This document shows, in pieces, positions 1-64,000 of a stretch of DNA of 64,000 bases (positions are counted from its first letter, which is position 1; each line of letters starts with the position of its first letter). A program made the translations under genes and the position numbers. The stretch is from contig CAWAPY010000014.1 in the NCBI GenBank assembly GCA_963784055.1, positions 395,634 to 459,633 on the forward strand, in the 5' to 3' direction. The stretch comes from an uncultured Actinomycetota bacterium (GTDB taxonomy: Bacteria; Actinomycetota; UBA4738; HRBIN12). The notes under the pieces are model-generated. The model was not told the DNA's origin and made no database searches. It was given only the letters and a program-made list of their open reading frames with translations.

Positions 1-723
1 CCGGGCAGTTCTCGCTCTTCGGCGGCGACTCGGACGTGGGCCAGATCGACGAGTCCGTCCTCGAGGGCGAGGAGTTCGACAAGCCGGAGCTCCTGCGCTT
101 CGAGAAGGAGATGCTCGGCTCGTTCGTCTCGGACCACCCGCTCCTCGAGGTCGCCGACGATCTCCGAGCGCAGAGCACCCACGAGATCGGCGATCTCGAG
201 GGGGCGGACGACGGTGAGCTGGTGACCGTCGCCGGGATCATCGGCGGCGTCTCCCGGAAGTACACGAAGCGGGGGGAGCCGTACGCGCAGTTCCGTCTCG
301 AGGGGCTCGCCGCCGGCGTCGACGTCGTGGCGTTCCCTTCCGTCTACGAGGCGGACCCGGACCTGATCGCCGCCGATCGGATCGTGCTGGTGGTCGGGCG
401 GATCGACCGGCGCGGCCGCGAGCTCCAGATCCGCGCGAACGACGTGCGCGAGCCCGATCCTCTCCGGGGCGGCGCCGTCGGCGGGCGGAGAGTCGGTCGT
501 GATCGACCTCACGGCGGCGGCGTGCACGGACGCGGTGCTGTCGAAGATGGCGGAGCTCCTCCGGTCCCGTCCCGGCTCGGCCCCGGTCCGCGTCCGGTTC
601 CATTCGACGGACGGCGTGCAGCCGCTGGACATGGGCGAGTTCCTCGTCGATCCGTCCGGACTGATGGGCGAGCTGGCCGGCCTGCTGGGCTCCGGCGCCG
701 CCCGCGTCGAACGCGTCACCTGA
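1..723 (+). CDS. dnaE: DNA polymerase III alpha subunit, C-terminal end (5' partial; one apparent frameshift near 440-500)
   Basis: Translation from nt 3 reads GQFSLFGGDSDVGQIDESVLEGEEFDKPELLRFEKEMLGSFVSDHPL...VTVAGIIGGVSRKYTKRGEPYAQFRLEGL, which is DnaE C-terminal/OB-fold-like. The sensible tail continues in the 499..723 frame (VIDLTAAACTD...GAARVERVT), so one indel is needed to join the two parts. Confidence 0.85.
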
Positions 724-795
724 GCCGTAGCCCTTCCTGGCCCGCGCCCGGCGCTCGACGCGCCTGAAGGCCCTCGGTGCCTCTATCGTGCTCGC

Positions 796-1507
796 GTGTT
801 CTTGGTGATACCCGCGATCGACGTCAAAGACGGAGCGCTCGCCCATCTGACGCCGACCGGACTGATGCGGATCGACGCGTTCGACGGCGACCCGGTCGCG
901 GCAGCGGCCGCGATGGTCGAGGCGGGCGCGACCCGGCTGCACGTCGTCGATATGGATCTCGCGTTCCACGGCGAGCCACGGAACCTCGACGTGCGTGTCG
1001 GCGATCGTCTCCCTCCGGGTCCAGGTGCAAGCAGGCGGAGGAGTTCGGACGGCCGACGAGGTCGATGCCCTCCTCTCCGTTGGCGTCTCTCGCGTCGTGC
1101 TCGGATCCGGGGCGCTCGCGGACGAGGTCATGGCACGGGAACTCCTGGGGGCGTACGGGCCGCGACTGATCGTCGGGATCGAGGTCGGTGACGGCGGCAC
1201 GATCCGATCACGGGGCCGTGACCCCGTCGACCTGCCGCTGATGGAGACGCTCGGATGGCTCTCCGTCGCCCGAGCTCCGATGTTCCTCGTCACTGCGGTG
1301 GCCAGGGTGGGGTCGTCGATGGGGCCTGACGTCGGAGCCGTGAAGCGGGTCGTGCGCGCCGGCCGCCCGGTCATCGCCGCGGGAGGGATCCACTCGGTCG
1401 ACGATCTCCGAGCCGTCCGGGCGGCCGGCGCGTCGGGTGCGGTGGTCGGGCGAGCCGTCCTCGAGGGCACCCTGGATCTCGCCGAAGCTCGCTCGGCCCT
1501 CGCCTGA
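796..1507 (+). CDS. hisA: HisA/PriA-family (beta-alpha)8 phosphoribosyl isomerase (one apparent frameshift near 985-1000)
   Basis: The N-terminus is LVIPAIDVKDGALAHL...RLHVVDMDLAFHGEPRNLDV (796 frame). It continues as SAIVSLRVQVQAGGGVRTADEVDALLSVGVSRVVLGSGAL...VIAAGGIHSVDDLRAV...GAVVGRAVLEG (995 frame). These are HisA/PriA hallmark motifs, and together the parts give about 237 aa. Confidence 0.8.
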
Positions 1508-1534
1508 GCGACCACGTCTAGACTCGCCGCCTTC

Positions 1535-2320
1535 ATGGGCTTCCTCACCGACCTGGTCGAACACCTGCGGCGCGACCTCCAGGAGCATCCGCTCGACGAT
1601 GCGACGCTGATGGCGCGCGCCTCGGCCATGCCTCCCACGAGGGACTTCCAGGGTGCGCTGAGGGGAGCCACGCCGCCCGCGCTGATCGCGGAGGTGAAGC
1701 GGGCCTCCCCGTCGGCCGGCGCGATCGCGAAGGACGCGAACGCGAGCGTCCTGGCCCGCGGCTACGAGGCGGGCGGCGCGGCGGCCGTGTCCGTCCTCAC
1801 CGAACCTCGTCATTTCCAGGGATCGCTCGCCGACCTACAGGCGGTCCGATCCTCCGTCTCGATCCCGGTCCTCCGCAAGGACTTCGTCGTTCACCCCGCG
1901 CAGGTCATCGAGTCGCGCGCATCGGGAGCGGACGCGGTCCTGCTGATCGTGGCCGTGCTCACGGATGCCGAGCTCCGGGCGCTCCTCGAGGCCGCGGACG
2001 ATCTCGGGCTCGGGACCCTCGTCGAGACGCATTCGGACGAGGAGCTCCAGCGCGCGCTCGCGACGGATGCGCAGGTGATCGGGGTGAACGCCCGCGATCT
2101 CGAAACGCTCGAGGTGGATGTCGAGGCGGCGCTCGCACGTCTCGAGCGCCTGCCGGCAGATCGCCTGGGCGTGCTCGAGAGCGGCGTCTCGACCCGCGGG
2201 CACGTGGACGCCGCGCTCGCCGCCGGGGCGTCTGCCATCCTGGTGGGGGAGACCCTGATGCGGGCGGAGGACCCTGCCCGTGCGGTGCGGAAGCTGCTCT
2301 GGAGGGAACTGCGCACATGA
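1535..2320 (+). CDS. trpC: indole-3-glycerol-phosphate synthase
   Basis: Intact 261-aa ORF. It carries [47 protein letters not shown] and the [12 protein letters not shown] motifs. Its stop overlaps the trpB start (ATGA at 2317-2320). Confidence 0.95.
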
Positions 2321-3510
2321 CGATCGCCACCACGCTCCCCGATGCGCGTGGCCGGTTCGGCACCTACGGCGGGCGGTACGTCCCCGAGGTGCTGATCCCC
2401 GCGCTGGATGAGCTCGCCGAGGCATGGGCGGAGCTCCGCGATGACGCCGGCTTCCGGGCGGAGCTCTCGATGCTGTCGGAAACCTTCGTCGGCCGTCCCA
2501 CACCGATCACGCGAGCGGATCGCCTGTCCGCACAGCTCGGCTACGAGATCTGGCTGAAGCGCGAGGACCTCGCGCACACCGGCGCGCACAAGATCAACAA
2601 CGCCCTCGGGCAGGCGTTGCTCGCGAAGCGGCTCGGGAAGGAGCGGATCATCGCCGAGACCGGCGCCGGGATGCACGGCGTCGCGACCGCGACCGCGTGC
2701 GCCCTGCTCGGGCTCCCGTGCGTCGTGTACATGGGAGAGGAGGACACCCACCGACAGGCGCCGAACGTGTCGCGGATGCAGCTCCTCGGCGCCGAGGTGG
2801 TCCCGGTGACGGCGGGCTCGAAGACGCTCAAGGAAGCCGTGAACGAGGCGCTCCGGGACTGGGCCGCGTCGGTCCGGACGACCCACTACATCATCGGCTC
2901 CGTGGTGGGGCCGCACCCCTTCCCGGTGCTCGTCCGCGATCTCCAGCGCGTCATCGGCGACGAGGCGCGCCCCCAGTTCAGCGACGCGACCGGGGGCGCC
3001 GACCCCGACGTGGTCGCGGCCTGCGTCGGCGGCGGCAGCAACGCGATCGGGATGTTCACCGCGTTCGTGGGCGCCCCGGGGATCCGGCTTATCGGCGTGG
3101 AGGCCGGCGGTCGTGGCTCCGGATTGGGCGAGCACTGCTCGTCGCTAACGCAGGGACAACCCGGGATCCTCCACGGCGCGATGAGCTATCTGCTGCAGGA
3201 CGATGAGGGTCAGGTCGCGCTGACCCACTCGATCTCGGCCGGACTCGACTACCCGGGCGTGGGACCGGAGCACGCCTACCTGCGCGACGCCGGACTCGCC
3301 GAGTACGTGAGCGCCTCCGACGACGACGCGCTCGAGGGGTTCCAGGCGCTGTCCAGGAGCGAAGGCATCATCCCGGCGCTCGAGCCGGCGCACGTGATCG
3401 GGTGGCTGCTCCACCGACCATTGGAGCCGGGAACGTCGATCCTCGTGTGCCTTTCCGGGCGGGGCGACAAGGACCTCGACACGGTGCGCGCGAGCCTCGG
3501 GATCTCCTAG
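2317..3510 (+). CDS. trpB: tryptophan synthase beta chain
   Basis: Intact 397-aa ORF. It carries [48 protein letters not shown] (the PLP lysine context), [11 protein letters not shown] and [10 protein letters not shown]. Confidence 0.97.
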
Positions 3511-4281
3511 ATGGGCCGGCTCGAGGACGCCCTGCGTGCCCGGCGCGACGCCGGAGGACGCGCGTTCGTGCCGTACGTCACGGGCGGGTATCCCGGCGTG
3601 GACGCCGGCCTCCTCCGCCGGCTGGCGACCGCGGGAGCGGATGCGATCGAGGTCGGCATCCCGTTCTCCGATCCCGTGATGGACGGCGGCGTGATCCAGG
3701 AGGCCTCGGCGGAGGCCCTGCGTGCCGGTGTCCGGCTCGGCGACGTCCTCGACACGATCCGCGAGGCCGCGATCGAGGTGCCCGTCGCCGTGATGACGTA
3801 CGTGAACCCGGTGGTCCGGCATGGGGTCGCGTCCTTCCTCGATGGGGCCGTCGCCGCCGGGGTGGCCGGCGTGATCGTTCCGGACCTCCCCGTCGACGAG
3901 TCGGACGAGCTCGAACGGGAAGCGACCGCTCGCGGGGTCGACGCGGTGCTCCTGGCGGCGCCCGGAACCCGCGGGGAGCGGCTGGCGGAGATCGGACGAA
4001 GGTCGCGTGGCTTCGTCTACTGCGTGGCCACCTACGGGGTGACCGGGGCACGGGACCGCGTGGAGGACACGGCCGGGGCCATCGTCGCCGCCCTCCGCCC
4101 GCTCACGGACCTCCCGCTGCTCTTGGGCGTGGGGATCGGAACGCCCGCACAGGCGGCGGAGGCCTCTGCCTTCGCGGACGGGGTGGTGGTGGGGAGCGCC
4201 CTGATGAGCAGGGTCGTCGGCGGGGACGTGGAAGGGGCCGTCCAGCTGGCGGCGGAGTTCCGTCGGGCGATCCCCGCCTGA
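3511..4281 (+). CDS. trpA: tryptophan synthase alpha chain
   Basis: Intact 256-aa ORF that starts directly after the trpB stop. It carries FVPYVTGGYPG, GADAIEVGIPFSDPVMDGGVIQ, VMTYVNPV, GVIVPDLP and GFVYCVATYGVTG. Confidence 0.95.
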   Translation: MGRLEDALRARRDAGGRAFVPYVTGGYPGVDAGLLRRLATAGADAIEVGIPFSDPVMDGGVIQEASAEALRAGVRLGDVLDTIREAAIEVPVAVMTYVNPVVRHGVASFLDGAVAAGVAGVIVPDLPVDESDELEREATARGVDAVLLAAPGTRGERLAEIGRRSRGFVYCVATYGVTGARDRVEDTAGAIVAALRPLTDLPLLLGVGIGTPAQAAEASAFADGVVVGSALMSRVVGGDVEGAVQLAAEFRRAIPA

Positions 4282-4352
4282 GGCATCTCCGTCTCGCCGC
4301 CCCGACGTATGCCATTGCGAAACGGCAGCGGCGATTGGCCAACCGTGGCCGC

Positions 4353-4369
4353 GATGTGATAGTCACATC
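4353..4369. promoter_or_regulatory. candidate operator: inverted repeat GATGTGA-tag-TCACATC upstream of the LIV operon
   Basis: Perfect 7-bp arms with a 3-nt centre, in a locally AT-richer intergenic stretch 34 nt upstream of the ATG at 4403. No protein partner can be assigned. Confidence 0.25.
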
Positions 4370-4402
4370 CAATCTCGGGAAACCGAGGAGAAGGGGGGCT
4401 TC

Positions 4403-5719
4403 ATGAAGCACCGCATATGGTTCAAAGCGCTCGCCCTGATGGCAGTGCTCACGATCGTTGCGTCGGCGTGTGCCGACGACGACGGTGGCGATGGAGGCCC
4501 GGCCGGCGGCGACGTCGACTGTGCGACCGTCGAGTTCGGATGTGTCGAGGTAGGTGCGGACGAGCCGATCAACCTGGGTGCCGCACAGGTGATCAGCGGG
4601 GCGGACGCCTCGCTCGGTCAGGACCAGGTGAACGCGCTCAATCTCGCGATCGACTATCTCGACGAGTCGTTCGACCAGACGCCGGGCACGCTGCTCGACC
4701 ACCCGGTCGAGCTGACGGTCGAGGACGAGCTGTGCTCGGCCGAGGGCGGTCAGACGGCGGGCACGGCGCTCGCTGCGGACACGTCGATCGTCGCGGTGGT
4801 CGGGACGAGCTGCTCGAGCGCGGCGCTCGGCGTCGCGGACACGATCCTCGGCGACAAGGGCATCACGCTCATCTCGGGCTCGAACACGAGCCCGGCGCTG
4901 ACCGATCCCGAGCTGCACAACCCGTTCTACGCCCGGACCGCTCACAACGACCGGATCCAGGGTGCGATCGGTGCCGAGTTCGCGCTGGGCGAAGACCTCG
5001 GCGCCACCACGGCGGCGACGATCGCAGACGAGAGCCCCTACACGCAGGGACTCGTCGGTGCCTTCGAGGCGAACTTCGAGGCCGGGGGCGGCACCTTGAC
5101 CGGGTCGGAGCAGGTCAACTCCGAGGACACCGACTTCAAGCCGGTCCTCAGGTCGTTGGCCGAGCAGGATCCGGACGTCCTGTACTTCCCGATCTTCGTG
5201 GCAGCGTGCACGCTGATCATCAGGCAGGCGCAGGACATCATGCCCGACGCCGAGCTGATCGTGGCTGACGGTTGCCTGTCGAGCGACACCCTGAAGAACG
5301 CGGGAGCTGCCGCGGATGGCGTCTGGGCATCCTCGCCGGACCTGTCGGCGTTCCAGACGAACGAGTTCTACTCGGGCGAGTTCATCCCCGCCTATCAGGA
5401 GGCGTTCGGAACGGAACCGCTCGCGGTGTTCCACGCGCACTCCTTCGACGCCGCGAACGTCGTGTTCGCAGCGATCGAGGAGGTCGCGATCGACAACGGC
5501 GACGGGTCGCTCTCGATCCCTCGCCAGGCACTGCGTGACGCGATCTTCGCCACGAACGGCTACGAGGGCGTCACGGGCGCGATCACGTGCCTCGATACGG
5601 GAGACTGCGCGACGGACGTCACGATCGGTCTGTTCCTGGCTCCCGGCTGGCCGGTCGAGGGCGGCACGGACGATCCTGCCGTGTACACCGACACCAAGTC
5701 GCTGGACGAAGTCCTCTAG
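4403..5719 (+). CDS. branched-chain amino-acid ABC transporter substrate-binding lipoprotein (LivJ/LivK-like)
   Basis: Intact 438-aa ORF with an AAGGGGGG RBS. The lipoprotein signal is MKHRIWFKALALMAVLTIVASAC. The body looks like a type-1 periplasmic-binding fold (VVGTSCSSAA, ITLISGSNTSPALT) and is followed by livHMGF. Confidence 0.9.
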   Translation: MKHRIWFKALALMAVLTIVASACADDDGGDGGPAGGDVDCATVEFGCVEVGADEPINLGAAQVISGADASLGQDQVNALNLAIDYLDESFDQTPGTLLDHPVELTVEDELCSAEGGQTAGTALAADTSIVAVVGTSCSSAALGVADTILGDKGITLISGSNTSPALTDPELHNPFYARTAHNDRIQGAIGAEFALGEDLGATTAATIADESPYTQGLVGAFEANFEAGGGTLTGSEQVNSEDTDFKPVLRSLAEQDPDVLYFPIFVAACTLIIRQAQDIMPDAELIVADGCLSSDTLKNAGAAADGVWASSPDLSAFQTNEFYSGEFIPAYQEAFGTEPLAVFHAHSFDAANVVFAAIEEVAIDNGDGSLSIPRQALRDAIFATNGYEGVTGAITCLDTGDCATDVTIGLFLAPGWPVEGGTDDPAVYTDTKSLDEVL

Positions 5720-5739
5720 CGATCAACGAACCACGGCGG

Positions 5740-5780
5740 AGGGGCCGCGGGCCGAGCCGAGAGGCTCGCCCGTGGCCCCT
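5740..5780 (+). terminator. strong GC-rich stem-loop between the binding-protein gene and livH (attenuator/terminator-like; no U-tract)
   Basis: AGGGGCCGCGGGCCGAGCC-gaga-GGCTCGCCCGTGGCCCCT forms about 19 bp, with one G-U pair and one bulge. It starts 21 nt after the stop at 5719. Confidence 0.35.
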
Positions 5781-5824
5781 TCCCTGAGAGGGGGGAAACC
5801 CTGGCGGGCACCGAGGCCCCGCAC

Positions 5825-6904
5825 GTGGCGGTCGCTCAGCTCGGCCGCTTCGAGCGACTGCCGTGGCGGCGCATCATCCTCGTCGTCCTGGCGATCGTCG
5901 TCGGCGGCGTGGTCGTCCTCGGCACGTGGCGCACCCTCGGACTCGACCGGGCCGAGGGCGGATACTCGGCCGGCGCGTGGCGCGACTTCATCGTGCAAGG
6001 GGCGGCGCAGGGCGCGATCTTCGCGATGATCGCGCTCGGCTACAGCCTCGTCTACGGGATCCTCCGGATGATCAACTTCGCCCACGGCGAAGTCTTCATG
6101 GCCGGTGCCTTCGGATCGTTCTTCTTCGCCGACGCCTACGCCAAGAGCGGCTTCCTGAACCGGAGCCCCCTGATCGCGCTGGCCATCGTGACCATCGTCG
6201 CCGTGGGCATCTCCGTGGGGACGGCGGTCCTGCTGGAGCGGCTCGCGTACCGTCCCCTCCGGAACGCGCCACGACTCGTCCCCCTTATCACCGCGATCGG
6301 TGCCTCGCTCTTCCTGCAGAACGCGTTCCGCGGGTTCTTCGGCCCGCAGCCGTACGGCTACCCCAAGCCAACCGTGCTGGCCGGCAACGTCACGGTCCTG
6401 GGGGTGCCGGTCCAACGCACGCAGCTGCTCGTGCTCGTCGTCGCGCTGATCTGCATGATCGCCCTGCAATGGTTCGTGGCGACGACGCGGACCGGGCGGT
6501 CGATGCGCGCGGTCGCCCAGGATCGGGAGATCGCCAGTCTGATGGGCATCAACGTGGACCGCGTGATCGTCGTCACGTTCGCGATCGGTGGAGTCCTGGC
6601 GGGGATCGCCGGCGTGCTGTTCTCGCTCACCTTCGAGCAGGTGCAATTCACGATGGGCTTCCGGCCGGGGATCGCGGCGTTCACCGCCGCCGTCCTCGGG
6701 GGCATCGGCAGCATCGGCGGCGCTGCCCTCGGCGGGTTCGTGATCGGCTTGCTCCAGGCTGTCGGACCGCCCTTGATCCTCACGGGGTTCGGGATCCCGA
6801 GCGTGTTCTCGTTGCGGGACGCGTTCGTGTTCCTCGTCCTCGTCCTCGTCCTGGTGTTCCGCCCGGGAGGTCTGCTCGGCACCGGCGAGGCGGAGAAGGT
6901 GTGA
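5825..6904 (+). CDS. livH: branched-chain amino-acid ABC transporter permease
   Basis: Intact 359-aa ORF. It carries GAAQGAIFAMIALGYSLVYGILRMINFAHGEVFM and MRAVAQDREIASLMGINVDRV (LivH signatures) and has multiple TM segments. Confidence 0.9.
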   Translation: MAVAQLGRFERLPWRRIILVVLAIVVGGVVVLGTWRTLGLDRAEGGYSAGAWRDFIVQGAAQGAIFAMIALGYSLVYGILRMINFAHGEVFMAGAFGSFFFADAYAKSGFLNRSPLIALAIVTIVAVGISVGTAVLLERLAYRPLRNAPRLVPLITAIGASLFLQNAFRGFFGPQPYGYPKPTVLAGNVTVLGVPVQRTQLLVLVVALICMIALQWFVATTRTGRSMRAVAQDREIASLMGINVDRVIVVTFAIGGVLAGIAGVLFSLTFEQVQFTMGFRPGIAAFTAAVLGGIGSIGGAALGGFVIGLLQAVGPPLILTGFGIPSVFSLRDAFVFLVLVLVLVFRPGGLLGTGEAEKV

Positions 6905-8685
6905 TGGCGGCGCGACGCTGGGCTCGCACCGGGGCGCTCGCCGGCATCGTCACGATCTTCCTCGCCCTCGTCGGCCTGATCGGGGGCTTCACCGACGTGT
7001 TCCTGATCGGCGACGAGATCACCTTCGCCGGCGTGATGTTGCTCCTTCCCGCGTTCATCGCGGGGTTCGTGGCCGCCGCGCCCCGGATCGAGGGCGGCGA
7101 GCGACGCGAGATGCCGCTGGGGGAGGCGGCCGCCGCGGCGGCCGTCGCCGCGGCGTCCGCCGGCGTCGTGTTCGCCCTCGCGGTGCTCTTCGTGGACCTC
7201 ATCGGGGACCAGCGCATCCGTCCGATCTTCCTGAACGTGTCGCCGAGCCTGATGGAGTTCGTCGCCTTCGGGCAGTCGACGGTGGTCGGCGCCGTGATCC
7301 TCGTCGCCCTCTCGACCCTGGCGGGTGTGGTCGGTGGCCTCCTCCGCGTGGCCCCGCCGGTCGTCCGCCGCTCGGTCACCGCGGCCGTGATGGTGACGCT
7401 CCTGTTCGGTTTCCTCCAGCGGGTGATCCCGATCGCGCTCGACCAGCTGTCGCTGGAGCGCGACTGGCTGTACCACCCGATCCACGACGGACTGACCTGG
7501 GCGGGCGCCGCCGTCGTGGCCGCCGTCAGCGCGGGTGTGAGCCTCCTGAACGCGCGGTACGGCGGGCGTGTGCGCGGGAGCCTCTCGTCGGGCATCGGCG
7601 GTCGGAGCGGGCCGGCGATGAGCCCGGTCCGGCTGATCGCGAGCGTGGCCGCCGTCGCCCTCCTGATCGCCGCCCCGCTCCTGCTCGGATCGGTGATCTC
7701 CGAGGTCCTCGGGACGGTGATGGTGTTCGCGCTCCTGGGGATCGGCCTGAACATCGTCGTCGGGTACGCGGGCCTGCTGGACCTCGGGTACGTGTTCTTC
7801 TTCGCGCTCGGCGCCTACTCCCTCGCGCTGCTCACCGGCGCGACCCTGAACGCCTACGGGATCTCGCCCGAGCCTGCGATCTCGGGCGACCTGAACTTCT
7901 ACGTGGCGATCCCGATCGTGATGCTGATCGCGGCGGCGGCAGGGGTGCTCGTCGGCGCCCCGGTGCTCCGGCTGCGGGGGGACTACCTGGCGCTGGTGAC
8001 ACTGGGCCTGGGCGAGATGGTGACCGTGCTCGTAGGGAGCCCCTGGCTCGTCCCGCTCGTGGGTGGCCCGAGCGGGATGCGCGGGATCACGGATGCCGCG
8101 ATCGGGGGACTGGCGTTCCGCGACCCCCAGCGCTTCTACTACCTCGCCCTCGCGTTCGTCGCGCTCGCCGCGTTCCTGTCGTGGCGACTGGCGACCTCGC
8201 GGATCGGGCGGGCATGGACGGCGATGCGCGAGGACGAGCAGACCGCCGACGCGATGGGGATCAGCACGACCCGCTTCAAGCTGCTCGCGTTCGCGATCGG
8301 CGGCGCGATCGGCTCGCTCGGTGGAGCCCTCTTCGCCGTGAAGATCGGGTCGCTGACACCGGCGAGCTTCCAGGTGATCGTGTCGATCCAGGTGCTGGGC
8401 CTGGTGATCCTGGGCGGTCTGGGGAGCATCCCCGGCGTGCTCGTCGGCGCGCTCGTGCTGGTGGGTCTGCCGGGACTGCTGCGGGAGTTCGAGGAGTACC
8501 GCTTCCTCGCGTATGGTGCCGCCGTCGTTGCCGTGATGGTCTTGCGGCCGCAGGGCCTGGTCCCGAACGTGCGCCGGAGCCGGGAGCTCCAGGACGAGGA
8601 ACGCGCCCAGGACGAATGGGCGAAAGCGGTGGAGGAAGGGGAGACCCCCGGCGAGCTCGGCCCCGCGGCGGAGGTGACGACGTGA
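6904..8685 (+). CDS. livM: branched-chain amino-acid ABC transporter permease with a ~250-aa N-terminal membrane extension
   Basis: The ATG at 6904 overlaps the livH stop (GTGATG). The C-terminal half carries LNIVVGYAGLLDLGYVFFFALGAYS and MREDEQTADAMGISTTRFKLLAFAIGGAIGSLGGALF (LivM signatures). The N-terminal half is hydrophobic and unrecognised. Confidence 0.88.
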   Translation: MAARRWARTGALAGIVTIFLALVGLIGGFTDVFLIGDEITFAGVMLLLPAFIAGFVAAAPRIEGGERREMPLGEAAAAAAVAAASAGVVFALAVLFVDLIGDQRIRPIFLNVSPSLMEFVAFGQSTVVGAVILVALSTLAGVVGGLLRVAPPVVRRSVTAAVMVTLLFGFLQRVIPIALDQLSLERDWLYHPIHDGLTWAGAAVVAAVSAGVSLLNARYGGRVRGSLSSGIGGRSGPAMSPVRLIASVAAVALLIAAPLLLGSVISEVLGTVMVFALLGIGLNIVVGYAGLLDLGYVFFFALGAYSLALLTGATLNAYGISPEPAISGDLNFYVAIPIVMLIAAAAGVLVGAPVLRLRGDYLALVTLGLGEMVTVLVGSPWLVPLVGGPSGMRGITDAAIGGLAFRDPQRFYYLALAFVALAAFLSWRLATSRIGRAWTAMREDEQTADAMGISTTRFKLLAFAIGGAIGSLGGALFAVKIGSLTPASFQVIVSIQVLGLVILGGLGSIPGVLVGALVLVGLPGLLREFEEYRFLAYGAAVVAVMVLRPQGLVPNVRRSRELQDEERAQDEWAKAVEEGETPGELGPAAEVTT

Positions 8686-9491
8686 GCGAGGCGGTCCGGC
8701 CCCGGAGCCCGGAGGCCGTGATGGAGGTCCGCGGTCTCGAGAAGCACTTCGGAGGCCTCTACGCGCTCTCCGGCCTGGACATGGAGGTGCGCCGCGGCGA
8801 GATCGTGTCCGTGATCGGACCCAACGGCGCCGGGAAGAGCACACTCTTCAACGTGATCACCGGCATCTACGAGCCCGATGCCGGCGACATCCTGTACCAG
8901 GGCTCGAGCATCGTGGGGCTGCGGCCCCATCAGGTCGTGAAGCTCGGGATCGCGAGGACGTTCCAGAACGTCCGGCTCTTCGCGAACATGACGATCCTCG
9001 AGAACGCGATGGTGGGCCAGCACTGCCGGAGCAAGGGCGGCGTCTTCGGATCGATCGTCCGCACACCCGGGATCCGCGCGGAGGAGGCGCGGATCCGGCA
9101 GCGCGCCGAGGAGGCCCTCGCGTTCTTCGGCAAGCGCCTGTCCGGGTACCGCCTGGAGCAACCCGCGTTCTCCCTCTCCTACGCGAATCGACGCCGGCTG
9201 GAGATGGCCCGGGCGATGGCGACCGACCCCCAGGTGCTGCTCCTGGACGAGCCCACGGCAGGCATGAACCCACGGGAGACGCTCGAGCTCCGCGATCACA
9301 TCGTGCGCATGCGCGACGAGCTCGGGCTCACGGTGATCGTGATCGAGCACGACATGCGGGTCGTCAAAGGCGTGTCGGACCGCGTGGTGGCCTGCGACTA
9401 CGGGGAGAAGATCGCGGAAGGGACCTACGAGGAGGTCGCGAACGACGAACGCGTGATCGAGGCGTACCTGGGCACGAAGGCGGCGGGATGA
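8682..9491 (+). CDS. livG: branched-chain amino-acid ABC transporter ATP-binding protein
   Basis: The GTG at 8682 overlaps the livM stop (GTGA). It carries LEKHFGGLYALSGLDMEVRRGEIVSVIGPNGAGKSTLFNVITG (Walker A), LSYANRRRLEMARAMATDPQVLLLDEPTAGMNP and EAYLG. An alternative start is the ATG at 8721. Confidence 0.9.
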   Translation: MSEAVRPRSPEAVMEVRGLEKHFGGLYALSGLDMEVRRGEIVSVIGPNGAGKSTLFNVITGIYEPDAGDILYQGSSIVGLRPHQVVKLGIARTFQNVRLFANMTILENAMVGQHCRSKGGVFGSIVRTPGIRAEEARIRQRAEEALAFFGKRLSGYRLEQPAFSLSYANRRRLEMARAMATDPQVLLLDEPTAGMNPRETLELRDHIVRMRDELGLTVIVIEHDMRVVKGVSDRVVACDYGEKIAEGTYEEVANDERVIEAYLGTKAAG

Positions 9492-10237
9492 GCGAGCACG
9501 CCGCGCCCGCGGTCGATGGTCGTACGCCGATCCTCGAGCTCCGGAACGTCTCGACCCACTACGGCTTGGTGGCGGTGCTCCGAGACGTCGACATGGACAT
9601 CTACGCGGGCGAGATGGTCTGCCTGCTGGGGGGCAACGCGAGCGGGAAGACCACCACGCTGAAGACGATCCTCGGGTACGTGACGCCCTCGCAGGGAGAG
9701 GTGATCCTCGATGGCGAGGTCGTGTCGGGCCTGTCGACGACCGAGGTGGTCCGAAGGGGCGTCTCGATGGTCCCCGAGAACCGCCGGCTGTTCCCCGACA
9801 TGACCGTCGAGGAGAACCTCCGTCTCGGGTCGTACCTCCGACGGGACCGCCAGGCCGTGGAGGAGGCCCACGAAACGGTGTTCGAGACGTTCCCGCGGGT
9901 TCGCGAGCGGCTGAAGCAGAAGGCGGGCACGCTCTCGGGCGGGGAGCAGCAGATGGTGGCGATGGGACGCGCGCTGATGGCCGACCCCAAGGTCCTACTC
10001 ATGGACGAGCCCTCGATGGGACTCGCGCCGATCCTCGTCGAGCAGGTCTTCGAGATCATCAAGAAGATCCGCGAGCTCGGGAAGACCGTCTTCATCGTGG
10101 AACAGAACGCCAACATGGCCCTGTCGATCGCCGATCGCGGCTACGTGATCCAGACGGGACAGGTGGTGCTGGCGGACACGGCCGAGAACCTGTTGCAGAA
10201 CCCGTTGATGCGCGAGGCCTACCTCGGTGAGCTTTGA
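9488..10237 (+). CDS. livF: branched-chain amino-acid ABC transporter ATP-binding protein
   Basis: Intact 249-aa ORF. It carries LLGGNASGKTTTLKTILG, LSGGEQQMVAMGRALMADPKVLLMDEPSMGLAP and REAYLG, and overlaps the livG stop (ATGA). Confidence 0.9.
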   Translation: MSEHAAPAVDGRTPILELRNVSTHYGLVAVLRDVDMDIYAGEMVCLLGGNASGKTTTLKTILGYVTPSQGEVILDGEVVSGLSTTEVVRRGVSMVPENRRLFPDMTVEENLRLGSYLRRDRQAVEEAHETVFETFPRVRERLKQKAGTLSGGEQQMVAMGRALMADPKVLLMDEPSMGLAPILVEQVFEIIKKIRELGKTVFIVEQNANMALSIADRGYVIQTGQVVLADTAENLLQNPLMREAYLGEL

Positions 10238-11181
10238 GAGCTCTAGGGGTGAGCTCTGAGCTGCGACTGATCGGCGCGGAGGAGCTCCGCGCCCGGCTCC
10301 CGATGGTCGCCGCGATCGACGCCCTCGAGACGGCGTTCCGCACGCTCGATCCGGGAACCGGCCCGCTCCGCACCAGCCTCGAGACGCCGGCCGGGTCGCT
10401 CCTGGTGATGCCGGCGTTCGGCGAGGCGGGGGTCGGCGTGAAGCTGGTCACGCTGACGCCGTCCAACCCCGGGCGCGGGCTCCCCTACATCCAGGCCGGC
10501 TACGTGCTGTTCGACACCGTCACGCAGTCACCGGAGGCCGTCCTCGACGGGACGGCGCTCACCGCGCTCCGAACGGCGGCGGTCTCGGGGCTGGCCACCC
10601 GGCACCTCGCGCGGGAGGACGCGGCGCGGCTCGTGGTGTTCGGGGCGGGCGTACAGGCTCGAGCGCACCTCGAGGCGATGTGCGCCGTCCGCCCGGTGCA
10701 CGAGCTCGTCGTCGTCTCGCGATCGCGCGGTCCGGCGGAGTCCCTCGTGGAGGCCGGTCTCGAGCGGGGACTCGCGGCGCGACTGGGCGAGCCGGGGTCG
10801 GTCGCCGAGGCGGACGTGATCTGCACGTGCACGACCTCCGAGGAGCCGCTGTTCGACGGGTCGCTGCTCACGCCAGGGGTCCACGTGAACGCGGTCGGAT
10901 CCCACCGCCCCGACGCGAGGGAGCTCGACACCGAGACCGTGCGGCGGGGGAGGGTCGTGGTCGAGACCCGGGACGTGGCACTCGCCGAGGCGGGCGAGCT
11001 GGCGATCCCGATCGCCGATGGGGCGATCGAGGCGGGGCACGTGGTGGCCGACCTCGCGGAGGCCGTCCGGGGAGCCGAGGTCCGACGCTCGACCGAGGAC
11101 CTGACCGTCTTCAAGAGCGTGGGGATGGCGTTCGAGGACCTGGTCGTCGCTCGCGCGATCGTCGACGCCCCGCCACCCTGA
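10234..11181 (+). CDS. ornithine cyclodeaminase / mu-crystallin family protein
   Basis: Intact 315-aa ORF. It carries VKLVTLTPSNP, LDGTALTALRTAAVSGLATRHLAR, the Rossmann motif VVFGAGVQARAHLEAM, and HVNAVGSHRPDARELD. Confidence 0.85.
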   Translation: MRALGVSSELRLIGAEELRARLPMVAAIDALETAFRTLDPGTGPLRTSLETPAGSLLVMPAFGEAGVGVKLVTLTPSNPGRGLPYIQAGYVLFDTVTQSPEAVLDGTALTALRTAAVSGLATRHLAREDAARLVVFGAGVQARAHLEAMCAVRPVHELVVVSRSRGPAESLVEAGLERGLAARLGEPGSVAEADVICTCTTSEEPLFDGSLLTPGVHVNAVGSHRPDARELDTETVRRGRVVVETRDVALAEAGELAIPIADGAIEAGHVVADLAEAVRGAEVRRSTEDLTVFKSVGMAFEDLVVARAIVDAPPP

Positions 11182-11249
11182 TCGAAGCGGCGATCGCAGA
11201 CGACGATCCGAGGCGATGGAGGAGGTGGACGGGACGGGCGGGTGGGTCC

Positions 11250-11336
11250 TGGTGCCGGGAGAGGGGGTCGAACCCTCACGGGCCGAAGCCCACGGGTTTT
11301 TGAGACCCGCGCGTCTGCCTGTTCCGCCATCCCGGC
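11250..11336 (-). tRNA. tRNA-Leu(CAA)
   Basis: The reverse complement folds as a class-II tRNA. The acceptor stem is GCCGGGA/TCCCGGC. The anticodon stem CGGGT/ACCCG carries loop CTCAAAA (anticodon CAA). There is a long variable arm, a T-arm GAGGG-TTCGACC-CCCTC, and an encoded CCA. Confidence 0.9.
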
Positions 11337-11398
11337 CGGGGCGGTCTAGGGTAGCGGGCCGGCGGACCCGAGCGAACCGGAGGATCCGAGCGAGCCTG

Positions 11399-12517
11399 GT
11401 GACGCTGCTCGCGCTGTCGATCCCCGCGTGCACACAGGGGGCTCCGCCCAGGTCGGACTCCTCCCAGCCCACGATCGCGTACCTGTTCGACGGGTCGCCC
11501 CCCGACGCCGAGCTCGTGAGCGCGTCGGCCGAGGCGGGCTTGGAGCTCGCGGCGGACGAGGCCGGCACCGTCGAGATCGAGCCCGTGAACCTGGGCCTCG
11601 ACCCCCCGGAGGTGATGAGCGCACTGCGGGCTCTCGGGGAGGACCGCGACGTCATCGCCGCCGTCATCGCCCCGTGGACGGCACCCCCGGCCGGAGCGGC
11701 AGACCTGCTGGCGGCGCAGGGCCTGCCGGTCGTCTCGCTCTCGTGGGCGTGGGGTCCGCCGTCCGAGACAGGCGGGGTCTGGCTCTCGCTGGTGGCGGGG
11801 CAGGCATCCGAGGCCGTGCTCCTGCTCTCGACGGCCGACGTGGCTCCGGAGGGCGTGTCGCTGTGCGTGGCCGGCGACGAGCATCCGACCAGCCGCGCCC
11901 TGCTCACCACGGCCGAGGAGCTTGGCCGAGCGGCGGGTGACCCGGACGTCGCGATGGTCGGTGTGATCACCGAAGGAGATGCGGCGATCACCGACGCGGT
12001 CGCCGATCGGATCGAGAGCTCGCGCTGCTCGGTCCTCGCGTGGACGGGCGGGACGTCGGGAGCGGGGGCGGTGCTCTCCCGGCTGCCGGAGGCTCCGGCG
12101 CTCGTGGTCGGCACCTCGAGGATCGGGACGGACGAGGGGCTGGCGCTCGCCACCGCCGATCGTGACGTGATCACCTCGTGCGCATGTGTGAGCATCGACC
12201 TGTCCCTGGAGCCGGAGCACATGCGATTCGTGCACGATCTCCAGGCCGCGAGCGGCGCTCCACCCGGTCCGTACGCGGTCGAGGCCTACGACGCCGGCCG
12301 GTTCCTGCTGAGCCTCGTCACCGGCGCCGGCGGCGACGATCTGCGGGAGGTGCTGGCGGCCGCGCTCGAGGATCCGGCCGAGATCCCCGGGCTCGCGGGT
12401 GACTACCGCTTCGAGCCGGACGGATCGCGGGCACCCGACACCCTCCGGGTGGGCACGTGGCGTGCCGCGGGCTCTCGCTGGCTCCCGGTCGAACGGCGCA
12501 CCGACGCACCGGCCTGA
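11399..12517 (+). CDS. putative solute-binding lipoprotein (type-1 periplasmic-binding-protein-like)
   Basis: The ORF frame 11216..12517 runs through the tRNA, so the plausible start is the GTG at 11399, giving VTLLALSIPAC (a lipobox). The body is only weakly LivK-like (TIAYLFDG..., VIAPWTAPPA, AYDAGRFLLSL). The start is uncertain. Confidence 0.55.
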   Translation: MTLLALSIPACTQGAPPRSDSSQPTIAYLFDGSPPDAELVSASAEAGLELAADEAGTVEIEPVNLGLDPPEVMSALRALGEDRDVIAAVIAPWTAPPAGAADLLAAQGLPVVSLSWAWGPPSETGGVWLSLVAGQASEAVLLLSTADVAPEGVSLCVAGDEHPTSRALLTTAEELGRAAGDPDVAMVGVITEGDAAITDAVADRIESSRCSVLAWTGGTSGAGAVLSRLPEAPALVVGTSRIGTDEGLALATADRDVITSCACVSIDLSLEPEHMRFVHDLQAASGAPPGPYAVEAYDAGRFLLSLVTGAGGDDLREVLAAALEDPAEIPGLAGDYRFEPDGSRAPDTLRVGTWRAAGSRWLPVERRTDAPA

Positions 12518-12605
12518 CTGCGTTGCCCAGCGACCGGTCCTGCCCTAGAGTCCGGCCGAAGGGCGCATGATCGAGGACGCCCGTTCATCGACCCAAGGGG
12601 GATAC

Positions 12606-13526
12606 ATGAAGGTCGGCTTCCGACGGATCGCAGTGCTTCTGGGGGTTCTGGCGCTCGTCGCGGCCAGCTGCGGCGAGGATCCCGCCCCGCCAACAACCGG
12701 GAACGGTGACCCGGCCGACGAAACCGTCTGCGCCACCTACGACACGAACGCCGGTGACCTGCTGGCCAAGATCTGCACCGACGGCGTGATCCGCGTGTCG
12801 ACGGACCCCGCCTATCCTCCGGCGTCCGAGTTGAACCCCGAGACGGGTGAGTACGAGGGCTTCGATATCGACATCGCGAACGAGATCGCGGACCGTCTCG
12901 GTGTCGAGGTGGAGTGGGAGACCCCGGACTGGGAGGTCCTCACCGCCGGGAGCTGGAACGATCGCTGGGACATGAGCGTCGGCTCGATGACGCCCACCGA
13001 ACGACCGCCAGGAGGTGCTGAACTTCACCGAGCCCTACGCCTTCGTCCCGGCCGTGGTGGTCGTCCACGAGGACAACACGACGATCTCGGATCTCGCCAC
13101 CGACCTGGACGGCAAGCGGATCGGCGTGTGCGCGGACTGCACCTACCAGTTCTTCCTGGAGAAGAGCCTCGAGATCTCGGGCTTCGAGTTCGACTTCGTG
13201 ATCGACGACGCCACCGTGGCCGGATACGACACGGACACCACCGCGTTGCAGGATCTCGCCCTCGGGGACGGGACGCGCGTCGACGCGGTGATGACGGCGA
13301 GCTCCATCGCCGAGGCGTTCGTCGAGCGGGCAACCCGGTGAAGATCGTCGGCGACCCGCTCTTCGGTGAGCCCTTGTCGGTCGCGTTCGACAAGTCATCG
13401 GAGCTGGACGGGACCAGCCTGATGGAGACCGTGGACGGCATCGTGGCGGACATGCACGCGGACGGCACGCTCTCGGGCTTCTCCGCGAAGTGGTACGCGG
13501 GCGCGGACGTCTCGGAGGTCGCGTAG
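12606..13526 (+). pseudogene. polar amino-acid ABC transporter substrate-binding lipoprotein (two compensating frame changes, ~13000 and ~13335)
   Basis: The signal is MKVGFRRIAVLLGVLALVAASCG, followed by IRVSTDPAYPPASELNPETGEYEGFDIDIANEIADRLGVEVEWETPDWEVL (family-3 binding-protein motifs). The middle part reads correctly only in the 13015..13341 frame (LNFTEPYAFVPAVVVVHEDN...). The tail then returns to the first frame (NPVKIVGDPLFGEPLSVAFDK...). Confidence 0.8.
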
Positions 13527-13608
13527 CACCTCGACGGAGGGCGTGAGATGGACGACGGACGAGACGGGGGCTGCGGCGCGGCCCCCGCTCGCTCCGCGCC
13601 CTGATCGC

Positions 13609-14645
13609 ATGAATCGCCTGGCGCTCGCGAGCGCCGGCGTCCCGTTCCGGGCGAAGGTCGCCGTGGTCTGGCTCGGGATCCTCGGGGTGCTCATGGGTTC
13701 CTGTTCTGGGCTTCGTCGTTCGACAACGCGTGGATCCGGGAGACACATCGGCTTCATCGCCCGCGGACTGGTCTTCACCCTCGTGATGGCGGCGGGCGGG
13801 ATCGTGCTGGCGATCGTGCTGGCGCTCCTCGGCGCGCTCGGGCGACTGTCTCGAGAACCCGATCGCCTACGGCGTGAGCGGCTTCTACACGTCGTTCTTC
13901 CGGGGCACGCCGCTGATCGTCCAGCTGTTCCTGTTCTACCTCGCGATCCCGACGGACGGCGCATGAACCTCACCGCGACAAGTTCCCCGAACTTCCCCGG
14001 AGGACTTCGACGACATCTTCACGTGGCCCGCCTTCCAGGTGGGAGTCGTGGTGCTCGGGCTCAACTACGGCGCCTACATGACGGAGATCTTCCGCGCGGG
14101 CATCCAGTCGGTCAGCCACGGGCAGACCGAGGCAGCCGACGCCCTCGGGATGACCTACCGGCAGAAGATGCGCCGGGTGGTCCTGCCGCAGGCCTTCCGG
14201 GTGATCATCCCGCCGACCGGTAACGAGTTCATCGCGATGATGAAGGACACCGCCTTGGTCTCCGTCCTCGGCCAGTCCATCGAGTCGATGGAGCTCTTCC
14301 GTCGGGCGCAGCTGATCGGGAACGCGGACGTACGGCCCATGGAGGCGCTGGTGACCGCCGCCGCCATCTACTGGGCCCTCACGGCCATCTTCACGTACTT
14401 CCAGAGCCGCCTGGAACGCCGGGTGAGCAGGGGATACGTGCGGACCGTCGGTGGGCCCGAAGGGCCGGGAGCGTCGGAAGGTGATCGTGACCGGGGCGGG
14501 AGGCGGGGGAGCCCACGGAGCGGCCGCCGGGTACGCGATGGATGCTCCGGAGGAGCCGGTGCCGGCGCCGCCCGTCCACGGGGGAGTGATCCCGACGATC
14601 CTCGAGCCGCCGGAGCCCGGGCCTCCGCCGGAGGACCGGTCGTGA
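13609..14645 (+). pseudogene. polar amino-acid ABC transporter permease (at least 5 frame changes as assembled)
   Basis: The recognisable pieces are spread over three frames. They are IGFIARGLVFTLVMAAGGIVLAIVLALLGALGRLS, NPIAYGVSGFYTSFFRGTPLIVQLFLFYLAIP, and [76 protein letters not shown] (EAA loop). The end is placed at the TGA 14643-14645, which overlaps the next GTG (GTGA). Confidence 0.75.
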
Positions 14646-15409
14646 CGGCTCCCGACGGCCAGGCCGTCGTCCGGGTGGAGAACCTCCACAAGTCCTTCGG
14701 GGACCTGGAGGTGCTGAAGGGCGTCGACATGGAGATCGACGAGGGCGAGGTCATCGTGGTCTTCGGTCGCTCCGGATCCGGCAAATCGACGCTGCTGCGC
14801 TGCATCAACTTCCTGGAGGAGCCCACGGAAGGAACGATCGAGGTCTCGGGGCTGCGCATCGAAGGCGGCCATCGGATCCGATCCAAACGGGAACAGATTC
14901 GGCAGCTCCGGATGCACTGCGGCATGGTCTTCCAACAGTTCAACCTGTTCCCCCACATGACCGCGCTGCAGAACGTGATGGAGGGACCGGCGACGGTCAA
15001 GGGCATCGAGGAGGCCTCGGCCCGCCGGGTCGCGATGGAGTTCCTCGACCGCGTAGGCCTGTCCGACAAGGCCGAGGAATATCCGATCCGGCTGTCGGGA
15101 GGACAGCAGCAACGCGTGGCGATCGCGCGCGCGCTCGCGATGGAGCCCGACGTGATGTTGTTCGACGAGCCGACGTCGGCGCTCGACCCCGAGCTGATCG
15201 GTGAGGTCCTGGGGGTCATGAAGGCCCTGGCGATGGAGATGCACATGACCATGATGGTCGTGACGCACGAGATGGGGTTCGCTCGCGAGGTCGCGACCCG
15301 GATGGCCTTCTTCCACGAGGGGACGATCCTCGAGGAGGGGACGCCGGATGAGATCTTCGGCGCGACGCGCTTCTCCGAGACACGTCGATTCCTCGACGCG
15401 GTCCTCTGA
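14642..15409 (+). CDS. polar amino-acid ABC transporter ATP-binding protein
   Basis: It carries [68 protein letters not shown] and [34 protein letters not shown]. The reading frame is intact from the GTG at 14642. Confidence 0.9.
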
Positions 15410-15714
15410 GACCCGCAACGGCAACGAGCCGCGTCTCCGATCCGTAGCGCTCGCGCCTTCCCCATACGCGAGCGCCGCTTCGCGGTGACGCGGCCCGTTG
15501 CGATGGTCTCCTCGGACCGCCACCGCGGCCGGTCGGAACCGGTCGTGGCTCGCGTCCCGTTGAGGACCGTCGCGGACTGTAAACGGGAGGTTGAGGGATG
15601 TCAACCCGAAGGGCGTACGGCGAGAACCTTTGCGGAGCAAGGATCGATCCTCATCGTCGCAGGTCGCAGGCACGCAAAGAGAGTGACACGACTCGACGCG
15701 GTTCCGCGATCCGC

Positions 15715-16608
15715 TCAGCGCGTGGCGTCGGTTTCCACGTGCGTCGCGCCGGTCACGGAAGTCTCGTGTTCGGGTCGAGACTTCGTTCCCGTCAGGGCCG
15801 GTCGCCGCAGGAACAGCCCGCCCACCACCACGAGGTATGCGGCCCATCCCACGACCTCCAGCCAGGTGGGGTCGGCGTTGTAGCCGACCAGACCGCGCAG
15901 GATCGCACCTGCCCCGGCGTCGTCCGGGAGGCTCGCGGACAGATCGAACGCGTGCGCCTCGAGGACGGGCAGCCATCCCGCCTCCTGCAGCTCGTGCAAG
16001 GAGTAGGCGAACAGCCCCGCCGCAACGACGATCAGGATCAGCCCCGTCACGCGGAAGAACGAGCGCAGGTTCATGCGGATGCCGCCGCGATACAGCAGCA
16101 CTCCGAGGATCACGGCGAGCGCCAGTCCGAGGACCGCGCCGGTGATCTGCGTGGCCGGCGCGACCACGGTGCCTTCGACAGCGGTTCCCTTCGCGGCGGC
16201 GAACAGGAAGAGCGCGGTCTCGATACCTTCGCGGAGGACGGCGAAGAACGCCAGGCCCGCGAGTGCGAGGCCGCCGGCGACGAGCGCCGTGTCGACCTTC
16301 TCCTGCAACTCGGACTTGATGCGCGCACCCTGACGTCGCATCCAGAAGATCATCCAGGTCAGCACGCCGACGGCGGCGAGCGTCACCAGTCCTTCGAAGA
16401 TCTCTTCCGCCTCGCCCTCGAACTCGGCACCGGCGATGAAGATCGCGGTGCCGATCGCGGCGGACAATGCGACTGCGAGTCCGGTGCCCCACCACACCAG
16501 ACGGGCGCGATCGCTCGCACCCAGCTGCTTGAGGTACGCGAGCACGATCGAGACGATCAGCGCTGCCTCGATGCCCTCGCGGAGGGCGATGACGAAGGAC
16601 GCTCCCAT
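15715..16608 (-). CDS. FTR1/EfeU-family high-affinity iron permease
   Basis: Intact 297-aa ORF with two REGxE motifs (ALREGIEAALI and VLREGIETALF) and about 7 TM segments. Confidence 0.88.
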   Translation of the reverse strand: MGASFVIALREGIEAALIVSIVLAYLKQLGASDRARLVWWGTGLAVALSAAIGTAIFIAGAEFEGEAEEIFEGLVTLAAVGVLTWMIFWMRRQGARIKSELQEKVDTALVAGGLALAGLAFFAVLREGIETALFLFAAAKGTAVEGTVVAPATQITGAVLGLALAVILGVLLYRGGIRMNLRSFFRVTGLILIVVAAGLFAYSLHELQEAGWLPVLEAHAFDLSASLPDDAGAGAILRGLVGYNADPTWLEVVGWAAYLVVVGGLFLRRPALTGTKSRPEHETSVTGATHVETDATR

Positions 16609-16678
16609 GGATCCCTCCCGTCGTTCGCGCGGTGTCCCGCATCGCGGATGTCGACGGCGCGAATCCTACTCAGGAGGT

Positions 16679-16711
16679 CGGATTCACGTCAATCCGATTC
16701 GGTACCGAATC
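16679..16711. promoter_or_regulatory. composite palindromes in the FTR1/polA divergent intergenic region (candidate operator)
   Basis: CGGATTcacgtcAATCCG (16679-16696) abuts a perfect 16-bp palindrome GATTCGGTACCGAATC (16696-16711). That gives four related half-sites in a locally AT-rich stretch, 71-103 nt upstream of the FTR1 start and 77-109 nt upstream of polA. Confidence 0.3.
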
Positions 16712-16787
16712 ATCTGGCCAAACGGCCGCCGCGCGTTGATGTCCAGGCCCCATCCGGCGCGTCGGAGAGCCCGGTTAGCATGACGCC

Positions 16788-19457
16788 GTGGCGCCCCCCT
16801 CCGATCCTACGGACCAGCCTCGCCGACTCTTCATCCTCGACGGCCATTCGCTCGCGTACCGGGCCTTCTTCGCCCTGCCGAGCACCCTCGCCACCACCAC
16901 GGGCCAGGTCACGAACGCCGTCTACGGGTTCACCTCGATGCTCATCAAGCTCCTCGCGGAGGAGCGACCCGACCTGATCGCCGTGGCCTTCGACGTGGGC
17001 AAGCCGACCGCCCGACTGGCGATGGACGCGGAGTACAAGGCGGGACGCCGGGAGACGCCGGAGGACTTCCGACCCCAGCTGGGGCTGATCCAGGAGGTCG
17101 TGGAGGCCCTCCGGATCCGGATGCTCCTGGTGACCGATCACGAGGCCGACGACGCGATCGGCACGCTCGCCATCCGGGCGGCCGAGCAGGGGATCGAGGC
17201 GACGATCGTCACGGCCGACCGCGACTTCTTCCAGCTCGTCCGTCCCGGGCTCCGGGTCCTGTTCAACCGTCGAGGGATCTCCGACATCGCCCTCATGGAT
17301 GAGGCGGCCGTCGAGGAGCGATACGGCATCCCGCCGTCGAAGTACCTCGAGTACGTGGCGCTCAAAGGGGATACGTCCGACAACATCCCCGGCGTCCCGG
17401 GCGTGGGGGACAAGACGGCGGCGAAGCTCGTCCAGCAGTTCGGCTCCGTCGAGGAGCTCCTCAGCCGAACCGAGGAGCTGAAGGGGAAGCTGAAGGAGAA
17501 CATCGAGGCGGCCGGTGAGCGGCTCGCCCTGAACAAGAACCTCGCACGGATCGTCACGGACGTCGATCTCGACTTCGCGCCCGAGGACGCGGTGATGGGG
17601 GAGTGGGACGTCGAGGAGGTCCGCCGCCTGTTCACCTCGCTCGAGTTCCGGAGCCTCTTCGACCGGCTGATGGAGCTGGCCAAGGACGCGAAGCCGAAGG
17701 TGGAGGTCGCGGAGCTGGACCTCCGGCGGGTGGAGCCGGAGGAGCTCGCCAGCATCCTCGCCGACGGCCCGGTGGGCGTCGCGATCCAGGAGGAGGACGA
17801 CGTGCTGGTCGGGCTGGCGGTGTCGGCGGGCGGCGCCCAGGCTGCCTACGCCGCCCTTCCCGGACCCGGCCCGGTCGCCGACCGTCTCGCGGACCCCTCG
17901 ACCCGGAAGTGGACCCACGACGCCAAGGCGCTCGAGCGGGTCACCCTCCGCGCCGGCGCGGTGCTCGAAGGGGTCGCGTTCGACACGATGCTCGCGGGGT
18001 ACCTCCTAGAGCCGGGGACGGCCGATTACCCGCTGGCCGCCCTCTGCGAGCGCTACCTCGGGACCGACCTCTTCGGAGCAGAGGGGGAGGGGGCAGCCAA
18101 CGAGACGGAGATGCAGCTCTTCACGGAGGATCCCTGGCGGCACGTGGCGTCAGAGGCCGCGGCCGTATCCCTCCTCGCGCCGGTCCTCGAAGAGCAGATC
18201 GACCGGCAGGGCCTTCGGCCGCTGCTGGAGGACGTGGAGCTGCCGCTCGCGTCCGTCCTCGCGCGGATGGAGGCACGCGGGGTCCGCCTCGACGTCCCGT
18301 ACCTCGAGGAGATGGGGGAGTCGGTCCGCGACCGGATGGCCACCCTGCACGCCGAGGTGTTCCGGCACGCGGGCCAGGAGTTCAACCTGAACTCGCCGCC
18401 GCAGCTCCGGGCGATCCTCTACGACCAGCTGGGCCTCCAGCCCGGGAAGAAGACGCCCAAGGGCGAACTGTCCACCGACGCCAGCGTCCTCGAGAAGCTC
18501 CGCGACGCGCATCCGATCGTGGACGCGCTGCTGTCGTGGCGCGAGCTGGACAAGCTCAACTCCACGTACCTGGAGGCGCTGCCCCAGGCTGGTCGACGCG
18601 AAGGACGGCCGGCTGCACACGTCGTTCAACCAGACCGTGGCCGCGACGGGCAGGCTCTCCTCCTCGAACCCCAATCTCCAGAACATCCCGATCCGCTCGG
18701 AGCTCGGCCGGCAGATCCGCAGCGCGTTCATCCCGGGTGCCGACGACCAGGTGCTGCTCGTCGCCGACTACTCGCAGATCGAGCTCCGCATCCTCGCGCA
18801 CCTCTCCGGGGATGCCGGGCTGCGGGAGGCCTTCGACTCGGGGCTCGACATCCACGCGGCCACCGCGGCGAAGGTGTTCGACCTTCCGCCCGAGCACGTC
18901 GACGCGGAGATGCGTCGGCGCGCGAAGGCGGTCAACTACGGCCTCGCCTACGGGATGAACGCTTGGGGTCTCGCCACCCGGCTCGGGATCACCGCGGACG
19001 AGGCGCAGGAGTTCATCGACGCCTACTTCGACGGCTTCCCGGCGATCAAGGACTACCTCCAGAACCAGGTGGACCGGGCGACGGTGGAGGGGTTCACCGA
19101 GACCCTTCTGGGACGGCGGCGGTACATCCCGGAGCTCCAGGCGGCCAACCCGCGGGTGCGCGACCTCGGCAGACGGCAGGCACTGAACGCGCCGATCCAG
19201 GGGAGCGCGTCGGACGTGTTCAAGGTGGGGATGATCGCGGTGGACCGGGCGCTTCGCGAGCGGCCGGAGCTCGACTGCCACATGCTCCTCACGGTCCACG
19301 ACGAGCTGGTCTTCGAGGTCGCGAAGGACCACGCCGAGGAGGCCGTGCGACCTGATCCGCGGCCGGATGGAGGGCGCGGTGGAGCTCGTCGTCGACCTCC
19401 GGGCGGACGTCGGGGTCGGCGCCGAACTGGTCGGAGGCGGCGCCCGAAGGGCACTGA
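16788..19457 (+). CDS. polA: DNA polymerase I (at least 3 apparent frame changes, ~18585, ~19350 and ~19415)
   Basis: The 5'-nuclease domain is RLFILDGHSLAYRAFFALP...TADRDFFQLV...ALKGDTSDNIPGVPGVGDKTAAKL. The polymerase motifs lie in the 18637 frame: RLHTSFNQTVAATGRLSSSNPNLQNIP, LLVADYSQIELRILAHLSGD, RRRAKAVNYGLAYGM and QGSASDVFK...LLTVHDELVFEV. The C-terminal NWSEAAPEGH-stop ends at 19457 in a third reading. Confidence 0.9.
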
Positions 19458-19595
19458 CTTCCTCCGAGGCGCTGCATTGACGGCGTTTGCGCTGGTCACC
19501 TACCCTTCCCTCGGCCCGCGGATCGCTCGCGTGCCGCGTCGCAAATCCCAACCCGCGATGCGGTGAGCCCCGCGTGCCAGAAGGAGACCCACCGC

Positions 19596-21263
19596 ATGAG
19601 TGAGACCGAGACCACCACCGAGAGCGGCCCCGACACAGCCGTCGAGACCTCAGAGCAGATCGTCGACGAGGCAGCGGCCAGCCGGACCGCACCGCGACGA
19701 GCCGACAGCGCGACCCCCGAGACCGACACCGAGCCGACCGGCGAGATCGACCCCGAGCCTGCGGCGCCGACGAACGAGGCACCCCTCGTCGCCACGCTCG
19801 AGCCGGAGGGCGACGACTACACGCCCGAGGAGCTCGTCCGCGCGATGGAGGCGTCGCTCCGGGACTTCAAGGACGGCGACATCATGGAGGGCGTGGTCGT
19901 GAAGATCGACCGCGACGAGATCCTCCTCGACATCGGCTACAAGTCCGAGGGCGTGATCCCGTCCAAGGAGCTGTCGATCCGCCACGACGTCGATCCGAAC
20001 GAGGTCGTCAAGGTCGGGGACCGGATCGAGGCCCTCGTCCTGCAGAAGGAGGACAAGGAGGGCCGCCTGATCCTGTCGAAGAAGCGCGCGCAGTACGAGC
20101 GCGCCTGGGGCCGGATCGAGGAGACGATGGCGTCGGGCCAGACGATCAAGGGACCCGTGATCGAGGTCGTCAAGGGCGGCCTGATCCTGGACATCGGCCT
20201 CCGCGGGTTCCTGCCCGCCTCGCTGGTCGACCTCCGGCGGGTGCGCGACCTCCAGCCGTACATCGGCACCGAGCTCGAGTGCAAGATCATCGAGCTCGAC
20301 CGCAACCGGAACAACGTCGTGCTGTCCCGGCGCGCCTTCCTGGAGGAGTCGCAGTCCGAGGGCCGCAAGAAGTTCCTCGAGAACCTGGAGAAGGGCGAGC
20401 GCCGCAAGGGGACCGTCTCCTCGATCGTGAACTTCGGCGCGTTCGTCGACCTCGGCGGCGTGGACGGGTTGGTCCACGTGTCCGAGCTCTCCTGGAAGCA
20501 CGTCGACCACCCGAGCGAGGTCGTCACGGTCGGCCAGGAGGTCGAGGTCCAGGTGCTGGACGTCGAGCTCGACCGCGAGCGCGTCTCGCTCTCGCTCAAG
20601 GCGACGCAGGAGGACCCCTGGAAGGAGTTCGAGCGGCTGCACAAGGCGGGCGAGGTGATCGCCGGTCAGGTGACGAAGCTCGTGCCGTTCGGCGCGTTCG
20701 TCCGGGTCGCCCAGGGCATCGAAGGATTGGTCCACATCTCGGAGCTCTCCCACGAGCACGTCGACACGCCGGAGTCGGTGCTGTCGGTCGGCGACGAGGT
20801 CCAGGTGAAGGTCGTCGACGTCGACGTGTCGCGCCGGCGCGTGAGCCTGTCGATGCGACAGGTCACGCCCGCTCCGGCCAAGACCACGGAGATCGAGGTC
20901 GAGCCCGAGCAGCCCGAGCGCGCTCCCGCCGAGCCCGCTCGTCCAGACGGTCCAGATCCCGCAGGCGGTGCTCGACGCCGTCGCGGTGGCCGAAGCGGAG
21001 ACGGACGAGCCGGCGGCGACGGCGGCAGCCGGCGGTGGAGCCGGCGGTCGGTCGAGCCCGACGGCGGAGCCGGAACCCGCACCGGAGCCTGAGCGGCCGA
21101 GGCCGTGCCCGAACGGAGCAGCCGGAAACCGCAGCCGGCGCCCGACGTGGCCGCGGAACCGCCCGCGGCGGAGGGTGCCGCCGAGGAGCCCGCATCGGAC
21201 GAAGAGGTCTCGCTCGAGGCGATCCTCGAGGACCTGAAGCGACGCGAGGGGAGATCCGAGTAG
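19596..21263 (+). CDS. rpsA: 30S ribosomal protein S1 (two compensating frame changes in the acidic C-terminal tail, ~20950 and ~21090)
   Basis: The ATG at 19596 is preceded by AAGGAG. Four S1 repeats are present (GDIMEGVVVKIDRDEILLDIGYKSEGVIP, GPVIEVVKGGLILDIGLRGFLPAS, GTVSSIVNFGAFVDLGGVDGLVHVSELS, GQVTKLVPFGAFVRVAQGIEGLVHISELS). The sensible tail (...EEPASDEEVSLEAILEDLKRREGRSE) ends at the TAG 21261-21263. Confidence 0.9.
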
Positions 21264-21273
21264 GGGCGGGATC

Positions 21274-21877
21274 GTGCTCCTGGTCGGCCTGACGGGCGGG
21301 ATCGGATCCGGCAAGTCCACCGTGGCTCGCCTCCTCGAGCGGCGGGGGGCCATCGTGATCGATGCGGACCACCTCGCGCGCGAGGCCGTGGCGCGCGGGA
21401 CGACCGGGTTCGATCGCGTCGTCGACACGTTCGGTCCGGGAGTCCTGGCACCCGATGGCGATCTCGACCGGGCACGGCTGGCCGCGATCATCTTCTCCGA
21501 TCCCGAGCGGCGCGCCGCTCTCGAGGCGATCGTCCACCCCGAGGTCGCGCGGCGGTTCGGCGAGCGGGTCGAGGAGCTCCGCGACAGCGGCGAGCGTGGT
21601 CGTCTACGTCAGCCCGCTCCTCGTGGAGCTGGGACTCGCGCCCGCCTTCGACGTGGTGGTCGTCGTCACGGCGTCGCCCCACCTCCGGGTCTCGCGGGTG
21701 GCGTCGGACCGCGACCTCTCGCCCGAGGACGTGCGCGGTCGGATGGCCGCCCAGGCGACCGACGAGCAGCGCATGGAGGTGGCGGACGTCCTCGTGGACA
21801 ACGACGGGTCGCTCGCGGAGCTGGAGCCGCAGATCGACCGGCTGTGGAGCGACCTCGAGGCCCGCGCCCGCGCGTGA
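21274..21877 (+). CDS. coaE: dephospho-CoA kinase (one apparent frameshift ~21590)
   Basis: GTG start with VLLVGLTGGIGSGKSTVARLL (P-loop) and IVIDADHLAREAV. The C-terminal half reads in the 21362 frame (VVVYVSPLLVELGL...VVVVVTASPHLRVSRV...). Confidence 0.85.
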
Positions 21878-21908
21878 AGCCCGAGGATCGAAGGCCTATC
21901 CTCAGGGC

Positions 21909-22618
21909 ATGCGGTTCCGCGCCGTCTTCTTCGACGTCGGTGAGACCCTCGTACACGTCGATCCCTCCTTCGCCGACCTCTTCGTGACCGTGCTCGCCGA
22001 CGCGGGCCACGAGCGATCCGTGGACGACGTTCGGGAGGCATCGGATGCACGTCTACGCACGGTTCTCCGAAGCGGCGCGGGACGGCTCGATGTGGACGAC
22101 GTCGCCGGAGCGCTCCCGCGCGTTCTGGACCTCGGTGTACGAGCGGATGCTCGACGAGCTCGGGGTCGCCGACGGCGACGGTCTCGCGACCTCGCTGCAC
22201 GGCGAGTTCACCCGCATGGAGAACTACGTCCTGTTCGACGACGTGCTCCCGACGCTGGCGACGCTCCGCCGAGACCGGGGTGCTCCTCGGCGTGGTGTCG
22301 AACTTCGAGGCATGGCTCGAGGACTGGTTCGGCGTGCACGAGCTCATCGAGCTGTTCCCGGTCCGGGTCATCTCCGGGATCGAAGGCGATCGAGAAGCCG
22401 GACGAGCGGATCTTCCGGCTCGCGCTGCGACCGGGCGTCCGTGTCGGCGGAGGAGTCCGCCTACGTCGGCGACAACCCCGAGTTCGACGTCGACCCGCCG
22501 GCGGCGCTCGGCATGTTCCCCGTCCTCGTCGACCGCCGGGGACGGTTCCCCGATCACGCGGGCGCGCGCATCACGCGATCTCCGCGAGCTCCCCGCCATC
22601 ATCGGAGCGACGCCGTGA
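21909..22618 (+). pseudogene. HAD-superfamily hydrolase (at least 3 frame changes as assembled)
   Basis: MRFRAVFFDVGETLV is HAD motif I (DxG/DxT-type). Later pieces lie in other frames: LFDDVLPTLATLR, LLGVVSNFEAW, ISGIEG..EKPDERIFRLAL and AYVGDNPEFDV. Confidence 0.7.
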
Positions 22619-23026
22619 CCGAAGAGCGGTTCTTCTCGATCGACGACGCCGACGCCGAGCTGGACGAGCTCCGGGTCCGCCTCCCGCGGCTGCGGGAGGC
22701 TCGCCAGCGGCTCATCGACACCGAGCGAACGCATCACCTCGGCCGTCGAGATCGATGGCGGGGGGGTCGAGGGCAGCGACTGGTTCCGATCGCAGGAGAC
22801 CCTGAAGCGGGAGCTCCTGTGGCTCGCGGACCGAGGCATCCTCCTGCGGGATCCCGACACCGGACTCGTGGACTTCCCGGCCGAGCGGGACGGGGAGCGC
22901 GTGTTCCTGTGCTGGCGGCTCGGGGAAGAACGCGTCGGCTGGTACCACTCCGAACGGTCCGGGATTCTCGAGCAGGAAGCCGCTTTGACCGAGGGAGTGC
23001 TCCTGCGCAGATGGCCGAGCGGGTGA
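22615..23026 (+). CDS. DUF2203-family protein (one apparent frameshift ~22735)
   Basis: The GTG overlaps the previous stop (GTGA). It carries FFSIDDADAELDELRVRLPRLREARQRL and, in a second frame, GILLRDPDTGLVDFPAERDGERVFLCWRLGEERVGWYH, the characteristic core of this family. The 3' end is approximate. Confidence 0.55.
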
Positions 23027-23922
23027 TCGACGTCGCGGGGTCTCCGCAAGTCCTACGGCGACGTCGTAGCGGTCGCTGGCGTCGACCTCCACGTCGACCG
23101 CGGGCGAGGTGTTCGCCCTCCTCGGCCCGAACGGGGCGGGCAAGACCACCACGACCGAGATCCTGGAGGGGTTCCGGGGGAGGGATGACGGCGAGGTGTC
23201 GGTGCTCGGCCACGATCCCGCACGCGGCGAGCGGGAGCTGAAACGGCGGGTCGGCATCGTCCTGCAGTCAACCGGCGTCGACCCGTTCCTCACGGTGCGG
23301 GAGACGATCGACCAGTACGGCGCGTTCTACCCCGCACCCTCGTCCGACGGAGGAGGTCATCGAGGTCGTCGGGCTGCGCGAGAAGCGCGACTCGCGGGTG
23401 AACAAGCTCTCGGGAGGCCAGCAACGCCGGCTGGACGTCGCGATCGCCCTGGCCGGCGACCCGGAGCTGCTGTTCCTCGACGAACCCACGACCGGGTTCG
23501 ACCCGAGCGCTCGTCGCAACGCCTGGCAGCTCCTGCGGAACCTCACGTCGCTCGGGAAGACGATCTGGCTGACCACGCACTTCATGGACGAGGCCCAGTA
23601 CCTCGCGCAACGCGTCGCGGTGATCAAGGGCGGCGAGATCGTCGCCGAGGGCCCTCCCGACTCGCTCGGCGGCAGAGCGGCGATGAAGACGAGGATCGGG
23701 TTCCGACTGCCCGCGGGCACCACGGACGCGCCCGGCCTCGGAGAGTCGCCACGTCCCGACGGTTCCTTCGAGATCTCCGCCGACGACGCCACCCGCACGA
23801 CCCATGAGCTCACGGGGTGGGCGCTCGAACGCGGGCTCTCGTTCGAGAGCCTCGAGGTCACGAGACCGTCTCTGGAGGACGTCTACCTCGAACTGACCGG
23901 TGGCGAGGAGGGCGCCGAGTGA
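23011..23922 (+). pseudogene. ABC-2-type exporter ATP-binding protein (DrrA-like; at least 2 frame changes)
   Basis: The pieces are MAERVIDV.., GEVFALLGPNGAGKTTTTEILEG (Walker A), and LSGGQQRRLDVAIALAGDPELLFLDEPTTGFDP with a C-terminal accessory domain in the 23398..23922 frame. Confidence 0.8.
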
Positions 23923-24696
23923 GCGACGTCGGACTGCTCCTGCGACAGGTGGTCGTACACGAACAGGACGTTCTGGCGGAATCCCGCGTCGGCGTTCTTC
24001 ACGTTCGTCTTCCCGCTGCTGTTCCTGGTGATCTTCACCACGCTCCTCGGGAACGACGAGGATCGACATCGGTGCCGCCGTGATCAGGATCAGCACGTAC
24101 TACGTCGGCAGCTGAAGGCGCGTTCGGCCTGATCTCCGCCTGCTTCACGAACATCGCCCTCCAGATCGTGTTCGCCCGCGACGGAGGGGTGCTGAAGCGG
24201 CTCCGCGGCACGCCCCTCCCACCATCGGTGTTCCTGAGTGCTCGGGTGATCCACGCGACACTCATCGGGTTCATCCTCGTTGCGATCACGGTCGTCGTTC
24301 GGCGCCGTCTTCTACGACGCGTCCGTGCCGACCGGCGTTGCGCTCGGGCAGTTCGTCGCGACGCTGCTCGTGGGCGCCGCGTGCTTCTCGGCCCTGGGGT
24401 TGGCGGTGTCCGGCATGATCCCCAACGCGGACGCCGGTCCGCCGATCGTCAACGCCGTCATCCTGCCGTTGCTGTTCCTGTCGGGCGTCTTCATCCCGCT
24501 CGGCGACGACACGCCCCGATGGGTCGTGGTCGTGGGCGACATCTTCCCCGTCCGTCACCTCGTCGACGCGATGCGCGAGTCCTACCTGGGTCTCACCGAT
24601 CCTTCGCGTGGAGCGATCTGGGAGTGATGGCGATCTGGGCGGTGGTCGGCGTCGTCGTCGCCGCGCGGACGTTCAGGTGGGAACCGCGCGCGTTAG
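23919..24696 (+). pseudogene. ABC-2-type exporter permease (at least 4 frame changes; 3' end uncertain)
   Basis: The GTG overlaps the ATPase stop (GTGA). Fragments lie in several frames: RNPASAFFTFVFPLLFLVIFTTLLG, FARDGGVLKRLRGTPLPPSVFL, LLVGAACFSALGLAVSGMIPNADAGPPIVNAVILPLLFLSGVFIPL and IFPVRHLVDAMR. Confidence 0.6.
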
Positions 24697-24743
24697 AGGG
24701 CTGTGCTAGGCTCCGCGCCTCCACGGGACGAGGGGTGGCTCCG

Positions 24744-25658
24744 ATGCGGAAATGGCTCTTGGCGACGGCGGCGATGGCGTTGTTGGCGGGTGCGTGCTCG
24801 GCGGAGACGCCGCCGGCACCGACGGCGAGTCCCACGGAGTCGCCCTCGGAGGAGATCACGGCCGCGGCCTGCGCGGAGTCGCACGCATCCGACTTCTTCC
24901 AGGAGGGCACCCTGACGGTGGGTACCGACGTCCCGGCGTTCCAGCCGTGGGTCGCGGGAACCGGTGAGGATGGCGCCTGGGAAGGCGTGCCCAACGAGGG
25001 GACCGGCAATCCCGACAGCGGCGAGGGCTACGAGTCGGCCGTCGCCTACGCGATCGCGGAAGAGCTCGGGTTCAGCGAGGACCAGGTGACCTGGACCGTC
25101 GTGCCGTTCAACAACTCGTACGCGCCGGGCCCCAAGGAGTTCGACTTCGACATCAACCAGGTGTCCGTCACGCCCGAGCGGGAAGGCGGCGCCACGTTCA
25201 GCACCGGCTACTACGACGTGAGCCAGGCGCTGGTGGCGAACAAGGGCACGCCGATCGCGGACGCGACGACGATCGACGACCTCAAGCAGTACCAGCTCGG
25301 CGTCCAGATCGGGACGACGAGTCTCGAGCTGATCACCGAGGTGATCGCGCCCGACGCGCAGCCCCGCGTGTTCGACCGCTCCGTGGACGTGATCCAGGCC
25401 TTGAACAACGGACAGATCGACGGCTACGTCGTGGATGCCCCGACCGCCTACGTGAACGTCTTGATCGGGCAGGCGAAGAACGGCGTCGTGGTCGGCCAGT
25501 TCCCTTCGCAGGGAGAGCATTTCGGTCTGGTCTTCGAGAAGGACAACCCGCTCGTGGAGTGCGTCGACCTCGCGATCGCCGCGCTCGAGGCCGACGGCAC
25601 GCTGCAGAGCCTGCAGGACGAGTGGCTGGCGGACCTCACCTACCCCGTCCTGCAATAG
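24744..25658 (+). CDS. polar amino-acid ABC transporter substrate-binding lipoprotein
   Basis: The signal is MRKWLLATAAMALLAGACS (lipobox). The family-3 body carries LTVGTDVPAFQPW, YESAVAYAIAEELG and FDFDINQVSVTPER. It is intact from the ATG at 24744. Confidence 0.85.
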   Translation: MRKWLLATAAMALLAGACSAETPPAPTASPTESPSEEITAAACAESHASDFFQEGTLTVGTDVPAFQPWVAGTGEDGAWEGVPNEGTGNPDSGEGYESAVAYAIAEELGFSEDQVTWTVVPFNNSYAPGPKEFDFDINQVSVTPEREGGATFSTGYYDVSQALVANKGTPIADATTIDDLKQYQLGVQIGTTSLELITEVIAPDAQPRVFDRSVDVIQALNNGQIDGYVVDAPTAYVNVLIGQAKNGVVVGQFPSQGEHFGLVFEKDNPLVECVDLAIAALEADGTLQSLQDEWLADLTYPVLQ

Positions 25659-25683
25659 GGACAAGGGCGAGGCGAGGCGGCCC

Positions 25684-26579
25684 GTGAGCACCACGCCGCC
25701 CGGCGCCCCGGTGGTCCCGGACCCTTTGCCGGTCCGGGACGGGCGCTCACGGATCCTCGGGGGCGGCACACGGGTGGAGGGTCGGCGAGCCGTCGCCGTC
25801 GCGCTCACGAGCACGGCGATCTTCGTCGCGATCGTCGTCGTCGTGGCCGTCAGCTCCCCGGGCTGGGACGGAGTTCCGCTTCAAGTTCCTCAACATGGAG
25901 GAGCTGCTGGATTCCCTTCCCGAGGTCGGCCGGGCATTCCTCGTGAACGTCCAGCTCTTCCTGATCGCGGAGGTCCTGGTCCTGGTCCTCGCCCTCGTCG
26001 TCGCGGTCCTCCGGAGCCTCCCCGGGCCCGTGTTCTTCCCGATCCGGCTGCTCGCCGCGATCTACACCGACCTCTTCCGTGGCATCCCGACCGTCCTGGT
26101 GATCTACGCGCTCGGGCTCGGGAGCGCCCGCCCTGCAGATCCAGGGCATCCCGAAGTCGCCGTTCTTCTGGGCCGTCGTGGCCCTCGTCCTCGTGTACTC
26201 GGCGTACGTCGCGGAGGTCTATCGAGCCGGGATCGAGTCGGTGCACGAGAGCCAGGTCGCCGCGGCACGCTCGCTCGGGCTCACCCGGTGGCAGTCGCAC
26301 GCGGTACGTGGTGCTCCCGCAGGCCGTCCGACGCATCGATCCCGCCGCTCCTGAACGACTTCCTGGGCCTGCAGAAGGACACGGCGCTCGTCGCGTTGAT
26401 CGGCGTGATCGAGGCGTTCCGGCAGGCGCAGATCGACAGCTCGGCGACGTTCAACTTCACGCCGTTCCTCGCGACCGCGCTTCTACTTCGTCCTGATCAC
26501 GATCCCGCTCGCGCGGCTCGATCGACTGGCTCGATCGCAGCGGGACCGGCGGCGCCGGCAGGCGGGGAGCGTCGCGTGA
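25684..26579 (+). pseudogene. polar amino-acid ABC transporter permease (at least 4 frame changes)
   Basis: Fragments lie in three frames: VNVQLFLIAEVLVLVLALVVAVLRSL, LLAAIYTDLFRGIPTVLVIYALGLG, VALVLVYSAYVAEVYRAGIESVHESQVAAARSLGLT and LNDFLGLQKDTALVALIGVIE. The end is placed at the TGA overlapping the next GTG. Confidence 0.75.
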
Positions 26580-27327
26580 CCGAGGCCGTCCGCGTCGAGG
26601 GGCTGCACAAGTCGTTCGGGGACCTCGAGGTCCTCCGGGGGATCGACCTGCGCGGTCGAGGACCACGAGGTCGTCGTGCCTGATCGGCGCCAGCGGGTCG
26701 GGGAAGTCGACGCTCCTGCGCTGCCTCGATCTGCTGGAGCCGATCGACCGAGGCCGCATCTGGCTCGAGGGCGCGGAGATCACCGCTGCCGGGCGCGACG
26801 CGGAACGCGGTCCGTCGGCGGATCGGCGATCGTGTTCCAGTCCTTCAACCTCTTCCCACACATGACGTGTGCTCCGCAACGTCACGCTCGCCCCGGAGAA
26901 GGTGCTCGGGCTGGACGAGGACGGCGCGCGCGACCTGGCGCTGGAGCTGCTGGGCCGGTTCGGTCTGGCGGACAAGCGCGACGACTATCCGGATCGGCTC
27001 TCCGGCGGACAGCAGCAGCGGGTGGCGATCGTGCGGGCGCTCGCGATGGGGCCCGACCTCCTGCTCCTCGACGAGGTCACGAGCGCGCTCGACCCCGTCC
27101 TCGTCGCCGAGGTGCTCGACGCGATCCGCGAGCTGGCCGCCGGCGGGATGACGATGGTGATCGCCACCCACGAGATGGGGTTCGCGCGGGACGTGGCGAA
27201 CCGGGTCGCGTTCCTCGACCACGGTCGGATCCTGGAGCAGGGCCCGCCGGAGCAGATGTTCTCGGAGCCGCGCGAGGAGGCCACCCGCCGGTTCCTCGAC
27301 CGGATCATCGCCGCCGGCCGCATGTAG
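26576..27327 (+). pseudogene. polar amino-acid ABC transporter ATP-binding protein (at least 3 frame changes)
   Basis: The pieces are [43 protein letters not shown] (a second frame), [13 protein letters not shown], and [33 protein letters not shown] in the 26869..27327 frame. Confidence 0.8.
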
Positions 27328-27378
27328 GGACACCGGGTCCGCAGCCGTGTCGCCGGACGGCCCTAGACTGGCTGACCC

Positions 27379-29403
27379 ATGCCGCCGTTCAAGATCACGT
27401 CCGAGTTCCGTCCGTCCGGCGATCAGCCGGAGGCGATCGAGCAGCTCGTCGAAGGGGTGCACGCGGGTCAGGAGCACGTGACCCTGCTGGGGGCCACCGG
27501 CACCGGGAAGACGTTCACGGTCGCCCACCTCGTCGAGCGGGTCCAACGGCCGACGCTCGTGATCGCGCCCAACAAGTCGCTGGCGGCGCAGCTGGCGAAC
27601 GAGTTCCGCGAGGTCTTCCCCGAGAACGCCGTCGAGTACTTCGTCAGCTACTACGACTACTACCAGCCCGAGGCCTACGTCCCGCAAACCGACACCTACA
27701 TCGAGAAGGACTCGTCGGTGAACGACGAGATCGAGCGGCTCCGGCACTCGGCGACCGCCGCGCTGCTCTCCCGGCGTGACGTCCTGATCGTGGCCAGCGT
27801 CTCGTGCATCTACGGCCTCGGATCCCCGGAGCAGTACGAAGGACAGCTCCTCCGAACGGTCCGCGGGACGGACCTCCCCATGGAGTTCGCGATGCAGCGG
27901 CTCGTCGACATCCAGTACCAGCGGAACAACGTGAGCCGCGCCCGGGGGACGTTCCGCGTCCAGGGCGACACCCTCGAGGTGTTCCCGAGCTACGAGCAGG
28001 TCGGGTACCGGATCGAGTGGTGGGGCGAGACGATCGAGCGGATCAGCCGGTTCGACCCACTCACGGGGGAGCTCCTCACCGACACGATCAGCGACCTCAC
28101 CACGTTCCCGGCTTCCCACTACGTCGCGAGCGACGAGCGGATGGAACGCGCCCTCGTCACGATCGAGGAGGAGCTGCACGAGCGTCTCGCCGAGCTCGAG
28201 TCCCAGAGCAAGCTGCTCGAGGCGGAGCGGCTCCGGATGCGCACCACGTACGACCTCGAGATGCTCCGGGAGGTCGGCTTCTGCTCGGGGATCGAGAACT
28301 ACTCGCGCCACATCGACGGTCGCGAGGCCGGGAGCGCGCCGTACACGCTCCTCGACTACTTCCCGGACGACTACCTCGTCGTGATCGATGAGTCGCACGT
28401 GACGGTGCCGCAGCTCCACGGGATGTACGAGGGCGACATCTCGCGGAAGTCCACGCTCGTCGATTTCGGGTTCCGGCTGCCGAGCGCGATCGACAACCGC
28501 CCGCTCCGCTTCGAGGAGTTCCAGGAGCGGGTGCAGCAGATCGTGTACATGTCCGCGACGCCCGGGCCGTGGGAGCTGAAGGTGTCCGACCGGATCGTGG
28601 AGCAGATCGTGCGCCCCACCGGACTGATCGACCCGGAGGTCGAGATCCGCCCCACGAAGGGTCAGGTCGACGACCTGATCGAGGAGATCCGCCACCGTGC
28701 GGAGGCGGAGCAGCGGGTGTTGGTGACGACGCTCACGAAGAAGATGGCGGAAGACCTCACGGACTACCTGATCGAGATGGGGATCCGCGTGCGGTACCTC
28801 CACTCCGAGGTCGACACCATCCAGCGGATCGAGATCATCCGCGACCTCCGGCTGGGGGAGTTCGACGTTCTCGTGGGGATCAACCTGCTCCGCGAAGGGC
28901 TCGACCTCCCCGAGGTGTCCCTGGTGGCGATCCTCGATGCCGACAAGGAAGGCTTCCTGCGCTCGGACACGTCGCTGATCCAGACGATCGGCCGGGCCGC
29001 GCGCAACGTCGACGGCAAGGTCCTGATGTACGCGGACGCCGTCACCGACTCGATGAAGACGGCGATCAGCGAGACCCAGCGCCGGCGGATGATCCAGGAT
29101 GCCTACAACACGGAGCACGGCATCGATCCGACGACGATCCGGAGGCGCGTGCACGACATCCTGCTCTCGATCTCCGAAGACCCGGCCAAGCGCGCCACCT
29201 CCCCGCGGAAGGAACGGCGACAGCGGGTGGCCCGCCCCGAGATGCCGCAGGAGGAGGTCGAGCGCCTCCTGCTGGAGCTCGAAGAGGAGATGCACCAAGC
29301 GGCGAAGGACCTGCGCTTCGAGTACGCCGCTCGGCTGCGCGACGAGGTGGTCGACCTCCGCAAGGAGCTCAAGGCCCTCCGCGCGGCCGGGGTCGGCGCG
29401 TGA
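27379..29403 (+). CDS. uvrB: excinuclease ABC subunit B
   Basis: Intact 674-aa ORF. It carries [63 protein letters not shown] and a C-terminal UVR motif ([11 protein letters not shown]). Confidence 0.97.
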
Positions 29404-30428
29404 GCCTCCTCTCCGTCCGCGCTCCCGCCGCGTGGCTGGGGCCGGGCGGCTTCCTGGAAGACGCCCGGATCGTCTGCGAGGGAGGCCGTGTCACGTACGC
29501 GGGTGCGGCCACCGGGGTCGACGCGGCCGACCGGGAGATCGCTGTTGAGGGCTTCGTGATGCCCGCGGTGGCGGATCGTCACGTCCACATCGAGCTCTCG
29601 GACCCGGCGGCGGTGCTCGCCGGCGGTGTCACCGCGGTCCGCGACCTCGCGTGGCCGGTGGAGCGCATCTTCTCGCTCGCCGACGCATCGGAGATGCCGT
29701 CCTTCGACGGCCCGTTGATCAAGGCCGCCGGGCCGATGCTCACCGGCCCGGGCGGGTACCCCACCCAGGACTCGTGGGCGCCGCCGGGAACCGGACGCGA
29801 GATCAAGGGCACCGACGACGCCACGGCGGCCGTCGAGGAGCTCGCGCGGCTCGGGGCCGCCGCGATCAAGGTGGCGCTGAACACGGACGCCGGCCCCACG
29901 CCCACGGACGGAGAGCTGTCGGCGATCTGCGACGCCGCCCATGCCGCCGACCTCCCGGTCACCGCGCACGCGCAGGGGAAAGGACAGGTGGAGCGCGCGC
30001 TCGGCGCGGGGGTTGATGAGCTCGCCCACACGCCGTGGACCCGGTTGTCGGACCAGGTGATCGGATCCGCGGCGGCGCAGATGCGGATCGTCTCCACCCT
30101 CGACATCTCGAGCTTCGGCCGCGACACGCCCGAGATCCGCACGGCGCTCGATAACCTCCGCCGCTTCCACGTCGCCGGCGGAACGATCGTCTACGGAACG
30201 GACCTCGGGAACGGCTCGATCCCACCGGGGATCCACACGCGGGAGGCGTTGCTCATGGTGGAGGCCGGCTTGGAGCCGGAGGAGGTCCTCGAGGCGATGA
30301 TCCGGGCGCCGCTCGCGCCCGACGCCCCTGCGGACCTCATCGCCCTGCGCCAGAGCCCGCTCGAGGATCTCCGAGCGCTCGACGATGTGGTGCTCGTGAT
30401 CCGCGCCGGGCGGGTCGTCGCACGCTAG
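29400..30428 (+). CDS. metal-dependent amidohydrolase-family protein
   Basis: The GTG overlaps the uvrB stop (GTGA). It carries [12 protein letters not shown] (the HxH metal motif), [14 protein letters not shown] and VYGTDLG. The substrate is unknown. Confidence 0.7.
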
Positions 30429-32961
30429 GCCTCGGTCACCTCCGCCAACAGCGATCCGAGGTCAAGCTCCCGCCCCGCGGCCCACGCCGCCTCGACCTCC
30501 TCGGATGACGTCGCTCGAGCCAGCCGTTGCTCGGCCCACCCGCGCACGAATGCCTCGTCCTCGTCCGGCGTGAGCTCCGCGCGTCCTCGCGCCGCCTCCG
30601 TCCCCCCGAGGAGCATCGCTGCGCGCCTCGCGTCGCCCTCCTCGACGGCCGCAGCCGCGGCCAGCTCGAGGCTGTAGATCATCAACGGGTCGTCGGCGAT
30701 CTGGGAGGAGCGCAGCGCGGCCGTGCGCGCCGGCCCGGCCGCCTCGCCCGGCCGATCCAGCCGGATCGAGGTCTCCGCCATCATCGCCAGGGTCGTCGCC
30801 TCGCAGCGGCTCTGGCCTCGCGCGCGCACGAACACGAGGTTCTCCCGGAGGAGTTCCTCCGCGCGCTCGTGGCGGGCGGTGTGGTTCGCGATCGTGGCCA
30901 GGTTCAGCCGGCACGACGACGTCCGAACGCCGTTGCCGATCTCGATCGCCAGGCCCAGCAGCTCTTCGTAGAGCGGCTCCGCGGCGGCGAAGTCGTCCCG
31001 GAGCAAGGCGGCCAGCGCCTGCCCGCGCAACCGTTCGACCCGGCCGGTCGCGCCGCCGAGCTCCGTCGCGAGATCGGCCGCCTCATCGGCCGCCTCGACG
31101 GCGACGACGTGGTCGCCCTGCAACGAGGCGATCGTGGCGAGGCCCGAGAGCAGCCGCCTGCGGAGATCGTCCTTCCTCGGATCGAGGTCGAGGGCTCGAT
31201 CCAGCCACGATCGGGCCTCCGCGAGCCGCCCGCGCATGATCCAGTACATCGGCAGCGCGGCGACGATCGAGCGCACGAGATCCCCGTCGTCATCCTCCAG
31301 CCCGAACGCGAGGGCGCTCCAGAGGTTCCCGATCTCGGCCTCGAGCGCGGCCACGTGGATCTCCTCCGGGTCGCCGCCCCGTAGCCCCGACTCCGCCGAC
31401 GCCGCGAGGTCTCGGTACCAGGCCGCATGCCGCCCACGGAGCTGGTGGAGCTCTCGCGCCTCTCCGGCACGCTCGGCGGCGAACTCGCGGATCGACTCCA
31501 GCATCCAGAAGCGCGGCTCGCCGAGCTCGTCGCGTCGCTGGACCAGCGCCTTGTCGAGGAGCGCCTGCAGTGTGTCGACGTCCCCGTCGGCCACCGCCTC
31601 AACCGCGGGGAGGGTCGCGCCGCCCGCGAAGACGCTGAGGCGCCGGAAGAGCTCCCGTTCCTCGTCCGACAGGAGATCGTGGCTCCAGGCGATCGTGCTC
31701 CGGAGCGTGCGCTGGCGAGGGTCGGCGTCGCGGTCCCCAACGAGAGATCAGAGGAGATGTCGAGCCGGGACGAGAGCCGCTCGAGGAGCTGCTCGACCGA
31801 GAAGAGGCGGAGCCGCGCGGCCGCGAGCTGCAACGCGAGCGGGAGCCGGTCGAGACGATCGACGAGGGTCGTCAGCGTGGAGGAAGGTTCCAGCGACGAA
31901 CCGAGTGCCCGGGCTCGCCCGAGGAAGAACGCCTCGGCGTCGTGCGGGGTCATCACCGGGACGTCGTAGATCCGCTCGCCGGTCAGCTGGAGACGCTCGC
32001 GGCTGGTGACGAGCAGGACGAGGCTGGGGGCCGACCCGAGGAGCGACGCGAGGCGATCGCCGAGGTCCGGCAACAGGTGCTCGGCGTTGTCGAGCAGGAC
32101 GAGGTCCGCCGTCCCTGCAGCTGTCGCTCGATCGCGGCACCGAGACCGGCTTCCGCCACCCCCTTCGATCGCGAACATCTCCGCGATCTCCGTCTCCGCG
32201 GCGAGCCCATCACGCAGGGGAGCGAGGGCAACCCACCGGAGGCCTCCCGGGAACGACGCCGAGACCTCGTTCGCGGCCTGGATCGCGAGCCGCGTCTTCC
32301 CGATCCCGCCGGGCCCGACGATCGTCAGCAGACGGGTCGCGGGATCCGCGAGGAGGTCCGTGACCTCGGCCAGCTCCGGGCTCCGTCCGACGAAGGGCGT
32401 CGTCGGGACCGGGAGGTTCGAGGGCGACACCGTCTTGAGTGGCGGGAACGGGCGATCGCCGAGCTGGTACAGCCGCTCCGGTACCGGAAGATCCTTCAGA
32501 TGGTGTTCGCCGAGGTCGACGAGCGCCCGATCGCCGATCGCCGAGGCGGTCGTCGCCGACACCAACACCTGCCCTCCGTGACCTACGGCGGCGATGCGTG
32601 CCGCCCGATGGACGTCGACGCCGACGTAGCCCTCGTCCGTCGCGAGCGGGTACCCCGTGTGGATGCCGATCCGCACGCGAACCGGCCCGGGCTCGAGCGC
32701 CTCACCGGCGGCACCGGCCGCGTCGATCGCGCCGGTGGCCGAGGGGAACGCGACGAAGAACGCGTCCCCCTGCGTGTCGACCTCAACCCCGCCGTGGCGA
32801 GTGAAGGCGTCGCGGAGGAGACGGCGATGCTCCGCGAGGACCTCCGCGTACGCTGCATCCCCCAGTTCGTGGAGGAGCCTCGTGGAGCCTTCGACGTCCG
32901 TGAAGAGGAACGTGACGGTTCCGGTGGGCAAGTCCGTTCGTGCCACGACGCGCGCGAGCAT
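30425..32961 (-). CDS. class-III adenylate/guanylate cyclase - STAND (NB-ARC/AAA) ATPase - TPR regulator (about 3 apparent frame changes)
   Basis: The N-terminus is GTVTFLFTDVEGSTRLL...VDTQGDAFFVAFPS...VRIGIHTG...VHRAARI (cyclase catalytic domain). Then comes LLTIVGPGGIGKTRLA (P-loop), LVLLDNAEHLL and LLVTSRE. In the 30425..31594 frame there is a TPR-like helical region. An alternative start lies at 33009. Confidence 0.8.
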
Positions 32962-33023
32962 ACGCTCGTCGAGCCACCGGGGCTGACCTGCCGACCCAGC
33001 TCGTGGCACGATGAGCCCTGGGG

Positions 33024-34106
33024 GTGATCGGGATGGTCCAGAACGACATGTCGACGTGGCAGGGGGTCACCCAGCACGAGCTCGGCCAGGCGGCTCGGAA
33101 TCACGCGATGCATCTCGAGGGGCTGCGGTACGACGTCACGCCGCCGGGGATGCACTACCTCGTGATCCACTGGGACATCCCCGCCGCGGACGAGGCGACG
33201 TGGACGGTCGACGTCGACGGGCTCGTCGACCGGCCGCTCACCCTCTCGCTCGCCGACCTCCGCGCGCGGCCCGCCGTCACGCGCCCGCTCACGATGGAGT
33301 GCGCCGGCAACGGACGCGCGCTGATGCCGCCGCGCGCGGAGAGCCAGCCGTGGCTCGACGGTGCGGTGGGCAACGCCGAGTGGACCGGCACGCCGCTGCC
33401 GCCGATCCTCGAGGAAGCCGGGATCCAACCCGGCGCCGTCGACCTCGTCTTCACCGGCGCCGACCACGGGATCCAGGGGGACGTCGAGCAGGACTACCAG
33501 TGGGGCTTCTCGCTGGCCGACATCATCCGCGACGACGTCCTCCTCGCCTACGAGATGAACGGGCAGCCGCTGCCGCCGCAGCACGGGTTCCCGGTGCGGC
33601 TGTTGGTGCCGGACTGGTACGGCATGTGCAGCGTGAAGTGGCTCACACGGATCACGGCGGTCGCGGACCCGTTCGACGGCTTCCAGCTTTCCGCGTACCA
33701 GGTGCGCCAGGAGCCGGACGGCCCCGGGGTTCCGGTGACGAGGAAAGCGGTGCGCGCACTGATGCTGCCCCCGGGGTTCTCGGACTTCCCCGCGCGGCAG
33801 CGCTTCGTCGACGCGGGACCGATCGAGCTGACCGGTCGCGCATGGTCCGGCTGGGGACACATCGCGCGGGTGGAGGTCAGCTCCGACGGGGGAGCGACGT
33901 GGGCGGACGCCGATCTCGGCCCGGCCCCGGCGTCGTCGTCGTCCTGGAGGGCCTGGTCATTCACGTGGGACGCCGTCCCCGGCGACCACGAGCTGCTCGC
34001 CCGGGCCTCGGACGACGCGGGCAACGTGCAGCCGCTCGACGGGACCTGGAACTACGGCGGGTTCATGAACAACATGGCGCAGCGGGTCTCGGTCCTCGTT
34101 CGCTGA
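33024..34106 (+). CDS. sulfite-oxidase-family molybdopterin oxidoreductase
   Basis: Intact 360-aa ORF. It carries LTMECAGNGRA (the Moco cysteine context), GNAEWTGTPL, LLAYEMNGQPLPPQHGFPVRLLVPDWYGMCSVKWL and a C-terminal dimerisation-like domain. Confidence 0.85.
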   Translation: MIGMVQNDMSTWQGVTQHELGQAARNHAMHLEGLRYDVTPPGMHYLVIHWDIPAADEATWTVDVDGLVDRPLTLSLADLRARPAVTRPLTMECAGNGRALMPPRAESQPWLDGAVGNAEWTGTPLPPILEEAGIQPGAVDLVFTGADHGIQGDVEQDYQWGFSLADIIRDDVLLAYEMNGQPLPPQHGFPVRLLVPDWYGMCSVKWLTRITAVADPFDGFQLSAYQVRQEPDGPGVPVTRKAVRALMLPPGFSDFPARQRFVDAGPIELTGRAWSGWGHIARVEVSSDGGATWADADLGPAPASSSSWRAWSFTWDAVPGDHELLARASDDAGNVQPLDGTWNYGGFMNNMAQRVSVLVR

Positions 34107-34109
34107 GCA

Positions 34110-35255
34110 TCACACGAGCGCCCGGAGCTCCTCGAAACACCGATCGATGTCGTCCTCGGTGTTGAAGAAGTGCGGGCTGATCCGCAGCCCGTCGCCTCGG
34201 TAGTCGGTGCAGACGTCGCGAGCGAGCAGCTGGTGGCAGATCTGCTCGGCGTCCGGACCGACCCGCACGTTCACGACGCCGCCCCGCGCGTCGCGATCGC
34301 GCGGCGTGCGCACCTCGAGGCCCGCTTCGTCCGCGCGGACGATGACGTGCTCGGAGAGCTCGCCGTTCCGCGCCCGGATCGCGGCCGGCCCCACCTCCGA
34401 GATGATGTCGATCCCGCCCTGCGCGATGAAGAACACCGGGGCCGGCGGCGTGCCGTGCTCCAGACGGCGGGCCGTCGGGTGGTAGTCGAGATGCTCCACA
34501 TCGAAGGCGAACGGCTCGCGTTGAGCGAACCACCCGGTGATGGTGGGCTCGAGCGAGGGGAGAAGTTCGCGCCGCGCGTAGAGGAACACGAGCCCGGGCC
34601 CACCCAGCATCCACTTGAGCACGCCGGCCGTGTAGAGATCGCACCCGAGGTCGTGCAGGTCCAGCGGGACGATCCCGAGTCCGTGGTAGTCGTCCACGAA
34701 CGAGAGGGCGCCCCGATCGCGGGCGATCGCGCAGACGGCCTTGGCGTCCACGATCGCGCTGGACCGGTAGAGGACCCGATTCACCATGACGAGCGCGGTC
34801 CGCTCGTCGATCGCCCGGTCGTACTCCTCCAGCGGGATCGTCAGGCCGTCGGGACTGCGCAGCCATCGGATCTCGGCGCCCGCCTTCCGTGCCCACGCGA
34901 TCCAGACCTGGCCATCGGTGGGGAAGTCGAGCTCGGACAGGATCACGGTCCGGCGTTCGCCGGACAGGTCGAGGCAGGACGCGATCGTCGACAGCGCGAT
35001 CGAGATGTTCGTGGTGAGCGCCACCTCGTCGGGTTCGCAGCCTGCGAGCGCGGAGAACGAGCGCTTGAGCGCCGCCATCCGAGGGAAGATGTGCTCGAAC
35101 CAGACCGGGTCGGGCGCACCCTTGGACCCCCAGGCGTCGAGGTACTCCTCGAGGTAGGCCCTCGACCGCCGGGAGACGGGACCCAGTGACGCGCTGATCA
35201 GGTACGCCTTCCGCTCCAGCACCGGGAACTCGTCCCGCCAGACGGTGAGGTCCAC
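34110..35255 (-). CDS. class-V aminotransferase-fold PLP enzyme (cysteine desulfurase/kynureninase-like)
   Basis: A GTG start at 35255 shares one base with the upstream gene's TAG. It carries YLISASLGPVS, FVDDYHGLGIVPLD and YTAGVLKWMLGGPG (PLP-lysine context). The 382 aa are intact. Confidence 0.78.
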   Translation of the reverse strand: MDLTVWRDEFPVLERKAYLISASLGPVSRRSRAYLEEYLDAWGSKGAPDPVWFEHIFPRMAALKRSFSALAGCEPDEVALTTNISIALSTIASCLDLSGERRTVILSELDFPTDGQVWIAWARKAGAEIRWLRSPDGLTIPLEEYDRAIDERTALVMVNRVLYRSSAIVDAKAVCAIARDRGALSFVDDYHGLGIVPLDLHDLGCDLYTAGVLKWMLGGPGLVFLYARRELLPSLEPTITGWFAQREPFAFDVEHLDYHPTARRLEHGTPPAPVFFIAQGGIDIISEVGPAAIRARNGELSEHVIVRADEAGLEVRTPRDRDARGGVVNVRVGPDAEQICHQLLARDVCTDYRGDGLRISPHFFNTEDDIDRCFEELRALV

Positions 35256-37111
35256 TAGCTCCTCGCCGGCATGAACCGTTCGAACCACGCCGTCGTCCGT
35301 GCCACGAGGTCGAGGTACGCGGGGAGCTTCCGCACACCGTGTCCCTCGCCCGGGTAGATCGCCACCTCGACCGGGACCCCACGCGCCCGCAGCGCCCGGG
35401 AGAACTCGATCGCCTGCCCCGGGGGCGTGCAGCGATCCTCCGTCCCCGCGGTCAGGAGCGTGGGGGTCGTGACGCGGTCCGCGAAGAAGACCGGGCTGCG
35501 CTCGCGGTACTGCGGCGCGTCGTCCTGCGGCTCGCCGCCGAGGAACCACGCGTCCCACGCACCGATGTTGCTGTTCCAGTGCTGGCTGTAGAAGTCGGTG
35601 ACGGGAGAGACCGCGACCGACGCCTTGAAGCGCTGGTCGACGACGGGGAGCCAGCACGACATGAAGCCGCCGTAGCTCCCACCGGTGACGCCGATCCGTT
35701 CCGGATCGGCGACACCACGCTCGACGAGCGCATCGACGCCCGCGAGATCGTCGCGGGCGTCCGCCCCGCCCATGTCGCCGATCACCGCTTCGAGGAACGC
35801 GCGCCCGCGTCCCGTCGACCCTCGTGGATTCGGCAGGAGGATCGCGTACCCCCGGGAGACCAACCAGGCGAAGGACGGCCGCGGGAACGACTCTTGATAC
35901 GACGACACCGGCCCGCCGTGCACCTGGAGGATCAACGGGTGCGGTCCGTCGCCCGGCGGCGTCAGCAGGAAGCCGTCGATCTCGAGGCCGTCGGGGGCGT
36001 TCCAGGTGATCCGTTCCGCTCCGCTCACCAGGCCGCGGGCATGATCGTGCCCCTCGTGGCGGAACGACGCGACCGTCCGGTCCACCCCGCCCTCCACGAC
36101 CGCCACCTCGACCGGCCGATCGAAGCTCTGTCGGACGAAGGCGAACCCGTCGACGCCGAGCGGTGCCGCGTACGGGGCCCAGGCGCCCACGGCCTCGTTC
36201 GTCGACCACGTCTCGGTCCGATCGCCGGAGACGGGATCGATGTCCCCGAACACCGTGTTCCCGCGCCGGAGCGCGGCGTACGACAGCGTGCCGTCCGCGC
36301 GCCATCCCACCCAGGTGATGTCGGCGTCCTCCATCTCGATGACCCGACGTTCGCCGCTCACTACGTCGACCACGACGGCGCGGCCGGACACCAGCTGGCG
36401 GTCGCTGCACGGCGCCTCGACCGCGGCCACGCGCGAGCCGTCGGGCGCGCCGACCGGGAGCCCGAACTGGACGTCGCTCGTGGCGAGCACGCGATCGTCG
36501 CCGGTCGCGGCATCGATCAGCACGAGCGGCGCCCTGTACCAGGCGGACTCACCGGGATCCTCCGACGCCACGGCGACGACGGCTCCGTCACCGCACCACT
36601 CGGCCTCCCAGACGTTCAGGCTCTCCCGGGAGAGCGCTCGGACCTCACCGGAGAGCGCCTCGATCACCCAGAGCCGGCGCCAGACCTGCCGGTCCTCCCA
36701 GGAGTCCACCGCGGGAACCCAATCGGGGAGGTCCTGCTCGCCGGCCAGGGCACCGGAGCCGTCCGCTCCCGCCCCGTCGGCGTGCATGCCGGCCGTCCGC
36801 ACGAGGATCCGCGAGCCGTCCGGGGACCACGCGTGCTCCTCGATCGTCCCCTCCACCTCGGGCAGGGACTCGGCCTCCCCGAGGGCGTCCGCGTCGAGCG
36901 CGTAGAGCTGCATCCGTCCCTTCTCCCGCCTGTCGGAGAGGAACGAGAGCCGGCGTCCGTCGGGCGACCATCGCGCCCCGGCGTCGTGCTCCGGCCCTGC
37001 GGTCACCTGTCTGGCGCCCGCACTCGTCGCGGCCGCGGCCGCGGGCGCGAGGCAGATCCGGCTCTTCGGCGTCCCTTCGAGCTTCTCCCAGATGGATCCG
37101 GTGAACGCCAC
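35255..37111 (-). CDS. S9-family serine peptidase (acylaminoacyl/prolyl oligopeptidase-like) with N-terminal beta-propeller
   Basis: It carries WSPDG repeats, [12 protein letters not shown] (the GxSxGG nucleophile elbow) and a C-terminal ...YPGEGHG. The same frame stays open upstream of the ATG at 37111 ([38 protein letters not shown]), so the true start may be nearer ~37200. Confidence 0.85.
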
Positions 37112-37356
37112 CCAGCGCCCGTCGGGGGAGGGGCGAGGGTCGGAGGCCTCGGTGACCTTCCCGAAACCGGGCTCGTAGACCTTCCGGAAGTGCTCCTCGA
37201 TCTCCTGATACAGCGGCGACGATACGCAGGTCCCTGTCCATGGGCCGAAGGATAGGCGGGGAGGATGCGGGTCGTCGCCACGGGCGCGGATGGCCTCGGT
37301 GGAGCCCTGAACGGCCGTGGAGAGAGCGTGTCGCGACCCACCGGTACACTCGACCC

Positions 37357-40212
37357 GTGGGCTCCGAGAGACTCGTCATCCACGGCGCCCGTGAGCACAA
37401 CCTCAAGAACGTCACGCTCGACCTGCCGCGTGACCAGCTGATCGTGTTCACGGGGCTGTCAGGCTCCGGGAAGTCGTCCCTGGCCTTCGACACGATCTAC
37501 GCCGAGGGCCAGCGCCGGTACGTGGAGTCGCTCTCGTCGTACGCGCGCCAGTTCCTCGGTCAGATGGAGAAGCCCGACGTCGACTTCATCGAGGGACTGT
37601 CACCGGCCATCTCGATCGACCAGAAGTCCACCTCGCGGAACCCGCGCTCCACGGTGGGCACCATCACGGAGGTCTACGACTACCTGCGGGTCCTCTTCGC
37701 GCGCATCGGACATCCCCATTGCTACAACTGCGGGCGTCCGATCGGCAGGCAGACGCCCGACCAGATCGTGGATCAGGTCCTCCAGCTGCCCGAGGGCACC
37801 CGCTTCCAGGTCCTCGCGCCGGTGATCCGCGGTCGCAAGGGCGAGTACGAGAAGCTCCTGCAGGAGCTCGCGCGCAAGGGCTTCCCTCGAGCCCGGATCG
37901 ACGGCGAGGTGCGGGAGCTGTCGGAGTCGATCCGGCTCCCCAAGAACTTCAAGCACACGATCGAGGTCGTCGTCGACCGTCTCGTCGCCAAGCAGGGGAT
38001 CCGGCGGCGTGTCGCTGACAGCATCGAGACGGCGCTCGAGCTGGCGGAGGGGATCGCGTCGATCGCGGTGACCACCCACGAGGGCCACGAGGAGCTCCAG
38101 ACGTTCTCGCAGAAGCTCGCGTGCACGTTCTGCGGGCTGTCGTTCGACGAGCTGGCACCTCGGAACTTCTCGTTCAACTCGCCGTACGGTGCGTGCCCCA
38201 CCTGTGACGGGCTCGGCACCCGGCTCGAGGTCGACGCCGAGCTCGTCGTGCCCGACCCCACGCTCTCGATCAACGAGGGGGCGCTGGCGCCGTGGGCGAG
38301 CAACACCCTCGAGTACTGGTACCGCGTCCTCGAGTCGGTCGGCGAGGCCCACGGCTTCTCCCTCGACACGCCGTGGAAGAAGCTCCCCAAGCGGGCGCGA
38401 GAGGTCGTGCTGTTCGGATCCGACGACGAGATCCACGTCCGCTACAAGAACCGCTACGGGCGACAGCGCTCGTACTACACCAGCTACGAGGGCTTGCTCC
38501 CCAACATCGAACGGCGACACAAGGAGACGGACTCGGACGCCTCGCGCGAGAAGCTCGAGCAGTTCATGCGCGAGACGCCCTGCCGCTCGTGCAAGGGCGC
38601 CCGGCTCCGTCCCGAGACGCTCGCGGTCACGGTCGACGGCCTCCACATCTCCGCGCTCACCGACCTGTCGATCCGGAAGACGCTGTCCTTCCTCGAGTCG
38701 ATGGAGCTCTCCGAGCGCGAGGAGATGATCGCGGAGCGGTTGCTGAAGGAGATCCGCGCCCGGCTCGGCTTCCTCGTCGACGTGGGGCTCGACTACCTGA
38801 CGCTCTCCCGGCCGGCGGGCACGCTCGCGGGCGGGGAGGCGCAGCGGATCCGCCTGGCCACCCAGATCGGCTCGGGCCTGGTCGGCGTGCTCTACATCCT
38901 GGACGAGCCGTCGATCGGTCTGCACCAGCGGGACAACCGCCGGCTGCTCGACACCCTGATCCGCCTCCGCGACCTCGGGAACACGCTGATCGTGGTCGAG
39001 CACGACGAGGCCACCATCATCGAGGCCGACCACATCGTGGACATCGGCCCGCTGGCGGGGGAGCACGGCGGGCGGATCGTGTACTCGGGCGACCTGAAGG
39101 GTCTGCTCGGATCCGATGAGTCGCTCACCGGCGCGTATCTCTCGGGGAGACGGTCGATCCCCCTGCCGTCTTCACGGCGCACACCGAAACGGTGGCTCCG
39201 CCTCGAGGGCGTGCGACAGCACAACCTGAAGGACATCACGGTGAAGATCCCGCTCGGTGTGATGGTGTGCGTGACCGGCGTGAGCGGGAGCGGCAAGTCC
39301 ACCCTCGTCCAGGACGTCCTGCTCCGCGCCCTGATGCAGAAGGTGTATCGCTCGCGCGTGCTGCCGGGCAAGCACCGGCGGATGGTCGGGTGGGAAGACG
39401 TCGACAAGGTGATCGACATCGACCAGTCGCCGATCGGTCGCACGCCGCGGTCCAACCCGGCCACCTACACGGGGGTCTGGGATCACGTCCGCAAGCTCTT
39501 CGCCCAGGTACCGGAGGCGCGGCTCCGCGGCTACCAGCCCGGGCGCTTCTCCTTCAACGTTCGCGGGGGGCGGTGCGAGAACTGCGCCGGCGACGGCCAG
39601 ATCAAGATCGAGATGCACTTCCTGCCCGACGTGTACGTGACGTGCGAGGTCTGCAAGGGCCGGCGGTACAACCGCGAGACGCTCGAGGTGAAGTACAAGG
39701 GTCGCACCGTCTCCGACGTCCTCGAGATGAGCGTCGACGAAGCGCTGGAGTTCTTCCAGAACATCCCGCCGATCAAACGGCACATGCAGACGCTGTCCGA
39801 CGTCGGACTGGGCTACATCAAGCTCGGGCAGCCCGCCCCCACGCTCTCCGGAGGCGAGGCGCAGCGGATCAAGCTGTCGAGCGAGCTCCACAAACGCGCC
39901 ACCGGGAACACCGTCTACATCCTCGACGAGCCCACCACCGGTCTCCACTTCGAGGACATCAGGAAGCTCCTGCAGGTCCTCCAGCGATTGGTCGCCACCG
40001 GGAACACCGTGCTCGTGATCGAGCACAACCTCGACGTGGTGAAGACCGCGGACTGGTTGATCGACCTCGGACCGGAAGGTGGGGATCAGGGCGGCCGCAT
40101 CGTGGCCGAGGGTCCTCCGGAGGCCATCGCGGCCAGCGCCGAGTCCCACACGGGCAGGTTCCTCGAGGAGGTCCTGGGGGTCCTGCCGGTCGGCGTCGGC
40201 GCCTCTGCGTGA
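37357..40212 (+). CDS. uvrA: excinuclease ABC subunit A
   Basis: GTG at 37357. It carries [53 protein letters not shown], zinc-finger cysteines, [19 protein letters not shown], a second Walker A ([13 protein letters not shown]) and [15 protein letters not shown]. It is intact. Confidence 0.97.
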
Positions 40213-40232
40213 AGGTCACAGAGCGGCTGTGG

Positions 40233-41937
40233 ATGCTTGCTAGGATGCGGCCCGTCGTGTCGAGACCGTCTCCGCGCTCCCTGGCCCTGGCCCTGGTCGT
40301 CCTCGCCGCGGCATGCGGAAGCATCCCGCCGTCGGAGGTGGAGGCCCCGCAGGGACGGCAGTTCATCCCGATGGTCCCCGATTCGATCGACGACGTCGGG
40401 TTGGCGCCGTCGGTGGCCGTCGACGCGGAGGGACTCCCCACCATCTCCTACTTCGGGTTCCCGGCGCAGCTGGAAGAAGGGGAGATCCCGATCGCGCGCC
40501 CCGTGGGTTCGCCGTTCCTCACGACCGAGGACGGCGACGACGCGGGCGCGGTGCTGTTGGTGAGCCTCACCCCCGAGCAGATCTGGAACCGCGGCGCGAT
40601 CGCCCAGCCGAGGGATACGCCGAGCGGGGTCCCCGTGCCGTTCGAGCCCGCCGCCGAGCCCTCGCTGGCGAGCCTGACGAAGGCGCGGGCCGCGGGAACC
40701 GACGTCGCGATCGCCGGCAGCGACGTCCACGCCGTCTGGACCACGGACAAGGGCGTCTGGTACGGGATCGGCCCGTCGCCGTTCGAGATCGGCGCCGTGG
40801 AGGAGACCCCCGAAGCGGGCGCGCCCTCCGTCGTGGTCGACGGCGCCGGCGCACCGATCGTCGCCTACACGATCGCCGGAGCTCCAGCCGGAGGTGCGCG
40901 TGGCCGAGCGGGTCGGAGAGAACTGGAGGGTGACGACGGTTGCCACCCTCTCCCGGTGCGGAGCGGGATGCCCGCCGGCGACGCAGCTCGCCCTCGTCGG
41001 CGGCGAACCGCTCGTGGTGACCGCCGATCCGCTCTCCGGCGACGTGATCGCGGCGCGGCGGCAGGGAGGAACCTGGACGACCGAGGTGGTGGCCACGGAC
41101 GCCACGGGCGGCGCGTCGGTTGCCACCTCGGGCGATAGGGCCGCGATCGCCTACTACACGCAGACGGGGGTGGCGCTCGCCACCGGCCGTCCCGGGTCGT
41201 GGTCGGTCGAGGAGGTCGCCTCGCTCGCGAGCGGCGGCGGAGACCCGGCCGCCGTGCCGACGCCACCGAGCACCGGTGTGGCCGTCGACCGCCGAGGGAC
41301 CGTCTGGGTCGCGTGGCAAGACGGCGATGGCATCCATCTGGCATCACAGGCAGACGGCGCGTTCGAGCAGGTCGAGCTCCCCGACACCAGCAGCGGGGTG
41401 AATCCGAGCCTGGCACTCACCGAGGACGGCTCGTCGGTCTACCTCGCCTGGTACGACGCGGACGAGGGCGATCTCCGTCTCGGCACGTACGGCGAGATCC
41501 CGGACCTGCTGATCGCCGCCCCGAGTCCTCTTCCGAGCCCGGCTGCACCGCCCACCGTTGGTACGTGCGAACCGGACGGCACGAGCCTCGACGTCACCGC
41601 GCAGGGCATCGCGTTCGACACGAACTGCCTCGCGGCCCCGGCGGATCAACCCTTCGAGATCATGTTCCGCAACGAGGACCCCGACTCTCACAACGTGGCT
41701 ATCTACACGGACAGCTCGGCGTCGGATGCGCTGTTCGAAGGGGAGGTCTTCCCGGGTCCGGACGAGCGGACGTACCAGGTCGATCCCCTCGAGGCCGGCG
41801 AGTTCTTCTTCCGGTGCGACGTTCACCCCACCCAGATGACCGGCACGTTCGTCGTTGCCGAGGAAGGTGGCGGCGGCGGGGGTGGCGGCGGTGACGGTGG
41901 TGGCGCGAACGGCAACGGTGGAGGCGGCGGGGGTTAG
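40233..41937 (+). CDS. lipoprotein with repeat-rich (propeller-like) N-terminal region, C-terminal type-1 copper (cupredoxin) domain and poly-Gly tail (one apparent frameshift ~40890)
   Basis: The signal is RSLALALVVLAAACG. A recurring motif appears: VAVDAEGLPTISYF, VVVDGAGAPIVAYT, VATSGDRAAIAYYT, VAVDRRGTVWVAWQD and LALTEDGSSVYLAWYD. The C-terminal domain FEIMFRNEDPDSHNVAIY...GEFFFRCDVHPTQMTGTFVV has His...Cys-x2-His-x3-Met copper ligands. The tail is GGGGGGGGGDGGGANGNGGGGGG. Confidence 0.75.
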
Positions 41938-41985
41938 TCGCACCTCGTACACGGCCGGGTCACCCGGCGGCGCTACGATGGGTGG

Positions 41986-43863
41986 GTGAGCTTCACCAAG
42001 CCGGCATCGTCCACCATCCCGGACGCTCCCGGCGCCTACCTCTTCCGGGACGAGGACGGCAGGGTCGTCTACGTCGGGAAGGCCGGCTCACTACGGAAGC
42101 GGCTGGCGAACTACTGGTCCCGACCGCTCCATCCCCGGACCGAAGCCATGGTGGACGCGGCGGCGAGCGTCGAGTGGATCGTCGCGTCCGGCGAGGTCGA
42201 CGCGCTGATGCTGGAGTTCAACCTGATCCAGCAGTACCTGCCGCGCTTCAACATCCGCTACCGCGACGACAAGTCCTACCCCTACCTCGCGCTCACGGTG
42301 GGGGAGACGTGGCCGCGCGCCCAGGTCCTCCGCGGGACCAAGCGGAAGAAGGTCCGCTACTTCGGGCCGTACGGGCACGCGTGGGCGATCCGGGACACGC
42401 TCGACGCCCTGACCCGCGTGTTCCCCATCCGCACCTGCACGAACCACTTCTTCGACCAGCGCGCCCGCGCCGGGCGACCATGCCTCTACTACGACATCGG
42501 CCGGTGCTCCGGCCCCTGCGTCCCCGCCGCCACCGGGATCACGGAGGAGGCGTACCGGAGCGACGTGGACGCGCTCGGGGACTTCCTCGCGGGGAACTCG
42601 AAGCCGGTCCTCAAACGCCTCGAGGAACAGATGGCCGAGGCGTCGGGGCGGGAGGAGTACGAGCAGGCGGCGCGGTTCCGCGATCAGCTGCAGGCCGCGC
42701 GCCGCGCGCTCGAGAGCCAGGAGATGGTCCTCGTCCAGCCAGAGAGCCTGGACGTCGTCGGTCTCGCCGAGGACGACCTCGAAGCGGCCTTCCAGGTCTT
42801 CACGGTGCGCGGCGGGCGGGTCCTCGGCCGGAAGGGATGGATCGTCGATCGCGTCGAGGACCTCGACCGGCCGGAGCTCGTCGCGTCGTTCCTCCGGCAG
42901 CTCTACATGGAGCGCGAGGAGGTGCCGCCGCGGATCCTCGTGCCCACGGAACCGGCGGACCGGGAGGTGCTGGAGACCTGGCTCTCCGCCCGTCGCGGTT
43001 CCCACGTCACGATCGCGGTGCCGGCGCGCGGCGCCAAGCGGCGCCTGATGGAGGTCGTGGGGAGCAACGCGAGCGAGGCGTTCCATCGGCACAAGCTCCG
43101 GCGCGCCTCGGACTTCGGGGCGCGGTCCCGGGCGCTGTCCGAGCTCGCCGATCAGCTCGGCCTCGAGCAGGCACCTCTCCGCATCGAGTGCTACGACATC
43201 TCCAACCTCGGGCCGAGCGACACCGTGGGATCGATGGTGGTCTTCGAGGACGGCCTCCCGAAGCGCGCCGACTACCGCCGGTTCGAGATCAAGGGCGTCC
43301 CCGGACAGGACGATTTCGCGAGCATGGAGGAGATGCTGACCCGACGGTTCTCGCGGCTGCTGAAGGAGAAGGTGGAGCAACCGGGAGGCCGGCGGCGATT
43401 CTCGTACCCACCGGCGCTCGTGGTGGTGGACGGCGGCCGCGGTCAGCTGAGCGTCGCGACGAGGGTCCTCGAGGACCTCGGACTGCACATCCCGCATATC
43501 GGGCTGGCGAAGCGGCTCGAGGAGATCTACTTCCCGGATCGGCCGGACCCGCTGTCGATCGCGCGCGGATCGGAGGCGCTCTTCGTGCTCCAACACATCC
43601 GTGACGAGGCCCACCGCTTCGCCATCACCTATCACCGGCAACGGCGAGAGCGTCGGGCCCTCTCGTCGCCGCTCGATGAGATCCCCGGCGTCGGGCCGTC
43701 ACGGAAGCGCGCGCTGATGAAGCGCTTCGGCTCCCTCACGAAGATCCGTCAGGCGGGAGCGGCCGACCTCGCGGCCACTCCGGGGGTGGGTCCCCGGCTC
43801 GCGGACGAGATCCATCGCCGGCTGCACTCGGTGTCGGACACGGATCGTCGGGAGAGCGCGTGA
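41986..43863 (+). CDS. uvrC: excinuclease ABC subunit C
   Basis: GTG start. It has a GIY-YIG domain (GAYLFRDEDGRVVYVGKAGSLRKRL), a UVR domain (YEQAARFRDQL), an endonuclease domain and a C-terminal HhH (IPGVGPSRKRALMKRFGS). It is intact at 625 aa. Confidence 0.95.
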   Translation: MSFTKPASSTIPDAPGAYLFRDEDGRVVYVGKAGSLRKRLANYWSRPLHPRTEAMVDAAASVEWIVASGEVDALMLEFNLIQQYLPRFNIRYRDDKSYPYLALTVGETWPRAQVLRGTKRKKVRYFGPYGHAWAIRDTLDALTRVFPIRTCTNHFFDQRARAGRPCLYYDIGRCSGPCVPAATGITEEAYRSDVDALGDFLAGNSKPVLKRLEEQMAEASGREEYEQAARFRDQLQAARRALESQEMVLVQPESLDVVGLAEDDLEAAFQVFTVRGGRVLGRKGWIVDRVEDLDRPELVASFLRQLYMEREEVPPRILVPTEPADREVLETWLSARRGSHVTIAVPARGAKRRLMEVVGSNASEAFHRHKLRRASDFGARSRALSELADQLGLEQAPLRIECYDISNLGPSDTVGSMVVFEDGLPKRADYRRFEIKGVPGQDDFASMEEMLTRRFSRLLKEKVEQPGGRRRFSYPPALVVVDGGRGQLSVATRVLEDLGLHIPHIGLAKRLEEIYFPDRPDPLSIARGSEALFVLQHIRDEAHRFAITYHRQRRERRALSSPLDEIPGVGPSRKRALMKRFGSLTKIRQAGAADLAATPGVGPRLADEIHRRLHSVSDTDRRESA

Positions 43864-44758
43864 TGGCACGAGCCGCGAAGGGATCGGCGCGGGAGACCGG
43901 CGCTCCGGGCTTCCTGTTGATCACGGGGCTGTCGGGCGCCGGGCGCTCCGAGGCCGCGCGCAGCCTCGAGGACCTCGGATACTTCGTCGTCGACAACCTG
44001 CCGCCGGCGCTGCTGCCCAAGATGGCGGAGCTCGCGGCGAGCCCAGGTGGTCCGGGACGCGTGGCGATCGTCGTGGACGCGCGGGGCGGGGTGTTCTTCG
44101 GCGAGCTGTCGAAGGCGCTGGAGGAGCTCCGGGAGCAACGGGTCCCGTCCAGGATCGTCTTCCTCGACGCCTCGGACGAGGACCTCGTCAACCGGTACGA
44201 GGCGACCCGCCGGCGACACCCGCTGGCCCCGGGTGACCGGGTGGGGGAAGGCATCCGCAAGGAGCGCCTGATGATGGAGAGCCTCCGAGCGGACGCGGAC
44301 CTGGTGATCGACACCTCGGGTCTGACGCCGCACGACCTCCGCGACCGGATGCGCGAGACGTTCGCGGACACGGCGCCCGAGGCCGGCCTACTCGTCTCCA
44401 TCGTGTCGTTCGGCTTCAAGTACGGCAGCCCGCGCGACGCCGACCTCGTGCTGGACGTGCGGTTCCTCCCCAACCCGCATTGGGTCGACGAGCTCCGCCC
44501 CCTCCCGGGCAGCAACGAGAAGGTGCGTGAGTACGTCGAGGGGCAGGAGGAGTACGGATCCTTCATGAAGCGGCTCGAAGGCCTCCTGGACGTCGTCGTC
44601 CCCGGCTACGTGGACGAGGGGAAGGCGTATCTCACCATCGCGATCGGCTGCACGGGGGGCGGCATCGCTCCGTGGTGGTCGCCGACGACCTCTCCGGCTA
44701 CTTCCGTGAGCACGGCCACCGCGTTTCGGTGTCACACCGCGACGTCGACCGCGACTGA
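43860..44758 (+). CDS. rapZ: RNase adapter / nucleotide-binding protein RapZ (one frame change at a G6 run, 44654-44659)
   Basis: It carries LLITGLSGAGRSEAARSLEDLGYFVVDNLP (P-loop) and DLVLDVRFLPNPHW. The conserved end GCTGG-RHRSVVVADDL...VSVSHRDVDRD-stop reads in a second frame beginning inside the homopolymer. Confidence 0.85.
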
Positions 44759-44764
44759 CGAGAC

Positions 44765-45217
44765 TCAGTCCGCGGGGAAGGCCGCCTCGAGCGTTCTCAG
44801 ATGGTCGCCACGATGCAGCGAGCGGTCGACCAAACGCTCCCGTCGGTCCAGTTCGAGTTCGACGACCACGTCGGGATCGAGCGAGCCGATGACCAGATCG
44901 AGCTCCTCCGCCGCGAAGAGACATGCATCGACCGCGGCCCTCGGGGGGATCGCGATCCATCCCGGGAGCGCGGCCTCATTGATGAGATCCTGCGGCGTTC
45001 CGTCGATCGGATCGGGAGCGCGACTCCCGATCGCCAGGGCGAGCCTCCACCTCGCGAGCACGAAGCGATCCCAGAAGGCGATGTGTGCGAACAGCGCCGA
45101 CGTCGTCCACGGGGGGTCGAGCTCGCGAGCGAGCTCGTCGTCCGACAGTCGTCGCGCCAGAGCTCGGAGGCGTTCGGTGGTCGACCGGTTGCGCTCGTCG
45201 GCTCCTGGGGCGCCCAT
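44765..45217 (-). CDS. DinB-superfamily four-helix-bundle protein
   Basis: Intact 150-aa ORF. WTTSALFAHIAFWDRF and ...RSLHRGDHLRTLE resemble DinB/mycothiol-transferase-like proteins. This is motif-level recognition only. Confidence 0.5.
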   Translation of the reverse strand: MGAPGADERNRSTTERLRALARRLSDDELARELDPPWTTSALFAHIAFWDRFVLARWRLALAIGSRAPDPIDGTPQDLINEAALPGWIAIPPRAAVDACLFAAEELDLVIGSLDPDVVVELELDRRERLVDRSLHRGDHLRTLEAAFPAD

Positions 45218-45293
45218 CGTCGTCCCTACCGTACAAGGGGTCGCGAAGTGGTCCCCGAGCGCGCTCGATAGGATGGCTGTTCGCCCCGCGTGA

Positions 45294-46318
<1,025 letters not shown>

Positions 46319-46319
<1 letters not shown>

Positions 46320-47509
46320 TGGCGCTCCGCACGATCGACGATCTCGGCGACGTCGCCGGCTCCCGGGTCTTCGTCCGCGTCGACTTCAACGTCCCCCTCG
46401 ACGGCGGCCGCGTGGCCGACGACATGCGCATCCGTGCCGCGATCCCCACGCTCCGGGAGCTGCGCGAGCGGGGAGCGGCCCTCGTGGTGGCGTCCCACCT
46501 CGGACGTCCGGATGGGGAGACGCGGGACGATCTCCGGCTCGCCCCCGTCGCCGACCGGCTCGGTGAGCTGCTCGAGCTCGAGGTGATGGCGCTCGACGAG
46601 GTCGTCGGCGACGGCCCCGAGGCCGTGTGCGCGCACATCGAGCAGGGCGACGTGGTCCTCCTCGAGAACCTCCGCTTCGATCCGGGCGAAGAGGCGAACG
46701 ACGTCCGCTTCGCGGGACGCCTCGCCGAGCTCGCCGACGCGTACGTGGACGACGCGTTCGGCGCGGCGCATCGGGCCCACGCGAGCGTCGTCGCGCTGCC
46801 CGACCTGATGCGAGCTTCGGGTCGGCCTACTGCGGCCGGACGGCTCTTGCAGCGGGAGGTCGAGGTCCTCGGCCGACTCCTGCGCGAACCCGATCGGCCG
46901 TACGTCGCCGTCCTCGGCGGCGCGAAGGTCTCGGACAAGCTCGGGGTGCTCGGCGCCCTCGCCGAGCGCGCCGACGCCCTGCTGATCGGCGGGGCGATGG
47001 CCTTCACGCTGATCGCGGCGGATGGGGGCGAGATCGGCGACAGCCTGGTGGAGCGCGATCGCTTCGACGAGGTCCGTGCGGTCATACACGGTGCCGGTGA
47101 CGCGCTGATCGAGCTCCCTCAAGACGTCGTCGCCGCGACCGAGGCGAGCGCCGACGTCCGCCCACAGACGGTGCCGGCGCGCGAGATCCCGCGCGGTCTC
47201 AAAGGACTCGACATCGGACCCCGGACCGTGGAGGAGTTCGCCCGCATCCTCGCCGACGCCAAGACGATCCTGTGGAACGGTCCGATGGGCGTCTTCGAGC
47301 TCGAGCCGTTCTCGGCGGGCACCCGCGGCGTCGCCGTGGCGATCGCGGGGGCGGCCGCGTTCTCGGTGGTCGGCGGCGGGGACTCCCTGCTCGCGGTCAA
47401 GCGGGAAGGACTCGAGGACTCGTTCGACCATCTGTCCACCGGCGGCGGCGCCTCGCTCGAGTTCCTCGAGGGAACCCCGCTCCCCGGCATCACGGTCCTG
47501 CAGGACTGA
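46319..47509 (+). CDS. pgk: phosphoglycerate kinase
   Basis: A GTG at 46319 shares one base with the gap TAG. It carries VFVRVDFNVPL, ASHLGRP, AVLGGAKVSDKL, WNGPMGVFE and VGGGDS. It is intact. Confidence 0.95.
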
Positions 47510-47524
47510 CTAGGGAGGACTGAC

Positions 47525-48295
47525 ATGGTCGAGCGGACGCCGATGATCGCCGCGAACTGGAAGATGCACAAGACGCACCTCGAGGCGATCCAGGCCGTGC
47601 AGAAACTCTCGTACCTGCTCGACCGGAAGGACGCCGAGCGCGTGGAGGTCGTCATCTGTCCCGCGTTCACGGCTCTCCGTTCCGTGCAGACCCTCATCGA
47701 CTCCGATCGCCTGCCCTACGGGTTGGGCGCGCAAGACGTGCACCCCGAGGACGAGGGCGCGTTCACGGGGGCGGTCTCGGGGCCGATGCTGGCGGCGCTC
47801 GACGTCGCCTACGTCATCGTCGGTCATTCCGAGCGCCGCCAGCTCTTCGGCGAGGACGACGCGACGGTCAACCGGAAGGTGAAAGCCGTGATCCGCAACG
47901 GGATGACCCCGATCGTGTGCGTGGGGGAAACGCTCGAGGAACGGGAGTCGGGGGGCACCGAGACGAAGGTGACCGAGCAGGTCCGGCGGGCCTTCGACGG
48001 GGTCGACCCGACGGCCGCGGCCACCGCCGTCGTCGCGTACGAGCCGATCTGGGCGATCGGAACGGGCCGCAACGCGGAACCCACCGACGCGGGACAGGTC
48101 GTGGAGGTGATCCGCGCCACGCTCGCGGATCGCCTCTCCTCCGAGGTCGCCGACGCGGTCCGCGTCCTCTACGGAGGCAGTGTCAAACCGGGCAACATCC
48201 GGGAGTTCATGGCCCATCCGGAGATCGACGGAGCCCTGGTCGGGGGCGCGAGCCTCGATCCGGAGAGCCTCGCCCTGATCGCCCGGTACCGGTGA
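47525..48295 (+). CDS. tpiA: triose-phosphate isomerase
   Basis: Intact 256-aa ORF. It carries IAANWKMHKT, VIVGHSERR, CVGETLEERE, VAYEPIWAIGTG and YGGSVKP. Confidence 0.95.
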   Translation: MVERTPMIAANWKMHKTHLEAIQAVQKLSYLLDRKDAERVEVVICPAFTALRSVQTLIDSDRLPYGLGAQDVHPEDEGAFTGAVSGPMLAALDVAYVIVGHSERRQLFGEDDATVNRKVKAVIRNGMTPIVCVGETLEERESGGTETKVTEQVRRAFDGVDPTAAATAVVAYEPIWAIGTGRNAEPTDAGQVVEVIRATLADRLSSEVADAVRVLYGGSVKPGNIREFMAHPEIDGALVGGASLDPESLALIARYR

Positions 48296-48356
48296 GTCCT
48301 TTCGCATCCTTGCCCAACAAAGCCGCTGCGAGGGTGCCCGTCCCGGGGTTGCTGGA

Positions 48357-48385
48357 TTGCGGGTCCCCTGCAACCTCTCTAGTAT
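48357..48385 (+). promoter_or_regulatory. candidate sigma-70-type promoter for the peptide ABC operon (TTGCGG-17 nt-TAGTAT), implying a very short leader
   Basis: The hexamers lie at 48357-48362 and 48380-48385, and the ATG is at 48398 with no Shine-Dalgarno between. This is pattern match only. Confidence 0.25.
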
Positions 48386-48397
48386 CGGTTCCCGGGC

Positions 48398-49469
48398 ATG
48401 AGTCGATCCGACACGGACACCGACGTATCCCAGGCGGAGCAGCGCGAACGGCTCGAGCGCGCCGACCTGGAAGCTGCCGCGCCGTCTGCCGAGACGCCCG
48501 CCTCGATCATCGGGCGGAGCCCCTGGGAGATCTTCTGGAGGCACTTCCGCCAGGACAAGTTCGCCCTCATGGGCCTTGTGATCATCGGGGTGATGGTCCT
48601 GATGGCGATCTTCGCCCCGCTCGTCGCGAACTGGGCCGGGCACAAGCCGAACCAGGTCAATCTGAGCGCGCTCGACAGCTATGGGCTCCCCTCGGCACCG
48701 AGATGGTGGCCGGACAAGTTCGATCCGCAGACGGGGGAGAAGATAAAAGAGTCGCCGCCCAGATACCTGCTCGGCGTGGACGATACGGGCCGGGACCTCT
48801 TCGTGCGGATCGCCTACGGGGCCCGCACCTCGCTGACGGTGGCGTTCTTCGCCACAGGGATCGCCGTCGTGATCGGCGTGCTCTTGGGCCTCGTGGCGGG
48901 CTTCTATCGCGGCAGGATCGACACGCTCATCTCGCGCGCCACCGACGTCGTGCTGGCGCTGCCGATCCTGCTGCTCGCGCTGGGCATCGCGTCCGCCTGC
49001 GGGGCGAACCAGGAAGGCTGCTTCTGGGGCTTCATCAAACCGGGGCTGCGACCGGTGATCTTCGATCATCGGGCTCTTCGGCTGGCCGTACATCGGCCGG
49101 ATCGTCCGCGGCCAGGTGCTGTCGATCCGAGAGAAGGAGTTCGTGGAGGCCTCCCGCTCGCTGGGAGCCTCCAACCGTCGGATCATCCTTCGCGAGATCC
49201 TCCCGAACGTGATCGCGCCGATCATCGTCTACACCACGCTCATCATCCCGAGCAACATCCTGTTCGAAGCCGGGCTCTCGTTCCTCGGCGTGGGGGTCCC
49301 TGACGGGACCCCGTCGTGGGGAGCGATGCTCGCCGAAGCGGGCACGGCCTTCCGATTCGCACCCTGGCTGATGATCTTCCCGGGCCTCGCCCTGTTCCTC
49401 ACGACGTTGGCCTTCAACCTCGTGGGGGACGGTCTCCGAGACGCACTCGATCCTCGGAAGGCCGTCTGA
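48398..49469 (+). CDS. Opp/Dpp-family peptide ABC transporter permease (OppC/DppC-like; one apparent frameshift ~49060)
   Basis: It carries LLGVDDTGRDLFVRIAYGARTSL and then, in the 49116 frame, SIREKEFVEASRSLGASNRRIILREILPNVIAPIIV (EAA-type loop). Confidence 0.85.
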
Positions 49470-49547
49470 GCGTATCGACAGGGGGAACCCGGTTCGAAAG
49501 GAGGACGACCTCGAGCACGGAGCACCGTTGATCGTTGTATGTGAACC

Positions 49548-51436
49548 ATGAGAAGGGGGGTAGCTTTGAAACGAGTACTCAGACTGATCGCTGTCGTGAC
49601 GGTCCTCGGGATCGTCGCCGCCTCGTGTGGCGGCGACGATGAGCCGCCTGAGGGCGGCGATACCGAGACCCGACCGAGGATCTCGCGGGCGGCACGCTGA
49701 CCATGGCGATGCTCGCCGACGTCACCGCGGCGTTCGACCCACAGAAGGAGTACTACTCCGTCACGTGGGAGTACTACCGCTGCTGTCTGCTCCGGAACCT
49801 GATGTCCTATGAGGGGGTTCCCACGGACGAGGGCGGCGCCGAGATCCACCCGGACCTCGCCGCAGGTGAGCCGGAACAGTCCTCGGACGGCCTGACCTGG
49901 ACCTACCAGATCAAGCCTGGACTGATGTACGCGCCTCCGAAGGAGGACACCGAGATCACGGCGCAGGACTTCATCCGGGCGCTCGAGCGGACGGCGAACC
50001 CCGACGCGAACGTCGGCGGGTACTCCTTCTATTACTCGGTGATCGAGGGCTTCGACGACTTCGCCGCGGGCGACGCCGAAGAGATCTCCGGGTTGTCCGC
50101 GCCGGACACGCACACGCTCGAGATCACCACGACCACTCCGGTCGGTGACATGAGCTACCGGCTGGCCATGGGCACCGCATCGCCGATCCCGCCCGATGAC
50201 GAGGGGGAGCGGATGGGTGTCGCCGAGGGGCACGACCGGAACTACGGTCGTTTCCTCGTGGCCTCCGGCCCGTACATGTTCGAGGGCTCCGAGACGATGG
50301 ACTTCTCGGCGGACCCGAAGGACCAGACCGAGGCTCCGGGCTACGTGCCGGGTCGCCAGATCGTCCTGGTCCGCAACCCGTCCTACGATCCTGCATCGGA
50401 CGGTCTGCGGGACGCGTTCCCGGACCGGATCGAGGTTCGGATCGGTGGCGACAACGACGACCTGTACAACCAGGTCGCCGCGGGAACCCTCGACTTCGTG
50501 GTCGATGGCGTGGTGCCTGCGGAGAAGATCCGCGAGTACCAGACGGACCCCGCGTTGCAGAACAAGATCAACATCTACGCATCGGATGCGATCCGGTACG
50601 TGTCCTTCAACCTGGCGGTGCCTCCCTTCGACGACGTCCACGTCCGCAAGGCGGTCAGCTGGGCGTTCGACAAGCAGGGGTTCCGGCAGTTGCGGGGTGG
50701 TCCCTCGGTCGGTGAGATCGCGGGGCACATCATGGTCAACAGCCTCGAGGACAACATCTTGGCCGACTATGACCCGTACCAGACCACGAACGCGTCCGGT
50801 GACCCCGAGAAGGCCAAGGAGGAGATGGCCCTGTCCAAGTACGACTCGGACGGGGACGGCGTCTGCGACGCACCGGAGTGCAGTGACATCCTCACGATCA
50901 CGGACCGCGAGGACCCGTACCCGGATCAGATGGCCCTCCTGAAGCAGTTCCTCGAGCCGATCGGGCTCACGCTCGATGACAAGCAGCTGGAGCGCGGCAC
51001 GATGTACAACCAGTGCAACGATGCGAACTCGCATCACGCGCTGTGCGCCGGTCCCGGTTGGGGGAAGGACTACGCCGACGGTGTCACGTTCGGCGAGCCC
51101 TTGTTCACCTCCGCCGGTCTGTGGGAGAGCTGCTGCAACTACTCCCTCCTGGGTGCATCGCCCGAGCAGCTGGCTGAGTGGGGCTACGACGTGACGGAAG
51201 TCCCATCCATCGATGACAAGGAAGACGAGTGCGCGGCGTTGGAGCCCGGTGACGAACGGTTCCAGTGCTGGGCCGAGCTCGACCAGCAATTGATGGAAGA
51301 AGTGGTGCCGATGGTGCCGTACCTGTTCGACAACAGCGTCGACATCCTGTCGGAGAACATCCAACACTATTCGTTCGACCAGTTCGCTGGTCTGGCAGCG
51401 TTCGATTCGTTGGCCGTTCCCGGCAACACCGGATAG
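49548..51436 (+). CDS. family-5 peptide/nickel ABC substrate-binding lipoprotein (one apparent frameshift ~49665)
   Basis: The ATG at 49548 gives MRRGVALKRVLRLIAVVTVLGIVAASCGG (lipobox). The body in the 49703 frame carries LTWTYQIKPGLMYAPP, ITAQDF and NPSYDP, typical of OppA/DppA-like proteins. Confidence 0.85.
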
Positions 51437-51530
51437 CACCTGATCCAGACGGTCGGGGGGGTCGCGCGAGCGGCCCCCTCACCGTTGCGTCCGAGGCCTC
51501 CACGAAGGGGCCGGAGGGAGGAGCAGACGG

Positions 51531-52565
51531 ATGGGCCGATACCTGATCCGGAGAGCCCTCTTCATGATCCTCGTGATCATCATCGTCTCGCTCCTGACGT
51601 TCCTCATCTTCGTGAAGCTCCCGGCCGGCGACCCGGCCCGCCGGGCGGTCGGTCGCACCACCACCCCCCAACAGATCGAGAACGCGCGAAGGGCGTTCGG
51701 TCTGGACAAACCGCTCTACGTGCAGTACTGGCGGTTCCTGCGGGGGTTCATCCCGTGGCCTCCTGGCGACCCGGTGCTCATGTTGAGCGGCCACCCGCCG
51801 CGGGGGCATGACGGCCTCTGGCTCAACGAGGACGTCTACTACTCCTATGACGGCTTCGTCCCGGTGCGGGAGGAGCTGGCCAGGCGGATCCCCATCACCG
51901 GGACGCTGGCGATCGGTGCCGCCGTGATCTGGCTGCTCCTCGGCATCCCGATCGGCATCCTGTCCGGCGTTCGGCGAAGATCCATCGCCGACCGCGCGGC
52001 CATGATCTTCGCGATCGTCGGGGTCTCGATGCCGATCTTCTGGCTGGCCCAGCTCCTCTTGTACGCGTTCTGGTTCAAGCTCGAGCTGTTACCGGAATCC
52101 GGGATCCCGATCGGGTACAGCGGGTGGGGAGGGGCGATGCGCGCCGCCCTCGAGGGCCGGTTCATCCTCCCGTGGGTCTCGCTCGCGTACATCAACGCGG
52201 CCTTCTACGCGCGCATGGTGCGCGGCAACCTGATCGAGACGATGAACGAGGACTACATCCGGACGGCCCGAGCGAAGGGCCTGTCCGAGCGTCGCGTGAT
52301 CTACAAGCACGGCCTCCGCGGAGCCCTGACGCCGGTCGTGACGATGCTCGGCCTCGACGTCGGTCTCCTGCTGGGCGGCGCCTTCATCACCGAGACGGTC
52401 TTCGGGCTCCCGGGGATCGGGCAGAAGGCCGTCCAGGCGATCGGCACGAACGACTTCCCGACCGTGATGGGCGTGACGATCATCGGCGCCTTCATCATCG
52501 CGGTCGCGAACCTGGTGGTCGACGTGGCGTACGCGTTCGTGGATCCGAGGGTGAGGTACACCTAG
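51531..52565 (+). CDS. Opp/Dpp-family peptide ABC transporter permease (OppB/DppB-like)
   Basis: Intact 344-aa ORF. It carries MGRYLIRRALFMILVIIIVSLLTFLIF and EDYIRTARAKGLSERRVIYKHGLRGALTPVVT. Confidence 0.9.
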   Translation: MGRYLIRRALFMILVIIIVSLLTFLIFVKLPAGDPARRAVGRTTTPQQIENARRAFGLDKPLYVQYWRFLRGFIPWPPGDPVLMLSGHPPRGHDGLWLNEDVYYSYDGFVPVREELARRIPITGTLAIGAAVIWLLLGIPIGILSGVRRRSIADRAAMIFAIVGVSMPIFWLAQLLLYAFWFKLELLPESGIPIGYSGWGGAMRAALEGRFILPWVSLAYINAAFYARMVRGNLIETMNEDYIRTARAKGLSERRVIYKHGLRGALTPVVTMLGLDVGLLLGGAFITETVFGLPGIGQKAVQAIGTNDFPTVMGVTIIGAFIIAVANLVVDVAYAFVDPRVRYT

Positions 52566-53575
52566 GTGGCGCAGCCGCTGCTCGAGGTGAAGGACCTCAA
52601 GGTCCATTTCCCGACCGACGACGGCCTCGTCAAGGCCGTGGACGGGGTCAGCTACTCATCGCAGCCGGGGGAGACGCTGGGGTCGTGGGGGAGTCGGGCT
52701 CCGGCAAGAGCGTGAGCTCCCTCACGGTGATGGGTCTGATCAATCCCAAGCAGGCGACCATCGCCGGCGAGGTCTTCTTCCAGGGCCAGGACCTCCTGAA
52801 GCTCCCGAAGGACGAGATGCGCACGATCCGGGGCGCGAAGATCTCGATGATCTTCCAGGACCCGATGACGTCGCTCCATCCGTTCTACAAGGTGGGCGAT
52901 CAGATCGCCGAGGCGATCCTCGCGCACCAGGACATCTCGAAGAAGGAGGCCCACGACCAGGCCGTCGAGATGCTCGCCCGGGTGAACATCCCGCACCCGA
53001 AGGACCGGGCGCGACCAGTATCCGCACGAGTTCTCGGGCGGCATGCGCCAGCGCGCGATGATCGCGATGGCGCTGTCGCTCAACCCCGACGTCCTGATCG
53101 CCGACGAGCCCACCACCGCTCTCGACGTGACGGTGCAGGCGCAGATCCTCGATCTCATCGACCGCCTGAAGTCCGAGTTCAACGCCGCGGTCGTGATCAT
53201 CACGCACGACCTGGGCGTGGTCGCGGAGCACTGCGACAACATCAGGTGATGTACGCCGGCAAGGTCGCCGAGTACGGCGACACCGACGACATCTATTACA
53301 AGCCGCTGCACCCGTACACGTGGGGGCTGCTGAGCTCGATCCCGCGGCTGGACGAGGAGCAGCGGAACGGCTGAACCCGATCCCGGGCTGCCGCCGTCGC
53401 TGATCAAGGTCCCGCCGGGGTGCGCGTTCCACCCTCGCTGCCCGTACCGCTTCGAGCCGTGCGACCGCGATGTCCCCCGCTCGCTCCCGGTCGACGGGCA
53501 TCACGCGGCCGCGTGTCATCTCTGCCTCGCGGACAAGGAGCGGATCCGCGACGAGGAGGTGCTGGCGACCGATGA
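52566..53575 (+). pseudogene. Opp/Dpp-family ATP-binding protein (OppD-like; at least 4 frame changes)
   Basis: The GTG follows directly after the oppB-like TAG. Pieces lie in several frames: [99 protein letters not shown] and HPYTWGLLSSIP. The end is assumed at the ATGA overlap with the next gene. Confidence 0.78.
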
Positions 53576-54728
53576 GCGTCCAGACGCAGCCCGCCCGCGC
53601 GCAGCCGCCGGCGCCCTCCGGCGAGCCGCTCGTGCAAGATCGAGGGCATCAAGAAGTACTTCCCGATCACCCAAGGGATCATCTTCCAGAAGCACGTCGG
53701 CGACGTGCATGCGGTCGACGGCGTCGACCTCGAGATCCACCCGGGCGAGACGCTCGGGCTCGTCGGAGAGACCGGATGCGGCAAGTCCACCCTCGCGCGG
53801 GTCGTGATGCGCCTCACGACGCCGACGGACGGCACGATGTGCTTCGAGGGCCGGGACATCACCCACCTCAAGGGCAAGGAGCTGCGGGACGCTCCGCCGA
53901 GACATGCAGATGGTGTTCCAGGACCCCTACGCCTCGCTGAACCCGCGCAAGACGGTCGGCACGATCATCGGCGAGCCGTTCCGCCTGCACCAGACCGTGC
54001 CGAAGGACCAGGATCAAGGGCGAGGTGCAGCAACTGATGGAGCTCGTCGGGCTCAACCCCGAGCACTACAACCGGTACCCGCACGAGTTCTCCGGCGGCC
54101 AGCGCCAGCGCATCGGGGTGGCGAGGGCGCTCGCGCTGCGCCCGAAGTTGATCGTGTGCGACGAGCCCGTCTCCGCGCTGGACGTCTCGATCCAGGCCCA
54201 GATCCTCAACCTGCTCGAGGACCTGCAGGAGGAGTTCAATCTCACCTACCTGTTCATCGCCCACGACCTGTCGGTCGTGCAAGCACGTCTCCGACCGCGT
54301 GGCCGTGATGTACCTCGGCAAGATCGTCGAGATGGCCGACGGGCGCGAGCGCTGTACAAGACGCCGAAGCACCCGTACACCGGGGCACTCCTGTCCGCCG
54401 TTCCGATCGCGGATCCCGAGCTGGCGCGCCAGAAGCGGCGGATCATCCTCCAGGGGGACGTGCCGTCGCCGATCGATCCGCCGTCCGGCTGCCGGTTCCA
54501 CCCCCGATGCCCGCAGTCGCGCGCGATCGCGAAGTCCGAGGGAATCGACGGCCCCCACCCTCGCTGCGTCCAGGAGGAGCCGGCTCTCGGGCCAGGGAGC
54601 CGGCCAGGTCGCCGCCTGCCACTTCCCGCTGGAGGGAAGTACCATCGAGCCCGGCGACGCGGAAGCACGCTTCGAGGACGGCGTCATCGAGATGCAGGAA
54701 GGGTCGTCACACGAGGACAGGAAGGTAG
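53572..54728 (+). pseudogene. Opp/Dpp-family ATP-binding protein (OppF-like; at least 5 frame changes; 3' end uncertain)
   Basis: Pieces lie in several frames: [104 protein letters not shown] and GCRFHPRCP. As assembled, the last frame runs without a stop into secG. Confidence 0.72.
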
Positions 54729-54763
54729 GCGCCGGCTGGCCACGGATCCGGGAGGATCGCATC

Positions 54764-55015
54764 GTGTTCAACGCAGTCGTGATCGTCATCGACATCATCG
54801 CGTCACTGTTCCTGATCCTGTCGATCCTGCTGCACTCCGGGAAGGGGAGCGGGATGTCGGAGCTGTTCGGCGGCTCCTCCAGCCTCTCGGGCGGCACGGC
54901 GCTGGAGCGGACCCTCGACCGGGTGACCGTCGTCACGGCGGTCGTGTGGGGGCTCTGCACGTTCTGGCTCGCGTGGAAGTGGACGCCCGGTCCGAGCGCG
55001 TTGACCCACTGGTAG
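54764..55015 (+). CDS. secG: preprotein translocase subunit SecG
   Basis: The GTG at 54764 is preceded by GGAGGA. The 83 aa read [37 protein letters not shown]...[14 protein letters not shown], the classic SecG pattern, in the expected position downstream of the gap-pgk-tpiA cluster. Confidence 0.85.
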
Positions 55016-55032
55016 CATCCACCGCGGATCTC

Positions 55033-55122
55033 GTCGGAGTGGCGGAACTTGGTAGACGCGCTAGGTTGAGGGCCTAGTCCCCTTCACAGGGGGTGGGGGT
55101 TCAAATCCCCCCTCCGACACCA
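55033..55122 (+). tRNA. tRNA-Leu(GAG)
   Basis: The acceptor stem is GTCGGAG/CTCCGAC. The anticodon stem CTAGG/CCTAG carries loop TTGAGGG (anticodon GAG). The long variable arm is CCCCT-TCAC-AGGGG, the T-arm is GGGGG-TTCAAAT-CCCCC, and the discriminator A plus CCA are encoded. Confidence 0.9.
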
Positions 55123-56531
55123 CGAAACTGCCACCCCCCAGTCAGTCCGACCTCCTCGAGCGCGACGTTCAGCCGTGGCACGCCGCTCACCGTGACCTCC
55201 AGGTGGTCCGGGTACATGGCGACGGACTCCAGCAGCTCCTCGACGAGGACGCGGCGCTCGAGGTCGGTGGCCTCTGCCCAGAGTCGCTCGACATCCATCT
55301 CCCGGAGGATGCGGGCAACCTCTTCGAACTTGGCGGCCAAGTCCGACAACCGGCTCCGCTCGACCTGGCGCTCCTCTTGGTCGCGACGGACGGCCTGGAT
55401 CTGGCCGCTCAGTCGGGCCTCCTCCTCGGCGAAGATCTCCGCGCTCAGCTTGTCGGCGTAGTAGAGCTCGAGGAGCTTCCGCCGTCGCTCGGCCAGGTCC
55501 TCGATCCGAAGGGTCTTCCCGCGGCCTCGGCGAGGCTCGCCCGCTCCGGAACCGACGGCATTCTTCAGCTCGCGACGGATGGCCTCTTGCAGCTCCTCAT
55601 CCTCGGCGACGAGACGCAGCCCGAGGAGTGCAGCGTGGATCAGTCCTACCGCCGAGCGGGACGGCTGGGAGCAACCTGCGCCCCGGTGCCGGCATCGGTA
55701 CAGAGCGCGTCCCTCGCGCCCGTACCGGATCGTCGCCACGCGACCGCACAGGCCGCACCGCACTCGTCCGGCGAGGACGTGGCGGCTCCGCCTGTGCCAG
55801 GGAGGAGCACCTCTGTGCGCGGCCGCGAACGCCGTCGCGCTGATTAGCGGCTCGTGGTTGCCCGGGTACCACTCACCGTTGAGGAGCACCTCCCCGAGAT
55901 AGATGCGGGAGTGCGCGATCGCCCGGGCCGTGGAGTACTTCACGCCGGTGAGCTCCTCGATCCGGGTGTAGCTGAGACCCTGCGCACGAAGGTCGAAGAT
56001 CCTCCGGACGGTGGGCCCGTCGGCGTTGGGGACCAGCTCGCCGGCGACGAGGTCGTAGCCGAACTTCGGTCGGTTCGTCCACTTGCCCTGACGCGCGGCC
56101 TGGTGCATGCCGAGGCGGACGTTCTCCGCGAGCTGCTCCCGATAGAACTGCGCGAATGCCCCGAGGATGTTGTAGAACATGCGCCCCGTGGCCGAGGAGA
56201 GATCGAGCTTCTCGGTGAAGGAGTGCAGACCCACCTCATGCTTGCCGAGTGTGTCCGCCAGCAGGATCAGGTCACCCAGGTTCCTGGACAGCCGATCCAG
56301 GCGCCACACGAAGACGTTGGATACGTGTCCCTGCTCCACCATCGCGAGGAGCTGTTGGAGGCCGGGCCGCTCGAGGTTCTTGCCCGACCGGCCGGGGTCC
56401 TGGATGACGGTTACGGGTCCGAGGTCGTTGAGCTGCGCATAGGTCCGGAGCTTCTCGGCCTGTCCGTCGATGGAGAAACCCTCGGCCGCCTGCTCCTCGG
56501 TCGAGACCCGGCAGTACGCGACGTTCAACAT
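55101..56531 (-). CDS. large serine recombinase (integrase)
   Basis: Intact 476-aa ORF. The catalytic N-terminus is MLNVAYCRVSTEEQ...VFVWRLDRLSRN. It has a recombinase domain, a zinc-ribbon (RCGLCGR...YRCRHRGAGC) and a C-terminal coiled-coil. Its last 7 codons and stop lie inside the tRNA-Leu(GAG) T-arm and acceptor. Confidence 0.9.
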   Translation of the reverse strand: MLNVAYCRVSTEEQAAEGFSIDGQAEKLRTYAQLNDLGPVTVIQDPGRSGKNLERPGLQQLLAMVEQGHVSNVFVWRLDRLSRNLGDLILLADTLGKHEVGLHSFTEKLDLSSATGRMFYNILGAFAQFYREQLAENVRLGMHQAARQGKWTNRPKFGYDLVAGELVPNADGPTVRRIFDLRAQGLSYTRIEELTGVKYSTARAIAHSRIYLGEVLLNGEWYPGNHEPLISATAFAAAHRGAPPWHRRSRHVLAGRVRCGLCGRVATIRYGREGRALYRCRHRGAGCSQPSRSAVGLIHAALLGLRLVAEDEELQEAIRRELKNAVGSGAGEPRRGRGKTLRIEDLAERRRKLLELYYADKLSAEIFAEEEARLSGQIQAVRRDQEERQVERSRLSDLAAKFEEVARILREMDVERLWAEATDLERRVLVEELLESVAMYPDHLEVTVSGVPRLNVALEEVGLTGGWQFRGVGGGI

Positions 56532-56753
56532 CGGTCAGTCACCTCCGCTCAGCTCGCTGAACGATCCGGAGCGCGATCGTCACGAGGACCGACGCCACGC
56601 GATCCAGATCGCGATCTTGGGCTCGGTTCGAGTCCGTTGAGACCGACGTCCCGTCGTCGTGCCGGTCGCGCGACTCTTCCGGAGCGTTGCTTCCCTTCGC
56701 GTGCGATCCGGAGAGCCTACTGCCGGTGCCTGACTCGCCCGGGCGCCTCGGCG

Positions 56754-57701
56754 TCAAGGGGCATGTCGGGGCGGCACCGCCATGAAACGCGGCGTGGTCG
56801 AGGCGGGGGAGATGCGACGGCGGTGGCCGGCATCGATGAAGTATCGACCGAGGCACCTTGTCGGTCGGTACAGGTCGCGGGGTTGGGCCGGCAGCTCAAA
56901 GAGCGAGATGCGCCCGGCGTCGGTAGGCAGGTGTTGCCACACCGGCCCGAGCACGCCGAACTCGGTCAGGTGCTCCTCGCTCGCCACGTACACGGGCAGC
57001 GACATCGCGAGCGAGTCACGGGCATGGAAAGTCCCGATCGCGTGGCGAAGGGCCGAGCCGACCTCCCCCTCGCGCACCCCCTCCGGAACGATGATGAGGA
57101 GATTCGGAAGCCCGAGAAGGTCTTGCTCCTTCGTCCACCCCGCCGCGAGCCTGAGGTAGCCCTCGAGCTTGCGGGAGAGCGCGCCGAACGCCTCGGTGCC
57201 CCGGTCGTACTCCAGGTAGAACTCGCATGCCCCACCGGAGTGCAGGTATCGCCCGAACCCGTCGAGCTTGACCTCGGCGGCCCTGGTGCGAACCCAGTGC
57301 TCCGGCCGCCAGGTGGTCAGGCAGTGGTCCTTGTGGAACCTGGAGGCCTCGGCGAGCGCACAGAAGAACGCGTTGACCCCGAGCCGGTGGGCGAGGTTCT
57401 GACTCCCTCGGTAGCTCTCATCGGGGATCCAGGAGAGGTCCGAGGCCCGGACACCCTTGGCCTCGGCGATCGCGACGAGACCGGTCTTCGTCAGGAACCA
57501 GCACGCCGGAGGCCTCCCCTCCCCGAAACCCCTCCCCACCGTGAACGATGAGACCAACCCAAGTTCCTTCAGTTCCTTCATCCGGTGTTGGCACCGTCTG
57601 AAGGAACGGAAGTAGAGGCTCTTGATCTGGTGAGTGGAAAGGACCTTGTGTTCGAGAAGGCTGAGCAGGAGAGCATGGTCTCGCTCATCGAGCGAGACCA
57701 T
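56754..57701 (-). CDS. replication-relaxation (Replic_Relax) family protein
   Basis: The internal ATG at 57701 gives 316 aa. They begin MVSLDERDHALLLSLLEHKVLSTHQIKSLYFRSFRRCQHRMKELKELGLVSSF...ACWFLTKTGLVAIAE, the winged-helix N-terminal pattern I associate with this actinobacterial plasmid/integrative-element family. The long ORF upstream of that ATG is Arg-rich and implausible. Confidence 0.7.
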   Translation of the reverse strand: MVSLDERDHALLLSLLEHKVLSTHQIKSLYFRSFRRCQHRMKELKELGLVSSFTVGRGFGEGRPPACWFLTKTGLVAIAEAKGVRASDLSWIPDESYRGSQNLAHRLGVNAFFCALAEASRFHKDHCLTTWRPEHWVRTRAAEVKLDGFGRYLHSGGACEFYLEYDRGTEAFGALSRKLEGYLRLAAGWTKEQDLLGLPNLLIIVPEGVREGEVGSALRHAIGTFHARDSLAMSLPVYVASEEHLTEFGVLGPVWQHLPTDAGRISLFELPAQPRDLYRPTRCLGRYFIDAGHRRRISPASTTPRFMAVPPRHAP

Positions 57702-57703
57702 GC
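57673..57703. repeat. 31-bp perfect palindrome (14-bp arms, 3-nt centre) spanning the Replic_Relax start codon
   Basis: The sequence is GCATGGTCTCGCTC-atc-GAGCGAGACCATGC. The arms are exact reverse complements, and each arm contains an ATG. Confidence 0.9.
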
Positions 57704-58926
57704 GAACGTTCCTTCTGCTCGAACCATATTCTGGGCACAGCCCTCCCCCTCCTTCGGTGGGTGGCCTTCGGCCAAACAGCCCCGTGACCTGCGGCTTTGC
57801 GTCCTCGCGCCCTGCGCTCTCGCGCCGCCCATGCGCCGTTGGCGCGGGAACCACCCGTCCCTTGGACGTGCGTGAGCTCGTGCCAAGGCGCGCGGCCGCA
57901 ACCTGCAGCCTTCCGTGGCTGTTCAGTTCGTGCCGGTGCTCACCTCCTTGTGCTCGCCGCGCTGGCATGCTCCGGCAGGCGTTCGGCCGGGATCGCATCC
58001 CGCCACACCGACTGCGTTCGCGCCGCCTCAGCCTCACCCCGCCTCTGCAGGCGTTTGGTCTCCGTCGGCCGCGGTCCCTCCGTCGCGCGCTTGACCTCCT
58101 CCATCTCCGAGCTCGCCTCCCATGAGGTGCCCGGGTTGGGGGCTCCGGCGCTCCCGTCGGCTCTCGGCCTCGAAGCCCTTGCGTCCGCCTTGGCGATCGC
58201 GAGGACACGGCGTCTCCGCACCGGCCGGCGTTGGCGATTCCTGCCTCCGCAGCCCACGGCAACCTGCTGGCATAACCAAGTGCCGAGACGTGGCCATCTC
58301 TACCCGTACAAAGGCATAGAAGAGGCTCCAATCGTGTCGGCGAGGAGGGGCGAGTTGATGAGGAGCTTTCGGGGAGTCCAGGTGAGGAAGCGTCGTTCGG
58401 ACCGGAGTCGCGCCTTCGGGTAGATGTGGGCGAGACACACCGTGCGATTGATAGAACGTCCCCGCTCGAGATCGCGCGGCGGGACGATGGGAGGAGTGGT
58501 GTGGCGAAGGTGCGAGTGAGCTAGAGCTGTAGCCCGAATTTCCTTCTTGACGCAATTTGCAGAGCCGAGGGACACTCCATCTGACAGGGAAGTGGCCGTC
58601 GAGCGAAGCATGACGAGCGATTCGGGGGCTGCAATGGGGCTGTCCGCTGTGACCATCGATGCCTTCGATCTGTGTGGGTCCGCGCTACGGGTGTCTTGGT
58701 TGCCTCGACGTTCAGCGGCTCGGTCTGCAATCCCTCGAGCCTGCGAGCGGCTGTCCGATTCTCTGCACCCGACAACCACGGACGTGCGTGTTTCGGCGGG
58801 TCGAATGCCGCGTCGATTCCGTTCCAGTGGCTCTGTTAGCGGTTGGGGGACTCTGAGCGTTACGGCTGCAGCCAAGATGGCGGGCATGGGCGCATTCGCA
58901 GCCTGCGGGGGTCCACGGAGGTGACG

Positions 58927-59562
58927 ATGCAGGCTTTGGAGCCGACCGCATACGCCGCCACCATCGCCCGGATGACCGTTGGGGTCGTTCTGATCTTCGC
59001 CGCGCTGTCGAAGGCAGTGGCGATGGATTCGTTCTCGCGTGCCCTTCTAACCTTCCCTGTGACGAAGCAAGCACTTCGAGGGGTGCACTCGGCCCGAGTT
59101 GCGGCGCGGGTGCTTGTGTTGCTGGAGTGCACCCTGGGATCTCTCTTCCTGATTGGCCTATTCATTCGACCCATTCAGTTCCTGATTCTTGTTCTCATGG
59201 CGGGGTTCACGCTCGGGCTCGCCTTAGCGGTGGCGAGTGACGAGGAGACACCGTGCGGCTGTTTCGGTGAAGGGAGCTCGAAACCAGTCACATGGGTCAG
59301 TCTTGCAAGGAACTTCGGGCTTCTTGTGCTTGTCGCAATCGCAGGGCTGAAGACCGAGCTATCTGTGGACGGTCTGATCGCCGCGGCGGCTCCCGAAGTC
59401 GCTGTCGGTTTGCTCGTCACGGATGCGTTGGTAGCGGGATTGACGGTATCGCTGTTGCGTTCCTACGCGCGGCTCCGCTCCAATCCGAGTTTCGTCCAGC
59501 GTGTCCCCGCAGCGCCGGGCCCGGCGCAGAGCGATGTGTGGGAGGGGAGCCGAGAGGTATAG
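58927..59562 (+). CDS. MauE-family membrane protein
   Basis: The ATG at 58927 has GGAGG 6 nt upstream. The 211 aa have 4-5 TM segments, with ETPCGCFGEGS (the CxCFG motif) after the third helix, as in methylamine-utilisation protein MauE. Confidence 0.78.
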   Translation: MQALEPTAYAATIARMTVGVVLIFAALSKAVAMDSFSRALLTFPVTKQALRGVHSARVAARVLVLLECTLGSLFLIGLFIRPIQFLILVLMAGFTLGLALAVASDEETPCGCFGEGSSKPVTWVSLARNFGLLVLVAIAGLKTELSVDGLIAAAAPEVAVGLLVTDALVAGLTVSLLRSYARLRSNPSFVQRVPAAPGPAQSDVWEGSREV

Positions 59563-59564
59563 CG

Positions 59565-60173
59565 ATGTCGGGACTCTGGCTTGCATCGCACGTCCTGCTT
59601 TGGGTTCTTGTGGTTGTGGAGGCCATTCTTCTGATCGCACTGATGCGCCAGGTCGGGACGCTCTTGCTTCGAGTCGGAACGTCGACGGCATTCGACGCTG
59701 GCGGCGGACCCGCGATCGGAGCGGAAGCGCCCTGGGTGCCATTGGAGGCAGGTGACGTTGATGGTGGAACGGATGGCCGGGCTACGATGCTGGTCTTTGT
59801 GTCTCTCGGCTGTGGCATGTGTGACATTCTCGCGCCCGGACTAAGCACTATCGCATCGGCCTACGCGGCATCGTCTCGCGTGTACGCAATCGGTAAGGAG
59901 GGAACGGACTCGCTTGATGCTTGGGCTCGAAACAAGCGGGTACGAGTCCCAGTCCTTTCCCAACCGGACGCGTTTGACGCATACAGCGTGTCAGGAACAC
60001 CGTACGCCTTCGTCATTGATGCCGATGGCGTCGTCCGGGCTAGCGGAGGCGTGAACACCACGGATCAACTGGAGGTTCTTCTCCGCCAGTGCACGAACAC
60101 GGGGAGTCTCTCGTCCGATCGACGAGAGATCCATGCTGTGGCGCGGGGGTTGGATAGAGGAGATCTGTCGTGA
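59565..60173 (+). CDS. MauD-like membrane-anchored thioredoxin-fold protein (CxxC)
   Basis: It starts 2 nt after the previous stop. The N-terminal TM helix plus RQVG (LWLASHVLLWVLVVVEAILLIALMRQVGTLLLRV) resembles MauD. The thioredoxin-like domain carries MLVFVSLGCGMCDIL and GTPYAFVIDADGVV. Confidence 0.78.
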   Translation: MSGLWLASHVLLWVLVVVEAILLIALMRQVGTLLLRVGTSTAFDAGGGPAIGAEAPWVPLEAGDVDGGTDGRATMLVFVSLGCGMCDILAPGLSTIASAYAASSRVYAIGKEGTDSLDAWARNKRVRVPVLSQPDAFDAYSVSGTPYAFVIDADGVVRASGGVNTTDQLEVLLRQCTNTGSLSSDRREIHAVARGLDRGDLS

Positions 60174-60718
60174 GGGACAAGGCGCTCGACGAACTGCTGC
60201 CGTCATCGAACCTAGGGTCTGCCGGAGACGCCTTCGTCGCGCGGTCGCTCTCCTCCTTCGCGAACCGGACGTCGAGAAGAAGTTTCATCGCAGGAGTTGG
60301 CCGCGCCGGCCTCGCAGTCATGGGTGGCGCCTTCCTCTCGCTGTGGCGCATGGAGAGCGCGGCATCGGTTGACTGCGGCGTCGGACATCCAACAACTGCG
60401 CGGTTGAGTTGCCTCTGCACCGACCTGCTCGGGTCAAACAACTGCCCGCAGTGTTGTGGGGGATACTGGACTGTTTGTCAAACGAGCGGCCCGCATACGT
60501 GCCCGTCGCCGTGCGGCGGGGGCGAAACACGGTACTTCAGGACCCGGCTGTACGACTGCTGCAACGCATGCACCAACTGCCAAAACAATGTCGCAGGGTG
60601 CCAGGGTGGAAATGATACGTGCTGCCACGGCGGATACTGCTTCGACAACTGTGGCAATCGAAATGTGAGATGTGTGAGAAAGGTATGCACGAACTCCCTG
60701 TGCATACCCTGCTCTTGA
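60170..60718 (+). CDS. Tat-signal, cysteine-rich secreted protein; possible divergent methylamine-dehydrogenase light-chain (MauA) relative
   Basis: The GTG overlaps the MauD-like stop (GTGA). The leader is long and has a twin-arginine motif NRTSRRSFIAGVGRAGLAVMGG. All 22 Cys lie in the last 114 aa (Cys69 to Cys181). Local strings resemble MauA as I remember it: CLCTDLLGSNNCP, YWTVC, LYDCCN and GYCFD. The ORF call is solid (about 0.9); the family assignment is tentative (about 0.5). Confidence 0.7.
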   Translation: MRDKALDELLPSSNLGSAGDAFVARSLSSFANRTSRRSFIAGVGRAGLAVMGGAFLSLWRMESAASVDCGVGHPTTARLSCLCTDLLGSNNCPQCCGGYWTVCQTSGPHTCPSPCGGGETRYFRTRLYDCCNACTNCQNNVAGCQGGNDTCCHGGYCFDNCGNRNVRCVRKVCTNSLCIPCS

Positions 60719-60800
60719 GGTTCCTTGAGTGAATACTCCTATAGTCGTGCTGGCCTTCGTCGCGGGAGTCCTCGCCAGTTGGTCTCCCTGAGGGTGGTCG

Positions 60801-61412
60801 ATGGTGGGAACCATCGGCTTTGCCGGCGGCAAAGCAAGGACGCAGAGGAAGGTCTTTCGGTTTGCGCGACGCATCGCGCTTCCGTACGCGCTGGCATCTA
60901 TCGCCGGTGGGGCGATCCTTGGGCTCGCTGCAGCTCTGGTAGGCGGCTTGGCGCTGCACCAACTTGGTGGTGCGGAGGTTGAGACGTCGGTTGTCGCGTC
61001 CGTCCTGGCCGTTGCCGGCGCTGCGGATGCGTTTGGCATATCGGTCAAGCGGTTTTCTCGTCGAAGGCAGGTGCCGCTGTCTTGGAAACACGTCTTCCCA
61101 CCTCCGATGAGCGCAACGCTCTATGGATTCACGCTTGGGGTTGGGGTAGTAACGGCAATCTACTATTGGAGCTTCCTCGCGTTTCTCGTCGCCGTCGCCG
61201 TGACGGCGAATCCTGCCTTGGGGGTGACCGCCGGCATCGCCTTCAGCCTCGGCCGAGCGGCGTTGTCGCTCCTCGCGGTGGCAGCTCGTGATGAGTGGGT
61301 GATTGACAGGTGGTCAGATCGAATCGAAGGCGTGCTCTCTCGCAACAGATGGTTTCCGCGGCTCGTGAGCGCAACGGCGATGTGGGCGGCGGCGTGGGTG
61401 ATCATCGCTTAG
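60801..61412 (+). CDS. polytopic membrane protein of unknown family (5-6 TM, no Cys)
   Basis: The 203-aa ORF is co-directional, starting 82 nt after the Cys-rich gene. Its hydrophobic segments are ALASIAGGAILGLAAALVGGLAL, VVASVLAVAGAADAFGI, LYGFTLGVGVVTAIYYWSFLAFLVAVAV, GVTAGIAFSLGRAALSLLAVA and LVSATAMWAAAWVIIA. No motif is recognised, and the start is uncertain. Confidence 0.55.
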   Translation: MVGTIGFAGGKARTQRKVFRFARRIALPYALASIAGGAILGLAAALVGGLALHQLGGAEVETSVVASVLAVAGAADAFGISVKRFSRRRQVPLSWKHVFPPPMSATLYGFTLGVGVVTAIYYWSFLAFLVAVAVTANPALGVTAGIAFSLGRAALSLLAVAARDEWVIDRWSDRIEGVLSRNRWFPRLVSATAMWAAAWVIIA

Positions 61413-61488
61413 GCCCGGTGGCGGATTCTCACGCCAACGTCTGTTCGGCTCTGGGAGAGAGTAAGCATTCCGGCGCGCTGAGGCGTCT

Positions 61489-62083
61489 ATGAGGGTGTTG
61501 ACCTTGCCCAAGGATCTGTCGGATGGCGAGAGGACGTTCGAGGTCTTCTACGCCGAACACTTCGAACAGGTTGCCCGCGTGGCATTTCCCCTGGTGGACT
61601 CGAGAGAGGAGGCGTTCGACATCACCCAGGAAGCGTTTCTGCGGACCTGGGCGCAGTGGTCCCGGTTGGGCGCGAGTCGATCGAGATCCCTGGCGTTTCA
61701 CGATGCGGGTTGCCATCAACCTCGCCACCAGTCGGCTCCGACGCGTTCTCCGGTTCCGACACAGGATTCCGCGGCTGCTCACTCAGGAACAAAGCCCCTC
61801 CGCTGAGGACGTTGCGACCACTCGCATGGAAGTCATCGAGGCGCTAAGGGGGCTGTCACCACGCCAGCGGGTGGCCGTCGTCCTGTGCGAAGGTCTTGGC
61901 CTCAGCTCCGCCGAGGCAGCATCGCTGTTGAAGATCTCCGACACCACTCTGAGGGTCCACCTGGCCCGGGGGCGCGAGAGGCTGAGACGGGCATACGGAC
62001 CAGACGATGACGCTTCGCGCGACGAGCAAAGAACGGCCCACGAGGATTCGATCGGGAGGCCAAAGGATGCCAACAGGAGATGA
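61489..62083 (+). CDS. ECF-type sigma-70 family RNA polymerase sigma factor (one apparent frameshift ~61665)
   Basis: Region 2 is FEVFYAEHFEQVARVAFPLVDSREEAFDITQEAFLRTWAQWSRL, then (second frame) RDPWRFTMRVAINLATSRLRR. Region 4 is ALRGLSPRQRVAVVLCEGLGLSSAEAASLLKISDTTLRVHLARGRERLRRAY. Confidence 0.85.
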
Positions 62084-63407
62084 ATCGAGATTCGGCCAAG
62101 AGCTAAGAGATCGCCTCGCAAGGACAAGCTTCGAGGACGATCTTGCTGACCTCCGAGAGCGCCGGAATCGACGAAGGACCGCAAGCCGAACAGCCGCAGC
62201 CACGGTCGCATTGCTCGTGTCGGTCGGGGCCGGCGTGCTCGTATGGGATGCGTTCCGCCCTCTCGGAGGCGGGAATGAGCGGCGTGAAAGCATTGCGACG
62301 CCAGGCCCGGAAGTCGCGGCCGCTGGAACAGTTCCGGAGGGCCGGTTGGTAGTCCGAACCGGATCAGAGCTCGCGCTCGTTGCGTCGGGCCGGAGCCAGG
62401 CGACGCGGCTCGCATCTGCGGATCCTCTGGAGTACACCATGTCGCCCGACGGGACCACCGTGGCGGGGAGGTTGGCTCGCCGAGAGGACTCGGGGCTGTT
62501 TCGGCCGTTCGCTCTCGAGCTGATAGACGCGAGCACCGGGCAGCGCGAGGTCCTTACGGAAGCCGGACCTCAAGAGGCATTCGGTCTTGTTATCTGGTCA
62601 CCCGACGGCCAACGCCTTGCCTACATCCGCGGCGAATGGGGCCGCGATGTCACGCACGGAGCGTTCCCGGGAGGAGAGCCAAGAGTACAGCACCCCTGTG
62701 TCATCGCGGTCGATGGCGCTTCCAGCACTTGCTATCCGGAACTGGACCCGGTACTTTCAATCGCCTGGTCCCCCGATGGAGGTTCCCTGTGGCTGGGATC
62801 GGGATTCTCCATCCGGGTTCTCGACGTCGCTACGGGAGCCGTGTCGACAGCGGTGCCGGAAAACGGCGGGCCCGAGGTGCTGAAGGCGCTTGAGCAGCTC
62901 GGATTCGCCGGTGTGGAGAGTGTCCAATTTGTTGACCCTGCGCCGTCCAGCAGCGGCGAGTTCGTCGCTGCTGTCGCCTTCTTCGAAACGACATCCGGCC
63001 GAAGCATGTCTGTTCCAATGATCTTCGACGCAGCCGACGGCTCACTGCGAGCAACGGGCATGGCGAACCCCGACCTCTCTCAGTCGGCTTGGTCGCCGAC
63101 GAAGGACATGTTCGCCTACTCGACGGGCGTCGTCGGCATTTCGCGGCCCGGTGACCCACCGCTGGGTGTGCGGGTGCTCGCGCCTTCTGGTGACGACCAG
63201 CTCTTGGTCTCGACTGCAGACATTCCGAACATCGAAGGGGAGAGCGACCCCTTCATCGTTCGTCTGAAATGGAGTCCGTCCGGTGAGTGGCTTGCCATCG
63301 GCGGCCGCGAGCAGATCACGATCGTGGGTGCTGCCGGGGAATCTGTACAGACAGTAGACCCGTTCGAGCCGTTTGAAGACAGCGAGTTGCTCGACTGGGG
63401 GAGGTAG
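62067..63407 (+). CDS. single-pass membrane protein with extracytoplasmic TolB/WD40-like beta-propeller (anti-sigma-like position)
   Basis: The ATG at 62067 follows GGGAGG and overlaps the sigma gene end. After about 40 cytoplasmic residues comes a TM helix TAAATVALLVSVGAGVLVW. Repeats then follow with MSPDG, WSPDGQRLAY, WSPDGGSLW, WSPTKDMFAY and WSPSGEWLA. No zinc-binding anti-sigma motif is present. An alternative start is 62007. Confidence 0.75.
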   Translation: MPTGDESRFGQELRDRLARTSFEDDLADLRERRNRRRTASRTAAATVALLVSVGAGVLVWDAFRPLGGGNERRESIATPGPEVAAAGTVPEGRLVVRTGSELALVASGRSQATRLASADPLEYTMSPDGTTVAGRLARREDSGLFRPFALELIDASTGQREVLTEAGPQEAFGLVIWSPDGQRLAYIRGEWGRDVTHGAFPGGEPRVQHPCVIAVDGASSTCYPELDPVLSIAWSPDGGSLWLGSGFSIRVLDVATGAVSTAVPENGGPEVLKALEQLGFAGVESVQFVDPAPSSSGEFVAAVAFFETTSGRSMSVPMIFDAADGSLRATGMANPDLSQSAWSPTKDMFAYSTGVVGISRPGDPPLGVRVLAPSGDDQLLVSTADIPNIEGESDPFIVRLKWSPSGEWLAIGGREQITIVGAAGESVQTVDPFEPFEDSELLDWGR

Positions 63408-63696
63408 TTGGTAGGCACAACCCTTTGGTAGAGGCGCGTAAAGAGAGCGGGCTTGAGGCCACCATCTCATGCTCTATGGCCGGAGTGATTGCCGTGGGCC
63501 TCGTGCCGTGCAACCGGCCGCCCGTTTCGAGGCTGGCTAAAGGAGCTATTGGCGGACTCAAGTGGATGGCCACGGTTGGAGTCTCCACGCCTGGTGGCAG
63601 TCCGGGGACTTCGGTCCTCCGACACCCGAGCTCCTTGCAGGAACGCTCGCGGCCCGAAGAGCTTCACGGCCCTCCGGCCTCTCTCATTCCCCTCAC

Positions 63697-63867
63697 TCAG
63701 CGACGATCGCTGGAGGAGCCTCTGACATTCGGAGCGATGATCCTGGTTTGGCTCATACGCCCTTTTCGACGCCGGGCCAACCGTGCGGCCTCGCAGTCGG
63801 GGCAGTAACCATCGGCGTTCGTCGTGAGTGCCCCACATCGCGTGCACCCCGTGAACCAGGTCTTCAT
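63697..63867 (-). CDS. small zinc-ribbon protein (56 aa), hypothetical
   Basis: The product is MKTWFTGCTRCGALTTNADGYCPDCEAARLARRRKG..., with two CxxC pairs. Its ATG overlaps (ATGA) the stop of a 36-aa upstream ORF (63864..63974, MRKATFGVSLDPERRMSQRLLARIIDRG...). It is below the ORF-track size cutoff. Confidence 0.3.
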   Translation of the reverse strand: MKTWFTGCTRCGALTTNADGYCPDCEAARLARRRKGRMSQTRIIAPNVRGSSSDRR

Positions 63868-64000
63868 CGCGTCCTCGATTTCTGGTTTGCGCCGCGATCG
63901 ATGATGCGCGCAAGCAGTCGCTGACTCATCCGTCTTTCGGGGTCCAGCGACACACCGAACGTCGCTTTTCGCATCGCCGACGACCGAGCCTCAACGTCGT

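Follow-up and report, generated by a model that had tools for sequence, protein, structure and literature searches.

A mobile cassette of MauE, MauD and MauF relatives with a putative Cys-rich substrate remotely related to methylamine dehydrogenase light chains

Six genes within the 64-kb window (our term for the whole stretch of DNA analysed here) encode relatives of four proteins of the methylamine dehydrogenase (MADH) mau cluster, followed by an ECF sigma factor and a membrane protein with a beta-propeller domain (Table 1). We consider this cassette most likely to be a dedicated oxidative-folding set for a secreted, disulfide-knotted MauA-like protein. An initial annotation of the same DNA had proposed dedicated disulfide machinery for a light-chain-like secreted protein that is not a standard light chain, and this is what the evidence supports. 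Taken further, genes 1 to 4 may be the small-subunit maturation half of a mau cluster, detached from the catalytic half and serving a diverged cargo whose product partners a sensor propeller, an account that we judge rather likely to be correct. The partner of the gene-3 product is probably this propeller and not an amine dehydrogenase.

Table 1. Positions of the cassette genes and of the features of the element that carries them, counted along the window
Feature	Position	Strand	Description
tRNA-Leu(gag)	55033..55122	+	Left junction/integration site; ARAGORN, Rfam tRNA 52.6 bits
Large serine recombinase (element integrase)	55101..56531	-	Pfam Resolvase 134 bits, Zn_ribbon_recom, Recombinase; NCBIfam CcrB/XisF-like
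Replic_Relax protein	56754..57638	-	Pfam PF13814 108 bits; 56% identical to L022 counterpart
Conserved non-coding stretch	57640..58300	.	Between Replic_Relax and mauE
Gene 1	58927..59562	+	MauE-family membrane protein, putative DsbB-like disulfide generator
Gene 2	59565..60173	+	MauD-like membrane-anchored thioredoxin (CGMC)
Gene 3	60170..60718	+	Precursor with twin-arginine leader and 22-Cys mature domain; apparent remote MauA-superfamily member
Gene 4	60801..61412	+	Membrane protein with ~4 TM segments, apparent shortened MauF homologue
AGTAAGC-N17-CGTCT	61460..61488	+	Candidate ECF-type promoter, directly 5' of the sigma gene
Gene 5	61489..62083	+	ECF sigma factor, +1 frameshift
Gene 6	62067..63407	+	TM protein with extracytoplasmic ~7-bladed beta-propeller; putative anti-sigma factor/sensor

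The initial annotation described three packed, co-directional genes, and the reading frames of genes 1 to 3 all lie on the plus strand. The 2-nt gap that it placed between genes 1 and 2 (GGTATAGCGATGTCG) and the GTGA stop-start overlap between genes 2 and 3 (GTCGTGAGGG) can be read directly in the sequence. Its family assignments for these genes are supported at the level of homology, as far as sequence comparison can indicate, and the profile-HMM searches that it suggested as a check favoured MauE (above the Pfam threshold) but not MauD (under the equivalog cut-off) or gene 3 (no light-chain model matched).

Gene 1 had been described as a MauE protein with four or five transmembrane (TM) segments and a CGCFG motif. 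It carries approximately five hydrophobic segments and scores 77.3 bits on the Pfam MauE model (PF07291), for which the cut-off is 27, aligning to positions 2-126 of the 128 in the profile. Paracoccus denitrificans MauE is recognized with an E-value of 2e-7 (1e-6 by tblastn against the window). The CGCFG motif (residues 110-114, with CGC at 110-112) is flanked by hydrophobic segments at residues 85-103 and 121-139, which places it in the TM3-TM4 loop. In 2026, MauE was shown to be a DsbB-like disulfide generator that complements a dsbB deletion via its CXC motif, which is defined as CXC(FG) in the TM3-TM4 loop and is accompanied by a thioredoxin-fold partner (bioRxiv 10.64898/2026.03.05.709764). 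The same study reported that ~90% of MauE-bearing species lack a canonical or recognizable MauA. We assign gene 1 to MauE with the CGC motif of this oxidase, and disulfide generation is its putative activity.

Gene 2 is located directly after mauE, as expected of mauD. Consistent with its initial description as MauD-like, it has a single N-terminal TM segment (residues 9-27) ending in LIALMRQVG, and a CGMC motif at residue 83. In a BLASTP comparison, 184 aa align to P. denitrificans MauD at 30% identity (E 3e-22), the LMRQVG anchor motif included, and Pfam AhpC-TSA is matched with 31.9 bits. The alignment to the MauD equivalog model (NCBIfam TIGR02661) is full length (3-177 of 189); unlike MauD of the mau cluster, however, gene 2 scores 66.7 bits, far under the cut-off of 188.6.

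The product of gene 3 has the TSRRSFIAGVG leader and Cys-rich mature part that had been noted originally, with 22 Cys that all lie in the last 115 residues. It matches no Pfam or NCBIfam model at E <= 0.1, including PF02975 (Me-amine-dh_L), and searches against PDB sequences, in which the light chains lack the leader, returned nothing relevant with either a single sequence or a profile. The initial annotation had considered it unfavourable to its proposal if gene 3 had no profile similarity to light chains and homologues that never neighbour MauE or MauD genes. Instead, hhalign relates the gene-3 family to MADH light chains at a probability of 98.3% (E 2.5e-14) with 29 sequences and 95.5% with eight, and the wider family retains the neighbouring genes, as described below. 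The leader supplies most of this profile-profile score: when the comparison is restricted to the mature domains, the value is 46% (E 2e-4) for canonical light chains and 87% once intermediates are added. The gene-3 family HMM assigns true MauA sequences 34-46 bits, a tblastn search with MauA recovers the gene-3 homologue of locus L022 (30% over 133 aa, E 2.7e-7), and two weak matches to the family (P0041 and P0042) score above the Pfam threshold for Me-amine-dh_L.

MAFFT and mature-only hhalign alignments pair C83, C92-P93 and W100 of gene 3 with beta-C36, C46-P47 and W57 of the light chain, and D129-C130-C131 and C168 with beta-D76-C77-C78 and C121. W100 is also the equivalent of beta-Trp57 in HMM alignments through intermediates, whereas hhalign with full-length profiles places it differently from MAFFT. 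Both W100 and D129-C130-C131 are invariant across 29 very divergent family sequences. In the column of beta-Trp108, gene 3 has Tyr156 and the family has mostly Tyr, or else Phe or Trp. Among the active-site residues, the Asp76-Cys77-Cys78 equivalent alone is kept, and beta-Asp32, Tyr119 and Thr122 are not conserved. AlphaFold2 reached a pLDDT of 36 for gene 3 with an eight-sequence alignment. The profile and residue correspondences support the view that gene 3 belongs to the MADH light-chain superfamily as a distant branch, presumably in its fold as well.

The membrane protein encoded after gene 3 had been recognized as such in the initial annotation but left without a name; it appears to be a shortened MauF homologue. 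MauF recovers gene 4 in a tblastn search of the window (25% over 195 aa, E 4.8e-5) and the gene-4 homologue of locus L026 with an E-value of 5.9e-11, and hhalign of the gene-4 family against MauF gives 97.0% (E 8e-11) over 156 columns corresponding to MauF residues 99-255. An RRxQVP...FP...LYG.xLG motif is common to both proteins. Gene 4 encodes 203 aa without Cys, compared with 277-291 aa for MauF, and lacks the N-terminal ~95 aa that include the WSPCGYSS motif; its own conserved N-terminus (MVGTIGFAG) starts at the equivalent of approximately MauF residue 80-100.

A downstream ECF sigma factor gene is present as had been claimed, but in the window it carries a +1 frameshift. The Pfam domains Sigma70_r2 and Sigma70_r4_2 are found in two frames (region 2 in that of 61489 and region 4 in that of 61523) with an extra C near 61678. 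The gene is whole in loci L001 and L029 (185-192 aa), and the alignments show a single inserted base in the window. The candidate promoter sequence occurs once in the 64-kb window; L001 and L029 have it in the equivalent position, and L003 has part of it. Given that the AGTAAGC motif was found only before the sigma gene and not upstream of mauE, no regulon link is established between the sigma factor and the cassette.

Gene 6 overlaps the stop codon of the sigma gene and encodes a short cytoplasmic part of ~40 aa, one TM segment (residues 42-60) and the propeller. The propeller had been noted before, but not its fusion to a putative anti-sigma N-terminus; it forms the extracytoplasmic domain of this protein. 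The only anti-sigma match is a weak one to an NCBIfam model (E 0.0015), and the Pfam matches are to PD40/WD40 repeats. We regard gene 6 as a putative anti-sigma factor and sensor. Its AlphaFold2 model has a mean pLDDT of 77.9, with values >90 over most of the propeller. Foldseek returns the QHNDH beta subunit (1jju_B) as the best PDB match to the propeller, and the heavy chain of AADH is matched as well; however, QHNDH beta, TolB, WD40 and S9 peptidase propellers are equal within an ~2-fold range of E-values. Comparison with MauB by hhalign gives 55%, and BLASTP finds no match between the propeller and the heavy chain. With an hhalign value of this size and a Foldseek result that does not discriminate, an origin of the propeller from the heavy chain is neither supported nor excluded.

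The initial annotation had seen no heavy subunit, MauG or amicyanin nearby, and this extends to the 64-kb window and to all syntenic contigs. When all eleven P. denitrificans Mau proteins were used in tblastn searches of the window, only E, D and F were found; MauB, G, C, J, M and N are absent from it and from every syntenic contig (up to 17.7 kb), and MauB and MauG yield nothing in 13 related loci. In a survey of the neighbourhoods of gene-3 homologues, as had been recommended, the full set of six genes (E, D, A-like, F-like, ECF sigma, putative anti-sigma propeller) recurs without mauB at approximately five independent metagenomic loci, all on mobile DNA. The order E-D-A'-F'-sigma-propeller, with primes marking the A-like and F-like genes, is found again in L001/L025, L026, L027 and L022/L028, and L003/L004 also keep the sigma pair, though in inverted orientation. 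More distant family members keep E-D-A'(-F'), and one such locus (L016) has no recognizable sigma factor. The gene-3 family is extremely rare, with seven matches in 5.8 billion proteins and one cassette locus among 185,579 species representative genomes (a set that excludes the window's own genome), and our literature search found no paper describing it.

Integrases, Replic_Relax genes or transposases mark every cassette locus as mobile. In the window, a small element integrated at tRNA-Leu, with a serine recombinase and a Replic_Relax protein, carries the six genes as its cargo, in keeping with the low-GC cargo of an integrated element proposed initially: between 59 and 64 kb, GC content drops to 0.61-0.65 from ~0.68-0.72. 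The DNA flanking the element on the left (ABC transporter, SecG, tRNA) shows 81% identity to L023, in which a different sequence follows the tRNA. The mechanical reading frame for Replic_Relax reaches 58331, and the conserved protein starts near 57638. No attL/attR direct repeats were detected within 54.9-64 kb, as expected for a serine recombinase, and the right junction may fall past the window end. An anti-phage defence system was also considered as an identity for the cargo and was rejected, as none of eight element proteins has a PADLOC match.

The mau cluster of P. denitrificans and Methylobacterium has the order mauFBEDACJGMN, and aromatic amine dehydrogenase clusters have the order B-E-D-A. 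The cassette resembles the mau cluster in its homologues of MauE, MauD, MauA and MauF, in the E-D-A order and in the tight coupling of these genes, and gene 3 shares with MauA the long leader (D..V....A..TSRRxF) and the CxC...CP...W..C...Y.DCC core. In contrast, it lacks MauB, MauG, an amicyanin or cytochrome, MauJ and MauMN, and its shortened MauF follows A, whereas canonical MauF precedes B. Moreover, its genes reside on a mobile element of a high-GC actinobacterium. Canonical MADH light chains have 12 Cys that form six disulfides; gene 3 has 22, lacks the equivalents of beta-Trp108, Asp32, Tyr119 and Thr122, and fails the family models.

Other systems resemble parts of this arrangement. Locus L018, a MADH-like intermediate (P0041), resembles the cassette in encoding MauD, a protein similar to light chains, and a short MauF of the MxGTI...QVP type, but there both tryptophans of TTQ are retained, as is a heavy-chain gene (Pfam Me-amine-dh_H). 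This heavy-chain homologue follows the short MauF, which is the position occupied by the sigma factor and propeller in the window. A plasmid locus of Thermomicrobium roseum (NC_011961) has light-chain-like genes, a MauE fusion, a thioredoxin, an RQVP-motif protein and a sigma-70/ECF gene in a row, although its light chains, unlike gene 3, are annotated as MADH light chains (PGAP). In QHNDH, a CTQ-bearing gamma subunit is held inside a seven-bladed beta subunit. The cassette likewise combines a small Cys-rich protein with a propeller whose top Foldseek match is 1jju_B, but gene 3 has no sequence relation to the gamma subunit, the cassette has no radical-SAM QhpD, QhpG, peptidase or haem subunit, and the match to QHNDH beta is no better than those to TolB or WD40 propellers. 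The pathway described for MauE shares with genes 1 and 2 the CXC(FG) motif in the TM3-TM4 loop and the thioredoxin-fold partner; whereas Gonzalez et al. present MauE as a generalist DsbB substitute (bioRxiv 10.64898/2026.03.05.709764), here MauE and MauD are in an operon with one specific hyper-Cys MauA-like substrate and a MauF-like protein, which suggests a dedicated rather than a housekeeping system.

In the model that we favour, the gene-3 precursor would be exported through its long MauA-type leader with a twin-arginine motif. The CGC loop of MauE would act as a DsbB-like oxidase outside the membrane, passing oxidizing equivalents from the quinone pool to MauD, and this tethered thioredoxin (CGMC) would introduce up to 11 disulfides into the 115-residue mature domain. 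The MauF-like protein would join in an undefined way, probably in leader handling or an export step. The mature product would be disulfide-knotted with a MADH light-chain core. With neither the second TTQ Trp nor the remaining active-site residues, and with no heavy subunit or MauG, it would not be an amine dehydrogenase and probably carries no TTQ. With the cassette genetically coupled to the ECF sigma factor and the putative propeller anti-sigma factor, the gene-6 propeller may bind the Cys-rich protein in place of the MADH heavy-chain propeller, and the two could constitute a secreted ligand and membrane sensor pair that controls the sigma factor. A more specific version, which we hold to be unlikely, is that the MADH light/heavy pair has been re-used as a ligand-receptor device, wherein the MauA-like protein (possibly with a modified Trp100) docks on the anti-sigma propeller and so switches the ECF sigma factor, which is part of the mobile element and may control it.

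The Cys-rich protein might instead be a secreted disulfide-knotted effector, for example one with an antimicrobial or bacteriocin-like, inhibitory, adhesive or binding function. The role of MauE, MauD and the MauF-like protein would then be confined to folding it, and the sigma pair would merely time expression or sense envelope stress without binding it. The module is mobile-DNA cargo at every locus seen, gene 3 combines a twin-arginine export leader with 22 Cys, its family is very rare and patchily distributed, and neither the window nor the related loci hold a catalytic partner, all of which would suit an effector. However, the module includes no immunity gene, dedicated transporter or processing protease, there is no match to PADLOC or to a Pfam toxin family, and the sigma/propeller pair stays linked even after rearrangement. 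In addition, a simple knottin-like scaffold does not explain the invariance, in 29 very divergent sequences, of W100 and D129, which correspond to the quinone Trp and the catalytic Asp. We view an effector function as rather improbable.

Two other explanations are enzymatic. Gene 3 could encode the cofactor-bearing subunit of a new enzyme in which W100 becomes a quinone or a cross-link (Cys-Trp as in CTQ, or Tyr-Trp), with the propeller as a membrane-tethered analogue of the heavy subunit that couples catalysis to sigma release. The invariant equivalents of beta-Trp57 and beta-Asp76-Cys77-Cys78 would fit this idea, as would the aromatic residue (mostly Tyr, sometimes Trp) at the beta-Trp108 position, the heavy chain that follows the short MauF in L018, and an ~7-bladed propeller that matches the AADH heavy chain and, best in the PDB, the QHNDH beta subunit, the cradle of a small cross-linked quinone subunit. 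By Foldseek, however, the amine-dehydrogenase propellers cannot be told apart from TolB or WD40, the hhalign value against MauB is 55%, beta-Asp32, Tyr119 and Thr122 are not conserved, and no locus encodes MauG, a flavin monooxygenase of the QhpG/LodB type or a radical-SAM enzyme; we think such an enzyme quite unlikely. An ordinary split MADH or AADH, with mauB, mauG and the electron acceptor elsewhere in the genome and gene 3 as a functional TTQ light chain, was already disfavoured and is in our opinion very improbable. The E-D-A order and the conserved leader are compatible with it, but TTQ cannot form because gene 3 has no Trp at the beta-Trp108 position. Gene 3 also matches no Pfam or NCBIfam light-chain model and has 22 rather than 12 Cys, and small mobile elements in different hosts carry the genes as a self-contained unit that does not include B, G or C, with one locus among 185,579 species genomes.

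If the preferred reading of a dedicated folding set is correct, at least a subset of orphan MauE/MauD pairs continues to act on a cryptic MauA relative that is invisible to current models, with MauF alongside. MauE-D-(A)-F would be a portable maturation cassette whose leader-bearing substrate is free to diverge radically. Four genes, one substrate and up to 11 disulfides would make this a natural minimal system in which to study the role of MauD and the unexplained role of MauF, and one that offers a test of what the invariant Trp/Asp pair does in a light-chain fold without TTQ. The tight linkage with an ECF sigma factor and a putative propeller anti-sigma factor on mobile DNA raises the signalling hypothesis. 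Were the ligand-receptor reading true, it would reveal a new class of protein-based extracytoplasmic signalling derived from an enzyme scaffold, and the first defined dedicated substrate of MauE/MauD/MauF outside amine dehydrogenases.

The region upstream of mauE has no conserved reading frame over ~1.3 kb (57639-58926), in line with the initial description, but it is not featureless and holds the conserved non-coding stretch. This sequence has no Rfam match and no further copies in plasmids, IMG/VR or the other related loci. Compared with L022 it is 79% identical at the DNA level over 840 nt; indels of 1-2 nt are numerous, no reading frame is preferred, and its RNA folding z-score is -2.7 on the plus strand and -4.0 on the minus strand.

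The best-supported reading of the six-gene module, whose first three genes encode MauE, a MauD-like protein and a 22-Cys MauA-like protein, is a dedicated oxidative-folding line for the product of gene 3. Its precursor would be exported via a MauA-type leader with a twin-arginine motif, disulfides would be generated by MauE and delivered by MauD, and the MauF-like protein would assist, such that the end product would be a disulfide-knotted protein built on a light-chain core, with as many as 11 disulfides. The tight packing described in the initial annotation, with a 2-nt gap between genes 1 and 2 and a GTGA stop/start overlap between genes 2 and 3, is evident on direct reading of the sequence.

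Coordinates of the module genes and the neighbouring tRNA gene
Feature	Position	Strand	Remark
Gene 1, MauE	58927-59562	+	ORF call
Gene 2, MauD-like	59565-60173	+	ORF call
Gene 3, 22-Cys MauA-like	60170-60718	+	ORF call
Gene 4, membrane protein	60801-61412	+	3' of gene 3
Gene 5, ECF sigma	61489-62083	+	3' of gene 4
Gene 6, putative anti-sigma with propeller, 446 aa	62067-63407	+	3' of gene 5
tRNA-Leu(gag)	55033-55122		left of the six genes

The family assignments originally proposed for genes 1 and 2 hold. Gene 1 scores 77.3 bits on the Pfam MauE model (cut-off 27), and its CGCFG motif lies between hydrophobic segments 3 and 4. Published work shows that MauE proteins replace E. coli DsbB via exactly this CXC motif, and that a recognisable MauA occurs in only ~10% of MauE-bearing species (10.64898/2026.03.05.709764, a 2026 preprint). 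The gene 2 product, which carries CGMC, shares 30% identity with MauD of Paracoccus denitrificans (184 residues, E 3e-22), in an alignment that takes in the membrane-anchor motif LMRQVG. Its score of 66.7 bits on TIGR02661 falls below the equivalog cut-off of 188.6 bits, and therefore we consider it MauD-like and not an orthologue by the NCBI standard.

Gene 4 had been described simply as a membrane protein, which it is; its family, left unnamed at that point, is that of MauF, for which there is no Pfam or NCBIfam model. A tblastn search of the window with P. denitrificans MauF matches gene 4 (25% over 195 aa, E 4.8e-5), the homologue in related locus L026 matches with an E of 5.9e-11, and when five members of the gene 4 family are compared with three MauF proteins, hhalign reports a probability of 97.0% (E 8e-11, 156 columns). 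The protein is the counterpart of MauF residues ~99-255; the N-terminal ~95 residues that include the conserved WSPCGYSS segment are missing, and it has no Cys. Genetic studies in Methylobacterium and Paracoccus have established that the small subunit needs the accessory genes MauF, MauE and MauD, and thus the cassette contains everything that makes up the small-subunit half of a mau cluster.

The product of gene 3 has the 22 Cys initially counted, all within its last 115 residues, and matches nothing in Pfam, NCBIfam or the PDB sequences. The family is very rare: 7 relatives were found among 5.8 billion clustered proteins, 35 by profile among 1.84 billion representatives, one locus (in an Actinomycetota MAG) in 185,579 species genomes, and four loci in JGI metagenomes. 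Several comparisons speak for homology to light chains. When compared by hhalign with a light-chain alignment built from bona fide mau/aau clusters taken from plasmids, the family reaches a probability of 95.5% with 8 sequences and 98.3% (E 2.5e-14) with 29. True MauA proteins reach 34-46 bits on the family HMM, P. denitrificans MauA directly matches the family member of L022, a locus in an Actinomycetota MAG (tblastn, 30% over 133 aa, E 2.7e-7), and the two weakest profile matches of the family, P0041 and P0042, exceed the Pfam Me-amine-dh_L threshold. A large share of this signal comes from the leader, which is unusually long (D..VAR.L...ANRTSRRSF...GR); when the leaders are left out, the hhalign probability is 46% for canonical light chains alone and 87% with the intermediates added. 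The AlphaFold2 model of gene 3 is of low confidence (pLDDT 36).

MAFFT, HMM alignments through intermediates and mature-only hhalign agree in mapping C83, C92-P93, W100, D129-C130-C131 and C168 onto C36, C46-P47, Trp57, Asp76-Cys77-Cys78 and C121 of the methylamine dehydrogenase (MADH) beta chain, respectively. Because full-length hhalign places W100 elsewhere, its correspondence to Trp57 is only probable. W100, D129 and C130 are invariant in 29/29 family sequences and C131 is present in at least 90%. The Trp108 position is occupied by Tyr156 in the window and by Tyr, Phe or Trp across the family, and the equivalents of Asp32, Tyr119 and Thr122 are not conserved. Judged from these residues, TTQ as known is predicted to be unable to form. 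By current definitions, the gene 3 product does not qualify as a subunit of an amine dehydrogenase. We also weighed the less likely possibility that it is an enzyme with a new Trp-derived cofactor.

Another rival explanation, which we consider improbable, is that the cassette belongs to a split MADH cluster. As the initial annotation had claimed for MauB, MauG and amicyanin, tblastn reveals none of these in the 64-kb window, nor MauJ, MauM or MauN, and all six are likewise absent from every related locus (up to 17.7 kb). The E-D-A arrangement recurs without MauB: genes for E, D, A-like, F-like, sigma and propeller follow one another in this order in L001/L025, L026, L027 and L022/L028 (gene 3 identities to the window of 72%, 46%, 42% and 39%). 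In L003/L004 (46%) the sigma-propeller pair is kept but inverted to the other side, and L016 has no recognisable sigma factor. The order E, D, A-like, in some cases with F-like after it, is retained around more distant family members (P0014, P0026 and P0009), and the neighbourhood of the MADH-like intermediate P0041 has the order D, A, (short MauF), heavy chain. The third rival is a free secreted effector. We consider the gene 6 propeller the most likely partner of the gene 3 product, because the sigma/anti-sigma linkage persists and the propeller occupies the heavy-chain position of related clusters.

Gene 6 encodes ~40 cytoplasmic residues, one transmembrane segment and an extracytoplasmic propeller, modelled by AlphaFold2 with ~7 blades (mean pLDDT 77.9, >90 in most of the propeller). 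The best Foldseek match in the PDB is 1jju_B, the quinohemoprotein amine dehydrogenase beta subunit (E 2.8e-10), but the propellers of TolB, a bacterial WD40 and S9 peptidases follow within a factor of ~2, and the AADH heavy chain takes ranks 25 and 44. Compared with MauB by hhalign, the propeller reaches only 55%. The predicted structure allows an amine-dehydrogenase-type partnership without singling one out. L001 and L029 have an intact sigma gene (185 aa and 192 aa; DNA of L029 94% identical). Compared with L001, L002 and L029, the window has an additional C near 61678 that puts regions 2 and 4 in different frames, so that the gene is a pseudogene here unless the base is a sequencing or assembly error. 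Directly 5' of this gene, AGTAAGC-N17-CGTCT (61460-61488) occurs once in the 64 kb, and also at L001 10394, L029 ~156 and L003 3099 (-). With the -10-like CGTCT ~7 nt ahead of a GTG, the motif looks like an ECF promoter for a leaderless transcript, possibly under auto-regulation; mauE has no such motif upstream.

GC content drops from ~0.70 to 0.61-0.65 across the six genes, and to their left, besides the tRNA gene, lie genes for a large serine recombinase and Replic_Relax, which fits an integrated element. Given that in L022, as in the window, a serine recombinase and Replic_Relax precede the six-gene module, with host genes after it, and that mobile-element genes are present on all longer contigs, we regard the module as element cargo. 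In L023 (JGI 3300076630), a related metagenomic genome, the ABC-SecG-tRNA-Leu flank is shared at 81% identity, but other DNA follows the tRNA, and all that is left of the module is a propeller gene cut down to residues 103-446 (70% identity) and its downstream sequence (L023 272-1365 and 9746-11058; window 54000-55123 and 63477-63626), an arrangement that suggests decay or replacement of the element at the tRNA site.

The Replic_Relax ORF as called (56754-58331, minus strand, 525 aa) is ~230 Arg/Pro/Gly-rich codons too long, an open-frame artefact of high GC; conservation of the protein begins near 57638 (MVSLDERDH...). Between Replic_Relax and mauE lies an interval that shares 79% DNA identity with L022 over ~840 nt (window 57640-58300, aligned block 57480-58300; L022 7410-8239), whereas the flanking proteins are only 31-56% identical. 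Since indels of 1-2 nt are numerous in the alignment and none of the six frames scores better than the others, we read the interval as conserved non-coding DNA. For the 57640-58300 stretch, Rfam gave no match and additional copies were not found; it may be an origin of replication or transfer, a large RNA, or a segment exchanged recently.

Although the component families are known, their combination and the substrate are new, and we found no paper describing the gene 3 family. For research on protein-derived cofactors and bacterial disulfide formation, the locus provides the recently recognised MauE pathway with a defined substrate and opens a way into MauF. The short MauF form also exists outside the orphan cassette, as it is found in a low-GC MADH-like cluster in L018 (Logan SRR19962014, 684-3708), where the order is MauD, light chain, 80-aa ORF, short MauF (213 aa) and heavy chain; the light chain keeps both TTQ Trp residues (PF02975 weak) and the heavy chain scores 22.7 bits on PF06433. 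A plasmid of Thermomicrobium roseum DSM 5159 (NC_011961, 1139-12473), a cultured and tractable organism, shows a parallel arrangement that is likewise non-canonical: four MADH-light-chain-like matches, two of them unannotated, lie among TM-anchored ~400-450-aa paralogues, and after them come a MauE fusion of 596 aa, a thioredoxin with CPPC, a membrane protein carrying the RQVP motif of MauF type, and a sigma-70/ECF gene.

Follow-up and report, generated by a model that had tools for sequence, protein, structure and literature searches.

In Paracoccus denitrificans, the mau operon has the order mauE-mauD-mauA. The light chain of MADH and of aromatic amine dehydrogenase (AADH) (MauA; PF02975, TIGR02659; PDB 1mg2_B, 2bbk_L, and 2agl_D) is the described system with which we compare the locus reported here. 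Export by the Tat route usually means that folding or cofactor insertion takes place before export. MauE homologues can replace DsbB in E. coli, where their CXC motif is essential, and MauD has been argued to act like DsbA (bioRxiv 10.64898/2026.03.05.709764). Homologues of mauE and mauD were also found by decRiPPter in Streptomyces without mau clusters, beside genes whose products contain at least 8 Cys (PMC7794033).

We analyzed a 64-kb stretch of DNA from an uncultured Actinomycetota bacterium (the window), in which the gene order E-D-client is that of mauE-mauD-mauA and a Cys-rich gene holds the "A" position (Table 1). An original prediction, made from the sequence, had described the product of this gene as a light-chain-like protein unable to form the canonical tryptophan tryptophylquinone (TTQ), in which, if the proposed alignment was right, one of the two TTQ Trp residues is replaced by Tyr. 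A recount of the open reading frame agrees with the predicted 22 Cys between C69 and C181 (residues 69, 81, 83, 92, 95, 96, 103, 111, 115, 130, and 131 in the first half and residues 134, 137, 144, 151, 152, 157, 161, 168, 173, 178, and 181 in the second). Cleavage by signal peptidase after A64-A65-S66 would leave a mature protein of 116 residues, of which 19% are Cys, a proportion far beyond chance, with a near-neutral charge (7 acidic and 8 basic residues). The 182-residue precursor contains two Trp, W59 in the leader and W100 (nt 60467-60469, TGG), and the sequence bears out the original prediction on both counts, with no Trp but W100 beyond the leader and with Y156 at the stated position (TAC, nt 60635-60637). 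The single mature Trp is a property of the window protein; other family members have 2 to 5 Trp, none of which is conserved except W100.

Table 1. Features of the module and its surroundings (nucleotide positions in the window)
Feature	Position	Strand	Remarks
tRNA-Leu (GAG)	55033..55122	+	ARAGORN; abuts recombinase gene
Large serine recombinase	55101..56531	-	Pfam Resolvase 4e-39, Zn_ribbon_recom, Recombinase; NCBIfam CcrB/XisF-like
Replic_Relax (replication-relaxation) protein	56754..58331	-	PF13814, 1.6e-34
MauE-like membrane protein (putative DsbB-like disulfide generator)	58927..59562	+	PF07291, 2.5e-21; CGC-FG at residues 110-114
MauD-like membrane-anchored thioredoxin-fold protein, CGMC	59565..60173	+	TIGR02661 MauD, 1.8e-18
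Cys-rich precursor ORF	60170-60718	+	GTG start, 182 aa
Long Tat leader, residues 1-66	60170..60367	+	Read from sequence; predicted cleavage
Mature 116-aa domain, 22 Cys, plus stop codon	60368..60718	+	No Pfam/NCBIfam/PDB match
~200-aa, ~5-TM, Cys-free membrane protein	60801..61412	+	Always adjoins Cys-rich gene where flank suffices
ECF sigma factor gene, split over two frames near 61667-61677	61489..62083	+	Sigma70_r2 / r4_2 in separate ORFs
Anti-sigma-like membrane protein, extracytoplasmic WD40/PD40 beta-propeller	62067..63407	+	Weak Pfam PD40/WD40; NCBIfam anti-sigma 0.0015

The open reading frame of the MauE-like protein opens at 58843, and we placed its start at 58927 on the basis of orthologue length. 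The protein scored 76.8 bits against PF07291, versus a cut-off of 27, and its CGC motif is present in all nine loci that were compared, with FG following in six of them. The MauD-like protein of the window aligns to positions 3 to 177 of the 189 in TIGR02661. All seven module thioredoxins tested match this model end to end (62 to 104 bits; E values of 5e-17 to 7e-30) and far above any other thioredoxin model. Since all of them, including that of the window, fall below the equivalog cut-off of 188.6 bits, we refer to them as MauD-like rather than as MauD. Their CxxC motif is likewise found in 9/9 loci, and in four loci, including the window, the stop codon of the MauD-like gene overlaps the start of the Cys-rich gene by 4 nt. 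Locus L006 carries a second module, of the type that decRiPPter noted in Streptomyces, with a 95-aa Tat peptide that contains 14 Cys.

The order MauE, MauD-like, Cys-rich protein, 5-TM protein, ECF sigma factor, and anti-sigma factor recurs at every locus with enough flank. Alignment of the 5-TM proteins revealed an invariant QVP..W...F.......LYG..LG.G motif, and the protein has no Pfam, NCBIfam, or PDB match. The frame change in the ECF sigma factor gene of the window was located by tblastn with the intact orthologue from L001, while the start of the anti-sigma gene (62067) was set from an alignment of relatives. In L003, the sigma pair is inverted and still adjacent to the module. Members of a short subfamily differ in having a YknX_C-like anti-sigma ectodomain instead of the WD40/PD40 propeller, and an ABM-type monooxygenase-like gene of 91 to 93 aa is inserted in their modules. 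In L011, the vicinity of the module includes a heavy-metal P-type ATPase. No clear shared promoter emerged from an alignment of the upstream regions.

We considered the adjacent propeller as a candidate MauB heavy chain and rejected it: in the PDB, the best 60 matches of the anti-sigma profile include WD40/TolB-type propellers but not a single MADH heavy chain. The gene tables of the 13 related loci contain no MauB, MauG, amicyanin, radical-SAM enzyme, or flavoprotein, and PF06433 and PF03150, with which we checked for MauB and MauG, are absent from them. Among the ORFs of the window that encode 120 aa or more, none contains the c-type heme motif CxxCH.

The module is cargo of an integrative or mobile element, and the tRNA-Leu gene is likely the integration site of that element. 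Downstream of this tRNA gene, the GC content drops from 0.68 to ~0.61. A similar Replic_Relax protein adjoins the module in L010, and Replic_Relax genes are also found in L003 and L009. More generally, the loci with long flanks carry genes for serine or tyrosine recombinases, Replic_Relax proteins, TrwC relaxase, excisionase-like HTH_17 proteins, or transposases.

The Cys-rich family is small. A word-indexed search of 5.8 billion proteins returned 7 relatives, and when 1.84 billion cluster representatives were searched exhaustively with a profile, only 7 clusters emerged; a further profile search raised the number to ~22 sequences plus one metagenome-assembled genome (MAG) locus. When 185,579 species genomes were scanned with an 8-sequence alignment, a member was found in one, an Actinomycetota MAG. 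PLSDB plasmids and IMG/VR viral sequences yielded no family member, and our literature search found no account of the family. In 22 sequences, whose identity falls as low as 27%, no member departs from W100, D129, G155, Y156, or 13 of the Cys; this set includes the two aromatic residues whose conservation the original prediction had proposed to check. We take the Cys-rich reading frame to be a real gene because 22 homologues (27 to 88% identity) keep W100, G155, Y156, and these 13 Cys. The mature domain spans 116 to 145 residues in the family and contains no conserved His or Met ligands. Its members have 16, 18, 20, 22, 23, 24, or 26 Cys, an even number in 21 of the 22, and Cys columns are gained or lost in pairs: C69 with C83, C137 with C152, and, nearly so, C115 with C181. 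Even parity and paired columns read as the signature of an all-disulfide protein, and the pattern offers no sign of free thiols, of metal ligands, or of an odd Cys available for a Cys-Trp cross-link.

The leader of the window protein has the twin-arginine motif T34-S-R-R-S-F-I and, before the predicted cut, A64-A65-S66; the family conserves an SRRxFL Tat motif together with an A-x-A site. When the leader profiles of the Cys-rich family and MauA were compared with hhalign, the match had a probability of 97%, and the n-region alone, upstream of the Tat motif, gave a P value of 0.001, with none of 80 permutations reaching the score. Because the MauA leader contains two RR pairs, its n- and h-regions are not perfectly separated in this comparison, and a table of residues anchored on the twin arginines provides cleaner evidence. 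With this anchoring, Asp at -16 and Ala at -5 (D20 and A31 in the window protein) are present in 22 of the family sequences and in 107/114 MauA precursors. A hidden Markov model (HMM) of the MauA leader run over 2,500 six-frame segments ranked the window member and all 13 related loci first (16 to 25 bits), the next unrelated segment scoring 11.6 bits. An unrelated Tat peptide in L006 reached 16.6 bits with the same HMM. The TorA sequence, as we take it to read, scored 26.5, versus 30.6 for MauA. Much of the leader score is generic Tat core. Kinship with mauEDA at the level of the cassette and the leader is nonetheless likely, judging from gene order, protein models, and the anchored residues.

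The mature domain gave a different picture. The Cys-rich protein of the window has no match in Pfam or NCBIfam at an E value of ≤1, and none of the 22 family members matches PF02975 even at an E value of ≤10, whereas PF02975 matches all 120 MauA relatives that we retrieved. Pfam, NCBIfam, and the PDB likewise gave no match for any of the 22 homologues. Neither the window protein nor its 5-TM neighbor was matched in a PADLOC scan. Searches of all PDB sequences with phmmer and with the family profile (hmmsearch) found no MADH, AADH, or QHNDH chain, the best match being at chance level (E = 1.2), and the best BLASTP E value against P. denitrificans MauA was 0.66. With all filters off, a MauA HMM was negative for 21 of the 22 members and gave 8.7 bits for the remaining one, P0131.

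For profile comparisons, we built a MauA reference alignment of 117 sequences, in which the TTQ residues W57 and W108 are present in 117/117. Compared with it by hhalign, the whole family had a P value of 0.02 and a probability of 2.3%; its score of 18.6 is to be set against 18.3 for the reversed control and was reached by 4 of 150 column-permuted MauA alignments. The short subfamily gave a P value of 0.11. The P0131-like subfamily was borderline, with a P value of 0.004, a probability of 8%, and a score of 22.6 (reversed control, 17.1) that none of 100 permutations reached. This borderline similarity spans MauA positions 34 to 77, and its register pairs MauA C-[CS]-G-G-x4-C (residues 38 to 46) with C95-C-G-G-x4-C103 and YRDCC with LYDCC. 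The original prediction had matched four strings to Paracoccus MauA, and the MauA strings that it gave are genuine, since the P. denitrificans sequence behind them is that of PDB 1mg2_B. The borderline register, the only one that any method favors, differs from the one proposed there. It sets MauA W57 opposite C111/P112, which are not conserved, and W100 opposite MauA L43; to bring Y156-C157 opposite W108-C109 takes a greedy extension of the hhalign alignment that has zero confidence. The proposed equivalences of W100 with W57 and of Y156 with W108 therefore find no support in the formal alignments, and the alignment behind the replacement of Trp by Tyr does not hold.

Structure prediction with AF2 from the 22 sequences yielded a medium-confidence model (pLDDT 65.8, pTM 0.61), versus a pLDDT of 39 with 8 sequences, and Y156 adjoins a low-confidence stretch of it (model residues 96 to 99). 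A Foldseek search of the PDB with this model, whose quality limits the weight of the result, returned a best E value of 2.5 and TM scores of ≤0.22, with no MADH or AADH chain, and a search of BFVD returned no match. The disulfide map that we take MauA (UniProt P22619) to have, namely, 23-88, 29-61, 36-121, 38-86, 46-77, and 78-109, does not accommodate the co-varying pairs C69-C83, C137-C152, and C115 with C181. Given the results with PF02975, the reversed control, and Foldseek, the light-chain-like character ascribed to the mature protein does not amount to demonstrated homology. The setting of the gene is mau-like, and the original prediction was right that canonical TTQ cannot form, since a second conserved Trp, MauG, and MauB are all missing. 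W100 and Y156 are indeed invariant, although the alignment does not bring them to the TTQ positions.

We consider it likely that the Cys-rich protein is a Tat-exported, all-disulfide, private client of a MauE/MauD-type pair that works without TTQ or a dehydrogenase partner, in company with the 5-TM protein and under the control of the ECF sigma factor. The precursor would be exported through its twin-arginine leader of ~66 residues and cut by signal peptidase after the A-x-A/S site, and the mature domain of ~116 residues would be locked by ~11 disulfides. The membrane-anchored MauD-like thioredoxin (CGMC) may introduce or shuffle the disulfides of the client, and the MauE-like protein (CGC) may reoxidize it and pass the electrons to quinone, as DsbB does. 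Adjacency, the 4-nt gene overlap, and Cys parity all suggest that maturation of the client depends on this pair. The product would be a compact extracytoplasmic protein lacking TTQ. The co-inherited 5-TM protein may act with the client as a partner, receptor, or immunity factor, and the adjacent ECF sigma/anti-sigma pair probably governs expression. W100 and Y156 are most simply explained as core aromatics of a small fold that probably has no normal hydrophobic core. The E and D genes and the leader appear to share ancestry with mauE-mauD-mauA, and the mature client would have either diverged beyond recognition or been replaced. Some observations fit this explanation less well. Disulfide formation after export sits awkwardly with the Tat route, a feature that MauA shares, and a cross-link or an active site would equally be expected to keep W100 and G155-Y156 unchanged in every member, even at 27% identity. 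The ABM-type monooxygenase-like gene in the short-subfamily module likewise counts against it.

Of the other readings, a secreted bacteriocin- or toxin-like protein, with the 5-TM protein as its immunity factor, is unlikely; the module would then serve competition or addiction and bring its own folding machinery. Co-inheritance of the Cys-rich gene with a small, Cys-free polytopic membrane protein at every locus with enough flank is consistent with such a role, as are the mobile-element genes where flanks are long and the plausibility of ECF-sigma-regulated expression, and decRiPPter listed clusters of MauE/MauD and Cys-rich precursors in Streptomyces among its natural-product candidates (PMC7794033). 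Yet neither protein resembles a known bacteriocin, toxin, or immunity family (Pfam, NCBIfam, and PADLOC), the mature domain is near neutral rather than cationic, and the loci contain no dedicated exporter or peptidase. Since this reading is a refinement of the preferred explanation, the two are compatible. That the protein instead binds a metal or a cluster after Tat export (as a metallothionein-like, Fe-S, or copper storage protein), with the MauD-like protein keeping its thiols reduced, is the most improbable of the readings that we weighed. Cofactor-loaded proteins typically use Tat export, 19% of the mature domain is Cys, the similarities of the MauD-like proteins extend to the AhpC/TSA, Redoxin, and ResA reductase families, and the heavy-metal P-type ATPase near the L011 module would suit such a function; nevertheless, strict even parity at 16 to 26 Cys and the pairwise gain and loss of Cys point to disulfides, conserved His and Met ligands are absent, and the searches matched none of the ferredoxin, HiPIP, and Csp families. 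Moreover, such functional tests of MauE as exist show it acting as an oxidant (bioRxiv 10.64898/2026.03.05.709764).

A true, very divergent homologue of the MADH light chain, in which another protein-derived cofactor or cross-link, such as Trp100-Tyr156, forms without MauG, strikes us as quite improbable, even though it would account for the E-D-client order and MauD-specific thioredoxin shared with mau clusters, for the MauA-like leader with its D(-16) and A(-5), and for the invariance of W100 and Y156. The borderline score of the P0131-like subfamily (P = 0.004; 0/100 permutations), the zero-confidence extension that sets Y156-C157 opposite W108-C109, and the ABM monooxygenase-like gene in some modules also lean in its direction. 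Against these stand a whole-family similarity that is no better than the reversed control and disappears in the short subfamily, a preferred register that sets W57 on the nonconserved C111/P112 instead of on W100, a disulfide covariation unlike that of MauA, and the absence from every locus of MauG, MauB, a flavoprotein, or a radical-SAM maturase. Foldseek also returned no match to solved light chains, and invariant aromatics are common in small disulfide-rich folds. An extended form of this idea, in which a MauA-descended scaffold carries a protein-derived redox cofactor or cross-link on W100 and G155-Y156, again without MauG, and docks on the anti-sigma propeller, is very improbable. The docking might follow the model of the MADH light chain on its propeller heavy chain, and the ABM-like protein would perhaps help to make the cofactor where its gene occurs; if true, the complex would be a redox- or amine-sensing switch for the ECF sigma factor.

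Returning to the private-client explanation, we can set the locus beside the described systems. The gamma subunit of QHNDH (CTQ; Cys-Asp/Glu thioethers) is alike in being a small, Cys-containing subunit, there a cross-linked one of an amine dehydrogenase. No QHNDH chain turned up, however, when the PDB was searched with the family profile (E value of ≤10), and no locus here has radical-SAM, flavoprotein, or protease maturation genes. The decRiPPter clusters of Streptomyces (PMC7794033) are similar in that mauE, once together with mauD, lies outside mau clusters and beside a small gene with at least 8 Cys. They differ in that the family described here has a conserved domain of 116 to 145 residues rather than a short peptide, a comparison made with the Streptomyces precursors by description only, and in that its Cys-rich protein has a MauA-type leader.

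The resemblance to MauA itself begins with the position of a Cys-rich gene directly downstream of mauE- and mauD-type genes and extends to precursor size (182 versus 188 aa), to an unusually long Tat leader (~66 versus 57 aa) with Asp at -16 and Ala at -5, and to a small Cys-rich mature domain in which NCP, CCGG, Y-x-DCC, and [WY]-CF strings recur. In contrast, the similarity of the mature domains is without statistical support, the 16 to 26 Cys and their probable pairing depart from the 12 Cys (six conserved disulfides) of MauA, and the TTQ Trp pair is without supported counterparts in the Cys-rich family. The MauB heavy chain, MauG, and amicyanin are likewise missing, and the setting is that of mobile elements in Actinomycetota rather than mau operons in methylotrophs. 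The comparison also corrects a tempting overinterpretation: a Trp-to-Tyr variant of TTQ has no evidence in its favor.

A further likeness is to the MauE/MauD pair with its DsbB- and DsbA-like functions (bioRxiv 10.64898/2026.03.05.709764): here, too, a MauE homologue with a CGC-FG motif and a membrane-anchored CxxC thioredoxin are encoded next to an exported client that probably contains multiple disulfides. What sets the present loci apart is that the client is a private one, accompanied by a sigma/anti-sigma pair and carried on a mobile element, and that the MauD-like proteins score 62 to 104 bits against a cut-off of 188.6. If our explanation is correct, the mauE-mauD "disulfide factory" would be a portable cassette that couples to clients other than the TTQ light chain, and integrative elements would carry it between uncultured Actinomycetota, along with an orphan protein that has ~11 disulfides and probably a new fold. 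The family would then offer a test case for how MauE and MauD recognize a client, with Asp -16 and Ala -5 of the leader as mutational targets, as well as for the reason that such clients take the Tat route and for the folding of a protein with many disulfides. Relative to the systems described so far, the MauE/MauD cassette itself is known, and it is the client that is new.

Both in the window and in three related loci (L001, L006, and L011), the stop codon of the MauD-like thioredoxin gene overlaps by 4 nt with the GTG or ATG codon at which the Cys-rich gene starts. This arrangement suggests that the folding catalyst and its client are translationally coupled. The Cys-rich gene is also strictly coinherited with the gene for the 5-TM protein, which had no match in Pfam, NCBIfam, PADLOC, or PDB. 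In the window protein and its orthologues (alignment A5), MV.T is invariant at the N terminus, and the motif QVP..W...F.......LYG..LG.G is also present.

Coordinates of module genes and neighboring features
Feature	Locus	Coordinates	Remark
MauD-like/Cys-rich 4-nt overlap	Window	60170-60173
	L001	9092-9095
	L006	10001-10004
	L011	8001-8004
5-TM protein gene	Window	60801-61412	~200 aa, ~5 TM, Cys-free; orthologues in A5
ECF sigma gene	Window	61489-62083	Frame change near 61667-61677
ABM-like gene	L006	11132-11413
	L008	9115-9390
	L013	3142-3423
Second MauE module and further Cys-rich Tat peptide region	L006	13633-15104 and 16033-16488
HMA P-type ATPase gene	L011	2712-5246
tRNA-Leu(GAG)	Window	Starts region 55033-58331	Directly abuts recombinase gene
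Large serine recombinase gene	Window	55101-56531 (-)
Replic_Relax gene	Window	56754-58331 (-)

Modules of the short subfamily (16 to 18 Cys) carry a gene for an ABM (antibiotic biosynthesis monooxygenase)-like protein of 91 to 93 aa between the 5-TM and sigma genes, and their anti-sigma protein has a YknX_C-like ectodomain in place of the beta-propeller. At two loci, L006 and L007, a second, distinct module encoding MauE, a thioredoxin-like protein, and a 95-aa Tat peptide with 14 Cys lies a few kilobases downstream of the first, and another similar Cys-rich Tat peptide gene precedes that of a 907-aa FtsX-type permease. A heavy-metal (HMA) P-type ATPase gene was observed ~1.4 kb upstream of the module at a single locus, L011, where its proximity is possibly incidental.

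Compared with its intact L001 orthologue of 185 aa, the ECF sigma gene of the module in the window is divided over two reading frames, reflecting either a frameshift mutation that made it a pseudogene or an assembly error. Within the Cys-rich family, P0133 (163 aa) matches the other members only to about residue 105, after which an Arg/Leu-rich divergent tail follows; this member looks like a frameshifted copy. Only one member, P0130 (23 Cys), has an odd number of cysteines. From ~58.5 kb to the end of the window, the GC content falls from 0.68 to about 0.61; together with the tRNA-Leu, recombinase, and Replic_Relax region, this drop looks like the signature of a mobile element that has integrated here and extends at its far end past the window.

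Relative to the twin arginines, Asp(-16) and Ala(-5) are each found in 22 Cys-rich family members (window leader, 60170-60280), with two truncated N termini lacking the residue in the Asp(-16) count. The conserved n-region positions, -16, -12, -8/-9, and -5, are helically spaced and may be an element that the MauE/MauD machinery or a Tat chaperone recognizes. Asp(-16) and Ala(-5) are likewise present in 107 of 114 precursors of MauA, the methylamine dehydrogenase light chain (P0008 to P0127).
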